64,000 bases of DNA from Octopus vulgaris (lineage: Eukaryota): contig OX597814.1 in NCBI GenBank assembly GCA_951406725.2, forward strand, positions 95,294,001 to 95,358,000. Reading direction: 5' to 3'. Below are positions 1 to 64,000 of this stretch, in pieces; within the stretch, counting starts at the first letter, position 1; every line of letters begins with the position of its first letter. Both the position numbers and the translations under genes were made by a program. Below the pieces are notes generated by a model. The model did no database searches. It worked only from the letters and a program-made list of their open reading frames with translations, and had not been told where the DNA came from.

Positions 1-75
1 TAATCGACTTAATCCCTTTGTCTGTCCTTGTTTGTCCCTTCTATGTTTAGCCCCCTGTGGGCAATAAAGAAATAA
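1..75 (+). mobile_element. 3' tail of SINE family A, cut by window edge
   Basis: TAATCGACTTAATCCCTTTGTCTGTCCTTGTTTGTCCC...AAAGAAATAA matches the tails of the copies at 2829-3057, 35122-35355 and 61968-62146. Confidence 0.85.
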
Positions 76-1381
76 ATATCATTTTACTAAATTATTCATT
101 ATTTTGAAAATTACATGGCAGTGTATTTCAACAAAAATTTGGTAACATAAAAGGTTAAAGGTTCTATTCTAATTGGAGACAGCATGGAAAGTGGACGTTA
201 AACGATGATGATGATGATGATGATAAATTAGTAGCTTAGACAGTAACCAAATATTAGACATTTTATCACTTCAAATAACTTGAAATGGAACTGAGCTAAT
301 CACACAGAACACCAGAAGACTGCAAAACTGTCAAAAGATGCAAGAGGATAGACACAGATACACATACAAGAAAATCTTAAGTCATAGGCAAAAAAATGTG
401 TCAATTTAATTACAAAGATATGAAGAGCTGTTGTTTACATTCTAAAATAAATTAGACCAATAACATATAGAAAGAACATAATGATCTGATTATTGAGAGA
501 TCGTAATTTTGATATAGAAGTCTGATTCAGCTTCACTATTTATATATCAGTCAATCCTAAAGTTGAATTCACATAACAATACAAAAATTAAATTCAAGAA
601 AACTGCTGCTGCTGCTGCTGTTTGTAGTAGCAGTAGTAGTGGTGGTGATGGTGGTGTCAGCGGCGGCGGCAGTGGTGGTGGTAGCAGTAGTGGTAGTGAT
701 GGTGGTGGTGGTTATGTTGGTACTGCAACAGCTGATAATGATGATGATGGTGGTGATGATGATGATGATGATGACAAGAATCATAATGTGAACTATGATT
801 ACTAAAATCACCTTAATAATTAATCATCATCATAATAATTAAAGCTGCTAGTCTAAAGCAACAAAATGTCAGTGAGCGTTACTTATTGAAAAAAAACAGG
901 GGGCAAAAAAAACAAACTAACAACATAATCCTAGACCATCCCCACTTAATCAACTGTTATCTTCAGAAAAAGAAATGATAGGAATAACAGTCTCGACTCT
1001 ATAGCCCCTGCTTTCATTCTTTGAAACAATTCATGCATAAATAATGCAATATGAAATAAAAATGTACATAAATCACATTGACAACTCATAATTAACTGAT
1101 AAAGGATGTGATGGTCCTTAAGTACAAGTCAGGTGGGGTGGGGAGTTCTGTTTATTTATTCTGTATATTGTGAAAGTAATAGAAACATTACATCAGAAGT
1201 GTAACCTCAGACATCTAAAATGATTCCTTTCAACTAAACACAGGCTTAAATTTCGAAAACGGGGTCATATCATATTACTGGCTGTGTGGTACCTTGGGTA
1301 GGTGTCTTCTACTAGAACACCCTGGACCAAACAATACTTTGTGAGTGAATTTCGTAGACAGAAACTGTGTGGAACCCCCTA

Positions 1382-1442
<61 letters not shown>

Positions 1443-1602
1443 CCGTCGTCATCATCATCATCATCATCGTTTAACGTCCGCTTTCCATGCTAACATGGGT
1501 TGGACGGTTTGACTGAGGGCTGGAAAACCAGATGGCTACACCAGGCTCCACTCTTGATCTGGCAGAGTTTCTACAGCTGGATGCCCTTCCTAACTCCAAC
1601 GA

Positions 1603-1649
<47 letters not shown>

Positions 1650-1863
1650 ATGTATGTATATTATTCATTATATATACAGTTTACACTGTATATATAATGA
1701 ATAATATATAGTCTATTGACTATATATAACGAGGAAGCAAAAGAGGAAGAGGAACATGAAGACAGAGGTCATGAAAGCTTATCACAGGAGGTTGAACATC
1801 ATGGAGGAAATGAACAGTTGTAACAATTTGAGTAGTACTGGACTAATAAAGAACCATCTAAAC

Positions 1864-2142
1864 CAGCAGTTCTCAACTATGGTCCATATGATCCTCAGGG
1901 CACTATACGACCCTTAGGGGTCTATATTAAATTTTGTTGTTAAAATTCCTGTTCAATAAATTCCTCGTACTTCTATAATAATAAAAAAAAAATTTGATTT
2001 TATTTATACAATTCCTAATAATATTTAATTATAAAAATGCAGTAGGATTTTTTTTTATATATACATTGACTGGCTACAGAGGTCCAATAGAATAACATAG
2101 GAATCTCTGGGTCCACAGGCAGAAAATGGTTGAGAACTACTG
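1864..2142. mobile_element. hAT (Charlie-like) MITE
   Basis: Terminal inverted repeats CAGCAGTTCTCAAC / GTTGAGAACTACTG resemble the CAGTGGTTCTCAA ends of hAT-Charlie MITEs; non-coding interior; TSD degraded. Confidence 0.7.
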
Positions 2143-2828
2143 ATTGACACAATGAAAGCATGGAGCAATGACAACAACAAAACATGCTAACCTAGTGGTT
2201 AGGGCATTGCACTCATGATCATGAGATTGTAGTTTCAATTCCTGGACTGGGTGGTGGTGGTGTGTGTGTGTGTGTGTGCATGTGTGTGTGTGTGTGTGTG
2301 TGTGAATGAGGAAGCAAAACACTTCATCTCATTTATCCGCACTTAAACATGGATGTTCTGTGAGAAAAAAAACTATCCTGTGATAGATACCATAAAAGAA
2401 ACTCCCATATTGGCTTTTGGTGCAAAATACACTCTTGTTTATATCGCTAGCAGGGAGATAAATCCCCACCACCTCCAGCACCAAGACCACCAGGCCACGT
2501 GATTTTGACCTTCCTTGGTCTTGTCAATGATGGAAGCTTGACTGTTAGAGATAACAGTGACTCATCTCCCCACCAGCAATTATAGAAAAACAGTACCATA
2601 ACAGGCACTGGTGCTGTGATTAACCATTCTGTCACTAATATATACTTCATTTCATGCTGCTCTGCAATTACTTAGATACCTGATTTGTGGAATTTTTTTG
2701 ATGATAGACATTAACACCCATCTGTGATTAGAAGGTGGACTCATCAAACTCTTATTAAGGGTAACTAACATGTCTCGTTAGGAAGAGGAAGGCATTAGAG
2801 TCTTGTGTGTTGGTAATCAGAAGTTACA

Positions 2829-3057
2829 AGGTGGCAAGCTGGCAGAAACATTAGCATGCTGGGCGAAATGCCTAGCGGTATTTCATCTTTACATTCTGAG
2901 TTCAAATTCCACCATGGTCAACTTAGCCTTTCATCCTTTGGGGGTTGATTAAATAAGTACCAGTTATGCACTGGGGTCAATGTAATCAACTTAATCCCTT
3001 TGTCTGTCCTTGTTTGTCCCCTCTATGTTTAGCCCTTTGTGGGCAATAAAGAAATAA
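2829..3057 (+). mobile_element. tRNA-derived SINE family A
   Basis: Head GGTGGCAAGCTGGCAGAAAC, B-box GAGTTCAAATTCC, core GCCTTTCATCCTTTGGGGGTTGATTAAATAAGTACCAG; imperfect TSD AGAAGTTACA/AGGAGTTACA. Many related copies (about 21140-21340, 24415-24610, 35026-35730, 39810-40265). Confidence 0.85.
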
Positions 3058-3300
3058 GGAGTTACATCTGCGAATACACTGCTTTACCCCTGCTTCGTTA
3101 TAGCCATATATCCACAACCAAGGATACAAAAGGTATACTGTGCATCTGTTCAGACACTGTCGATTTGACCGAGAAAGTGAGCTAATGTACAGCACACACA
3201 TTTGATCACTATAAACAATTCACTTGTGCAGGTCCTTCAGCTAAAACCAAACTGTCAAACATTCATCATCAACTGGCGATTCCATCAAATCATATATATA

Positions 3301-4420
3301 CATCATCATCATCATCATCTTCATTTAACGTCCGCCTTCCATGCTAGCATGGGTTGGATGGTTCAACTGGGGTCTGGGGAGCCCGAAAGCTGCACCAGTC
3401 CAGTCAGATCTGGCAGTGTTTCTACAGCTGGATGCCCTTCCTAACGCCAACCACTCCGAGAGTGTAGTGGGTGATTTTATGTGCCACCGACACAGGTGCC
3501 AGACGAGGCTGGCAAACGACCACGCTCGGATGGTGTTTTTTTCATGTGCCACCGACACAGGTGCCAGACGAGGCTGGCAGACGGCCACGCTCGGATGGTG
3601 TTTTTTATGTGCCACCGACACAGGTGCCAGACGAGGCTGGCAGACGGCCACGCTCGGATGGTGTTTTTATGTGCCACCGACACAGGTGCCAGATGAGGCT
3701 GGCAAACGGCCACGATCGGATGGTGTTTGTTACGTGCCCACAGCACGGAGGCCAGTCGATGCGGTACTGGCTACGGCCACGTTCGGATGGTTTTCTTGTG
3801 TGCCACGTGCCACCGGCACTGGTACCACAAAGATACAAATTCCATTGATGTTCATCTATTTTGATTTGTTTTGATTTTCACTTGCCTCAACAGGTCTTCA
3901 CAAGTGTCACAAGAAGGAAGGTATGCACAGGTGGACTGACTACGTCCCAGGTAGGGGCCACAGGTTATGGCCTGACTAGTCTTGCCGGGTCTTCGGATGG
4001 TGTTTTTATGTGCCACCGACACAGGTGCCAGATGAGGCTGGCGAACGGCCACGATCGGATGGTGTTTGTTACGTGCCCACAGCACGGAGGCCAGTCGGTG
4101 CAGTACTGGCTACGGCCACGTTCGGATGGTTTTCTTGTGTGCCACCGGCACTGGTACCACAAAGATACAATTCCATTAATGTTCATCTATTTTGATTTGT
4201 TTTGATTTGATTTGATTTGATTTGTTTTGATTTCATTTTGATTTTCACTTGCCTCAACAGGCCTTCACAAGTATCACAAGGAGGAAGGTATGCACAGGTG
4301 GACTGACTACGTCCCAGGTAGGGGCCATGGGATATGGCCTGACTAGTCTTGCCGGGTCTTCGGATGGTGTTTTTATGTGCCACCGACACAGGTGCTAGAT
4401 GAGGCTGGCGAATGGCCACG
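3301..4420 (-). mobile_element. 5'-truncated RTE LINE 3'UTR with internal tandem duplications
   Basis: Same 3' end and (CAT)n tail as the RTE at 5571-7343; about 60-bp unit repeated four times (about 3475-3730); a 340-370 bp block ending CTTGCCGGGTCTT (the ORF-end region of the RTE) is repeated at 3655-3993 and 3994-4360, with a partial third copy. Confidence 0.85.
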
Positions 4421-4455
<35 letters not shown>

Positions 4456-4563
4456 ATATACATATATAAATATATATAAATATATAAATATATATACATA
4501 TATACATATATAAATATATATACATATATACATATATATATATATACATATATAAATATATAT

Positions 4564-4617
<54 letters not shown>

Positions 4618-4825
4618 GTATGTATGTATACTCATACCACAGGCTTCTATTAGTTCCCATCTACCAAATCTTCTCACAAGCTGTGTGTCTATCTACCTGT
4701 CTGTCTATTTGTATATCTGTCTATCTCTCTATCTATCTACCTACCTATCTACCTATCTATCTCTCCGTCTATCTATCTCTCTCTCTATCTATTTTTTTTT
4801 CAGGATTAAATAAAAAGAAGACATG

Positions 4826-4890
<65 letters not shown>

Positions 4891-5533
4891 TATATATATA
4901 ATTCAAAAATATGTATAGTAAATAAACAAATAGACATATACTTAATACACAGGCAAACAGAAAACCCAGAACTAAATACACTATATATATATACATATAT
5001 ATACATGCATGCACACACACACACACACAAACATACAGGCTTCTTTATAAATCTTTTTAGCATTAATATATACCAGTAAACAGCTAAAGTCAGTTAAGCT
5101 TCCTAATGTTTGTGTATGAGAGAAAGAGAGAGAGAGAGAGAGTGTGTGTATGTGTATGTGTGTGTATTTGTATGTATGTATGTATGTTTATTTTTATGTA
5201 TGTAAAATGCACAGGAAGAGCATCCAGCTGTAGAAAATCTGCTGCAATAAATTTCGTCTAACTCATGCAAGCATGGAAAAACGGACGCTAAATGATGATG
5301 ATGATGATGGTGTATGTTCCGTTTCAAGTGTGTATGTGTGCATGTATGCATGTATATGTGTATATATATATGTGTGTCTTTGTGTATATATATGTATATA
5401 TGTATATGCATATATGTTTCTATCATCATCATTATCACCATCATATATATATATGTATATATATGTATATATGTGTATATATCTGTGCATACATATATGT
5501 GTATGTGTGTGTCTGTATATGTGTGTATATACA

Positions 5534-5570
<37 letters not shown>

Positions 5571-7343
5571 CATCATCATCATCATCATCATCATCATCGT
5601 CCAGCGTCCGCCTTCCATGCTAGCATGGGTTGGACGGTTCTACTGGGGTCTGTGAAGCCAGAAGGCTTCATCAGGCCCAGTCAAATCTGGCAGTGTTTCT
5701 ACGGCTGGATGCCCTTCCTAACGCCAACCACTCCGTGAGTGTAGTGGGTGCTTTTTACGTGCCACCCGCACTGGTGCCAGACAGAGCTGGCAAACGGCCA
5801 CGAACGGATGGTGCTTTTTATGTGCCACTGGCACGAGGGCCAGGCGTGGCTGGCAACAGACACGAAACGGGGCGGTGCTGGCAACGGTCGCGAAACGGAA
5901 AGTTCTCTTACATGCCACCGGCACTGGTAACACATCTGCAATTTCCATTGATCGATTTCCATTGATCGATTTCGATTCTGATCCTCACTTGCCTCAACGG
6001 GTCTTCACAAGCAGAGTTTTGACATGCCACCGGCACTGGTAGCACATCCGCAATTTCCATTGATCGATTTCGATTCTGATCCTCACTTGCCTCAACACGT
6101 CTTCACAAGTAGAGTTATGGACTCACTTGTCCTGCCGGGTCTTCTCGCGCACAGCACACTTCCAGAGGTCTCGGTCTCTAGTCATTTCCTCAGTGAGACC
6201 TAAAGTTCGAAGGTCGTGCTTCACCACCTCGTCCCAGGTTTTCCTGGGTCTGCCTCTTCCACAGGTTCCCTCAACCGCTAGGGTGTGGCACTTTTTCACA
6301 CAACTATCTTCATCCATTCTCGCCACATGACCATACCAGCGCAAACGTCTCTCTTGCACACCACAACTGATGCTTCTTAGGTCCAGCTTTTCTCTCAAGG
6401 TACTTACACTCTGCCGAGTGTGAGTACCGGCATTACACATCCATCGGAGCATACTGGCTTCATTTCTAGCGAGCTTACGCATATCCTCAGCAGTCACGGC
6501 CCATGTTTCACTGCCATGTAGCATGGCTGTTCGTACACACGCATCATACAGTCTGCCTTTCACTCTGTGCGAGAGGCCTTTTGTCACCAGCAGAGGTAAG
6601 AGCTCTCTGAACTTTGCCCAAGCTATTCTTACTCTAGCAGTTACACTTTCAGCACACCCGCCCCCGCTGCTGACTTGGTCACCTAGGTAACGGAAACTAT
6701 CAACTATTTCTAGTTTTTCTCCCTGGAAAGTGACGGAAGTTGGTCTCAGAGCATTTTCAGTGTTTATTGTTCCTGAGCATCTGCCACATACAAAAACCAT
6801 CTTCCTAGTTAGCCTTCCTTTGACATTGCTGCATCTCTTATGTGTCCATAGCTTACACTTAGTGCATCTTATAGAGTTTCTACCTACACCTTTTCTACAG
6901 ATCGAGCAGGGCCATCTACCTGAAGGTGTTTGTGATTTGTCTACCTTCCTACTGATTACGACTTTGGTTTTAGCTAGATTGACTCTGAGGCCCTTCGATT
7001 CTAATCCTTGTTTCCACACCTGAAACTTCTCCTCCAGTTCTGATAGCGACTCAGCAATTAGAGCAAGGTCATCAGCATAGAGGAGCTCCCAAGGGCATCC
7101 TGTCTTGAATTCCTCCGTTATTGCCTGGAGGACTATGATAAATAGGAGGGGGCTGAGTACTGAGCCTTGGTGGACTCCTACCTCTACCCGGAATTCTTCA
7201 CTGTACACATTTCCAACCCTCACCCTACTAGCGGCGTCCCTATACATGGCCCGCACAGCTCTCACTAACCATTCATCTATCCCTAGTTTCCTCATTGCCC
7301 ACCAGATAAGGGATCGGGGGACCCTGTCGAAGGCTTTCTCCAA
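5571..7343 (-). mobile_element. RTE-clade non-LTR retrotransposon, 5'-truncated, inserted in a (TA)n tract
   Basis: RT ORF plus about 550-bp 3'UTR ending in an (ATG)n tail (CAT repeat at 5571-5598); (TA)n on both sides; the 3' end is shared with many short copies (1440-1600, 10825-10948, 13480-13745, 32079-32380, 47138-47312, 48657-48915). Confidence 0.93.
6123..7343 (-). CDS. Partial RTE reverse transcriptase ORF (406 aa, uninterrupted, N-terminally truncated)
   Basis: Motifs (L)EKAFDRV, GVHQGSVLSPLLF, LLYADDL, GLRVNLAKTK, FRYLG, RRLRWYGHVARM, GRGRPRKTW are typical of RTE ORF2; starts at the truncation point, not a true start codon. Confidence 0.93.
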   Translation of the reverse strand: MEKAFDRVPRSLIWWAMRKLGIDEWLVRAVRAMYRDAASRVRVGNVYSEEFRVEVGVHQGSVLSPLLFIIVLQAITEEFKTGCPWELLYADDLALIAESLSELEEKFQVWKQGLESKGLRVNLAKTKVVISRKVDKSQTPSGRWPCSICRKGVGRNSIRCTKCKLWTHKRCSNVKGRLTRKMVFVCGRCSGTINTENALRPTSVTFQGEKLEIVDSFRYLGDQVSSGGGCAESVTARVRIAWAKFRELLPLLVTKGLSHRVKGRLYDACVRTAMLHGSETWAVTAEDMRKLARNEASMLRWMCNAGTHTRQSVSTLREKLDLRSISCGVQERRLRWYGHVARMDEDSCVKKCHTLAVEGTCGRGRPRKTWDEVVKHDLRTLGLTEEMTRDRDLWKCAVREKTRQDK

Positions 7344-7418
7344 GAAGGATATATATATATATTACGGAGATGTACTCGCATAGCAAGTAATTTGATCTAA
7401 GATCGTGTGCTGAAACGA

Positions 7419-7702
7419 AAACAATTGCAGCGTGGAAGGTGTTTATAAGCCATTTAAGAAACACACAAAAGCCGTTCGATTCACTCCAACATTTAAGTTT
7501 AATTTGTCAAAATATTTTCGTCGCTAAAATCCGCGACCTGTTCACTGACAAAGTCCGTGCTGCATCTCGGACTTTGTGAGTGAACAGGTCGCGGATTTTA
7601 GCGACGAAAATATTTTGACAAATTAAACTTAAATGTTGGAGTGAATCGAACGGCTTTTGTGTGTTTCTTAAATGGCTTATAAACACCTTCCACGCTGCAA
7701 TT

Positions 7703-7706
<4 letters not shown>
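7419..7706. repeat. Near-perfect fold-back (139-bp arms, 10-nt spacer) containing a hammerhead-like fold; PLE-type terminus
   Basis: Arms 7419-7557 and 7568-7706 are reverse complements with one mismatch seen; bounded by (TA)n at about 7348-7362 and 7706-7740. Confidence 0.9.
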
Positions 7707-7746
<40 letters not shown>

Positions 7747-7832
7747 GTAGGTCCCGGGTTGATTCGGGGTTAACCACAGTAAGTAAGGTACTCAATACAT
7801 AGCAGAGTAAAATTAATTTATTATATAGAAGG

Positions 7833-7883
7833 AGCTTCTACAGGACTAGTACTGTTTCATTCAAGAGAAATCTTCAGGAAGCT
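7833..7883 (-). ncRNA. Type I hammerhead ribozyme (inverted copy of 7980-8030)
   Basis: Exact reverse complement of the plus-strand HHR, inside 79-bp inverted arms 7815-7893 / 7970-8048. Confidence 0.8.
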
Positions 7884-7979
7884 ATTTAACAAGCTACTGC
7901 CTACCCCCAAAAAAGTCCCCCACCACCACTCCTTTAAACCTGCCTAAATGTATAAATGCTAATACAATTCTTGTTAAAT

Positions 7980-8030
7980 AGCTTCCTGAAGATTTCTCTT
8001 GAATGAAACAGTACTAGTCCTGTAGAAGCT
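7980..8030 (+). ncRNA. Type I hammerhead ribozyme
   Basis: AGCTTC-CTGAAGA-t TTC tctt GAA t-GAAA-CAG tactagtc CTG-TA-GAAGCT: 6-bp stem I, canonical core, GUA triplet (predicted cut after 8024), AATAAA at 8041-8046. Confidence 0.82.
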
Positions 8031-8052
8031 CCTTCTATATAATAAATTTAAA

Positions 8053-8125
<73 letters not shown>

Positions 8126-8393
8126 CTGTATATTCATACATACTATATTTGAGAATGGGTTACAAAGATAACAAAATGCAAAGCAGTAGCAGCAGCACAC
8201 GCCCCTATCTTACCCTACTCTATCCTATAGCCATCAATGGGTTTAATCCTGGAGACCTTATTATTTTGTTTGCTCATCTATTTTATTATTCCTTAACTAT
8301 TTTTGTTTTGTTTCATTTTATTTCCATTAGATACATACATATATATATATATATTTATATATATATATATATATGTTTCATTTTATTTCCATT

Positions 8394-8433
<40 letters not shown>

Positions 8434-8596
8434 TATTATTATTATTATTACTACCATTGCTACCTACTACCTCCTCCTCATCTTCATCATTGCCATCTTT
8501 ATTGTCTTTTATATGTATAATCTTTGCTAACCCCATTTTGTTTATGTTGAGTACTACCCTCACAGACATGCATACACAACCACATAAGCACATTCC

Positions 8597-8645
<49 letters not shown>

Positions 8646-8789
8646 ACACACACACACCATGCCCAAAAGAGTGGCATTGCTGACATTTAAAAAGCAGAAA
8701 CCAAAAACATTGACACACGTACAAACACACTACCATCACAAAAATCCTTATCCTGCATACACACACACATACACGCGCACACACACACA

Positions 8790-8833
<44 letters not shown>

Positions 8834-10054
8834 TACACACACATACACACACACAACCTGGCAAAATGCAAAATAATGATGAAACATCGACAAAACTACA
8901 GCAACAACAAAAAGACCCAAAACACCCCTGTAAAAAAAAAAAAAACCAAAAAGAAAAGAAAACAACAAAACAAAACCCCCATGTTGAATATGATAAAATT
9001 GTTAAATAAAAACTGAAGCAACAAGTAAGGAAGGAAGACAAATAGACAAACTGTTGCCATTATACATGTCTTTCTTTGGTGTACTGTTTGAAAGTATTAC
9101 CATTTTTTTAATACTGACAACTACAATAAGAATTCAGGATAATGTCATTTTGTTGTTGTTGTTGTTGGGGGTAACAAAGCTAGTAATGGTTCTTGTGTTC
9201 AGCCTCAGATCAGCAACTCTGAGCAAGCAGTCCTATGTTCAAATGCGTTTCTGTTTGGACCATCCCAGCTACTTTTGTTTAGTTCTTTTTTTTTTTTTTG
9301 TATTCTTTTTGGTTTTATGGCATGACATGATTGAGATTTGGTTGATATTTCTAGCATGTCGGATAACCATATAAAAGCATCTTTGGGCTTAGCCCCTGTT
9401 TTGTTGACTCCTGTGAGCTCCCTCCTTTGTTTCAAAGTAGTGGTGGTGATGGGAAGTGCATAGGTAGAGAGAGAAAGCAGAGGATGGGGGGGGGGGGGGG
9501 ACATTGACATTCATTCAGGTTGCTATGGTAATGAAAATAATTTAAAATAAACCCCCCAAAAAATAGAAGAAAATAATGTCTAAGAGTTAGCTAAAACAAA
9601 TAGCTAAGTGAACATACACCTCCAGGCGTAAACCATTCCTACCCACTAATTTCCATATATATCAATATAGATGCCAGCATGGCAATGAGGTTGAGTTAAA
9701 ACGTTCACTTCCCAACCATGTGGTTCCAGGTTCAGGTCCCACTGTGTGACACCTCAAGCAGGTGTCCTCTACTATAGCCCAGGGGCCAACGTCATGTGAA
9801 TAGATTTTGTAGATGTAAACTGAAAGAAGACTGGCATGTGTGAGCATGTGTTTATGTATGTGTGTGTATATATATATGTGTATGTGTATATATATATATA
9901 TATATCATCATCATCATCATCATCGTTTAACGTCCGTTTTCCGCGCTATATATAATATATATATATATGTATGTATGTATACACACACACATATATATAT
10001 AACATAAGGTCATATGTGAGAGGTGAAGAGATGTATTTTTCCATGACTTCTATA

Positions 10055-10174
10055 TGATTACAGCTGTTTTGTAACCTCCTGCATGTAGTGTTAATTTCCG
10101 TATAGGAAATTACACATACATGTTTACATCAATATCTATCAATGCAAATAAAGAAAAATTAACTCATCTGATCA
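10055..10174 (-). ncRNA. Degenerate hammerhead ribozyme remnant
   Basis: Minus strand: TGAT-CAGATGA-(long, poorly paired stem II)-AAAA-CAGCTG-TA-ATCA; stem I intact, two core substitutions; near a (TA)n tract. Confidence 0.45.
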
Positions 10175-10763
10175 TCAGAATTCCTAGCCCTTAAAAATCA
10201 TTGTAGAGTTTATTTTCAGAATAGGTCTCATTTTCAGGGAAATACATACATACATACATACATACATAATGTTGGGTGGCACATATATGTTATATGTGAA
10301 TGTGGGGAAGCAGGTATGGCTAAAGAGTTGAAGTTAACTTTGCAATCATGAGAACCTGGATTCAGTCCTGCTGTACAGCATCTTGAGCAAGTGCATTTTT
10401 CAAAGACTTGAGTAAATGAAAACTGTGTGGAAGCCTATCTGATGGAATCTATCTGATTCAGCTTGAGAATTATGTTGGAGGTAATCATGTTTATGGAATA
10501 CTCAGCCACTCAAAAGTTGATTTTTCACAAGTAATTCAGTTGGTCGAACAATTGAATGCTCATTACCCAAATTTATCTTCGTTGTGTATTTTCTATACGT
10601 ATTTCTACAGTCGTTGCTCCGATGAACATTCTGACCGAGTATTCTCAGTCAAGATCTTTAAAAGTGTCATCTGTTTTTCTTTCCAGATGCATCGTTTCTC
10701 TGTTAAGCTTCATTTTATGAGAATGTGTGTGAGAGTGTGTGTGAGTGTGAGTGTATGTGTGTC

Positions 10764-10825
<62 letters not shown>

Positions 10826-11134
10826 AAGGGGTTGGCGTTAGGAAGGGCATCCAGCCGTAGAAACACTGCCAGATCAGACCCCAGTTGAACCGTCCAACCC
10901 ATGCTAGCATGGAAAGCGGACGCTAAATGATGATGATGATGATGATGATATATATATAAACTGCCATGTGCAAGACATATATATATATATATAAACTGCC
11001 ATGCACAATGTGTTACCGTAAAGGAAAACTATAATTGTCACTAAATGCATCTAAGGGTGTTAAAATACATTAGTGACTTGCTAAATCATCCATAAATTTT
11101 TATCGTGAATATATAAATGGTGATAGTTAATTAA

Positions 11135-11354
11135 CCCTTTAGCATTCAAACCAGCCATATCCGGCCAAAATATTTAACCTGTTTTATATTAAAACTGACC
11201 AAATCTCGCCTCTCACCTCAGCCCTACCATGTCATTCTAAAACTAAAAAATCACATCACTGAAATCTCTAAACTACAAGATAATGCATGATTAATTCAAA
11301 ACAATATAAATAAACAAACATCACATTTGACAGAATAAGCTGAACACTAAAGGG
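11135..11354. mobile_element. piggyBac-type MITE (TTAA target)
   Basis: TTAA|CCCTTTAG...CTAAAGGG|TTAA; two further copies in tandem, opposite orientation, at about 26363-26760. Confidence 0.8.
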
Positions 11355-11382
11355 TTAAGCCTGGAATCAGCCAAGTGAGTGG

Positions 11383-11435
11383 TCCTTACAGATGATGCTA
11401 TGGAAATAGATGAAACTGATCGGTCAGTATAAGGA
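11383..11435 (+). ncRNA. Type I hammerhead ribozyme with one core substitution
   Basis: TCCTTA-CAGATGA-tg CTAT ggaa ATAG at-GAAA-CTGA tcgg TCAG-TA-TAAGGA; 6-bp stem I, GNRA-capped stem II; lies between 43-45 bp inverted arms 11026-11070 / 11541-11583. Confidence 0.7.
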
Positions 11436-11615
11436 AGTCTTGAACAGTGTTTTGGGCAATTACAGTCCCTCTCAGCATATATGTATACAATTATGTGCTT
11501 TAACTACAGCATTAACTCATTTTAGTTCTTATTTCTAGCAATGTTCTAACACTCTTAGTTGCATTTAGTGACAGTTATAGTTTACCTATATACACTGACA
11601 CATCACATAATAGAC

Positions 11616-11691
<76 letters not shown>

Positions 11692-12569
11692 TAGAAAAAA
11701 AAACCCCACCTTTTATCAATTCAATAATGAAAAATTATTAAATAATACCATTTAGAAAAATTACATATTACAGAAAGATTAAATATAAGATGAAACATAT
11801 AACAATGATTAAATAATGTGCAAAATAGTAAATAGTAAGTTTGGAATAATATTCCCTTATATTATATATATATATATATATATGTCTATATCTCTCCTGT
11901 TATGTGATGTGTCAATATGTGTTTGTATATGTGTGTTTGTCCGTCTCCGTGTCCTATGTGTTTATGCTTGAATTTATAATGTTATCAGCACCAGCTGAAA
12001 GCAATCAATGTAAAACGTTCAACCCCATTCCCAAGAACTTAGAAGACACCAACCAGTAGCACTTGCCAGACTGAAACACCTGGAGACAACCATGTTAACA
12101 TGATCTGTAGAGGCTAGCAAAGAGGAAGAGCGAAAAGACTAAGACAAGCAAGAAATGATCAAGACTTCCTCCTGCAATGAAAACAATCACCAGAGGATTA
12201 ATGGAGCCAACACTGCCCCCAGAATTTGTATTTATTTGTTAGTTTTACATCAAATTACACCATTTTACAGGATTAATATCATATTTTACCCACTTGGTCA
12301 CTGGGTGCCTTGTTTTATTTACTATTCACTAAATTGCCAGCTCTCAGACTATTCAGAGCTCTCAGTTCTCTCCCTGCAGCCGTGTGATAAGAAGCTTTCT
12401 TCCCAACCAGATGGTTCCGGGTTCAGTCACACTATGGGGCACCTTGGGCAAGTATCTTCTACTATAGCTTTGAGACAACCAAAGCTACGTAAGTGTATCT
12501 AGTAGATGGAAACTGAAAGAAGCTGATCATATATATGTATACATACATATATATACACATCTATATATA

Positions 12570-12960
12570 TTCTTTTATTCTTTTGATTGCAGCCATGCTG
12601 GAGCATCACATTTAGTTGAACAAATCGACTCCAGGCTTTATTCTTTGTAAGCCTAGTATTTATTCTATTGGTCTCTTTTGCTGAACTGCTAAGTAACAGG
12701 GATGTAAACACACCAATATCAGTTGTCAAGCAATGGGGGGAGGGCAAACACAGACACACACATACATACATAGACACACGCACACACACAGACACACACA
12801 TACACAAACACACACACACACACATATATACGACGGGCTTCTTTCAGTTTCCGTCCACTCACAAGGCTTTGGTCAGCCCGAGGCTATAGTAGAAGACACT
12901 TGACTGAACCCGGAACCATGTGGTTGGTAAGCAAGCTACATACCAGACAGCCACTCCTGC
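12570..12960 (-). mobile_element. tRNA-derived SINE family B (CORE-like)
   Basis: Head GCAGGAGTGGCTGTCTGGTA...GGTTCCGGGTTCAGTC, internal microsatellite, tail GCTCCAGCATGGCTGCAATC; many copies (for example 9680-9830, 23249-23582, 32440-32600, 52322-52700). Confidence 0.8.
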
Positions 12961-12963
12961 GTG

Positions 12964-12996
<33 letters not shown>

Positions 12997-14101
12997 GGGG
13001 GGGCAGAGTCTTTGTGTCTGTGTTTGTCCCTCATCACTGCTTAACAACTAGTGTTGGAGTTTTTACATCTCTATAACTTAGCAGATTGGCAAAAGAGACC
13101 AATGGAATAAGTGCCAGGCTTAAAAGAAGAAATAATAAGTACTGAGGTCGATTCATTTGACTGAAAATTCCTCAACGCAGTGCCCCAGCATGGCCGCAGT
13201 CTAATGATTGAAACATGTAAAAAGATGAAAAGAATACATATATATTCTTTTATTCTTTGATTCATCTGACTGTGGTCCTGCTGGAGTACCGCCTTAAAGG
13301 GTTTTAGTCAAAGAAGTCGACCCAGGACTTATTTTTTGTAAGCCTAGTACTTATTCAAACGGTCTCTTTTTGCTGAACCACTAAGTTATGGGGACATAAA
13401 CACACCAACATCAGTTGTCAAGTGATGGCAGGGGGACAAACAGAGGCACAAAGACACACATACATAAATATAGTGCCACTTTGACTGGCTTCTGTGCCAG
13501 TGGCACGTAAAAAGCACCAACCGATTATGGCCATTGCCAGTCTCCTCTGGCCCTTGTGCCGGTGGCATGTAAAAAGCACCACACTCACGGAGTGGTTGGC
13601 ATTAGGAAGGGCATCCAGCTGTAGGAACACTGCCAGATCAGACTGGAGCCTGGTGTAGCCTCCTGGCTCCCCAGACCCCAGTCGAACTGTCCAATTCGTG
13701 CTAGCATGGAAAACGGACATTAAACGATGATGATGATGATGATGTATATATTCCATGCCTGTGGAAAATCCACAAGTGACAAATGTTCAGTTTTACTTGA
13801 AACAAAGAGTATTAACAGAGGTGAAGTGAATAAAATGCATCATCACCATCATCATCATCATTTCATTTTAATGACCACTTTTCCATGTTCACCATGGTCT
13901 GATGGAATTCAATAAGCAAATTTTGTATGACCAGATGCTCTTCCTGTCACCAACCCTTTCGCTTGTTTCCATGCAAGGTAATATCATCCCATGGCCAAAC
14001 ATGTTCTCACGGAATATTGGAAATGATAGACACTACTTGTATGAGATGGCACTCACTTATAGCTTTTATATGAGGTGTAAACAAAGACAGAGAGAGAGAG
14101 A

Positions 14102-14226
14102 GGTAATTATGTGGATAAACAAATTAGATACACCAAATATATTAAATATATATTTATACCCAAACTAACATATTTAATATATTTAATATATTTGATGTAT
14201 CTAATTTGTTTATCCACATAACTGCC
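14102..14226. repeat. Hairpin / inverted repeat, 49-bp arms
   Basis: 14102-14150 pairs with 14178-14226, three mismatches seen. Confidence 0.8.
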
Positions 14227-14389
14227 TTTAGAGCCACTCAAATTGATCCCTCTCACAGCCTTTCTTCCCTTGTTGAAGGATCTCCTGTAAAGACATCAGA
14301 GTCCAAGTTTGAATCTTTTGAGCACTGTTAAGTGTCTTCTATACAAACAATCTCTGGATCTCATCTGTGAACTATATATATATTATATA

Positions 14390-14453
<64 letters not shown>

Positions 14454-14788
14454 GACAAGTTTCTCTTAGCTTTCATCTACCAAATCCACACATAAGGCTA
14501 TAAGGCTTTGGCCAGCTATAGTAGAAGTGGAACTGAACCTGAAGCATTGTGATTGGGAAGTAAACTTCTGGACTACACTGCCATGCATGTTTCTCTTTCA
14601 GCTGGCATGCCATCGGTTATGATGATGAGAGTTCTACTTGATCCAATCAATAGAACAGCCTGCTTGTGAAATTAACATGCAAGTGACTGAGCATTCAACA
14701 GACATGCCTACCCTTGATGTAGTTCTCAAGGAGATCCAGCATCATACAGAAAGCAGCAAGACCAAAATTTGAAACATTATTGTTGTTA

Positions 14789-14834
<46 letters not shown>

Positions 14835-14893
14835 CATTATTATCATCATTATTATTATTATCATTATTATCATCATCATCATCATCATCATCA

Positions 14894-14925
<32 letters not shown>

Positions 14926-15783
14926 TCTTAATTAATTGTAGTGATGTCTAAAAAGCAAACTAAAGAACAAAAATATATACTCTTATGTAACAAGAAGCCT
15001 TCATTGTGAACTAAAATTTTATAATGTAATGTTTTTGATATAATCAGATAAAAATCTGATCTTATAGTTTGTTATTGTTACAGAAAAATAAGCAAAGGAT
15101 AGTGATGAGAGCCAAACACAATGCTTTCATCATCATTCTTGACTATAATCAAATAAAAACGTCTATTTTATCTTGTCTTATGCATATTCTGTCTGCAACA
15201 AAATATATGTCTTCCAAAATTTGACTTCAGACATACCCAGATGCATACATACTTTCAAACACATACAGACACATACATGCATACACATAATACATACACA
15301 TAAATATTATCTACATGAGAACCTTCATGAACCAAAGTCTTTTTCTCTAAATATATGCACATTAAAAGAAAAAAAATCTATTCTTTTAGCATTTCATTTC
15401 ATAAGCAGACATACCTATATCAACTTACATAAACCATTAACTGCATTGTCCAGAGAATAATACAACTTACTAGTTACTTTTCAAGCATTCCAGAAAAGTT
15501 CAATCACATTATTCAAGGTCAATCGCATTATTCATGTTATTGTCCCCAAATAGTGAGAGTGCAACTCACTTCTTACACTGGCCTGAATTCACTTATAATT
15601 TTGGCAAGCATCTCAAGAACTTCTTCAGATCTACCTTCACATTTACAAACATTTCAAGCTAACAAAGATAAACAAAAGAAATAGCCAAAAATCACAGGTG
15701 GCATTCATATATGTAGTATCTTACAGCAAGTAGCTCCATGTCTACTAATCTGTCTCTACCACCTGAGAAAAAAACATATAAAA

Positions 15784-15841
<58 letters not shown>

Positions 15842-15847
15842 AATAAC

Positions 15848-15880
<33 letters not shown>

Positions 15881-15881
<1 letters not shown>

Positions 15882-16255
15882 TAGAAGCTATACCTGGATC
15901 CTCAACACTACACACTATCCAAAAAATAGTCCTGCTACTATCAATTCAATAATACGACCTAAACAAAACAATCTACAAACACAAGACATTCTATATAAGA
16001 AATATCCAATGAAATAAACTACCACAAGCAGGCTATATATCCAATGAATTACACACACATCACACAAGACAAAGACTAATACAACAAAAGACTGCCCACA
16101 TCCCATAAAAAAACAAAAGAAACTGACACAGCACAATACTGGGAAGGGTTAGCACACACCTCAGCAACAAAAAAGAACACAGTGTTGCACACACCCCAGC
16201 AACAGGAAAGTGTAGCAGGTGGTGCAGTAGAAATTTGCTTGAAACTACCAAATGT
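15881..16255 (+). mobile_element. R4/Dong-like non-LTR 3' fragment after a (TAA)n tract
   Basis: VEAIPGSSTLHTIQKIVLL resembles the extreme C-terminus of restriction-like-endonuclease retrotransposons (IPG...IQK.VLL); degenerate; 3' boundary approximate. Confidence 0.5.
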
Positions 16256-16317
16256 TTGATGATGATGAAAGAGGAGGAGGGAGTGAGAAGGAGGGGAGGG
16301 AGGGGAGGGGAGGGGGA

Positions 16318-16458
16318 GAAGAAGAAGAAGAAGAAGAAGAAGAAGAAGAAGAAGAAGAAGAAGAAGAAGAAGAAGAAGAAGAAGAAGAAGAAGAAGAAGA
16401 AGAAGAAGAAGAAGAAGAAGAAGAAGAAGAAGAAGAAGAAGAAGAAGAAGAAGAAGAA
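16318..16458 (+). repeat. Perfect (GAA)47 microsatellite
   Basis: 141 bp of uninterrupted GAA units. Confidence 0.95.
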
Positions 16459-16487
16459 AGCAGTGGCGGCAACGGTGATGATGATCA

Positions 16488-16710
16488 GAAGGCATCGAGA
16501 GTAATATAAACAAAATTGGAATAGAGCACCCAGTAGAACTGTTACAAAAGGTTTGCCTCCTTGGCACGGCCAGAATAATCAGGAAAGCATTTGATAGTTG
16601 AAAAGGACAAATAACATGGTACCATAAGCTGCAGGCAGTAAGCTCGCTATGCATGCAAGACTACAGGAGTTCCAACAAATCTTGAGAAAACAAAGAAATA
16701 ATAATAATAA
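16488..16710 (+). mobile_element. R4/Dong-like non-LTR 3' fragment with (TAA)n tail
   Basis: 16488-16601 translates EGIESNINKIGIEHPVELLQKVCLLGTARIIRKAFDS*, matching the LQK..LLGTA.I.R C-terminal motif of R4/Dong-clade elements; short UTR then (TAA)n. Confidence 0.7.
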
Positions 16711-17419
16711 TAGTTGTTGCTGTAACATATCAGAGAAACCAGCTAGTGTAAATAATATAAAGCACTGAGACAAGCACAATGTAGTAATGAACAATATATT
16801 TCTGCTGTTGTTTAACTCAAGTCCATTCTAACTTAACAGACATACCTATGACAAAAAACATTTAAACTTTGAACATGCTGATTTTTTTTTTTTTAAGTGG
16901 AGTGTCTTCAGGACCATATTATACTGTGCCCTTCTTTCTTTCAAAAGGTATGGGACAAATTGAAGGAAATTCAGTAGTGATTCAAGCAATCATGCTGAAG
17001 CCCTCGCATTGAACAGTATGTGTTTATTGGCGAGGATATGTTCAAACAAAAGTTGATCATTACTATTTTATGATAATTTATTATATGCCTTGTCTACAAT
17101 ATAGAAACAGAGAGAGAGAGAGAGAGAAGGAAGGACAAAGGAAGGGAGAGAGAGAAGGAAGGACAAAGGAAGGGAGAGAGAGAAGGAACGACAAGAGAGA
17201 GAGAGAGATGAAAAGAAGAAAATAACTCATTGAGAAAAGAAAGAGAGTTAAAGGTCAAATTAAGTTTGACATGATTCAAAATTGAAACTTGTTTCAAATT
17301 TGAATCTTGTTTCAGTCCTAAGTTTCACTTTCAATCATTCATGTCATGTTAACAGTAAATTTAATCCAGTGCTGTTATTTCTAGTTATTTAGAGGAAGCA
17401 ACAACCAATTTTACAAAAC

Positions 17420-17920
17420 TCATATTGACTTAATATGAAATTTATCGTGTCTAGAGTTGCAAAGGAAGAAAAGTGCCATTTACAAAATTTTAACTAGTTC
17501 TTGTATTACTGAATAAAAAAAGAAAAAGAAAAGAATGAATAAATGAAAGCAGAAATTAGAAATAATTTCCATAAAGCAAGACTTATAATGATGCATAGTG
17601 TTCTGAAGCAATTATATACTGTGGATAAGGTGAAAGGAGAAAAGTCCTATGAGCTGGAGGAAGTCAGTTTCATTTAAGTTATGATTGATGGGGGTTAAGT
17701 GATTGTTCTGTGTCGGAAAATGATGCTGTTTACATCAAATTTGTGGAAGATGGTCATCCGGTAAATAGGATATTTTCCTTTGTGAATTGGAACAAGTGCA
17801 TACAGATAGAATTTCAGATGCCATAAATATAGCTTTCAACCTGACTGATTTTGAATGTTATTAAGAAAAGGTCATTGTTTGTTGTATTTTCTTTGTTGTT
17901 GTTGTTGTTTTTTTCTTGCT
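17420..17920 (+). pseudogene. hAT transposase remnant (ZNF862-like type)
   Basis: Frameshifted peptides RVAKEE-PFTKF and VMIDGG-SDCSVSENDAVYIKFVEDGHPVNR resemble the hAT first catalytic Asp region; several stops and frameshifts. Confidence 0.6.
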
Positions 17921-18338
17921 TGGATGTGGGCATCTGTCAATCTTGGTCAAACTGGTAGAATAGTAAAGAAGGGGTGGTAAAAAAAAATATGCATAAAGAA
18001 GACAGAGAAATCTAATCCCAAACTGAGTTGACATTGATTGAAAATTTCTCTGTCAAATTTGGAAGAGAATGACCTTTCATTTAGGAACTTCTACCTATGA
18101 GGCAGAATGAACTCCAAAGCCTCCTACAGAGCCTTTGGAGTTGATGCTAACATTCAACTAGAAACATAAAACCTTCCCTAAAAAAAATCATGCCCTATAA
18201 TCTTAGAGAAGGACAAATTGAATAATATGCTTCTGGATTCCCTGTGCATAGCAAAAAAGATATGGGGTCATGGCAAGGATACCTTTGATCATAGGTTTTC
18301 TAAATCAGAGCTGACCTGGGGCTAAGCAATAACATTAA

Positions 18339-18562
18339 CCCGTTTGTTACCATATTTTGTCAACATATGCTGCCTTTGTTTCAGTTATTTTTTTTTTTTT
18401 AATAATGAAGGATTTAGTAAAATAACTTTCTCATTATTAAGCTGGGGTCTGAAACAAATTAGCATAAAATTTTAAGGGAAGATTATAATTTAGATGACTT
18501 TAAAACAGTAAATTTATCTCATAGAAGCTGGAGTGGTCTCAGGTGAGCTGGTATCAAAAGAG
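18339..18562. mobile_element. piggyBac-type MITE family 2
   Basis: TTAA on both sides (18335-18338, 18563-18566); reverse-complement homolog at 31499-31720. Confidence 0.75.
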
Positions 18563-18878
18563 TTAACTTCAATAGTGCATTTTTATAATAGCAATTCAAC
18601 TCCTAAAGGATTGTTAGGAGAGAAATAAATTTGGAGAATCTCATATAAAAAACAGTGTTACTTCACTGCATAAGAAATGCAATACAAGAAAATAAATTAA
18701 GAGAAGTAACAACAAATGCCACAAAAGTTTAGTAGATTCAGAATTCTCTTTAGATATATATTTTTCAGTTCCTTCATGCTAACAGAACTTAGAAAAGTTT
18801 CATTTCCTTTATCTCAAAGTAAAACAGATTGAGTCTATTACCACATTAAATTTTTTAATAAATAAGATTGATCAACAT

Positions 18879-19104
18879 ACAGAGGTGGGAAAGAGTAGGT
18901 ATACAGTTGCTTAATATGAATGGAATGCTCTTTTCATTTCTCTATTTCTGTTTTAAAACCAAAACGATTCAAAAGTCAACTAAGGGATCTGTGGGAGATG
19001 CCTGGTTCATAAGAAGCCTTCTTTTTTTGATTTCTGGAGACTTTCAGTAAAAAGAACATTCCATTCATATTAAGCAATTGTATACTTACTTTTGGCCACC
19101 CATG
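18879..19104. mobile_element. Tc1/mariner-type MITE
   Basis: About 50-bp imperfect TIRs beginning CAGAGGTGGGAAAGAGTAGGTATACAGTTGCTTAATATGAATGGAATG, reverse complement at about 19051-19104. Confidence 0.65.
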
Positions 19105-19324
19105 CATTTTTGCTAATATTATAGCTCATGTATTTATATATATCTACAATAAAGAAACAGACTGAATCCTTTATCCTTTATTTGTTTTAGTCATTGGGCA
19201 ACAACTTGGACTGATTTCTTTCACTAAAACTTGAAAGGTTTAGTGAAAGAAAAAAATCAACTGCAGTACCTATTTTTTTAAAGCCTGGTATTCATTCAAT
19301 CAATCAATCAATCTATCTGTCTAT

Positions 19325-19397
<73 letters not shown>

Positions 19398-19914
19398 GCA
19401 CAACAGGCTTCTTTGAGTTTCTGCTTACAAAATCCACTCACAAGCCTTTGAGTGGTCCAGAGCTACAGTACCAGACACTTGCCCAAGATATCAAACTTCT
19501 TAACCATATAGTTTTCAGTCTATATATATATGTGTGTGTGTGTGTTGTAGTAGTAGTAGTAGTAGTAGAAAAATTAATGTGGTGCTATTATGCAGTTATA
19601 AATGGTTTAACTCTTATTTCTAGCAATATTTGTGCTTGTAGCACATACAGTCACAGTTAGTGGCAACTTTATATAAATATATATTCTGATATGAGCTTCC
19701 AACATGGAAGTATTCTTCCTGGACACCTACAATATGAGGAACATTATCTTACCTGGATTCACATTGGATTGTACATAAAGGCTCATGGATTAGTACCTGC
19801 ACTATCGGAAACTTAAACTGTGAACTTTTATATATATATATCTTTCTATATTCTCTTTTTCCTACATTTCACCATCATTTCTGTAATCTATACCCTCTCA
19901 CTTTCTCACTATCT

Positions 19915-19973
19915 GTCTCTGATGACGGGATATTTCACATGTTTTTAGGATATCCCAGAAACAGCTGTAAGAC
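19915..19973 (+). ncRNA. Type I hammerhead ribozyme
   Basis: GTCT-CTGATGA-c GGGATAT...ATATCCC a-GAAA-CAGCTG-TA-AGAC; canonical core, 7-bp stem II, palindromic stem III, AATAAA at 19998-20003, (TA)n on both sides. Confidence 0.82.
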
Positions 19974-20053
19974 TTTAAAAATTGCTTAATTATTTTTAAT
20001 AAACATAACATATGACTAGAGATGTCTTGCCTTGATGTTTGTTTACCTTCTTC

Positions 20054-20100
<47 letters not shown>

Positions 20101-20320
20101 AAAACACACACAAAAACACACACAGACACACAGAGACACACACACACACACACCTCCACAGAATGATCATAGAAAGTGTGACCCCAAATGACATTTGCCA
20201 GGCCAACCTATGCACAACACACACTCAGTGACATTGAAATGGACAGCCAAAGTTCTTATAAAACCACAGGGGGTCCAGCAGACCAACGGAAATAACACTT
20301 CTTCACTCTCAGATATAAAT

Positions 20321-20392
<72 letters not shown>

Positions 20393-20635
20393 ACATATTT
20401 TCTCTCTGTCTCACTTCCTCCTCACCCACTACTACGAAACTATAAAAAGGTTCAAACTACCCACAACTGATTTGATTTGAAAACCCACTAGAATGGGAGC
20501 AAGCGCTAATCCGAATGATATGATATATATGTAAAAAATGTAATATATAAATAAATATCTACAAATATGAACCATCTGATCTGATTACCTCAATTTTTCT
20601 AATATATAATACCTGTACATCATCTCCAAACCTTC

Positions 20636-20684
<49 letters not shown>

Positions 20685-20787
20685 GGAGTAAACACATAAA
20701 TGTGAAACAAGGTGGAAAAAAAGAGTACTCAAATACCAGTGGTAGAGTAATATGCTTTATTTAAAGCAGCAGAAAATTCAACAAAAC

Positions 20788-20825
20788 CTGTTACTCTGAG
20801 TTTCCCGTTGCCGTTCATCGGACAG
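20788..20825 (-). ncRNA. Minimal type I hammerhead ribozyme (CCGAUGA core variant)
   Basis: Minus strand: CTGT-CCGATGA-a CG gcaa CG g-GAAA-CTC a GAG-TA-ACAG, followed by AATAAA; host element about 20683-20867 lies inside (TA)n. Confidence 0.7.
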
Positions 20826-20884
20826 TTTTTGCTAGAATGGAACCGATATGTCAATTCTATCCAGACTATATATATATATATATG

Positions 20885-20920
<36 letters not shown>

Positions 20921-21015
20921 TATATATATATATATATATATATATATAGCATTAAACTAATAATCTGCTTGTTGTTTATACAACTCTCTTTGTTTTTTTT
21001 TCTTTTGTAAATTCC

Positions 21016-21132
<117 letters not shown>

Positions 21133-22989
21133 TGAAAGTGAGCCGGCAGAGCCATTAGCATGCAGGGCAAAATGTTGAGTGAGATTTCTTCCATCTTTAC
21201 ATTCTGAGTTCAAATTCTGCTACGGTCAACCTTGCCTTTCATCCTTTCAAAGCCAATAAAATAGTACAAGTTGAGCACTGGAATCTATGTACCTGACTTA
21301 GCCTCTTCCTCAAAATTGCCATAATTTGAAACCAATATTTGACATATGGAATTAATTCACACTTTAGTCATGTCATGTGTTTGTTATGTAATTATTTCAT
21401 TCTTTTGTAATCAACATTTTATGAAACTCTATGATTAACTCAGTACATGTAAATAATACAGAACTCCACCGCCAACCAACTGTAAAGATTAAAAAGCCCT
21501 TCACCTTACTACTGATATCTCTCTACCACCCTATACCATCACCAGAACTATTACCTCATTGAACCTCATTCCTACCACCAATACCTCTACCATGTTTGCA
21601 GCTATTACTATGATCCATTTACCACCACCACCACCACCATTTTCACTCATTGGCACTACTCTCACCACAGCTACCACCAATTTTATAATCAACAGAATTG
21701 GTTCAAATTTTACCATCTTTGTCTCTTCCTTGTGTATTACATTTAAGGAACGGTTTCCGCTTTTATTTCTATTTATATTGTGAATTAATAAATCTAATAA
21801 TATTGCAGCTGTTACAGAACTTCAGGACATTCTTCAGACTTCTTTCTCTTTTTGTCATTTCTTTTCAGCAGACAGTAACAGTTCTTTTATTTATATTTTT
21901 TTTGTTAGTATGTTATTTTTTTTTGTCTGTTTATTTGTTTTGTTTTCTGCTAAACTACTTTCTGTTTTCTAAGAATTAACTTTGGGTTACGGATTTTACT
22001 TTCAAGACAATTAGTTTATTAGAAATTCTGTTCATCCAAAACAACAAAATCCATACTCTTAAAAGAAGCCACATTATTCTGACACCAATCATTCTCTATC
22101 TCCTTTCTCTCCATATTTCTTTGTTTCATGAAAACTATGCAAACTGCAACACAATATATAAACAATTCAAGTCAGAAAATGGGCAGTGGAGTGACAAAAT
22201 TAATACAGTATCAGATAGAAGTCTTTGCAGGCAAAATCATTAGAATACCAGGCAGAAGCTTAGCAGCATTTCATTCTTCTTCATATTCTGATTTCTAATT
22301 CCACAAAGGTCGAGTTTATCTTTCACCCATTAGCGGATCAATAAAATAAGTACCAGCTGAGCACTGGCCGACGGAGGTGGGGATGTAATCAACTCCCCCC
22401 ACACACACACACACACCTGAAATTGTTGGTCTTGCACCACAATTTGAAATCATTATTTGGTTATGATTTTGTTACATTTGTTACAAGTGAAGTCATGTCA
22501 CTTAGTGGTTAGGGTGTTGGATTCACGACTGTAAGATTGTGGTTTTGAACCCTGGACCAGGTGATCTGTTGTGTTCTTGAGCAAAACACTTCATTTCACA
22601 CTGCTCCAGCCCACTCAGCTGTAGAAATGAGCTTATCTGGGAGAGGGATAAGCTTTATCACCCAAGATACACTGCATGACTGCAGCGCTCCAAAGACTCC
22701 CAAGGAGTTAAGGGACTCGTCATTGTCACTGTCATTGTTACATTCTGAGTTCAAATCCTCCTACTGAAAATAATGTTGCTTTTGTCCTCTATCATCACTC
22801 TCAACTCCTAGAACAATACTGTCGCAAGTCCTAAGGTGCAAAGGGCTAGTAACCCAGTTTCATGGCATATACAGGACCAAAATGACAACACTCTTCCTAA
22901 ACGGGATGCCAATTCATTACAGGATTACCCATTTTCAGCTGAGGGGACGGGAACAATGTAAAATGAAGCATTTTGCTCAAGAACATGAA

Positions 22990-23233
22990 TGTGTGGGCAA
23001 ACTATAAAGACTACTAGTCAACACGTGGCAACTTAGTCCACACTGGGAGCCATGTAGTTGACAACATTAGGGGCTGGTGTCAAACATGTGGTTCAAAGTC
23101 TGCTGGAAGTCAACATGAGTGGTTTACGTGAATAGTTGGTTCGATGTCGGTGACATGTGGTCGATGCAAGGAGGTTGAGGTCAAGCAGTTCGTGTTGAAC
23201 AGTTGACGCAGTAGTTGGTGTCAGAGGTGGGAT
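22990..23233 (+). mobile_element. Possible LTR fragment plus tRNA-Leu primer-binding site
   Basis: TGGTGTCAGAGGTGGGAT (23216-23233) is one mismatch from TGGTGTCAGAAGTGGGAT, the complement of a tRNA-Leu 3' end; preceded by a GC-richer segment; no gag/pol follows; 5' boundary approximate. Confidence 0.45.
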
Positions 23234-24186
23234 ATTTACATTAAAAAAGGCGTGAGTGTGTGGTAAGTAGCTTGCTTACCAACCACATGGTTCTGGGTTA
23301 AGTCCCACTGTGTGGCACCTTGGGCAAGTGTCTTCTACTATAGCCTCAGGTCAATCAAAGCCTAGTGAGTGGATTTGGTAGATGGAAACTGAAAGAAGCC
23401 CGTTATATGTGTGTGTGTTTGTGTGTCTGTGTTTGTCCCCCCATCATTACTTGACAACCAATGGCGGTTCGGCAAAAGAGACCAACTACGCTTACAAAGA
23501 ATAAGTCCTGGGGTCGACATGTTTGATTAAAGGTGGTGGTCCAGCATGGCTTCAGTCAAATGACTGAAATGAATAAAAGAATATATACACTCTGAATTTA
23601 TGCTTTTCTATGCTTATGAGAAGGAAGGAACACTTTATACATATGGACATTTGTGTTTGAGCCTTCCTCTCTGAGAACTTGAACAGAATATATGGTGTCT
23701 TCTCTTAAATGAGAGAGAGAGTATGTGAGAGGTAACTTTATAGTAGAACTAATAACAATGTAAGAGATTCCATTCTGATTGGGAAATTAGAGCAGCAATG
23801 CATGACTTTTCTAGGCAAATTTAAATATATATATATACTTGATGGCACCTGCAACTTCATATAACATTCTCACTTTGATTGCCACACCTTAGTTCTGCTT
23901 AATGAATCATTTCCACTTAGAGTTGTTGATAAGAAGTAACTAATAAAGAGCATTCATTTGCAAAATCTACATAAATACTTCTTGAACAATGCTTGGATTG
24001 TTTTAAAAAAAACAAGACCATGAAACCCAATTCTAATGGTGAAACACCACTCCTCACCAAGGTCCTGCTCATAATTCAGCGGGGAACTTTAAGATCAGAA
24101 ATAAAAAAATAGAGAAGTTTGAAATGGGGGTTACAATGTAATGTTTGAAGAAGATTTCTGCATATGCATGTGTATGTGTGAAAGAG

Positions 24187-24270
<84 letters not shown>

Positions 24271-25384
24271 TATGGGAAGCAAGAAGGATGAACACAAGTA
24301 CAACATATCATTTCAAGAAGGGGTTAGTAGTTCTTAAGAACAAGGCCTTCAACTGTAGCAGCAGAATAGACAGAGATTTTATAGAGCTCAATAGTAGACC
24401 AAGGGAAGCAAGATGGCATGGTGGACAAAATGCTTAGCAGTATTTTATCTGTCTGTACATTCTGAGTTCAAATGCCATTGGGATTGACTTTGTCTTTCAT
24501 CCTTTCAGGGTCGATGAAATAAGTACCAGTTGACCACAAGCACCAATGTAATTGACTTGGCCCTTTCTCGAAACTGCTGGATTTGTGTCAAACTTTGAAA
24601 CCAATATTAGGTCAAGGATTAAAGATTTTCCTGCCACAAGAACAGTGCTTCGTTATGGAGCAAATTTGTACCTTAGGGAATGAATGCTATCCCAGGTTTC
24701 TTAATTGTGAAGAGACAGCCAAAACCTCTTTGATATGATTTCAGCAATGTTGAAAATATGAAAATTCTAGAAAAGATCACGAGAGAGAATGATTTAGTAA
24801 ATTGGTAATAGTTCACCAGAATTGGAAGACAGAGTAGGTCACAGTTCTTTTTGAAAATGAGTGACTTTTGGCATGTTTCTGTTGGTGTATACGGTGAAAG
24901 TTCTCTTTGATAGAATTAACAGATGTCCAGTCAAAGCTACTCACAGTGGCAAAGCTCTATTAGATTAAGAGTCAAAGATTTTGTCTCCATATAGCAGATG
25001 GTGTTTTTAGAGTAGATAAACTCAGCAAAAGTTACATTCACAGAAGCAGATGAATGCAATACTGTAAGCTAAAAAAACACTCTCAAATCTTATAATATTC
25101 CTACTGCTTTCAGCAACATATTTATCCATATTTAACAACTAGACTGTTTAGGGTTGCCATATCAGGATACAAGTAATGGATTATGCTATTTTTCTAGATT
25201 GCATGCTACATTTTTAAAGTTATTTATTACTTCAATATTTTTAATTTTTAACTGTAAAAAATTCTATTGATAATCATTAAATTATCCAACCAGCCTACAA
25301 ATTTTTTTTGCCTATTATTCCTGAAAGTAGAGTCCTCATGCATCTTCCTCCACTAGATCCTATCAGAAAAATGTTTCATTTTGA

Positions 25385-25738
25385 GTTTTATTTGTGTTCA
25401 ATGTAGCTTATTAAAGTAGTTAAATAGATATAGATAAGTCATCTAGTCTGCTACTTCATGAAATTTTGTACTTTTCTGAAATTGATCTGATGATTCTACG
25501 ACTGGCTGTGTCATCTCAGTGTAAAGTGATCTGGGACTTGGTCTGGTGACTAGATTGGAATCATGCACTTTGCAGTTGGTTATCTCATAGTGTACCCCAC
25601 AGTTAGTTACCTTGTAATCTAATGACCAAGATACTGACATGTAAAAACTGATAGCAGACATTGGAAATTAATAAAACTAGATGACTTATCTATATCTATT
25701 TGACTACTTTAATAAGCTACATTGAACACAAATAAAAC
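25385..25738. repeat. Inverted-repeat element, 63-bp arms
   Basis: 25385-25447 pairs with 25676-25738, one mismatch; 228-bp spacer. Confidence 0.85.
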
Positions 25739-26839
25739 ATCTTTACTTTTCTTCAACAAGAAGCAAAAAGCCATAGTACTTGGAATTCACATCAGTCTGG
25801 TGGGGCCTACAAAGGTCATGGATGCAGCTCCTCCTCTTCTGAATAACTCATAAAAACCAAGTGTAATGTAATTTGATATCTTATATCTCTCTTTTCCAGA
25901 ATTAAGCTCATAAATATACTTTATTCCCAGCAACCAACACTCTTTCTCCCTAATAGTTTCTTTAGTTATAATACATTAACAGTAGTATATAGGTTTAGGT
26001 CATAGATAAGATCACAATCAGGGTTATTCTTATTAACCACCAGCAGAACAAAAAAAAAAGCCATACACATCCACTGCCAAGCAAATTAACAAAGAAAAGG
26101 TTTTCAAGTACACTCTGCATTTTTGTCTTTATTTTTGCTTGGTGTTTTCTTTTTTCATATCATTTCAATCTTCCCAGTTTTGCTAAATCACTTTATTACC
26201 ACTGGAGTCAGAATAATGGCAGACTAATGGGAAGCCAGACAACTTTATTAAGAATGTTGTGTCTTGATAGCAATGGACTTAATTTATCCCTAAATGAACC
26301 TACAGCTTAGTATCAATTATTTACAGGATTTGCAGAGATTTTATTGTTCTTTCCTAGTACAACCCTTTAGCATTTGCATTATTGTTTTGAATTAATCATG
26401 CATATCTTGTAACATTGAGATTTTGATGAAGTAACTGTTCATTTTTTAGAATGAGGTTGTAGAATTGGTGTAAGAGACCAGATCTAACCAGTTTCAACAT
26501 AAAACAGGTAGAATATTTTGGATGGATATGGCCAGTTTAACCCTTTAGCATTCACATTATTCAGACAAAAGTAATGCTTATTTATTCACATTGTTTTGAA
26601 TTAATCATGCATTTTCTTATAGCTAGGTGATACTGATAAGGTGACAGTTTTTAGAATGATATTGTAGGGTTAGCAGGAAAGGCTACATCTGGCTAATTTG
26701 AACATAAAACTTGTACAATATTTTGACTGGATATGGCCAGTTTAAATGCTAAAGGGATAAACAATTAAATCAGAGAGGAGGTCTTTAAAACACAAGGTGT
26801 TAAATGCAAAATAAATTTGAATTATTGTAAAATAGTTGC

Positions 26840-27160
26840 CGAGACCCCCTTCGTAGGATTGCACCTAGAAAGTTCCCCTCCCAGGCACAAGTCTGGGCAA
26901 GATTGTTTATGGAAGACCAGCAGTCACCCATGCATACCGGCTTCCCCTCTCCACACTACCAGTGTTATCCAAAGGAAAGGCAAAGGCCAATACAGCTTGG
27001 CACCTGTGATGTTGCAACTCGTTTCTACAGCTGAGTGAGCTGGAGCAACGTGAAATAAAGTGTCTTGCTCAAGAACACAACACACAGCCCAGTCCAGGAT
27101 TCAAACTCACAACCTCACGATCGTAAGCCCGATGCTCTAACCACTGAGCCATGCACCTTC
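26840..27160 (-). mobile_element. tRNA-derived SINE family C
   Basis: Minus strand head GAAGGTGCATGGCTCAGTGGTTAGAGCATCGGGCTTACGATCGTGAGGTTGTGAGTTTGAATCC (A/B boxes), then TTCTTGAGCAAGACACT; partial copies at 2180-2345, 22495-22630, 48565-48657 and 63800-63990. Confidence 0.8.
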
Positions 27161-28189
27161 ACATGTAAAATAGTATTTATAACAATACAGTAAAATATTT
27201 ATTTGGTACTTGTTACAAAAGAAATGGTAAAAATAAAATTGCTTATGTCCACTCTTATTTTTTCTTTTAATTGTTTCAGTCATAGTTTTGCAGGGAACTA
27301 CCAGAAAAATATTAATAATGAAAGATGTGATAATAATTCACAAAATTAGTGTTTATATAAAAAAAGAGTTATTTGAATAAAAATAGAGCCTATTGCTTTA
27401 TTAGATGCTTTTCCTCAGCTAAAAGTCTTTCCTAGAATCAAAAGTACAAGAATATGAACAGAAGGAAATACAGGTGTACATGCATGCACACACACACACA
27501 CACACATACACACACACACAAATGGTATCTATTTCCAGATTCTAAAAACTTCTTAACAATTTATGAGAGGAAGAAGTATGGACAAGCAGAAGATAATCTA
27601 TTGATATACCAGTTAAGATATAAAAACTGAAGAATATAGTTTGGTACCATACACAAATGCAGCAATCAAATATCACTAAAGATGTATGTTTAATTAAATG
27701 CACTAAATTAAATAGAATATGTATATATATAACTGTGGTAAAGAAACTTTTGACAAATTCTGCAAAATTTAATAATTTTCTTCTTTTAAACTATCCTTAG
27801 ACAAGCTTCTTCTAATATAGCCCCAGGTCTGGGCCAACCAATGCCTTATGAGTTAATTTGGTAAATGAAAACTATGTGGAAGCCCTTCTTATATAAACTT
27901 CTGTGTGTGTGTGTGTGTGTGTGTGTGTCTATGTGTGTCTTTGTGTTTGTTCCCCATCACCACCTGACAACTGGTGTTTGTTTGTTTATGTTCCTGTTAC
28001 TTAGCAGTTCAGCAAAAGATATCAGTAAAATAAGTCTTAGACTTAAAAATAAGTACTGGGATTGATTCATTTGATTAAACCCTTCAGTGTGGTGCCCCAA
28101 TATGGTCGCAGTCCAATAACTGAAATAACTGAAGCAAGAAAAACATAAAGGATTAAGATTACATTAAACCAATTATTATTAACAAAGCT

Positions 28190-28660
28190 GGTTGTTGTTG
28201 TTGTTGTTAGTGGTGGTGGTGGGGTGGGGGTGCAGGTCGTGAAGGTGATGTTGGTGGTGGTGGACGTGGTAGAGACAACAGCAGTGATGGTGGCAACAGC
28301 GGTAGCAGTGGCAATGGTGATGGTAGTGGAAGCAGGTGGTAATGGTGGTTGTGGTGGAGCAGGTGATGGTAGTGTTGCAGGTGGTGGTGGTGTTGGCAGC
28401 GATGGTGGCAGTGGTGGAGCTGGTGGTGGTGATGGTGGTGCAGATGATGGTGGTGCAGATGGTGGTGGTGCAGATGGTGGTGAAGGTGGGAACGTTGCCG
28501 GTGGTAGAGCAAGTAGTGGTGATAGTGGTGGAGCAAGTGGTAGTGGTAGTGGAGCAGATGGTGGTGATGCAGGTGATGGTAGTACAAGTGGTGGTGCAGG
28601 TGGCAGCAGCAGTGGTGGAGCAGGTGGTGGTGGTGGTGATGGTGACAGTGGTAGCAATGA
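28190..28660. repeat. (GGT/GCA/GAT)-rich low-complexity tract
   Basis: Degenerate trinucleotide expansion giving long open frames on both strands; a complementary (CCA/CTA) tract lies at 29094-29330. Confidence 0.85.
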
Positions 28661-29237
28661 ACATACTTATGATCAAAGGTATTCTAACCATGACCATCAC
28701 ATAATTTTAGGGCTGTGTAGAAAACTACATTATCTCGTGTACTCTCCTTACCTTAATAAATACAGAACAGCATAGTTTGAGAAACATTCTGCTTCATTTC
28801 TAGCAAGTGCAGTGACCATGTACAGGCTCTGTTATTGGCTTATGCGTATTTAAGAAGTTGTTGTTTTGTTTTATTTATTTATTTATTTATTTATTTTATC
28901 CATCTGTATGGATTATTGATCTAAATTTTAAAAAGAAAAAAAACATTCCTGCCATCAAAGCCCAGCACATCTGTTTTGTGGTTGTTTTGACTAGAAGAAG
29001 TAAATCTTTATATAATTAAATTTCACCATCAATTTATTTCAGACTTTACATTAAAGAAAAACAGATCAAGTCATGTCTTTTTTTTTTTCAAATACCACCA
29101 CCTCCACCACATCCACCACCTCTTGCACCACCACTATCACCTCCACCACCACCTGCAACACCACTACCACCACCACCATCACCTCCTAAACCACCTCCAC
29201 CATCACCTAATCACCTCCACCACCACCATCTCCATAG

Positions 29238-29280
<43 letters not shown>

Positions 29281-30941
29281 CACCACCACCACCACATCCA
29301 TAGCCACCACCACCATCATCACCACAACTACTAGCCTTATTCAGCTGTGTCCCTTTCTGTATATATGCCCTCTTGTCAGTAGAACTAAAAATCACCAATG
29401 CTGCCCAGAGCCCCCATTCCAGTCTCATTAAAATTGACATGCTACATCAATCACTCCACCACTCACTCACTCACTTCACTCCACTCACTTTGTTCACTCA
29501 CTTCACTCCCTCACTCACTTTCCCTTCTCCAAATACTGAACTAAGAATCCTTAGCAGTACTAAGCACGCCCAATTTTTCCAATTGCAGCCTTATGCCAGT
29601 AAACACCGCCAACTAGTAAGGTTGCAGAGATATTCACTGATACAGGCAATGAAAATAATCTGACTCCTGTATTTAATTCTAGTTTGTATTTTTGTTTACA
29701 TTCATTCATTTATTTATTTATTTATTTATTATGGTCTTTTTTTTTTTGGGGGGGGGGGTCTACAAACTGATGTGAGTTGGGGTGGAGTAAGGTAGGGGTT
29801 AGATTTATTTTTATTTTTCTGGGGGTTTTTTTTTTTTTCCTTTCCTTAACACCACCAACAGCATTGATTTGTAACAAATTTCTATGCTGAGTCATATTAA
29901 ATAAAATAAAAGTTGCAAAAAAAACAATAAACAGATATATAAATAAATAGACAAAAAGAAATGAATAAATAAATAAAATAATTTTTCTTCTTTTTTTTTT
30001 TTTCACATTTCCACAATGAAAATTACTGACTAAGCGTGAAAAATATTTTACTTTTTAACAAAGTTAAGCAACATTAAACTCAGTTGGCCCTTATTTGAAT
30101 GCATCGCTAAAGAATTTTTCAAAATACCAATTAAACAGGAACTTAAAAGAAAAGAAAAAAAAATTAAGATTAAATTGATTTCTGCAAGCCCTTGAACCTG
30201 TGTCAGTATAAGAATGAGTAAGAACTTCTAGATATTTATTTTTTCTGTCAACCTCTTTTAACCGAACTTGCTTAGCTGTGGGGATATAAACAAACCAACA
30301 TTAGCTGTTAAGCAGCAGTAGGAAACAAAAAACAAACAAATGAACACACATATCTAAGTATACATGTGTGTGTGAAAGGGTAAAGGCCCGCTTTGGTCAT
30401 GAATGACCATGGGATTGCAGCTAGAAAGTTCCCCTCTGAAGCACAAGTCTAGGCAAAGTTGTTTATGGAAGACCAGTTGTCACCCATGCATACCAACCTC
30501 CCCTCTCCATGCCACCAATGTTATCCAGAAGAAAGGCAAAAGCCAATATAGCTCAGCACCAGTGACATAACTCATTTCACTTGCCCAACATCCACACAGT
30601 GGGGTTGAACCTGAGACCACAAGGTTAAGAAGCGAGTGTCTACACAGCCATGTCTACCAAAGAAAAAACTCAGACACTTGAATTCTATTATAGCCCTTGT
30701 TATGTTTATACGTTTATCAAACAGTATACTTTATGCTTTATATCTTAAATTATTCAAAAACAACTTTATAGTGCATTATTAATTAATAAATTAATTAATT
30801 ATGCATATTGTCAGCACATGCATTGTTATGCCAGCTGAATGCATCACTTCAGTTGAGTCAAAGATTGTACACATTATAAACAGCTGTAAGCTATTCCCTT
30901 CTTTATATACATCATCATTTACTATCCACTTTTCTATACTA

Positions 30942-31183
30942 CAGTTGTGGCCAAAAGTTTGGAACAATTTTTTTTTTAAATTAAAATTGTTATGCCCATA
31001 CAATTCAGTTCAGATATATATAATGTATATATTTGGGCTTTTAATATAAAAATTCTAATTTTCAAATCTATGATCCAAACTTTTGGCCAAGTAATAATAT
31101 ATTGCAAATGAAATATAACCTTGGGCATTTAATATAAAAATTTTAATTTTCAGACCTATGCCACAAACTTTTAGTCATGACTG
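30942..31183. mobile_element. Tc1-type MITE
   Basis: TA|CAGTTGTGGCCAAAAGTTTG ... CAAACTTTTAGTCATGACTG|TA; internal duplication of about 55 bp. Confidence 0.75.
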
Positions 31184-31397
31184 TAGCATAGGTCAGACAG
31201 AAATTTTTGAGAGAAATTTTCTACAGCTGGATGCCTTTCCAGTCACCAACACTCATATGTTTCCAAGTTAGGTAGTATTTCCCCACATCTAGACATGTTT
31301 TTATGGAAGATTGGAAACAGAGTACAACACTTGCATGATGTTATCATTCATTTACAATTACCACATGATGTCAAAGCAAGGAGACAATAAGTAGTAT

Positions 31398-31433
<36 letters not shown>

Positions 31434-31498
31434 TTATTTTTCTACACTTTTATTTGTTTCAGTGAATTTACTGTGGCCATGCTGGAACACCACCTTAA

Positions 31499-31720
31499 CT
31501 CTTTTGATACCAACCTGCCTGAAACTGCCTCTGGCTCTGTAGTACAAATGTCTTGTTTTCAAAAGTACTGAATTAAAATCTTCCACCAAACCTTTGTCAC
31601 AATTTATGTTCCTAACATTAGCTTCATGATAACTAAGTTATTTTATTAAATTCTTCGTTATATTTAACATCAATTGGAAGAAAGACTGAGCATCTCAACA
31701 GAAATATGGTAACAAAAGAG
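31499..31720. mobile_element. piggyBac-type MITE family 2 inserted into a SINE B copy
   Basis: TTAA duplicated at 31495-31498 and 31721-31724; the uninterrupted SINE site CC-TTAA-AGGGTTTTAGTC is visible at about 13292-13309. Confidence 0.85.
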
Positions 31721-32031
31721 TTAAAGGGTTTTAGTCAAAACAATCAACCCCAGGATATATTCTTTGTAAGCCTAGCACTTATTCTTTCGGTCTCTTTTAC
31801 TGAGCTGTTAAGTTATGGGGGGATGTAAACACCAACAACATTATTAATTACCTCTCCATTTTCTCCTTATTCTTTAAATATAGAAATATATGAACCACGG
31901 TTTATATGGTTACCTTATATTTGAACTTTCTATGGATTGGTAACTAACCAATATTTTCATTGGTTTTATTATTCCTTAATGAAGTTTATAACCTTTACTT
32001 GAATATATATATGTGTGTGTGTACGTATGTA

Positions 32032-32080
<49 letters not shown>

Positions 32081-33258
32081 TCATCATCATCCTCATCCTT
32101 GTATAGCGTCCGCTTTCCATGCTAGCATGGGTTGGACGGTTCAACTGGGGTCTGGGAAGCCAGAAGGCTGCACCAGGCCCAGTCTGATCTGGCAATGTTT
32201 CTACGGCTGGATGCCCTTCCTAATGCCAACCACTCCGTGAGTGTAGTGGGTGCTTTTTACATGCCACTGGCACAGATGCCAGACAAGGCTGGCAAACGTC
32301 TACGATCGGATGGTGCTTTTTACGTGCCACCGGCACAGAGGCCAGGCCAGGCTGGCAATGGCCACGATCAGATGGTGCTTATATATATATGTATGTATAT
32401 ATATATATGTATGTATGCATGTATGTATGTATGTATATATGATGGGCTTCTTTTAGTTTATGCCTACCAAATCCACTCATGAGGCTTTAGTTGGCCTGAG
32501 TCTATAGTAGAAGACATTTGCCCAAGGTGCCAAGCAGCATGATTGAACCCAGAACCATGTGGTTGAGAAGCATGCTTTTCACCACACAGCCACACCTGTG
32601 CGTTCGCACATGTATGTGTGTATGTATATGTATGGTACAAAAATATAAAAAAAAACATGAAGGTGAATTAAAGAAAACAGTGTATTAGTTTGAAGACTAA
32701 CATTTCAGGCATATGCTCTTCTAGAGGAAGGATAGATGAGGAGAAAAAAAACCAAAGAGAAAAGAACATATGTGTCTCAGGTAGATGGTTATGGCATACT
32801 GAAATGATCAGAAGAGGAAGATGTTGGCTTAAGGTGTGGGTGGCAAGGAGGACAACAGTGACCTAATATATGTATACATATATAATGAGCTTCATTCAGT
32901 TTCTACCTACCAAATCCACTCACAAGGCTTTGGTCAGCTCGGGGCTAAAGTTGAAGACACTTGCTAAAGTAGATGACCATACAGCGTGACTGAACTTGAG
33001 ACCACATGTTTGAGAAGCAAGCTTCTTAGCCACAGCCCATGCTTGCACCCTTGTATCAATAGTAATAAACCACAATTCTCTCTGTCAGCACAGAAGATGA
33101 GTATTCTTGCTCTGATGAAGCCTGTAAAAAGACTAGAAGCTTCTCAGATCGATCCCACTTTTTCTGCTGCTTACATCATCATCATTTAACATTCGTCTTC
33201 CATGCTGGCATGGGTTGGACACACACACACACACATGTGATGTGTATGTGTGTGTGTG

Positions 33259-33676
33259 TAAGAATAAGCTATTCATTATTTCTTGTAAACATCACTTGAG
33301 TGTCATGAACATCCCAGCTTTCCATTTTCACTTTCTATAAACATCTTGGAGATGTCTGAACTACTCATGCACTTGAGTGCAGCTCATACACTCCTCTCCA
33401 TACACTTTCTGCAACATTACATTCTGGGCAGGTATATCCATGACAACTTTCTCTGTCATGGTCAATGTGATGATCACACGCTACACACCTTCCTTCCAAG
33501 CACTGCTGTAAACAGCAGAAGTGAACTAGAACATTAAAACTTAGTGCGTATGCACAGCAGAGTTCAAAGTCAATCTGTGCCAAACAGCTTCACTCTGCAT
33601 GCTTTAGCTTTGTTACTATGGCAACAGTCCGGATACTTATTGATCAGACCTCATATATGTATGAGATGTGTGTGTG

Positions 33677-33732
<56 letters not shown>

Positions 33733-33856
33733 TGTTTGTGTATGTGTGTGTGTGTGTGTTTGTGTGTGTAAGAATAAGCTATATATTATTACTTGTAAAC
33801 ATCACTTGAGTGGCATGAACATCCCAGCTTTCCATTTTCACTTTCTATAAACATCT
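33259..33856. repeat. Local direct duplication, 88 bp
   Basis: 33259-33346 recurs at 33769-33856 with about four mismatches; each copy begins right after (TG)n. Confidence 0.85.
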
Positions 33857-35121
33857 GACTTTACGTTTCATGCTCCATTGTCAAAAAACCCTAAACTATT
33901 ATTAGTTAGCATTTCATGGTAGTAGTGACAGTGGTGTCATCTAACTCCACCAACATATTCAATACACTTCTTCTTCTTCTTTTTTTTTTTTTTTGTTTTT
34001 TCATCTTTATTCCACGTTTGGTTTTGTTTAGTTTGTAACAGCCGAAATGCTGTCTTACATTATTCCAGAGATCAAGAAGGAAATCTACTACCAGCTTCTC
34101 ACACACACTTAAATGTTTATGGTGTCCTACATGTGTTCTAATATGTTCTATGCTGTGTTTTAAATCCCATTTTCTGATAATAAGCTTTGTAAAGTAATGT
34201 TAACAGGCCAATTAAAATTAAAGTCAGCCTCCATCGTGACAGGAGTGAGTGGAATTTTGTTGACTTTATAACAAGCACTTATTATATATATACACTGATA
34301 CATCGAAATGTTTTCACTTCTCTTCTAATTTGCTTTTCTTTATAGTTGTTTGTTACTGAGGATTTGTTGTTGTTGTTGTTGTTTATATCACTTTACTTGA
34401 GAGAAAAAGAAGACTTTCCTTTTTGTTAAGTTGAACATGGAATCCTCTTCTGAAAGACATTACTTACTAAGTTCCCTTTTAATTTTTCTTTTTTTTCTTC
34501 TTTTCTTTGTGTTTGTTTGTTTTTTTTTGTTTTTTTTGTTTTTGTTTTTATTTATTTCTGGCATGTTACTATCATAACCTTTATCATTATCAACATTGTA
34601 TCATCATCATCACCCTTACTATCATCCCTCCTAATCATAACCACCACCATCACTGTCATCACTACCACCACCACCACCATCAACACCATTATCACCATTT
34701 GATGAAGAGCGGAGGCTTTTTAATGGATTTATTTTATTCTGTTGACATTCCACTTCAGCCGGTTTACAACTAAAGACTATAGTGTTAAGACTATGGAGGC
34801 AGTGAAAGCAACTGGAGAAGTGAAAAAGCAGACATAACAGAAAGCAATTCTTATTTATATAAAACATTAGAACTATTTACCTTAAAAATAAATCTTTACA
34901 GTGTATTTGTTTATTGAATTTTCTGCAGCTTAACTCCTTTAAGTAATCCTAATATTGGGGAATGGAATGACAGAAATATGACTAGAATTGCACTCACATA
35001 CTGATAAATGTATTTTATTACTAATAATCCTTTCTACTATAGGTACAAGGCCTGAAATTTAGCAGGAGGGGGCCTAGTCAATTACATTAACCCCAGTGTT
35101 TTGCTGGTACTTAATTTATCA

Positions 35122-35355
35122 TAAGGCGGCAAGCTGGCAGAATCGTTAGCACACTGGGCGAAATGTTTAGCGGTATTTCGTCTGCCGTTACGATCTGAGT
35201 TCAAATTCCGCCGAGGTCGACTTTGCCTTTTATCCTTTCGGAGTCGATTAAATAAGTACCAGTTACACACTGGGGTCGATATAATCGACTTAATCCATTT
35301 GTCAATCCTTGTTTGTCCCCTCTGTGTGTAGCCCCTTGTGGGCAGTAAAGAAATA
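35122..35355 (+). mobile_element. SINE family A nested antisense within another family A copy
   Basis: 16-bp TSD GGTACTTAATTTATCA at 35106-35121 and 35356-35371; host copy spans about 35026-35490 on the minus strand. Confidence 0.9.
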
Positions 35356-35730
35356 GGTACTTAATTTATCAAGCCCAAAAGAATAAAAGGCAAAGTCAAC
35401 CTCGGCAGAATCTGAACTCAGAACATAAAAACATGCAATACTACTAAGCATTTCGTCCGGCATGCTAACAATTCTGCCAGCTCACCATCTTACTAATAAT
35501 AATAGTAATAATCCTTTCTACTATAGGCACAAGGCCTGAAATTTTGGAGGTGGAAGATAATCGATAACACTGACCCCAGTGCTCAACTGGTATTTGGTTT
35601 ATTGACACCGAAAAGATGAAAGGCAAAGTTGACCTCAGCAGAATTTGGACTCAGTATGTAAAGAAGGATGAACTGTTGCTAAGCATTTTGTTTGGCATGC
35701 TAATGATTCTGCCAGCACACTACCTTAATG

Positions 35731-35777
<47 letters not shown>

Positions 35778-35919
35778 CACAACAACAAAAAGAAAAATAA
35801 TTTCTGATTTAGGTACATGGTGTGAAATTTAGCAGGGGAGGAAATAAGTCAGTCAATGTACAAAGAAGTAAATGGAGTGGTCCAGAGGATTAAGTGGAAT
35901 GATATATATGTGTATATAT

Positions 35920-36106
35920 ATATGAAAAATATGAAAAGTACATGTAGTATTACCCATTATAATAGGTATATCATATCTCCTTGAGAAAGTATATTTGTAA
36001 AATATAGTTATACAGTTACGAAATTTTACAAATACACTTTCTCAAGGAGATATGATATACCTATTATAATGGGTAATACTACATGTACTTTTCATATTTT
36101 TCATAT
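35920..36106. repeat. Fold-back with 84-bp arms at the 5' end of an HHR-bearing element
   Basis: 35920-36003 pairs with 36023-36106, one mismatch, 19-nt spacer. Confidence 0.9.
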
Positions 36107-36146
36107 TTTTTATAGTGTGATGTAACTCTTTGGAATAACAATGCAT

Positions 36147-36238
36147 GCGGCTGAAGAGAGCTTTAAACCATCTTTTATATCTATTATACACTGATGTAAT
36201 GAACAGGTCATTTATAAAGCTTGAAACACGTGTACCGC
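36147..36238 (+). ncRNA. Type I hammerhead ribozyme, long stem II loop
   Basis: GCGG-CTGAAGA-GAGCTTTA...TAAAGCTT-GAAA-CACGTG-TA-CCGC; canonical core, 8-bp stem II, palindromic stem III, predicted cut after 36234. Confidence 0.85.
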
Positions 36239-36294
36239 GATATCCTTTGTGTTCTGTTTTTGATTTTATTTGATATACATACACATATATATAT

Positions 36295-36857
36295 ATGTGA
36301 GAGAGAAGTAAAGCATTAGAGGAATTAAATGCAACGTGCAAGAGAGAAGGCTGTGCTGGTTTCGTCATTTGATATGGATGGATGTAGACAGCTCCATAAA
36401 GACATGCCGTTCACTCAAAGTGAATGGAACTCGTGGAAGAGGGAATCCCAGGAAGACATAGGATGAAGTATTGAAGGATGACCTCAGAACACTGAATCTT
36501 TGAGACAAGATAACAAAGGACCAAGATACTTGGTGCCTTGCTGTACTCAAGAAGACCCATCCTCTACAGCAGAGGGGTTAATGCTGCATTCCCTGGTGAA
36601 GAGGATTAGGCTGCAAGAGTCCTATGTTGGTGCCATATAAGAAGTATTTGTGCTGGTGCCATCTAGAAGCAATCATGTCAGTGGCATGTTAGAAGTACAT
36701 ACTGTAAAGTAGTTGGCATTAGGAAGGGCACCCAGCTGTAGAAACCAAGCCAAATCAGACTGGAACCTGGTGCTACTTCCCAGCCTCCCAGCTTGCCAGC
36801 TCTGGTCAAATTGTCCAACCCATGTCATGAAAAATGGACGTTAAAGAATGATGATGA
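36295..36857 (+). mobile_element. Degenerate RTE 3' fragment
   Basis: Peptides VQERRLCWFRHLIWMD and GTRGRGNPRKT*DEVLKDDLRTLNL align with the C-terminus of ORF 6123-7343; shared 3'UTR and (ATG)n tail. Confidence 0.85.
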
Positions 36858-38113
36858 CGTGCACACACGCACGTGTGTGTGTGTGTCCTAAAATGTTACT
36901 TCATTTATTCATTCTAAAAAGGATGAAACATGAAGTTGACCTGGACAGGACTTGAACTAAGAATGCAGAGAGCCAGATCACTTAATACAAGATATTCTCT
37001 CGTTTATTCTACTGACTCTACCAGTTCACTGCTTTTAGAGATTTAACACACAAAAAAAATGTGAATAGTGAGCACATGTTGATAATTTATTTGCTAATCC
37101 CCATTAAAGTATGTTAGCAACTAGTGTGTATGTGTGTGTGTTTTAGAGAGAGAATACAGGCAATCTATAAACTGAGGAAGATTCCAGTTGCACTGGGACT
37201 CTGTTGTTATTAATGGCTCTGACTGCATAAGAATCTCATGGAAAACTTTTATTGCTATTTGACCATCAGCATCACCATCACCACCACAAACATCGTCCTT
37301 TTATCTTCCAACTTCTCCCTGTCTTTCTTCTTCATCATCATCATCATCATTTTCATGGTTGTACACCAGTCATAATTGCATCAAGATTAATAGTAGTAAT
37401 CACAATTATAATGTTGTTGTTGTTGTTGTTGGTGGTGGTGGTGCTGGTGCTGGTGATGGTGCTGGTGATGGTGCTGGTAGAGGTTAGTTGTGGGGTGGGG
37501 GTATAGTGATGGCGAAGATGGTGGTACTATAAGAAGTAGCAAGAATATTTCATGATTGGGTAAGCACAGCTTAGATATATCGATTCTACCAGTATTTTTG
37601 AGTAATGATATGAAAACTAATTGAAACAACTTCTCTGAAGCATGTCTTTCCAATTATTTTGAATGTCTTATGTAGCAACGGTGCTAAGATGCACTGCTAA
37701 GAGTTCTCAATCATTGATTATATTTTATTACTATTATTATTATTATTATTTTTTGTTAAGGCAAATCATTTCTTTACAAACAATTCCAAAATTATCTTGA
37801 ATATCCTTCATTTTGGTGGTGTCATAATATTATTTCTCATGAAAATAGAAATGGGATGGAATTGTAACTTGCCGAGTTGAATGTGTGTCAATCTGCCAAT
37901 AGCATGGCTCACGTCTTGTTACTGACTGTGTTCTAACCATGGACACTAAACTAAATTCCTCTGTTTGCCTACACGAAGCCTACATGAGCTTCAAGTAGTT
38001 ACAGCTCAGTCCTATAAGAAGCAAGAAAAATCTAACATGTTTCTTTTACTTAAACCGGTCAAATTCAAGTATTTCTTTACACCTGTACAGAGTATTAGGG
38101 AATCATTCCGGTA

Positions 38114-38468
38114 CATTATTTACATTTGACGGATATTTGTCCTTATCTTGTTTGTTGTTAACACAACGTTTCAGCTGATAAACCCTCCAGCCTTCATCAG
38201 GTGTCTTGGCGGAAATTTTGAACCTGAGTTCTCATTCCTAAGGTATTTTTCGATGTTGTTGTTGTTGTTGTTGTTATTATTATCATTATTCAGGTCACTG
38301 CCTGGAATTGAACTCGGAATCTTGGAGTTAGTAGCCTGCGTTTTTAACTACTACGCTATATACCTACGGGCATATGGTGTAGTGGTTAAGAGCACGGGTC
38401 ACTAACCCCAAGATTCCGAGTTCAAATCCAGGCAGTGACCTGAATAATAATAATAATAATAATAATAT

Positions 38469-38516
<48 letters not shown>

Positions 38517-38664
38517 CATCGAAAAATACCTTAGGAATGAGAAGCCAGGTTGGAAATTTCCCCCAAGACACCTGATGAAGGCTGGAGGGTTTGTCAGCTG
38601 AAACCCGTCAAATGTAAATAATGTAAATAATGTACATAATTCCTCATCTCTTAAATATAGAACT
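38114..38664. mobile_element. Palindromic (head-to-head) SINE-like element with tRNA-type Pol III head and hammerhead tail
   Basis: Symmetry centre about 38365; A-box TGGTGTAGTGG 38375-38385, B-box GAGTTCAAATCC 38418-38429; (TAA)n linker; HHR in each arm; 14-bp TSD GAATC(A/C)TTCCGGTA at 38100-38113 and 38665-38678. Confidence 0.8.
38160..38205 (-). ncRNA. Minimal type I hammerhead ribozyme
   Basis: Minus strand: GACAC-CTGATGA-a GGCTG gagggtttat CAGCT-GAAA-CG-TT-GTGTT; palindrome AACGTT in place of stem III. The plus-arm copy (38567-38604) has lost the cleavage site and 3' stem I by deletion. Confidence 0.7.
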
Positions 38665-39084
38665 GAATCCTTCCGGTATTTACATTCAATTCAAAACTCT
38701 TTAATTTCCTTAGCTTCATCATTTGGTTTAATCTGGCTCTGATTATGAACAATATATGATAATTTGTTGGTTGATTAGTTGGTTGGTTGGTTGGTGTGTC
38801 TAGATCTATCTCATTTTAAATTCAGTATGCACAAGAGCACACCACCATATGGATATTTTATTTATTTCATTCAGATTTCACAATAATGACACAAGAATGA
38901 TAGTTCTGATGTTTAAGAGCTGGGGTTCAATCGCTGACCAAAGCCTTGTAAGTGGATTTGTTAGATAGAAACTGAAAGAAGCCTGCCGTGTGTGTGTGTG
39001 TGTGTGTATGTGTGTACATACATACACATGACAGTGTATGTGTGTGTGCCTTTAGTAGAAAGCAGCAGCAGTAGCAGTAGCAGC

Positions 39085-39155
<71 letters not shown>

Positions 39156-39705
39156 AGGCAGAAGCAGCAGCAGCAACTAGAACTTTTATGTAGTTAAAAG
39201 AACTTATAAATTGAAGAGTAGTGGTGCACCTGAGCATTGTATACAATAATTTCATCATTGTTGGTGTCAGTGCTGTTGTTATTACTACTGTTATTCTATT
39301 GTAAGTTACCCTTACTCATAATTCATATTATTGTTGTTCCAAGGTATACACCTTGTCCTTTTCTCCCAGTAACAATAGATGGGCCAGTTGTTCACATATT
39401 ACCTTAATATTTCCATTCCATTGTGCTTCAAATTGATTTGGAGTTTTGATGGTTGGTAAAATGGAAATATTTTAATGCACTTTACATGTTTGGCATTTGT
39501 TTATTTAAGATCCAGAGAAAGATGCTGTATTTCTATACAAAGAGATCAGTTCAATTTCTAGGGACATATTTTATTTATTTGATGGGGGTATTCTTTTAGA
39601 GGCCTTTGTAAAAGGTTTCCATATGAAATGGAAGTATGTTGAATTAATGCCTGTTGATGGTTACATTACAGTTTCCTAAGCATTTGTCATCATTATCATC
39701 ATCAG

Positions 39706-39736
<31 letters not shown>

Positions 39737-41772
39737 TAAAACATCGCACAGTATCCAATATTGTGACGTTGTTGATTGAAGATAATTATCATTATTGTTA
39801 TTATTATTAAGGCGGGGATCTGGCAGAATCATTACCATGCCAGGCAAAATGCTTTGTGGCATTTCATCCATCTTTATGTTCTGAGTTCAAATTCTGCTGA
39901 GGTTGATTTTGCTTTTCATCCTTTTGGGGGTCAATGAATTAAGTACCAGTGAAACACTAGGTTGATGTAATCGACCAGCACCCTTCCCCAAAAATTTCAG
40001 GCCTTGTGCCTATAAGAGAAAGGATTATTATTATCATCATCATTATTAAAGGTGGCAAGCTAGTAGAACTATTAGCACACTGGAGAAAATACTAAACAGT
40101 ATTTCTTCTAGTTCTTTAAATTCTGTGTTCAAATTCCACCAAGACTGACTCTGTCTGTCATTTTTTCAGGGTTGATAAAATAAAGTACCAGGTAAGTACT
40201 GAAGTTCATACAATCAACTAACCCACTTCTTCTAAAATTAATGACCTTGTGCCAAAATTTGAAACCATCATCATCATCATCATCTTTTAACATCCATTGT
40301 CCATGCTGGCATGTGTCGGATGGTTTGACCAGAGCTGGTAAGCTGGGGAGCTGTACCAGACTTCAATCTGATTTGGCATGGTTTCTGCGGCTAGATGTCC
40401 TTCCTAACACCAACCACTTTACAGAGTGTGCAGGGTGCTTTTACTTGATATATAAATAGACATACATGATTAGTTTCTGCACAGTTTCCACTAATGAAAT
40501 TCACTCACATGGCATTAATCAGCCTGGACCTGGTCCTATAGTAGAAGATTCTTGTTCGAGGTGCTGTGCAATAGGACTGAACTCTAAACCACATAACTGC
40601 AAAGCAAACCTCTTAACCACACAGCCATACCTTCACACAATATAAACAATTACTTCATTAAAGCAGTGCTCCAGCATGGCTGCACTCAAAATGACTGAAA
40701 CAAGTAAAAGAATATATATATAAATTACCATTACTACCATTACTCTTTTAGTCCCAATACATCCACCCAGGGGTTTGTGAATGAGGTGTAGAGGAAAAGG
40801 ACCAAATGTCCATTACAATGAAGTATATAGCAGAGGTGGGTAATTTGTAAATGGAAAATAGAACAGAAGGGTTGGCTGGTTAGCTACAAGTTACAATGTT
40901 GATATTACTAAGTGAGCTTATTTTGTATACAGTTTGCCAGAGATTTTGCTCTACATACAGACATTAGCACACCACATTCACATACGTAAATACACAAGCA
41001 TAGATAAATACGTATATAAACATACAGGTATGAATGTTGCTGTGTACACGTACACACACATATACGACAATATGATTTTCTAACTCCTTAGTACCATGAG
41101 TGGCTTTTTGTAATTCTGACAATGTTTATTTTACCCTATATTGACAAGTTGAACAAATAATGATCTATAATGGGTTTTTTTCAAATACACACGGATTTGT
41201 ATATACACATACACACATATATAAATACTATTTTATTATAGCCAAAAAAAGTTTTTACAAACATAGGCAGAGGTGTGTGCCTGTGAATATATGTAAGTGT
41301 ATGTCATTTTCAAACGGACGTACAGGCAGACACAGGGAAGGCAAGGTTAAAAAGATTACTCTCCAGCCTTATGGTCCCAGGTTTGATCCTGCAGTATGAA
41401 ACCCTTGACAAGTGCCTAATCTTGAAGTCCCTAATTGACCCTCTGAGTAGAATTTAATGAACGTTAACCATGTTAAAGCTCATCACATTTATGCATGTAT
41501 GTACTTATGTATCAATGCTCATATGTAGATACATGCATATGTATGTTTGGATGCAGGCTTGCATGTATATTTCTGGACATTCTTTTATTCTTTTATATGT
41601 TTCAGCCCAAAGTCTGTGGCCATGGTGGAGCACTTGTGTGTATGTAAGTAGGTGTGCATATATATATATATATAGTTAATCCAAACAAGGAAGCACAAAA
41701 AAACACAACAACGCGAGGACGTGGAACAAATATAGTATTATTGGACGCTCAGGAAAGAAAGAAAGAAGGAGA

Positions 41773-41807
41773 GTTTAATGTTTCGAGCGGAGCTCTTCGT
41801 CGGAAAC
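41773..41807 (-). ncRNA. Minimal type I hammerhead-like motif (CCGACGA core variant)
   Basis: Minus strand: GTTT-CCGACGA-a GAGC tcc GCTC-GAAA-CA-TT-AAAC; host element about 41674-41884 lies between two (TA)n tracts. Confidence 0.6.
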
Positions 41808-41881
41808 ATAGAAGGAAAGATCCAGAGAAGGGAAGACAGAGGAAAAAAATCGCCAACGGTACACACGCAGTCACATTTTGA

Positions 41882-41922
<41 letters not shown>

Positions 41923-42027
41923 TACAGCTTGAAATCAAAATTGTGTGCGTGCGTGCATACATGTATGTGTGTGTGAGCATACATGGTGTGTGTGTATGTG
42001 TGCATGCATGCATGTGTGTGTGTACCA

Positions 42028-42129
42028 ATCCCAAATTGTTGTGATTAGTGTTTTGAAATGGTTTCTGACAGCTGAACTGCTCCTGGACCTTAGGCATTGT
42101 TAATGAGATTGATGTGCAGGGGAATGGTG

Positions 42130-42182
<53 letters not shown>

Positions 42183-43473
42183 CAGTCTATGGGTGCATAG
42201 GAGGTGCAGTGGGTTCACAGGAAGGTTAACAGAGAAAGTTGACTTTATAGCAGATGCATAATACCAATAAACACTAAGAACACATAGGAAAGAGATTTTC
42301 TCAAATGCCAAGGAGGGTCCTTAGAGATAGTGGATAGTTTCTGTTACCTAGGTGACCTAATTAACAGTGGAGGAGGATGTTCTGAAAGTATAGTTGCTGG
42401 ATATGAACAAGCTAGATAAAGTTCAGAGAGCTATTGCCTCTGCTAGTAACCAAAGCTTCTCTCTCAGGGTGAAAGGCAAGTTGTATAACGCTTGGCTATG
42501 AACTGCAATGCTATTTGGTTGTGAGACATGGGCTGTGAATGCAGAGTATATGCAATGACTAGAAAGAAATGAAGCTAGTATGGTCCACTGGATCTGCAAT
42601 GTTAGTGTGTACAACAAATTGTGTGTATGTGTGGGTGTGTTTTGTGTGTATGTGATGGGCTTCAGCATAGTTTCTGTTTAAAAAATTCCACTCACAAGGA
42701 ATTGGCCAACTAGAGGCCACAGGAGGAGATACATGCCATAGGTGCCACACATGATGAGATTGAACCCAAAACTTCTTAACAACACATCACTGCATACACC
42801 ATCATTTAGACCAAGAAACAAATCGGTTTTTCATGAAACACACACACACACATTCATGGATACATATATATATATACATATATACAATAGGCTTCTTTCA
42901 GTTTCCATCTACCAAATCCATTCATAAGGCTTGTGTTGGCCCGAAGCCATAAAAGATACTTGCCCAAGGTGCCACTCAATGGGACTGAACCCAAGGCCAT
43001 ATGTTAGGAAGCAAGCTTCTTACCACACAGCCAAACCTGCATGTACATATGACCATTTCTATAAAAAGAAATATGCTATTCAGTGGAAGGTCCATCTTGC
43101 AGAAGCTTAGCTTAAATTCTTCTCTTATTATCCCAAGTATATTCCATAAAGTTGACATGCCAAAAACAATTATAATTCCAACAAATATTCTTTGCTGTAT
43201 TATTAAGGTCAATTAATTTAATGACATACCTTCACAACAATATGCTCAGCATGATTTTGAACTCAGAAAGTTGAGGGTCGAAAATTAAATACCATAATAC
43301 AATTAGGCCAAAATTTAGTCTACTGCCTGTACCCCACCTTCTTTTTACACCACCACCCACCTCTTTCTACCACACACCACTCTCATTAATAATGATAATC
43401 TAATCTCTTAAGGTCCAAGAGCAGTTCAGAAGTCAGAAACCATTTCAAAACACTAATCACAACAATTTGGGAT
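42028..43473. repeat. Dispersed inverted repeat, 65-bp arms about 1.3 kb apart
   Basis: 42028-42092 pairs with 43409-43473, three mismatches. Confidence 0.8.
42178..42610 (+). mobile_element. Degenerate RTE RT fragment
   Basis: LWVHRRCSGFTGRLTEKVDF, LEIVDSFCYLGDLINSGGGCSESIVA and KFRELLPLLVTK align with ORF 6123-7343, including part of the zinc-finger insert. Confidence 0.85.
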
Positions 43474-44014
43474 CAGTGGAGGGGACACACAAAAAAAAAA
43501 ATGAAGTTTGGCATTTCAAGTTGTAAGTCAGCCAGAATTTTCTACCCTGTACCCACCACACTCGTAGCATTCATTACTTGACAGAAAAATGTTTTCATGC
43601 TAGAATTTCTTTGCATTAATGTCATTTTCCTCTAGAAAGATTTCTCTTGGTTGGCTACTGTAGCTTCAGGCCTAAGCGAGTTGCCTTTGATAAGCTTCTA
43701 CAAGCATATCAAAATATGTACATATGCATATGTTACACACACACACACATATATATATATGCCTCTGTGTCTGTGTGTATAAACATGCACACACACTATA
43801 TATACACATATACACACATACATATACATATATACACATACATATACATATATGCACACACACATATGTATACATCTACATATATATATATAACATTTAT
43901 ACACACGCACATATTTAGTGCATAATCTGATATTGTTGCTTGCTTTGTTTGCTCTCCTTTTTATCATGTACTTCAGTTCTCTCTTTTATATATATATATG
44001 TGTGTATATATATA

Positions 44015-44078
<64 letters not shown>

Positions 44079-44147
44079 CATATATCATATATATATATAT
44101 ATATAGCATATATCATATATATATATATATATATATATATAGCATAT

Positions 44148-44182
<35 letters not shown>

Positions 44183-44262
44183 TACAAATAAATTCTCTTA
44201 ACAAGTTTCATTAAAAATTAACTCAAGATCTTCACTCATCCAAACTAATGATATAAACTGGA

Positions 44263-44381
<119 letters not shown>

Positions 44382-44983
44382 CAGTTCAACTATTGAAAAA
44401 TAAAGGAAAAGGAAACCATTTTACCAAAAAATACACTGAATGAAATAATTTCATAATATGAAGAAAAAGTTAAAATCTGAAAAATTTAATAAAATTATGA
44501 AGTCATATTTGATGACTTAATGATTTAATTAATGACTTAATGATAAAGTCAGTTCTACCAGTTATCAATGATCACATACATAAGTTGCAGGTGAAGGGGG
44601 GAAGTTGTAATAAATGGTTCATCTCCGACTAGAATCAAAATTATGAATAAGATTTAGTAGAACTACATCTCAACATATTTTCATAAATTTTAAGTCTATA
44701 TTTAACAATTCATGCAAACATACATACCTCATACTGCATGTGAGAAAGGAGGAACAGAGATAATGCTTCAAATAGTATATATGTACATATTTTGATATAT
44801 TCTATTATTTTCCATGTGTATATAATATATACGCACATTTACATACACACGTGTGCATGCACACACACATACATACACATGCACATATGTCTAAGTATCA
44901 CTTTATTGACCAGTATAGCCATGTACATATATAAGTGTGTGTGTGTGTGTATGTATATGTGTGTGTATGTATGTGTGTGTGAA

Positions 44984-45114
44984 TAGATAGACAGACAGAT
45001 GGGCAGACATGCAGGCAGACAGACAGATAGACAGGTAGATTGATAGACAGATAACTAGACAGACAGTTAGATAAGTAGACAGACAGACAGATGGTTAGAT
45101 AAGTAGATAGATAA

Positions 45115-45151
<37 letters not shown>

Positions 45152-45345
45152 TAGATAGATAGATAGATAGATAGACTGATAGATACATACATACATACAT
45201 ACATACATAGATATCCAGACAGACAGACAGACAGATAGATAGATAGATAGACAGGTAGATAGATAGACTGATAGATAGATAGATTGATAGATAGATAGAC
45301 TGATAGATAGATAGATAGATCGATAGATAGACATAGATAGATAGA
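44984..45345. repeat. Compound (GATA)n/(GACA)n microsatellite
   Basis: About 360 bp of mixed tetranucleotide repeats. Confidence 0.9.
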
Positions 45346-46810
45346 TGATGGTGATGCTGATGATAACGATACAAGGCAGTGCTCCAGTATGGCCACGGTC
45401 AAATGAATGAAACAAATAAAAGAATAAATGAGTGTGTGTGAGAGAGTGCACATGCATATGTGTGCTTGAATGCATGTGCATGTGTAAATGCACGTGTCTA
45501 TGTTTATTCTTGTCTTGATATTGCACACTAGCTGTAAACAAGCATCACTGTCATACAAGCGGAGTCAATTATTTTCAATCTTCCATGAAAACATGTCCGC
45601 TTGTTGTGTTGTTTGTGTCTGAAAGGAGCAAGGTAGGTATTGCCCTGCTTAGAAACAGATGAGGAAACGCATCAGGCTGTAGAAAAATCTGTCTCATCCA
45701 ACCCATAACAAGCATGGGAAAAAGTGGACATTGTAGTGGTGGTGGTGGTGGTATTGCTAGTGATGCTGGTGGTGATGGTATTGGTAGTGCTGGTTGTTGT
45801 GGTACTGGTAGTGGTGGGGGAAGAGGGAACTGGAGAAACAACAGTATTTGTGATGATGGTGGTGGTGGCGGCGGGGGGGGGGGGGGGCACGGTGGCAGCA
45901 GTGGTGATGGTGATGATGATGGGGGGAGGGCATGGAGTGGAGGAAGAAAGGGGAAGGTATGAAGGAATGGAGAGGAGGAAGAGAAAGAATGGGAAGGGCG
46001 AGAGGGGAAGAAGAGAGGAAGGAGGAAGGGGAGGAAGAGTAGGAAAGGGAGAAAAATGAGGGCAAGGGGGAGGAGAGAAGGCACAGCAAACTGTTTTAAC
46101 TTTATTGTCAATGCAGTTAAATGAGTAGTTTTTCTCTGATTCAGTTGTTACACAATAGCAGTAAATACAATAATTGTCACAATAACGGTTGAACCGACAA
46201 CCATTTGGTCAAGTGGCAAAGCAACTTCACTTTACTGCCAATGCGATGCACACAACATAGTGACATTGAACCTATGAAAGTGCATTAGAGACAAACACAT
46301 AAAATATGAAGTGAACACTCTGTCTGGTAAACCTACCTAGATGTTGTATGTTATCAATTTTCACAATCCAATGAAAGCAAAATATATTTTTAAAAAAGCC
46401 AAAGGAATGAGATGTCAACCCTTGAGAAAACAAACTATGAAAAAACAATTGGCCCATATGGAGCAATGGGACTTCAATTTCACACTTGAGTAATCACAAC
46501 AGCATAAAACAGAAACCAACAGTAATTCATTATGTTTTAACTTGCCAACCTGCAAGTCTTTAAATATATTTCTTACCTTAAGAAAAAAGAATACATATAT
46601 ATATATATAACTTGAAGGTTTACTCATTGCATTAGGGAATTATAATAAGCAGCTTTAATATGGGTTTTTTTCCGTCAACAATATAGCACTTAGGAAAACA
46701 AGAATGTTGGTAGACTTAACGCGTAGGGGAGAGCTTAGTATTTACTCGGATCATTTATCTCACTATATGTATGCATATGGTAAACTTCTATCTCTTTCTC
46801 TCTCTCCCTC

Positions 46811-46852
<42 letters not shown>

Positions 46853-46953
46853 TTCAGTAAAATTTAGATTCAGTTGAATATGGTACTTAAGTTAAAGGCA
46901 CCTGAATTTGGTATGGTATTATCCATATAATTCAAAATGGGGTGATTACAATC

Positions 46954-47014
46954 AAAATAAGCAACAAGGATATCCAGAGGTAATGCATATCTGGATATCC
47001 TTGTTGCTTATTTT
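46954..47014. repeat. Perfect 25-bp hairpin ending a short insert in (TA)n
   Basis: 46954-46978 pairs with 46990-47014; insert spans about 46850-47020 between (TA)n tracts. Confidence 0.85.
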
Positions 47015-47327
47015 AATTGTTTTATATATATATGTATGTATATATACATATATTCCACAAATGCAGGTTTGAGTACTCATTCTCACTGTTCACCACTAAC
47101 ATGTATGTATATGTATATATATATATATATATATATAAAGCACCCACTACACTCTCGGAGTGGTTGGCATTAGGAAGGGCATCCAGCTGTAGAAACTCTG
47201 CCAGATCAAGATTGGAGCCTGGTGCAGCCATCAGGTTCGCCAGTCCTTAGTCAAATTGTCTAACCCATGCTAGCATGGCAAGCGGACGTTAAACGATGAT
47301 AATGATGATGATGTATGTGTGTGTATG

Positions 47328-47437
<110 letters not shown>

Positions 47438-49587
47438 TAAACATATATACACAGATATGTGCATTATAATAGTTATTATTGAAATACATCAATACAATAA
47501 GCTCGACTAAATCTACTGAATATACAACTGTACATAAATGTATGTATCTAAAGATATATATATATTTGTCAATCTCGTGACAACCTTAGTAATTAGATCC
47601 AAATGCAATTAACTGAATTTACAAAGCAGGCAATAAATTTTGATATTCTTGAAAATATTGACAGTAGTAAAGTATTATGGCTATGTTATTCATGCATTGG
47701 TTATATAAAACAGGAATAAAATATATTTTTACTTATGGTACATCTTGTATACACTTAATTTATGTATGTTCCACCCTGTCCATTTCTTTTTTTTTTTTTT
47801 TTTTGGTATGTATCTGCAAAATAAGCGTTTCACTATGATGCTTGCAAATTCCATTTGAAATATTTCGATTACACAATGAGGTTTTCCAATTCCCTTTGGT
47901 ATTCTTCAATTACCCAGGCTTAGCCAGATTCATACATCTCTACAATGACTTTCACACACTTTGAATTACTCAATCAGAACAACAGGATCATGCAGATTAA
48001 ATAAAAATAGTGAGGCAATCACAAGCTAATTCAGTTGATAAAGTAAACAACAATAAAGCATCCATTCACTTCTTGATTCTACTTTTTTCTACAAATTTTA
48101 TTTCTACAAGGAAGATTTATTTATCGCAGAATGTTTATAAAGCAATTAAATACAAGATAAAAACACATTGAAATCAGAACTTAAACAGATTTTAATCCTT
48201 TGATATAGCAAGAGAAACATAAATGTTTTTGACTCATTTGTTATTGATTTCTTTGTAAACATGAAGTTCTGACTACTTAAGCATGAAAAAGGAAGGATCA
48301 AAATCATTTTATTTACATGAAATCTTGTAAATGTTCTTTTACATGCTACATTTTGCCCAATTTATGCTCAAAATTAAAAATAAAAAAGATCTTATGCAAT
48401 CACTCAAAATTGATATTGTTTGCATATGCATTTTACCAAAACAATCTTACATAGATATAATGCTAAACTGCTCAGTATTTTCAAAATGTATGCTTTTAAC
48501 AAAATGATGTAATTAAGATTGACTGAAATAGCATACATGTATTTGTATATGTATAAGTATGTGAGGACACATGGCGTAGTGGTAATGCAGTTGCACTTAC
48601 AATTGCAAGATCAAAGTTTCAATTCCTACACTGGGTGGTGCATCGTGTTCTTGAGCATCATCATCATCATCATCATTGTTTAGCATCCGCTTTCCATGCT
48701 AGCATGGGCTGGATTATTCGACTGAGGACTGGCAAACCAGATGGCTGCACCAGGCTCCAATCTTGATCTGGCAGAGTTTCTACAGCTGGATACCCTTCCT
48801 AATGCCAACCACTCCGAGAGTGTAATGGGTGCTTTTACGTGCCACCGGCACGCGGGCCAGTCAGACGGTACTGGCAACAGCCACGCTCAAATGTTGTTTT
48901 TTATGTGCCACCTGCACATTATATATATATAATGACCTCGCTTGACTGCAATCACTTCGACACCTGATGCATGGTACACCATGCACCTCTTCAGGCAACA
49001 TTGATTTGATGGAAGGAGTGAGCTAATGTACAGCACATACATTTGATCACGATAAGCAAATCCTTTGTGCAGGTTGTTCAGCAAAAGTTGAAAGCTCATA
49101 CATCATCCTCAATGGGAGAGTCCATCATATGTATGTGTATTTGTGTGTGTGTGTGTATCTATCTACATGCTATCCATGCTATCAGGCACCACTAGGAACA
49201 GATGGTTGACAAATAACTGAATTTTCTGGATTATCTGAACACAACATTTTAAATTATTATAGCACTTTACAAAACTCATTAACACTATCTGAAGAGATCC
49301 TGTACAGCTAAGTGCTTTATAGATATGAAACCCAGTGTAACCCCATAGACCAGCCATAACTATCCTCATCTAATTACTCTATAACTTAGAGTGTGCTTCT
49401 CTTTCAGATTTATGATTTACTGATGATATATATATATATATATATATAAATTAGAGAAGAACCACCATGTAGCAATTCAACAATGATATAATTAAAACAT
49501 ATCATATAGAAAAACATTAATTATACACATTTACCTAGAACTAAATAAAGTACAAAATAATAAAGAAATAGTATAGAATTAGTAAAT

Positions 49588-49670
49588 AGACTACACATGT
49601 TTCGTGGCTATATTTTCCAACTTATAACAGTAAAATCAATTCAATTTAAATATAGTCACTCATCAGGTCT
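49588..49670 (-). ncRNA. Type I hammerhead ribozyme, long stem II
   Basis: Minus strand: AGAC-CTGATGA-GTGACTATATTT...AAATATAGCCAC-GAAA-CATGTG-TA-GTCT; canonical core, 11 of 12 stem II pairs, ACATGT palindrome, GUA triplet. Confidence 0.85.
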
Positions 49671-49799
49671 TTAATTGTTTTTATTTGTTTTTTCCTTGCC
49701 ATAGCTTATATTCAGATGCAGCTCGAAGATAATAATTACAGTAAAGAAAGAAATATATAATCGACAGCTCCACTGGTTTTTCTCAACAAAATTATTATT

Positions 49800-49859
<60 letters not shown>

Positions 49860-50377
49860 CATCAGTATTATCATTAATATTCAGAAATAATCAGAATACA
49901 TAAAAAATGAGAGAAATAGGAAGAAATGAAAGTATAATTTAAGTAAAGAACAACTTATATTAGCCTAATAAAATAGAGGTACTGCAAATGCAGTAAAATA
50001 AAATACTGTACTGTAGTTTGAAAAGCAACAATCCATTTTAGTTACAGTAGAAAATTTCTTTTAATGACAAATTAATTAACACAAATGTTTTTGACTCTAA
50101 TTAACATTTTTTTTTTTCATTTTTTCTGGATGCTGGCTGCTTAAGAATTCCAATTATGAGCAGGGGTAAAAAATTCCATTTTTTTGTGAATATGTACCTT
50201 TGTAATGTAATTATTTCTATTGTCTTTAATTGTTTTTATTTGTTTTTTCTTTGCCATAGTTTATATTCAAATGCAGCTCGAAGATAATGATTAAAGTAAA
50301 GAAAGAAATATATAAACAACAGCTCCACTGTTTTTCTCAACAAAATATTCTCTACAATGACACATGGTTTCTATATT

Positions 50378-50783
50378 CTTTTCTACTCTAGGCACAAAGT
50401 TCTAAATTTTTTTTTGGGGGGGGGTGAGAACCAGTCAATTAGATTGACCAGTATGTAACTGGTACTTAATTTATCGACCTCAAAAGGATGAAAGGCAAAT
50501 TTGACCTTGGCAGAATTTGAACACAAAACATAGACAGACGAAATACCTATTTCTTTACTACCTACAAGGGGCTAAACACAGAAGGGACAAACAAGGACAG
50601 ACAAATGGATTAAGTCAATTATATCAACCCCAGTGCATAACTGGTACTTATTTAATCGACCCTGAAAAGATGAAAGCCAAAATCGACCTCGGTGGAATTT
50701 GAACTCAGAACGTAGCAGCAGACAAAATACCACTAAGCATTTCGCCTGGCATGCTAACGTCTCTGTTAGCTCACCGCCTTCAT
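50378..50783 (-). mobile_element. Dimeric SINE family A copy
   Basis: Two core units with different tails enclosed by one 14-bp TSD, ATGGTTTCTATATT (50364-50377, 50784-50797). Confidence 0.8.
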
Positions 50784-50985
50784 ATGGTTTCTATATTGCA
50801 GTCAATAAAAGTTTGAACATATTCATACACATATACAAATGTTTTCACATATGCAAACATATATATGATATATATATATATATATATACATACATACACA
50901 CATATAATTATTACTAATAATAACAAGTATGGAGACTTGTACATCCACAAAATTTATTTTATAGTTATATACAGTATATCATAAT

Positions 50986-51060
50986 GACCTACACATGTTT
51001 CTGCTATTCACTATTGTAAACGCAACTTTGCAATACAGTCAGTGCAGCTTCAACAGGATC
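50986..51060 (-). ncRNA. Degenerate hammerhead ribozyme
   Basis: Minus strand: GATC-CTGTTGA-a GCTG...TAGC a-GAAA-CATGTG-TA-GGTC; one core substitution. Confidence 0.55.
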
Positions 51061-52476
51061 CATCCATTTGGTCATTAGTCACAGACGTTAAATACTGATC
51101 ATTGTGGTTAACTGTTTACTGGAACTTAACAGAGAGCTAATACCGTATCCGCCCAGATAATATATCCCTCCAAGCTCACTTATGTATACATATACATATT
51201 TATGTATATATACATACATACATACATACATATATATATATATATACTCACACACACACAAAATCAGCCATGAACAGATGTATTTGCAAAAGGTGTTTTT
51301 ATGAATACGTTATAAGATTAGATAGCTGTGTATTGCTACACTTGGAGTAAAGTGGTGAGGGGGACATAAGCACTGATCTGTACAAGTTAAACAAATAGAG
51401 AATACAAGAAAACATTGTAATTTAAGACAAAAAAAAATAGAAGTTGGTAGATGATGGTAAAGATATATAGATATAATATAAGGAAAATATGAAGAATTGA
51501 TAACGCAATCTTTTAAAAGCTTACACCTTATTTCTGATTCTTTATGGTTTTCCAGCAAATCTGGTGATTGTTTGGTTTCTTACGAAGACACGGAACTTTT
51601 CTTTCCCTAATTAGCACACCAGAAGTTGGAATCTCTGGTGAAGCACCTAACTAATCACTTTACAAGATCAAATTCCAGGGTTTTCAAGCTATGAATTTAA
51701 TATAAGAAGCCAGAAGGAAACTGGCTGGCTGATGCTTTTCCCCTCCATAAAGTGTGAATCAAATTTTTTTTCATTTGGTATCGTTGCTGCAGTTGAAACT
51801 CTCAAATTTCAAAACAATGTAGGAATCATTACCACTGCCACAGTCACTATCACCGCCATCACAACTACTACTATCACACAATCATCATCATTATCATCAT
51901 CATCCTCACCACTGTTCTCATTGCTTACGGAGAAGAGGATTAATGTGGAGACATATGTGTAGCAAGACTTCTCCAAGCTCCAAATTTCAATTTAGAACAA
52001 AATCATTTTGCTTACATTGCTAATATCCTCAAGAAAGATATAAATATCACAGTATCTCACAACAACAAGCCAACTAGGAAGCCCCTTTGTATCAGCTCAA
52101 CCTGCAAAAATAGCAGTTAAATCTTTCTCCAATTACACTCTTCCATCATAGAAAAGAGGCACATTGAATAATGTAGTCTTAAGTACACTATGTCTGAAAA
52201 CAAGAAATGATGATTATAGTTACAGAGTCTTCAATCATAGGTTTGCTGGAACAAGGTTGACCTCCTGACCTGGGGCTGAGTTACAACAATAACACTGAAT
52301 GTCAAAAGATAATCCTTTTTTAGGCATGGCTGTGTGGGTAAGAAGTTTACTTTGCAACCATGTAGTTTTGGGTTCAGTCCCACTGCACAGCACTTGGATA
52401 AGCCCCAGGCCACCCAATGCTTGTTGAGTGAATTTAGTAGGTGGAAACTATATGGATTCCCAGCATATTTATATTT

Positions 52477-52542
<66 letters not shown>

Positions 52543-52565
52543 ACATACACACATACATACATACA

Positions 52566-52601
<36 letters not shown>

Positions 52602-54323
52602 TATATTTGTATATGTATGTGCATATGTCTGAGTTTGTTCCCCATCCATTCAGCAAAAGATATCAATAAAGTAAGTACCAGACTTACAGACATAAGTACT
52701 AGGGTCTAGAAGGAATTCAAACAGTAGAAAAGAGATCTGAATAGAAGATGTAAAAACAATGCTGACAATGCAGTGAATAAAACTTATTTTTCTGATACAA
52801 GCATGTAGTTAAAATCTTCAATAATAAAGGAAACTGGAATACTACATTTTGTTAAATATATATTAAATTTGGAATTTATGAGAATTTTCTAGACAGTGTA
52901 CATTTTAATAATTGATTACACTCAGTGAAAGTTAAATATCCATAGCTAATTAATAAGCAGCTTTCTTTATCATAGCATAGATATCCTTTTCACTCATTCT
53001 GTTTGCACAAAGTTCTGTTTACATTGCTCACGTTTTATGGCAATACAGTATCATGCTTCTGACATACATTTAATGATAGAAACAACAGCAATGTTTTGAA
53101 GAGGAAATGAAAAATCAGATCAGATATCCAAGTTTCCGTGTTAGGCTAATTTGAGAAAATCTGATTATTTGAACTATCAAATGTACTGCTTAATGATTTC
53201 TTATATTGGCACCAAGCCATAAATTGACATTATCAGCATCACCACTACCAAATCAACAACAACAACAAAAACTGTTATTATCAGTATAAAATATCTCCTT
53301 ACATACAACAATATCAATTAGGAATTAGGCCAACACATTAGTGGGTAGCCTAATTTACATATTCATGCTTTTGACCAGAAGAACTGAAGTAAATTTACAT
53401 ATTCTAAATCCTCACTATAATTTAAATAAGAATAAGAATGTAAGCACATTTCTTTTATATCATTGAAGTATGACAAAGAGGATGAAGTCTCTTGATGGAT
53501 CATTTCACAGTGTCAAAGAAGACGTATTCAATTTTTGGCAGACTTTGTGTTATTAGATTGTTCCTATTGAATGAAGACGTAAATTCAAAACTTGGTGACT
53601 ATTTTGGTTTTATTAGTACACCCAGAAGAGACTATTTCACTCTAATGGTGGTCTAGAAATGACTTTGAACTCAGAATGTGAACAACCAAAAGGGATCCTG
53701 AAAGGAATCCTGTCTAATATTCTAACAATCCTGCAAATACACTGCCCTGGTCTGGTACTTTATTTATCAACTCAAAAAGGATAAAAGATAAATCCGACCT
53801 CACTGAGATTTGAACTCAGAGTACAGACATCCTAAACAAATATCCACAAGGCATTTAATTTAACACTCTACTGACACTGCTAATTCACTGCATTTAGGAT
53901 TGATACAGTCACTAGTACATATTTTGCATTTATTATATCAATCCAACATGAAATGCAATGGAAATAAGACTATAAGGTACTTGGTCTGGTACTTTACTAT
54001 TTTTGGGCTTCAACTGCCCTTCTTAATGCTAACATACAACTCATTGGCCAGTCTGTTGGTCTTGTTAAGTGAGGAAAGTAAAGTAGCATAACTTGCCCAA
54101 CAACACAGTGTACAGGATGGAGAATAGAAGTTTGAATTCTGAGAGTGGGTGTTTCTTAGAAACAGAAGGAAATGAAATTATTCAAATTGCTTATTTGTTT
54201 GTTTGTTTTCTTATTTGAGAAATGTAAAATGTCCCAAAATGCTAAAGTTTCTTTGCAGCAACCTTTGATGTCCTGAAACATTTAAAATGAAAGCTAAGGA
54301 AATTACACAAACTACACATACAT

Positions 54324-54409
<86 letters not shown>

Positions 54410-55110
54410 TCTCTCTCACACACACACACTCACACTCTCTCACACACATACACACACACACATGCACATGTACTACACACACATATGACATCTGCTTTTG
54501 TAATGCAGCACAAAAAGAAACAATTGAAATTGTCTTGAAGAGACGTATGAAGGACATTAAAGAAAAACTCCATTTACTTTTTGATAAAAACTTTTTTTTA
54601 AATAGAAATAAAACATAACTGAGAGCAGTTAAAAAGTTTTATTCTTTTTGAAATTTAGAAAGACTATGTTTACCATCAACAATCACTATGAAAGGTACAG
54701 TGTTAACCAGGTAATAAGTATAGTCCCAAAAACGCCCCCAAAAAGACGAGTACTCTTGAAAGGTCACTGCAACCCTATCCCCTTAATAGCCAACTGTGAC
54801 CTTAAAGTGAAATAGGTTATATATAAGAAAAGGAAACAAGCAACTATAAAAGAGAGGGGGAGGAGTCAGTGAAATAGGGAGATATATGTTCATTCTTACA
54901 GGGAAAGAATGAGGAAGAGTGAACCCAAAACGAAAGACAGAGAACGAGAGGAAGACAAGATAGGAAGAGGAGGAGAAAAAGAAAAACAGAAAGGATACAG
55001 CAAAGGAACGAAAAAGAAAAGCAAAGATTAAATTTATGTGTATATATATATATATATATATATTTATTTATTTATATGTATATATATATGTATATGTATG
55101 CATATATAGC

Positions 55111-55144
<34 letters not shown>

Positions 55145-56217
55145 CATATATGTCTAATTTTAGGTGTTACAACCTCATCTCCACCAACGACCCACTAAAA
55201 ATTTACAAAGAATTTCTAGAATATAACTGAAAAACATTCCAGCTCATTAAATAGCTATTTGCTTCAATGGTCTATGGAAAGAAGAAGAAAAAAATAATAA
55301 AAGAAAGAGTGACTAGAAATAGATGATGGTTTGATGGAAGTAGTGAGAAATGGACAGTTCCCACACTTGAGTTAAATCTGACACAAGTATGATTTGTTTC
55401 TCATTGGAGAATTCAGTGTTTGGAAAATAGCACCCTTCTGGTTAATAACAGAATAAGTTAAACAATATGAGCTGCATCTGATGACGAGAATCACAGCTGA
55501 CTGATTCCATAGGGAAGCAGGCTACAAGCTAGGGTTTGTGGCTCACATTCCATTAGTAAAAACACTGCAATGTGTCTCTGGTAAAGACGATAAACTCTCA
55601 ATGGCCTACCTAACGTTAACATTTTTTTTTTCCTAATATAAGTGCAGGCATGAGCGTGTAACTAAGAAATCTGCTTGGCAGCTATGGGGTTCTGGGTTCA
55701 GTCCCACTGCATGGCACATTGGGTTAGGGTCTGCTACAATAACCCCAGGCTGACCAATATCTTGAGAGTGAATGTGATAGATGGAAACTGTGTGTAGAAA
55801 TTCAAGGTGGTGCCCCAACATGGCTGCAGTCTAATAGGGATAGTTGTCTTACTATACAGAAGAAACTTGACTACCCCAGTAGAACAAGGAAGAAGGGAGA
55901 AAGATAGAGAGACAGTCAGAGTAAGAGAGAAATAGATGGTGTTGGAAATGTAGAGGGATACATCCACGGAGAACAGTGGGTGGTGGGGAATAACAATCAA
56001 GAAGTGATATTGAACCAGTGTGTGTCATTATTATTGGCCTAATGACCCTCCCAAAGCACAATATATATATATATATGTTCACATGTGCGCTCACACACAC
56101 ACACACACAGTTTACTTGTGCTCAAATCACACTATTTTATATATGTTTTTAACTGAAAAAACTGGGGTACAACTTATATACAGGTGCAATTAATGCACAA
56201 GTAAATGATGTGTATAT

Positions 56218-56450
56218 ATTTCTTTACTACCCACAAGGGGCTAAACACAGAGGAGACAAACAAGGACAGACAAATGGATTAAGTCGATTATATTGACCTC
56301 AGTGTGTAACTGGTACTTAATTTATCGACCCCGAAAGGATGAAAGGCAAAGTCGACCTCGGCGGAATTTGAACTCAGAACGTAATGGCAGATGAAATATG
56401 GCTATGCATTTCGCCCGGCGTGCTACCGTTTCTGCCAGCTCGCCGCCTTT
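56218..56450 (-). mobile_element. SINE family A, full monomer
   Basis: 13-bp TSD ATGATGTGTATAT (56205-56217, 56451-56463); CpG-rich, so probably young. Confidence 0.9.
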
Positions 56451-57341
56451 ATGATGTGTATATGTAAGTTTGTACATATGTATGTATGCATGCTAGCATA
56501 TAGGTATGCATTGAAAGATGCATATACATCAAAACATATATCAACAGTAATTAATTGACAATATATCATTAAACTCCAATACATTATAACAATGCAGTAA
56601 ACCCAGGAACAAACTAACATTTATATACAGAATCAGATAAAATAATCATGGAGAGCAACATATTTAAAATAAAAAGCAGTAAAGTAGATTTCACATGTGT
56701 TTCGTAATTTAATTATGCTCTTTAGCTGCTTCAGAGGGGTAAAACCTCATTATTTAAGTAATTATGTAATTAAAATACATAATTAATTAATTTAAAAGTG
56801 ATGTTAGGCATATTTTTTCACCCTTTTCATGTGAAGATATGGATAACACATCACTTTTAAATTAATCAAATTATTTTAATTATATAATTATGTTTTATTC
56901 CAGTAAAGTAGCTGTAGAGCACAATTAAATTATGACTTACACTTATGTATATGTGTGTGCATGTGTGTGTGTGTGTTTGTGTGTGTATGTGTGTGCGTGT
57001 GTGAGTGTATATATAAAGACAGACAAAATTTTAGCCAACTGCAGAATGCCCTTATAAAATGATAAAGGATGTAAACATCTGGTGTCTTTAAACAAAGATA
57101 CTTCACAATCAACCAAACCCAGTTTAAAGCATTATACTGCTGTCAATATTTCAGCCATATGCCATTAATTTGTTAGCAAAAGAGGGGTCCAAAAGTTTAA
57201 ATTACATTAGAATCCACTGAAAGGAGCTGTGAATTGATTCATACACCTGAAGCATACTGAGGAGGCCTTGAATAGTTATGCACCCTATCATCCAGTTACA
57301 CAGGGAGTCTACAATATATGCATGTGAAAATTTGGGACATA

Positions 57342-58225
57342 CAAGGGGGTACCCAAAAGTAATTGGAAATGTTCTCTGTGGGACAAGCCCATTATAGTTC
57401 AGGATTTGTCACTAGAAGCCACTTGATGCAACCCTCAGGTATCAATCTGCCAACCAGCAGCATCAAGTGTAGACCTACTGTCAAGAAGTGCATCTTTGTT
57501 TTGCAGTGCTTCTGTTTGTCAATTTTTGCAATGGCTGAAATGAAGGAACAGTATGCTTCTGTGAAAACCTGTTTTCTACTGATGAAAACAGTGGCTGACA
57601 CAGCTATCATACTTCAAAAAGCTTACATGGACGTCATCATGAGCAAAACACAAGTTTATGAGTGTTTTGCACACTTTACAAATGGTCACTTGTCACTTGA
57701 AGACCAATGTTACTCAGGGCAGCCATTAAATTTCCAAATTAATGAAAAAAACATCATGAAAATTCATGAATGGATCTTGGAAGACCATCACTGAACAACT
57801 GACAAACTTGTTGATATGACTGGTGTGTCCAGGAGCTCCTTCCAATGCATTTTGAGTGCAGAATTGTGAATGAAAAAAATTTGAGCTTTGCTTGCTCATG
57901 GAAGATCAAAAGCAGTCATAACTGAATGCATGTTGTGAACTGAAAGAGCAATTGGAAGTTGATCCAGACCTTTTTTCAAAGGTTATCATTGGTGACAAAA
58001 GCTGGTGTTACAGAATTTTCAGATGTGGAAGAAGTAAAGAAAAATGACAGAGGCTTTAAATGGCAACACTTCACAAGAGTTCCAGCACTGCTTCAAATAA
58101 AGGAAAATGTGCCTGGACATTGCTTCAAATGGAAAATACTTTGAAAGTGACAAAAATGTAAACATGTAAAACAAAGTGAATAAAATAATATTGCAAAATT
58201 CCAGTTTTTGGGGGGTACCTCCTCA
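57342..58225 (+). mobile_element. Internally deleted mariner DNA transposon
   Basis: TA flanks; imperfect TIRs C(A/G)AGG(G/A)GGTACCC; peptides MKEQYASVKTCF...MSKTQVYECFAHF...SLEDQCYSGQP (HTH region), DLFSKVIIGDKSWCY (first catalytic Asp region) and C-terminal ASNGKYFESDK. Confidence 0.88.
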
Positions 58226-58239
58226 TAATAATATAAATT

Positions 58240-58750
58240 AGATATTTTGGATGACCTAATTCATTCATAACTTTCGCCTACAACCTTGCATAGAATGAGA
58301 GAGATTAAAGATGAATGATTCGCAAGTCAGACAGCTAAAGACCACCATGAGTTCTTTGCAAGAGTATTTAAGGGAAACTTACAATGTTCATCAGTCTCAT
58401 CAAATAATAAAATTTTTGATGCTACACTACACAAGTGTATGTGCATAGTTTTGAATGACTGGAAAAAGGATTACCAAATGCTCTCATTTCATTGTGGTTA
58501 AAAGCAAAATTTAATTCTAATGATCCTAACAAAGAACTAGGCATATTTGAGACACACAATTCTGTAACATGTAAAATCCACAAAGTCCTTACATGAAACA
58601 TGCCAAATACAGTAAGAATTATTTTCATTAACTCCTGCAACAGACTCAACAGGCCAACATAGACATCTTTTATATCAATGAACGAAAGTAGGAGAAGATG
58701 GATTGAAACTTTCAAAAGCTGGATACTCATATATTTCATGTTTCAATAAT
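58240..58750 (+). pseudogene. Helitron Rep-domain remnant
   Basis: RYFG*PNSFITFAYN, QTAKDHHEFFARVFKGNL and E*LEKGLPNALISLWL match, in order, the Rep motifs PDLFITFTCN, DR.D..ARVF and EWQKRGLPHAHILLW. Confidence 0.75.
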
Positions 58751-60152
58751 ACAATTCCAAAAACTGTCCCTATATTCTATAGATGAAATATGTTACAAAC
58801 AAATTAAATTAAACTGGGGGAAGGGAATAGTTGATTATATCAACCCCAGTTTTTGACTAGGACTTATTTTATTGGCCTTGAAAGGATGAAATGCTAAGTT
58901 GACATTAAGAGGGTTTTAAACAACAAATTCATAAGATATGAGAATGTGTGGTGCTCATGCATTTCCCAAAGACATGCACTGTTGAAATGAAGAGGAATGC
59001 TTCCAACTAGGTATTAAAACCAAGTCACAAACTCACTCTGTTATATGGGTTAGCTCTAGTTAATAGTGCATTATTAATAATACTTTGATAAGTACATGAG
59101 TATGGTATGTATCTCTATGATATCAAGAATAGAATTGTTCTCTTAGCTCGTCAGACACCTCCCTATTATAAGTGACACTACACTGGCAACATAACAAGTA
59201 TAACTGTCACAAATTCCTTTTGTTCTTGGCTCCCTACTGGTAGAAATTTTTCTACTGTACATTAAATGAATTATTCTTACTTTCATTGAAGAAGGTATAA
59301 GAGGTGGATAGTATAAGCTGTAGAATGCCAGACAAAATATCTTTTATTTGATTGTGTTATGTCTCTTTATGCTCTGAATTCAAATTCTGATGGGATAATT
59401 TTTACATTTCAAATCCCAGAAATCAATAAGATAAACATCAATCAAGTACTGGTGTTGATTATATAAACAAAACTTTCCTGTCAGACATGTATGACCAAGC
59501 CACTTAATTCTGAACAGTCATGCCCACCTAACTGTAACTAGATACCACAAAGCAGTCTCATTCACACTGGAAACAGCAACAACATTGTAAAACAGAAGAA
59601 ATGTTACCTGTAAAAGATTTGTACTATTCAAGGAAAAATTTAACTCTCAACCATTTAGCACTATAAAATTAGAGACATGCACTGGCCTAATCATTTGTAG
59701 TGTTCTATGAAGGGGAATAATCATTATATTGGTACAATGTCACACATGTTGTGGAAGGTTATACAGTTAGAGATGAAGGGATGAAACAGTCCTACTAGGA
59801 TCTGAACTTATATCATAGAATGTTAAAGACATGCATTTAATTCTATTCTTTTCTGCTATTCCAATCACTTCAAATTAACAAGGCCATCAGTCCAGACAAT
59901 ATCCTTTACATTGCCCATTTATGTCTTAATTGTTTTCTTTTTTTTTTAATTGGATGGTTTTCTTATCATTAACTGTTGCAACAAAAATGCTGAGTGTGTT
60001 TAGTTATGATGCTAACATTAAGAGAAATGTTCTTATGTGTGAAGCATTCTCTACTCCATGTATTTTTGAGCCCCTGAAAGCAAAATAAAACAAAACTGAC
60101 CAAAAATTCCTGAAGAAAAAAATTAAAAGAAATAAAATATAATAGTACTTAC

Positions 60153-60485
60153 TTTTAGGGTCTCAAAGAATTGAGTTGGTTCTGTGAGTACATTCACTTG
60201 TTTCCCTGATAGTTTGAAACATGGTATATTGCTTCCAATCCAAGAGAAGCGATCAGTTTGATCACATTCTCTGTGTGAAGAAAGTCCTGGAGCTGAATTT
60301 GGGTTGGATTGGCATTTTGTCTCCAAATATTCTGGTATCTTTTCACTGAGGTTGAACATTTGGTGGTGAGTACATCTGCGATTAAAATGCAACAATAACA
60401 GTGCTGATAGCAACAGGATCAATGTCAAACTAACGATGATAACTGCAGCAACCATGAACAAAGAAACTATCAGTTCTAGAGCCAT
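60153..60485 (-). CDS. PGS1: First coding exon of a mitochondrial CDP-diacylglycerol--glycerol-3-phosphate 3-phosphatidyltransferase (PGS1-like), 111 codons
   Basis: DRFSWIGSNIPCFKLSGKQVNVLTEPTQFFETLK resembles vertebrate PGS1 HRFQWIRNLVPEFGVSSSHVRVLSSPAEFFELMK (recalled, not searched); ends at a phase-0 donor AAA|GTAAGT (60152-60147); ATG in ATAATGG context; polypyrimidine tract plus AG acceptor at 60599-60600 with an upstream in-frame stop. Confidence 0.78.
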
Positions 60486-60699
60486 TATCACATCAAAACA
60501 GGGACCATGAAATATGCTCTATGGAATTGGGCAATTTCTTCTCCAGGATTCTAAATTACTTCGATATAAGATCAACTGCTCTCAAAAATAGCCATCATCT
60601 TAAGGGGAGAAAAAGGAAAAAAACATCTGGTTAATGAAATGGAAATGAAGGGAGAATAAAATCTGGTTAAAAGAAATGGTAAATGAAGGAAGGAAGAAT

Positions 60700-61060
60700 A
60701 ACAGGGGTTTTAATGGGTTTCTTTTTTCTATATTTACTAATAAACAATCTGTGGACTTTTGTGATTCAATATTTACAAATAAAGAAGCATCACTTAAGCA
60801 ATTTCCCTCTAAGAACATAAGCAATTTCTCTCTGACAATTTGTTCCATGACCTTACTAATATAAGCAGTCAAAGAAATTGGCCTGAAATCATTAGCATTA
60901 GTTTTGCTTCTTTCTTCCTTATAGATAGGATAGTTTTTCAGGGGAGCTTACAATTTCCAAAGAAGCTTTGAAAATGCTTTAAAGGGATGTGATAAAATCT
61001 TTCCTGTATTTTTAGATGAATTGTTAGCAAACCACGAGAGCTTCTTGTTACAAAGTTCAG
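60700..61060 (-). mobile_element. CR1/Jockey-group LINE RT remnant
   Basis: NANDFRPISLTAYISKVMEQIVREKLLMFLEGN matches the RT N-terminal motif YRPISL...KV.E; frameshifted flanks; boundaries approximate. Confidence 0.75.
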
Positions 61061-61967
61061 CCTCATTTTCTCTATTGCAGACATTATATAATAATATTAA
61101 TGTAATTAATGGGTGCCGCTTTGCTAAACAAATTTGTAATCTATTATGAGTTCAAATCCTACCAGGGTTGACATTGCTTTTCACTCATCCAGAATCAATG
61201 AAACAAGTACCAGTAATAAACAGTATCCAATTCATTTTATTGTACCCACTCCTCACTCCCTTTTCAAAATTATGCACAACCAAGATAAATCAAACCACCA
61301 CAAGGTCCAGTTCTTGTGGTGTGTTGGTTTATATGCTTCAATGACCCTGAAAACTATGCCCATGGGGAACTAGCTACTTGAAGGGCTTCCCACGCAAGCC
61401 TAATATGGATCACCTCTTCCTAGAGGTAAAAATGGGTTTGTATAAGACTAAGACCCTTACCAAGAATAAGCAAAGTTGCTGAAGCATCAATCACAATACA
61501 AAATCAAAAAAACAGAACAGATAGCTCAGATTTAAAAACAGTGGAGAAAAATTGTTAATGGGGTATGCTCTTTATGGAGTGAAGAGCTTAAGTAAGTAAG
61601 CTAAATCAATGTTGAACGCATATAACTGAGAGGTAAAGTAAAATAGTGCATATTTTCTGAGACTACATTAAAATTATATATTTGAAAAGGAAAGGAAGAC
61701 CAGAAAAGATTTTTACTATCTCTTGATTTGAATGATTTTCATTATTTTCAACTTCAAGATATATGCAAAATATTGGATTCTAAGCAATCAGCAATTATTA
61801 ATTTTCAAAACATGCACACATAATAGCAGTGTGATATAAAAATTTGTTTTATATGTGATTCTAAATTTGAGTCCAAACTGCAGCATTTTGGGCAAAATGT
61901 TCTTCAACTTTGGGTTCACTAATGCATTGTGAATAAAATTAGATAGGCAGAAATTATGCAGAAGCCT

Positions 61968-62146
61968 GAGTTCAAATTCTACGTTCTGAGTTCAAATTCC
62001 GCTAAGGTCAACTTTACCTTTCATCCTTCCGGGGTCAATTAAATAAGTACCAGTTACGCACTGGGGTCGATATAATCGACTTAATCCGTTTGTCTGTCCT
62101 TGTTTGTCCCCTCTGTGTGTAGCCCCTTGTGGGCAGTAAAGAAATA
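61968..62146 (+). mobile_element. 5'-truncated SINE A inserted in a SINE B remnant
   Basis: 19-bp TSD AGAAA(T/C)TATGCAGAAGCCT at 61949-61967 and 62147-62165. Confidence 0.8.
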
Positions 62147-62709
62147 AGAAACTATGCAGAAGCCTTCTATATGCATGTGTATATGTATGTGTGGGCATAA
62201 TTTCATATCTTAGTTCATATTATGCACATACATGTGTGTGTGCATGTGTGTATGTGTGTGTGTGTGTGTGTACATGCATGCATGCATAAGTATATTATCT
62301 ACATGTATAAATTAAATTGGAACATTGTGTTGCATTCCTTTATGCCGAAGGTTAACTCACTTGTTCAACAAATAGATAGATTAATAAAATGATTACCAAA
62401 GTACTAGGGTCAATATAATTGACTAAAACTCTTGCAGGCTGTATTGCACTATCTCACAGTCCAGTCACTAAATCTAAATCCAATAGAATAAAAGTATGTG
62501 TGTGTGTGTGGCTTTGTGCAAATAAAAAGATGGTATAACTGAAAGCTAAGAAAAAAAAACCAGACAGCTTATGGGGACATATTATTGAGATGGCGTGCTG
62601 GCAGAGTCCATGGAACTGTTGACAGGCCCTGCCCTCACCAGCATCCACCTATATGGACAGTAGATATGTATATGCACTCAGGCATACATACAGACATACA
62701 TACATACAT

Positions 62710-62756
<47 letters not shown>

Positions 62757-64000
62757 TATTATGTATATATAAATATTATAAATTATACTTCTTGCTTCAA
62801 AGCATTGATAAGAATCAAAGTACATCAATGTATATAATACCACCAATTGGCTCGATAGAGTCACACAGAGCAGACAGTGAAATAATCCATAACATAATAA
62901 TGTTGGTGGACTGGTATGAGTTAAAGGCTTTCTAGGTATGTCCATCCTATCTTTGTTCAGTGTGTCCCACCCTGTTTAAGACTATAAAGTATGATTTAAG
63001 AGAGATTTTAATGCTGTTTCTAGCAAGTCAAGTAAATGAGGTAAAGGATACCTTGTTAGCTTGATAGTTTAGTGCTCTACTGCAAAGCCATTTCCCTCTT
63101 TTTTTTCTTAACTTCTGAAGTGTATTTGGTTGTAGATTTTTGTTTTCTAAAATCTATGTCACTATTAAATAAATACTATCCATTTGTATTCCTCAATTCT
63201 GATTGTTTGATATTTTGTTTGTAGTTACCTTTTTTCTGCCCTTCTGTTTCTGTCTGTCCCTCCTCCTCTTACTTTTATAAAATTTACAGTTAAGATTCTC
63301 TATTACTTTGTTTTTTTTTATATTTCCACAATTGTATAAAATCCAACTCACTTGAGACTTACAGTTTTAAAGTAATTGAAATAAAAAGCTTCCACCAAAA
63401 ATTTCCAAGTTTCCAAGTATCAGTTTAAAAATAAAATTATTTTACTAAACTATTATTTTAAAAATTAATTGAAACAAAACCTTGTATATTTCAACAGAAA
63501 TAAAGTAACAAATGGCTTAATCATAGGGTGGGTGTGTGTGTGTGCATGTACATGTAGACATATATGTATGTTTGTATGTATGTATTTCCTTTTTATTTAT
63601 TATTGCTGTTTGTAATAAAAGAAAAAAGTTCCATCATTGGCACTTGGCTAACATCAGTAATAACTGTTTGTTCCACTTACACATTGTATCCATAAAATAT
63701 ATGGTAGCAAACTTTATACATACACACACACACACACACACACATGCACAAACAAATAAATAATTATATATACATATAACTACATATCAAAAGGATCAAA
63801 GGTCTTTCATGAGTCAAGGGCACATAAGGCAAGTTTCCCAGATTTTGTGGCATATATATTTACCCACTGGATGGGACACTGTCTATCACAGGACTATTTG
63901 ACAACTGAGTGGACAGAAGCAACATGAAATAATGTGTTTTACTCAAGAACACAACTTATCATCCAGTCCAGGAAATGAAACCACAATCTGGTGTGTGTGT

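What the first reader, a model, noticed from the sequence alone, without database searches (positions are those of the whole stretch)
7419..7706. 139-bp fold-back holding a hammerhead scaffold with a non-canonical core (GUGAACAG)
Seen (minus strand 7503-7552; mirror 7573-7622): TTTGTCA-GTGAACAG-GTCGC ggatttta GCGAC-GAAA-ATAT-TT-TGACAAA. Stem I (7 bp) and stem II (5 bp) are perfect and CpG-rich, suggesting a young copy, yet the core reads GUGAACA instead of CUGANGA. Positions 3 and 8, normally a C-G pair, read G and C here, which looks like a compensatory swap. Inference: a natural C3G/G8C core-variant ribozyme rather than decay.
Basis: partly seen in the sequence, partly recalled or inferred. 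Interest (0 to 1): 0.8.

Follow-up and report, generated by a model that had tools for sequence, protein, structure and literature searches.

The report
Swapped-core hammerhead in Penelope retroelement ends
This fold-back is two head-to-head end-pieces of a very common octopus jumping gene, and each end-piece carries a hammerhead-shaped RNA whose two paired core letters are exchanged throughout the family, likely a natural form of a weakly active variant so far made in the lab, although self-cutting is untested.

Summary
Observation confirmed. Window 7362-7706 is one insertion in (TA)n: two head-to-head ends (pLTRs) of a Penelope-like retroelement whose full-length parent (RT plus C-terminal GIY-YIG nuclease) lies elsewhere in this genome. 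The GUGAACAG core is family-wide, not decay of one copy: 7,252 pattern hits, 94 of the first 100 G3/C8; runs under four species labels show the same core. Older sister elements read CUGAAGAG in the same register and differ only at positions 3 and 8 within a 17-base block, so the swap looks compensatory. I found no natural G3-C8 hammerhead in seven literature searches (a key survey, Lunse et al., was not held); engineered C3G/G8C is partly active. Activity is unshown. Against it: 232 mispaired G3-G8 copies, a sister family with another core change (A9C), a predicted G3-U17 wobble, and only a weak excess of copies starting at the cut site. In this fold-back copy both motifs would be buried in the hairpin. 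Side result: some head-to-head pairs join two different subfamilies, pointing to two RNA templates. The scan noted this same family twice before in this genome, and similar swaps in other genomes.

The parts
7362..7568 (-). Long arm: pLTR of the Penelope-like element from its 5' end (G-AGATGCAGC) through the tail
   Evidence: 98.5-99.5% identical over 197-201 nt to the complete pLTRs of full-length copies L081 and L082; 5' ends of copies cluster here
7568..7706 (+). Short inverted arm: second pLTR copy lacking the tail, ending at CAATTGTT; joined head-to-head with a 1-nt overlap
   Evidence: 135 of 171 sampled head-to-head pairs are one tailed arm plus one short arm
7503..7552 (-). Minimal type I hammerhead scaffold, intact: stem I 7 bp, core G3 (7545) U G A A C8 (7540) A plus one extra G, stem II 5 bp, GAAA, palindromic AAUAUU, U16.1, U17; predicted cut between 7510 and 7509
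7573..7622 (+). Mirror hammerhead scaffold (G3 = 7580, C8 = 7585) with a private C>G change at 7578 that breaks one stem I pair
7362..7453 (-). First 30 codons of the element's ORF (ATG at 7453), which in full-length copies continue into the RT-nuclease ORF; 7362-7418 is the 57-nt tail
   Evidence: same ATG opens the ORF MAYKHLPR... in L081 and L082
7349..7361 (.). Left (TA)n flank of the insertion
7706..7746 (.). Right (TA)n flank of the insertion

Best explanation
The fold-back is a head-to-head pair of end-pieces (pLTRs) of a high-copy Penelope-like retroelement inserted in (TA)n, and the hammerhead scaffold in each end-piece carries G3 and C8 throughout the family, which likely arose as a compensatory inversion of the C3-G8 pair and would give a slow ribozyme needing a dimer partner or the element's protein. 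Shown: family identity, parent ORF, family-wide G3/C8, canonical C3/G8 in sister elements in the same register. Inferred: transcripts start at AGAUGCAGC (an extra non-templated G at many 5' ends looks like a copied cap); reverse transcription starts at either of two sites 57 nt apart inside the ORF start, giving a tailed and a tailless cDNA that are joined head-to-head; in tandem transcripts two motifs would pair through AAUAUU to build helix III and cut after U17 at a low rate, so that most templates stay uncut. This particular copy is an inert by-product: read through, its arms would pair with each other and hide both motifs.
For: Parent: pLTR-ORF-pLTR in L081/L082 with RT motifs (DVVSLYP, YVDD), CX3CxxC linker and YIGETSR nuclease. 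Family-wide core: 7,252 hits, 94 of first 100 G3/C8; 36 of 37 core-covering arms from loci picked on the tail, not on the core; oldest subfamily 70 of first 100 G3/C8 and 0 of 100 C3/G8; no difference >= 3% at the core in runs of four species labels. Polarity: 10 old sister copies aligned read GTCA-CTGA(A/T)GAG-GTCGC against GTCA-GTGAACAG-GTCGC; in the nine with A7 only positions 3 and 8 differ in these 17 bases (that block was the search pattern, so only register and flank homology are new); the young sister family (54% aa identity) keeps C3-G8 and shows a G-C to A-U change in stem II; a metagenome relative reads CUGAUGAG (L220). All other catalytic positions (U4 G5 A6 A9 G12 A13 A14 A15.1 U16.1), the G10.1-C11.1 pair, the extra base after A9 and the palindrome match the min-HHR consensus of PMC4209133. 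Across subfamilies about 10% apart, loop II changes at 4 of 8 positions plus length and the 42 scaffold positions at 0; the one frequent stem I change keeps pairing as U-G. Engineered C3G/G8C partly restores cleavage in a PLE hammerhead (PMC11167929). Copies truncated at the predicted cut are about 1.8-fold commoner than at two control positions (about 44 vs 25 and 24).
Against: No cleavage assay. G3-G8 (unpaired) copies number 232 against 18 C3-C8, and in the youngest subfamily C8>G (30) outnumbers C8>T (18) and C8>A (7) while a control C gives 4, 12, 2: mispaired cores either spread or recur. The active sister family has A9 replaced by C in 53 of 53 motifs, which suggests relaxed catalytic constraint in this lineage. 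The lowest-energy fold pairs G3 with U17, and self-cofolding did not give the AAUAUU dimer helix. The scaffold-conservation test is weak (p = 0.04 against non-coding flanks, 0.07 against all other columns) and biased, because many loci were picked by patterns fixing about 18 of the 42 positions. Exact-site truncations, after removing ambiguous and double-counted loci by hand, are 11 loci against 3 and 7 at the controls: inconclusive. In PMC11167929 ribozyme-dead mutants inserted normally in vitro.
Confidence: 0.62

Rival explanations
1. Same element, but the scaffold no longer cuts: G3 and C8 were fixed one after the other in a founder element under relaxed selection, and the stems persist as a protein-binding or promoter structure or simply by descent.
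For: 232 G3-G8 copies on several subfamily backgrounds; A9C in the sister family; G3-U17 wobble; weak cut-site signal; hammerhead mutants do not block insertion in vitro (PMC11167929); Naiads thrive without canonical hammerheads (PMC8557442).
Against: The only two differences from sister elements in the 17-base block are exactly the two partners of the known tertiary pair and are complementary; other catalytic bases are unchanged in all subfamilies sampled while loop II drifts.
Confidence: 0.32
2. The fold-back itself is the functional unit (a MITE-like element or a hairpin RNA gene), and the hammerhead likeness is incidental.
For: Near-perfect 139-bp hairpin; sub-threshold Rfam matches to miRNA hairpin models.
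Against: Arms are pLTRs of a coding element; solo arms are common (89 of 292 arms); junctions vary between copies; the Rfam scores are far under their gathering thresholds and reflect pairing only; head-to-head pLTRs with a one-sided tail are standard for PLEs (PMC8557442, PMC3846280).
Confidence: 0.04
3. The G3/C8 core is mutational decay or a sequencing error in this one copy.
For: The short arm does carry one private change (7578).
Against: Both arms, thousands of copies and independent runs share the core.
Confidence: 0.01

Closest known systems
Minimal type I hammerheads (min-HHR) in pLTRs of metazoan Penelope-like elements (Cervera and de la Pena 2014, PMC4209133)
   Same: Location in the pLTR, extra base between 9 and 10.1, G10.1-C11.1, short palindrome in place of helix III, U-rich 5' flank, thousands of solo copies, opposite-strand pairs
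   Different: G3-C8 instead of C3-G8; none of the 56 representatives in their Fig. S3 has it (C3/G8 mostly, U3/A8 in two, U3/G8 in one); extra base is G where their consensus has H
Natural U3-A8 hammerhead variants (Perreault et al. 2011, PMC3088659; about 1,300 hits in Schistosoma mansoni, PMC4209133)
   Same: Natural covariation at the 3-8 tertiary pair
   Different: U3-A8 keeps pyrimidine at 3 and purine at 8 (two transitions); here the pair is inverted by two transversions
Engineered C3G/G8C double mutants (PMC11167929 for the anole PLE; reviewed in PMC8495972; G3-C8 variant mentioned in PMC3884650)
   Same: Identical core letters
   Different: Laboratory constructs with partial rescue; here the form is natural, family-wide and untested
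EN+ Penelope-like elements with a CX2-5CxxC linker (Neptune/Nematis type; PMC8557442) and their inverted pLTR insertions (PMC3846280)
   Same: C-terminal GIY-YIG nuclease, linker finger, pLTR overlapping the ORF start, one-sided tail, inverted pLTR, (TA)n targets
   Different: Tail is 57 nt rather than 30-40; some inverted pairs join two subfamilies, which the self-priming proposal in PMC3846280 does not predict

Membership tests
Hammerhead ribozyme (type I, minimal PLE form) | Core U4 G5 A6, A9, G12 A13 A14 A15.1, U16.1, H17 | tested here: met
   N17 = U
Hammerhead ribozyme (type I, minimal PLE form) | C3 and G8 as sequence (CUGANGA) | tested here: not met
   G3 and C8 in 94 of the first 100 of 7,252 hits; no Rfam hammerhead match
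Hammerhead ribozyme (type I, minimal PLE form) | Watson-Crick complementarity between positions 3 and 8 | tested here: met
   G3-C8 in sequence; in register with C3-G8 of sister elements; pairing itself is inferred
Hammerhead ribozyme (type I, minimal PLE form) | Stems I and II with G10.1-C11.1 | tested here: met
   7 bp and 5 bp in the long arm, z = -3.4; stem I broken once in the short arm
Hammerhead ribozyme (type I, minimal PLE form) | Palindrome able to form helix III in a dimer | tested here: inconclusive
   AAUAUU is a 6-nt palindrome, but the lowest-energy self-cofold did not use it
Hammerhead ribozyme (type I, minimal PLE form) | Site-specific self-cleavage 3' of N17 | not testable with these tools
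   Indirect genomic test inconclusive; only contig-level RNA data
EN+ Penelope-like element | Single ORF region with RT followed by C-terminal GIY-YIG nuclease, flanked by direct pLTRs | tested here: met
   L081, L082 (both have frame breaks); motifs read by eye; Pfam gave no hit on these ORFs and only sub-threshold RVT_1 / GIY-YIG hits on homologs
EN+ Penelope-like element | pLTR includes the ORF start, optional one-sided tail, inverted pLTR, AT-rich targets | tested here: met
Neptune or Nematis clade | CX2-5CxxC finger between RT and nuclease | tested here: met
   CQSNCAVC in L082; definition from PMC8557442
Neptune or Nematis clade | Placement in an RT tree with named clade members | not tested
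   no named reference proteins were at hand
Naiad | N-terminal nuclease | tested here: not met
   nuclease motifs follow the RT

The most novel reading that the evidence does not exclude
A natural hammerhead in which the C3-G8 tertiary pair has been inverted to G3-C8 is catalytically active and was kept through the whole expansion of an octopus Penelope-like family, passing through a mispaired state that such elements tolerate; and the head-to-head pLTR pairs are built from two separately primed cDNAs (one per RT start site, possibly one per protein monomer) rather than by self-priming.
Probability: 0.45. Interest if true: 0.6.

Novelty: new variant of a known kind. Interest (0 to 1): 0.45.

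Why it matters
Hammerhead searches fix CUGANGA or at most allow U3-A8, so G3-C8 families are invisible to them (Rfam missed all copies here). A natural inverted pair would be evolutionary confirmation of the 3-8 tertiary contact and would show how far the general-acid nucleotide can change. The family also offers a ready test of an open question, whether PLE hammerheads need to cut at all: paired (G3-C8), mispaired (G3-G8, C3-C8) and A9C versions all exist as natural sequences in one genome. The chimeric inverted pairs bear on how PLE inverted repeats form.

Tried and rejected
Rfam: nothing relevant. Idea that G3-G8 copies are the preserved evolutionary intermediate: not supported, because the oldest subfamily sampled is already 70 of 100 G3/C8 with 8 G3/G8 and G8 occurs on young backgrounds too. 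Idea that C8>G is just a general C>G hotspot: only partly, CpA sites show 0.57% C>G against 0.17% at other non-CpG C, below the 3.2% at position 8. Idea that copies start at a splice acceptor after splicing: no shared upstream exon among 97 5' contexts, most show an extra G or the unspliced upstream sequence; the acceptor-like sequence remains unexplained. Expression: no RNA holder listed; contigs of four runs guessed to be RNA cover the pLTR, show no pile-up of ends, and cannot show strand or cleavage. Cut-site truncation test: inconclusive. Metagenome relatives: of 16 top loci scanned only L220 gave a hammerhead; most contigs end before the pLTR. DNA around the ENA protein homologs could not be obtained. 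Pfam scans of the neighbouring LINE fragment did not run, so its label rests on motifs read by eye. Three papers were not held: Lunse et al. (PMC5785218), Przybilski and Hammann 2007 (PMC1986816), Scott et al. 2013 (PMC4008931).

Full report
Observation. Arms 7419-7562 and 7563-7706 are 98% complementary, with mismatches at 7547/7578, 7558/7567 and 7560/7565. The minus strand 7552->7503 holds stem I (7 bp), GUGAACAG, stem II (5 bp), GAAA, AUAU, U, U and the stem I partner. A strict descriptor finds it once in the window and never in 60 block-shuffled windows; it folds at z = -3.4. The mirror copy has a private change at 7578 that breaks one stem I pair. Rfam reports nothing at gathering score and only sub-threshold hairpin models at E <= 10.

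What the element is. The short arm matches 62 places among 40 scored of 814 candidates, the best at 98-100%. Copies end either at CAATTG(TT) or 57 nt further at CCGTAA, nearly always in AT-rich or (TA)n DNA, so the insertion here is 7362-7706. Of 119 copies whose tail is not followed by A, 3 of the 30 examined run on into a shared sequence. Two of these, fetched as L081 and L082, are pLTR-ORF-pLTR elements: the ORF starts at an ATG inside the pLTR (7453 on the minus strand here) and carries RT motifs, a CX3CxxC linker and a C-terminal YIGETSR nuclease motif, with frame breaks in both copies. Motif assignments are read by eye against PMC8557442 (passages); Pfam gave no hit. 162 homologs at E <= 1e-20 were found; the best (54% identity) is labelled Octopus vulgaris by its source and is encoded at 100% identity in this genome. 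This is an EN+ Penelope-like element of the Neptune/Nematis type; the clade was not placed on a tree. Inverted pLTRs with a one-sided tail are standard for such elements (PMC8557442; PMC3846280, passages).

The core is family-wide. A pattern leaving positions 3 and 8 free has 7,252 hits; the first 100 are 94 G3/C8, 2 T3/C8 and one each of G3/G8, A3/C8, G3/A8 and C3/C8. In loci picked on the tail rather than the core, 36 of 37 core-covering arms read GTGAACAG. The oldest loop variant sampled (307 hits) is already 70 of the first 100 G3/C8 and 0 C3/G8. Contigs from four runs under four species labels show no difference of 3% or more at the core. A canonical core in the same context has 27 hits; the 20 examined belong to older, diverged elements, and the 10 aligned are homologous through the ORF start at about 57% column identity. 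The young sister family keeps C3-G8 and has an A-U pair where this family has G-C in stem II, but reads C at position 9 in 53 of 53 motifs. A metagenome relative has a fully canonical core (L220, 1 of 16 loci scanned). So C3-G8 is the ancestral state and this lineage changed both partners.

Is it under selection? In 186 arms not picked on core variants, subfamily-level differences fall on 4 of 8 loop II positions, 6 of 62 non-coding flank positions and 0 of 42 scaffold positions (columns chosen by hand; one-sided p = 0.0003, 0.04, and 0.07 against all other columns). This is biased, since many loci were picked by patterns that fix about 18 scaffold positions. Against strict need for the pair: G3/G8 has 232 hits and C3/C8 18; in the youngest subfamily position 8 changes to G 30, T 18, A 7 times, whereas a control C in stem I changes to G 4, T 12, A 2 times. 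G8 occurs on several subfamily backgrounds and often in one arm of a pair only. It is neither the preserved intermediate nor fully a mutation hotspot; I leave it unexplained.

Does it cut? If it did, cDNAs from the 3' product would begin at TGACAAA. A pattern for such starts has 70 hits; 19 of 30 motifs examined are truncations, about 44 in all, against about 25 (14 of 28 of 51) and 24 (11 of 28 of 62) at two control positions. Counting only exact starts genome-wide gives 18, 8 and 4 hits; after removing by hand 3 stem I microhomologies, 1 internal deletion, 1 double mutant and 2 double counts at the site, and 1 non-truncation at each control, it is 11 loci against 7 and 3. That is a hint at most. 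The lowest-energy monomer extends stem I with a G3-U17 wobble, and self-cofolding did not form the AAUAUU helix. No run on record as RNA was listed, and the contigs laid cannot show ends. For this copy the point is moot: the whole insertion folds as one hairpin of -253 kcal/mol against -15 for the motif.

How the fold-back forms. Among 171 head-to-head pairs in the loci collected (not a random sample), 135 are one tailed plus one tailless arm, 3 tail-tail and 5 short-short. In vitro, the anole PLE protein starts reverse transcription at two sites bounding the tail and extends both target strands (PMC11167929, parts 1-2 of 4 read). Of 82 pairs with at least 6 diagnostic sites in both arms, 12 differ at 3 or more; 10 of these pair two recognisable subfamily patterns and 2 are alignment gaps. 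Copying one arm from the other cannot give that; two templates, or later gene conversion, can. Of 97 5' contexts, 34 have GAG before ATGCAGC where full-length copies usually have CAG or TAG (4 of the 34 continue into upstream element sequence), which fits a copied cap and a start at AGAUG. These steps are inferred.

Comparison with what is known. Apart from positions 3 and 8 the motif fits the min-HHR of PMC4209133 (parts 1-2 of 4 and supplement file 2 parts 1-2 of 3 read), whose tested dimers cut only slowly. Natural covariation on record there and in PMC3088659 (section 8) is U3-A8. C3G/G8C is described as an engineered partial rescue (PMC11167929; PMC8495972 one passage; PMC3884650 passages). 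Searches and passage look-ups in PMC6155905, PMC6765202, PMC10085705 and bioRxiv 10.64898/2026.07.22.740005 showed no natural G3-C8 hammerhead. The large survey by Lunse et al. and the 3-8 exchange study by Przybilski and Hammann could not be read, figures are not held, and supplement file 1 of PMC4209133 was not searchable, so absence from print is not established.

Earlier notes of this scan. Two notes describe the same swapped-core family in other pieces of this genome and three describe similar swaps in other genomes. They are not independent support; I reached the reading before seeing them and did not check the other genomes.

Verdict. A real, family-wide, probably compensatory inversion of the hammerhead 3-8 pair in an otherwise ordinary Penelope-like element end. 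New variant of a known kind; activity about 60% likely and probably low; interest 0.45.

Noticed in passing
window:7815-7893 and 7970-8048: A second, perfect 79-bp inverted repeat just downstream carries a canonical-core hammerhead-like motif (CUGAAGA, 6-bp stem I, 4-bp stem III, weak stem II opening with U-U) at 7986 (+) and 7877 (-); probably another PLE family in the same (TA)n; fold z only -0.5.
   Followed up: partly
window:38200 (minus strand): Canonical minimal hammerhead, CUGAUGAA with 5-bp stem I and 6-bp stem II.
   Followed up: no
window:6117-7349 (minus strand): Open frame of about 410 codons with LINE-type RT motifs (LEKAFDRV, LLYADD), RTE-like by recall, starting right at the (TA)n that holds the insertion.
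   Followed up: partly
L315 and L293-L322: Young sister PLE family (up to 99% identical copies, open frames up to about 1,310 codons) whose pLTR hammerhead reads CUGAUGCG: A9 replaced by C in 53 of 53 motifs.
   Followed up: partly
L121, L158, L167, L168, L073, L118, L348, L401, L077, L418: Head-to-head pLTR pairs whose two arms carry diagnostic sites of different subfamilies.
   Followed up: partly
L150-L179: G3-G8 copies of the youngest subfamily: 30 hits, none on contigs C1-C8, six on C29; four C29 loci share a further change and a CAG>GAG change upstream.
   Followed up: partly
L082:6955-6984: Sequence just upstream of the common 5' end looks like a branch point, pyrimidine tract and AG acceptor, but no spliced copy was seen.
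   Followed up: partly
window:3470-3806, 5747-5866, 32249-32380: 63-nt tandem units within a dispersed SINE-like repeat.
   Followed up: no

Follow-up and report, generated by a model that had tools for sequence, protein, structure and literature searches.

The window analysed here, the whole stretch of 64,000 nucleotides from Octopus vulgaris (OX597814.1:95294001-95358000), contains at 38100..38678 an insertion in which two arms diverge from a 2-nt centre (Table 1). The arms, linkers, hammerheads, one-arm tail and target-site duplication (TSD) reported in the earlier note are all present in the sequence where it had placed them, and each arm runs in the order head, (TAA)n, segment, hammerhead, AC-rich segment. 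The inverted arms are complementary to 88% over 38168-38290/38482-38604 and to 82% over 38256-38364/38369-38477, and the element is predicted to fold at -344.3 kcal/mol (z=-34). A second B-box-like motif described for the arms could be located, but it is degenerate in both window arms and lies in coding sequence, in the codons Q-V-R-N at the ORF start. An Rfam search of the element called neither a hammerhead nor a tRNA, and ARAGORN called no tRNA, relaxed settings included.

Table 1. Features of the two-armed insertion (positions in the window)
Feature	Position	Strand
Left TSD, 14 bp; last 3 nt (GTA) also match the left-arm end (priming microhomology)	38100..38113	+
Left arm: AC-rich segment 3' of the hammerhead, ending in a 9-nt repeat	38114..38159	-
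Left arm: minimal type I hammerhead, intact (core CUGAUGA and GAAA, palindromic ACGU stem III, GUU site, stem I); predicted cut after 38165	38160..38205	-
Left arm: segment with the Penelope ORF start ATG (38235-38233)	38206..38255	-
Left arm: (TAA/CAA)n linker	38256..38290	-
Left arm: tRNA-like head; A box (38358-38348) and B box (38315-38304) both decayed	38291..38365	-
Arm join: centre AC of a self-complementary 10-mer (ORF/head junction of the autonomous element)	38366..38367	
Right arm: tRNA-like head with A box (38375-38385) and B box (38418-38429)	38368..38442	+
Right arm: (TAA)n linker	38443..38516	+
Right arm: segment with the ORF start ATG (38537-38539); B-box-like motif (38548-38557) within these codons	38517..38566	+
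Right arm: 5' part of the hammerhead; 35 nt (cleavage site, 3' strand of stem I) deleted between 38604 and 38605	38567..38604	+
Right arm: remnant of the AC-rich segment, 9-nt repeats (in-frame N-N-V)	38605..38634	+
Penelope tail, 30 nt, right arm only; continuous with the ORF in autonomous copies	38635..38664	+
Right TSD, 14 bp, 1 mismatch to the left copy	38665..38678	+

A minimal type I hammerhead with a palindromic stem III is of the kind described for Penelope-like elements (PLEs) in the available text of PMC4209133. By motif and fold the family hammerhead is of this minimal type I; its core and stem I are intact in 41 of 116 arms. The tail-less end of the left arm probably corresponds to the inner RT start site, judging in part from the available text of PMC11167929. 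Elsewhere in the window, a 412-aa open frame with RT motifs at 6123-7361 (-) resembles by eye an RTE-like LINE fragment, ~70-nt units stand in tandem within a repeat element at 3329-3874 (+), where two frames are open, and a 143-aa frame at 57363-57794 (+) looks by eye like the N-terminus of a mariner transposase.

The arm as the pLTR of an autonomous Penelope element

In each arm we recognise the pLTR of an autonomous RT + GIY-YIG Penelope element that is abundant in this genome. It comprises the tRNA-like head, (TAA)n and the first ~55 ORF codons, which hold the minimal hammerhead and the tail, and the autonomous unit is ordered head-(TAA)n-ATG-hammerhead-tail-ORF-head. When the genome (2.8 Gb, 227 contigs) was searched with the RT fragment adjoining one copy, 9,496 candidates were obtained, and in 14 of 20 RT-anchored loci a head on the same strand lay ~550 nt after the RT segment, directly after the 3' region of the ORF. 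The tail is continuous with the 5' part of the ORF in autonomous copies, and copies of the form pLTR-ORF-pLTR were found (L344, L331, L333). The autonomous PLE with which the window repeat was supposed to share its 3' hammerhead region has thereby been found, and it shares the head too; the use of PLE rather than LINE machinery, proposed in the earlier note, is borne out by this pLTR identity and by the one-sided tails described below.

The ORF starts with the ATG before the hammerhead, and its N-terminus, across hammerhead and tail, aligns with the relative P0003. A decayed copy gave an RVT_1 match (E=2.7e-6), and the protein is 40% identical over 575 aa to P0069, the alignment covering the stretch of P0069 that Pfam assigns to GIY-YIG; on the family's own ORF, Pfam did not match GIY-YIG directly. 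Judged by its domain order and anatomy, with RT followed by GIY-YIG in a single ORF and flanking pLTRs that overlap the ORF start, the element is probably an EN+ PLE of the Penelope/Poseidon type. Its closest protein relatives are about 53-68% identical; an alignment scan gave relatives at 30-48% only, and the metagenome scan with P0003, viral contigs and the PDB returned no matches. A search for a second PLE family in the genome, as a control, returned mostly loci of the same family.

Where arms vary in length within their coding part, through a 9-nt repeat or a 3-nt deletion, the frame is kept; the deletion was seen in 7 of the 36 ORF-linked arms and in 18 of the 116 paired ones. No variant separating short arms from ORF-linked pLTRs was enriched in short arms at p<0.02. 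An independent SINE lineage is thus unsupported, since short arms and ORF-linked pLTRs carry the same variants. The idea of the head as a free-standing SINE was rejected because in 28 of 30 head-anchored loci further pLTR parts lie at most 1.5 kb from the head.

Heads without other pLTR parts within 1.5 kb occur in L091 and L097 (around 1470-1570) and are unexplained. Two loci on one chromosome, L316:1506-1830 and L317:1506-1830, have the same junction of ORF position 235 to the head start; they may have arisen by segmental duplication or belong to a non-autonomous subfamily with an internal deletion. In L047, L052, L055, L056, L059 and L070 the (TAA)n linker of the arm contains LINE fragments that themselves end in (TAA)n. 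An RT ORF is present in L059 (706 aa, RVT_1 + zf-RVT) and in L056, and these LINEs look like Dong/R4. Dong/R4 elements target TAA, and the (TAA)n linker therefore appears to be a landing pad.

Insertion signature across the family

Exact genome matches numbered 1,369 for a hammerhead 38-mer and 612 for a head 38-mer, with 0 for the reversed controls. Exact 20-mer matches rose from 1,080 just before the head to 5,148 in the head and 9,103 after the linker, where the reversed control again gave 0; corrected for decay (75 of 196 sampled arms exact), the counts become about 2,400, 15,200 and 23,800, with a ~six-fold drop before the head. The family thus comprises about 24,000 arms. With a median pair length of ~510-550 nt and its 5,148 head 20-mers, it has the size and copy number of a SINE (<1 kb, interspersed, at least 100 copies). 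The arms diverge from the majority at ~4.5% of non-CpG sites and 21% of CpG sites, and the window insertion was found in three public sequencing runs with different organism codes, which together indicate that it is old. No empty target site was seen in these three runs, whose flank contigs all run into the element.

Insertion structure was assessed at 104 loci, 20 of them BLAST-picked, 58 hammerhead-anchored and 26 head-anchored. A divergent pair was present at 79 and the partner was absent at 25. One arm carried the tail in 74 of the 79 pairs, neither arm in 5 and both arms in 0. A TSD of at least 8 nt was called in 54 of 74 pairs, compared to 7.75% of 400 shuffled pairings; the calls span 6-21 nt. 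One TSD around both arms agrees with the proposal that the element inserts as a single unit, and the TSD is no part of the consensus, as its sequence is different at every locus. A 30-40-nt tail at one end, an inverted 5'-truncated copy and a variable TSD make up the signature of a PLE insertion: in the available text of PMC8557442 inverted 5'-truncated copies are typical of PLEs and one-sided tails standard, and the Anolis Poseidon protein is described as cutting and extending both strands, its RT starting from two positions in the RNA, one at either limit of the tail (PMC11167929, available text).

The heads were retained unevenly. Among 40 hammerhead-anchored pairs, two full heads were present in 8 and no head in 4, the full head being on the tailed arm alone in 12 and on the tail-less arm alone in 7; in the BLAST-ranked pairs, a biased set, two full heads were present in 18 of 19. 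Pair lengths range from 159 to 2573 nt, the position of the centre is variable, and either arm, tailed or tail-less, may be the truncated one. The palindrome centre, whose constancy the earlier note proposed to check, is a variable junction, and the divergent Pol III promoters that it inferred are a by-product of insertion, since both heads are full in so few of the hammerhead-anchored pairs. The centre dinucleotide was GT in 6, AC in 3 and ambiguous in 5 of 14 cases. Two complete cDNA ends could form a 10-bp duplex (-11.8 kcal/mol, computed), and both centre orientations are expected because this duplex holds two G.T pairs.

At a polymorphic head site, the arms of the same locus agree in 26 of 30 cases. 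Private variants common to both arms of a locus numbered 28 in all sets, against a null of 8.9 (max 24), with one polymorphic site and L090 excluded (52 vs 20.5 when these are included); in the unbiased sets the signal was weak, with 11 against a null mean of 6.0 (max 17). Both arms likely come from one source locus, with gene conversion as the alternative. The palindrome forms at insertion.

Plain fold-back of one cDNA was considered as the sole mechanism and rejected: either arm can be the truncated one, and in 14 cases (7 + 7) among 55 hammerhead- or head-anchored pairs the head was full on the other arm while the tailed arm was headless. Among individual loci, L044:2449-2941 has two arms placed tail-to-tail (convergent), with tails on both, where the usual layout is divergent. 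Many of the loci L301-L390 have the tail and a short ORF start fused to pLTR parts in tandem (three units in L315), which points to frequent template jumping.

The tRNA-like head, the 5' ends and the template RNA

The head shares 51 of 74 positions with tRNA-Arg(TCT), scoring 63 against 43.5 for the best shuffle (27 tRNAs of 6 isotypes compared), where a SINE head should have at least 60% tRNA identity over at least 60 nt, and it matches a tRNA profile with an nhmmer E value of 1.6e-5. No comparable tRNA match was found in 80 related PLE loci. The A and B boxes are kept, the cloverleaf pairing is lost, and the head folds no better than shuffles; tRNA-like in sequence, it looks like a promoter and not like a tRNA. 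Pol III starts 18-20 nt before the A box and terminates at T4-T5.

In a survey of arm 5' ends (114 arms, 60 loci, two hand-picked), 31 ends fell at -29..+5, 1 at -99..-30 and 10 beyond -100, while 19 arms ended within the head and 53 downstream; 12 of all ends lay at +6..+20, and 11 arms ran into the ORF. Such a pile-up at the head start is what Pol III RNAs starting there would give. In this respect the tRNA-derived Pol III-type head proposed in the earlier note stands, as it marks where most templates begin, but it is not separate from the PLE. Heads continued into the ORF in 2 of 34 and 7 of 39 cases in the unbiased sets, and among the public-contig joints listed, 8 of 15 fall on 38366-38372, from eight different left positions. 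Of 58 heads with an intact 5' end that were joined to other sequence, 32 had a leader of at most 6 nt, 18 a palindrome-type and 8 an ORF-type leader; 13 keep 0-1 nt of leader and about 7-8 keep 6 nt. An extra A that is present in neither source was found in 6 of 8 heads with a leader of exactly 6 nt, which suggests a physical RNA end. Leader and head start together form a self-complementary 10-mer.

The majority sequence of the sense strand (2,590 nt, from 190 unique of 240 fragments, depth 30-118) lacks T4+ runs, as it does G4+ runs, but contains 30 A4+ runs. An earlier majority that included the 3' pLTR likewise had zero TTTT runs, and the sense strand as a whole (~2.7 kb) has none. For 822 codons the probability of zero TTTT was 0.035 with codon usage kept and 0.006 with Phe treated like other two-fold codons, while simpler nulls on the first majority gave 0.013-0.12. 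The observed/expected ratio of TTTT was 1.53 in the 80 related PLE loci and 1.39 in the 48 with matching T content, and one of these 48 had zero TTTT within the ORF. In a related PLE, L225:2501-4412, the ORF match is TTTT-free, the 3' UTR has six runs and the tRNA-like head is absent. All 18 related PLEs readable to the hammerhead, some of which are copies of one family, had 4-28 TTTT runs, the one with the clean ORF included. Decayed copies of the family, which are not independent of one another, contained 21 TTTT vs 124 expected, and a LINE in the same genome had 3 TTTT runs in 706 codons, as expected. The TTTT absence is a single observation in one family, suggestive but not proof.

Any explanation has to accommodate what was observed: the pLTR identity, the two-arm insertion signature, the 5'-end cliff and the absence of TTTT. 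From the last two we infer that transcription by Pol III is probably initiated at the head. We propose, with a probability of roughly 0.7, that the two head-to-head pLTR copies of the insert were made from a short RNA that Pol III is predicted to start there. Any copy retaining head and tail holds a promoter-like head and both RT start sites. Pol III would start ~6-12 nt before the head and, with no TTTT inside the element, would stop in the AT-rich flank, and internal RT priming would make the 3' end of this RNA irrelevant. The Penelope protein, acting in trans, would cut and extend both target strands from two RNA sites ~30 nt apart, an activity that is known in vitro for Anolis Poseidon (PMC11167929, available text) and would be shared by the octopus family; such cutting and two-site extension would leave the tail on a single arm and a TSD of 10-16 bp. 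Each cDNA would come to its own stop, no later than the RNA 5' end, which is the pattern seen among the arms. The two cDNA ends would be joined by microhomology, complete ends annealing via the self-complementary 10-mer to give the full palindrome of the window. Palindromic copies may serve as sources again, and the pLTR would then behave as a SINE of the very element from which it derives. These insertions probably do not require hammerhead cleavage.

Several points weigh against this proposal. The hairpin at the ORF/head junction (-9.7 kcal/mol, computed) could stall RT or guide joining by itself, and 12 of 114 arms end at +6..+20. Palindrome-type leaders could arise from cDNA-end fold-back or later deletion and not from palindromic sources. 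Short arms carry no distinguishing variant, private-variant sharing is weak in the unbiased sets, and 25 of 104 loci lack a divergent partner. The insertions may be ordinary 5'-truncated inverted insertions of a Pol II-transcribed Penelope, the head a passenger left by an old SINE that had inserted into the UTR, and the pile-up a product of RT stalling or microhomology joining at the hairpin. The inverted 5'-truncated copies and one-sided tails, standard for PLEs in the available text of PMC8557442, fit this explanation, as do the variants common to all short and ORF-linked pLTRs, the 11 of 114 arms that extend into the ORF, and the lack of G4+ runs, which points to some run avoidance that is not T-specific. 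However, the cliff persists where the partner arm is headless and in tandem template jumps, the ends cluster at -6..+1, beyond the 3' foot of the hairpin, the A and B boxes were retained though the cloverleaf pairing is gone, and a Pol II transcript leaves the lack of TTTT over 2.7 kb unexplained, given the ratios of 1.39-1.53 in related PLEs; we regard this origin as unlikely. The head might also be a processing signal at which RNase P or a similar activity cuts multimeric Pol II transcripts at +1, freeing unit-length RNAs. RNase P cuts tRNA-like structures within long RNAs, PLE tandems occur, and the 13 of 58 junctions with 0-1 nt of leader would agree with such a cut. Against it stand a head without cloverleaf, in which relaxed ARAGORN finds nothing, the about 7 junctions that keep 6 nt and the 18 that keep longer palindrome-type leaders, and a TTTT avoidance that would be left without a reason, all of which makes processing quite improbable.

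The remaining explanations concern the palindrome itself. Full palindromes at the top BLAST ranks (two full heads in 18 of 19, in the biased set) and palindrome-type leaders that suggest some palindromic sources might be taken to indicate an independent SINE, with a tRNA head and a PLE 3' end, that carries divergent Pol III promoters and is mobilised as an unvarying palindrome. Yet the head belongs to the autonomous element, the centre and the lengths (159-2573 nt) vary, two full heads are found in only 8 of 40 hammerhead-anchored pairs, and diagnostic SINE variants are absent. The separate SINE parasitising a PLE that the earlier note envisaged does not hold up either, as the arm in its entirety, and with it the head, is pLTR sequence of the autonomous element (contiguous with the ORF end in 14 of 20 RT-anchored loci) and holds the ORF start. 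Where a SINE is a non-autonomous family distinct from its partner, with a LINE as partner and a simple-repeat 3' tail, the arm is the partner's own pLTR, the partner is a PLE, and the 3' ends are the two PLE start sites. An independent SINE is very improbable on these grounds. The palindromic shape, the length of ~550 bp and the flanking TSD would also suit a DNA transposon of the MITE or fold-back kind with long terminal inverted repeats, but the ends are unequal through the one-sided tail where equal terminal inverted repeats would be found, the TSD varies over 6-21 nt instead of having a fixed length, 5' truncation affects each arm separately, and the arms are pLTR sequence linked to an RT, a linkage that refutes this explanation and leaves it practically no chance.

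Head-initiated Pol III transcription, the reading preferred here, can be taken one step further, to the autonomous element itself. An autonomous coding retrotransposon may have acquired a tRNA promoter within its pLTR and gone over to Pol III, its ~2.9-kb RNA being purged of TTTT and translated uncapped behind an A-rich (AAU/AAC)n leader, with copies of its end repeat serving as ready-made SINEs in ~10,000 hairpin insertions. We put this forward tentatively, at somewhat less than even odds; translation of an uncapped RNA is its weak point.

Relation to known systems

The published accounts cited in this section are compared as far as their available text goes. Autonomous retrotransposons are treated as Pol II products, and Pol III is assigned to short non-coding elements only (PMC10886601). 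A tRNA head followed by a 2.5-kb ORF free of Pol III terminators would, if true, be a natural exception to this rule. Both the way in which a PLE is transcribed and the ability of an uncapped Pol III RNA to supply RT become testable with it. The Pol III reading would, if true, amount to a LINE-SINE pair within one sequence; even without a Pol III coding RNA, the family offers a direct route from pLTR to SINE-like element. It also holds thousands of natural records of the two-site, two-strand priming that has been seen in vitro for one lizard element (PMC11167929). Its arms, mostly in inverted pairs, are ready-made putative dsRNA hairpins and candidate editing targets in a lineage for which very high hyper-editing has been reported (PMC5625713).

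The octopus element resembles the EN+ PLEs of the Penelope/Poseidon type (Penelope of D. virilis; PAc of Anolis, PMC11167929; PMC8557442) in having RT and then a GIY-YIG-like domain in one ORF, an ORF start that overlaps the hammerhead, a 30-nt one-sided tail, an inverted 5'-truncated copy, tandems and AT-rich targets. Unlike them, its pLTR has a tRNA-derived head with A and B boxes and a (TAA)n linker, its sense strand is TTTT-free, and most insertions of the family are pLTR-only and start at the head. The Schistosoma repeats SM-alpha and Sj-alpha (PMC6765202) also join a Pol III-type promoter to a type I hammerhead in an animal repeat. They are described there as non-coding tandems freed by ribozyme cleavage, whereas the octopus unit is the pLTR of a coding element, occurs in inverted pairs, and ends at the tail sites and the head, not at the ribozyme cut. 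The animal non-LTR retrozymes (bioRxiv 10.64898/2026.07.22.740005) are likewise non-autonomous and pLTR-derived with a type I hammerhead, but they are defined as tandem arrays with no tRNA head described. Tandem units bounded by hammerhead cleavage, characteristic of retrozymes and SM-alpha, are not what the octopus family consists of, as it is mostly dispersed inverted pairs with some tandems.

A small-RNA-derived Pol III promoter within a terminal repeat is known from the TRIMp3 elements Cassandra, Helenus and Ajax, which are non-autonomous LTR elements whose autonomous partners are argued to need Pol II (PMC10886601). The octopus family differs in that the promoter-like head lies in the autonomous element's own terminal repeat. 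Three tRNA-derived SINEs of octopus, OK, OR1 and OR2, were reportedly described by Ohshima and Okada in 1994, OR1 and OR2 being said to be of Arg origin. Set side by side by description, they possibly have the same kind of tRNA-Arg-like head as the arm, and the arm may already be one of these named SINEs. We found no report of a tRNA-headed or Pol III-driven PLE in the open-access literature. The layout, the tail and the hammerhead are thus known features of PLEs, Schistosoma repeats already combine Pol III with a hammerhead, and the non-autonomous TRIMs have Pol III promoters in their terminal repeats; what is new here is a TTTT-free sense strand of ~2.7 kb behind a tRNA-like head.
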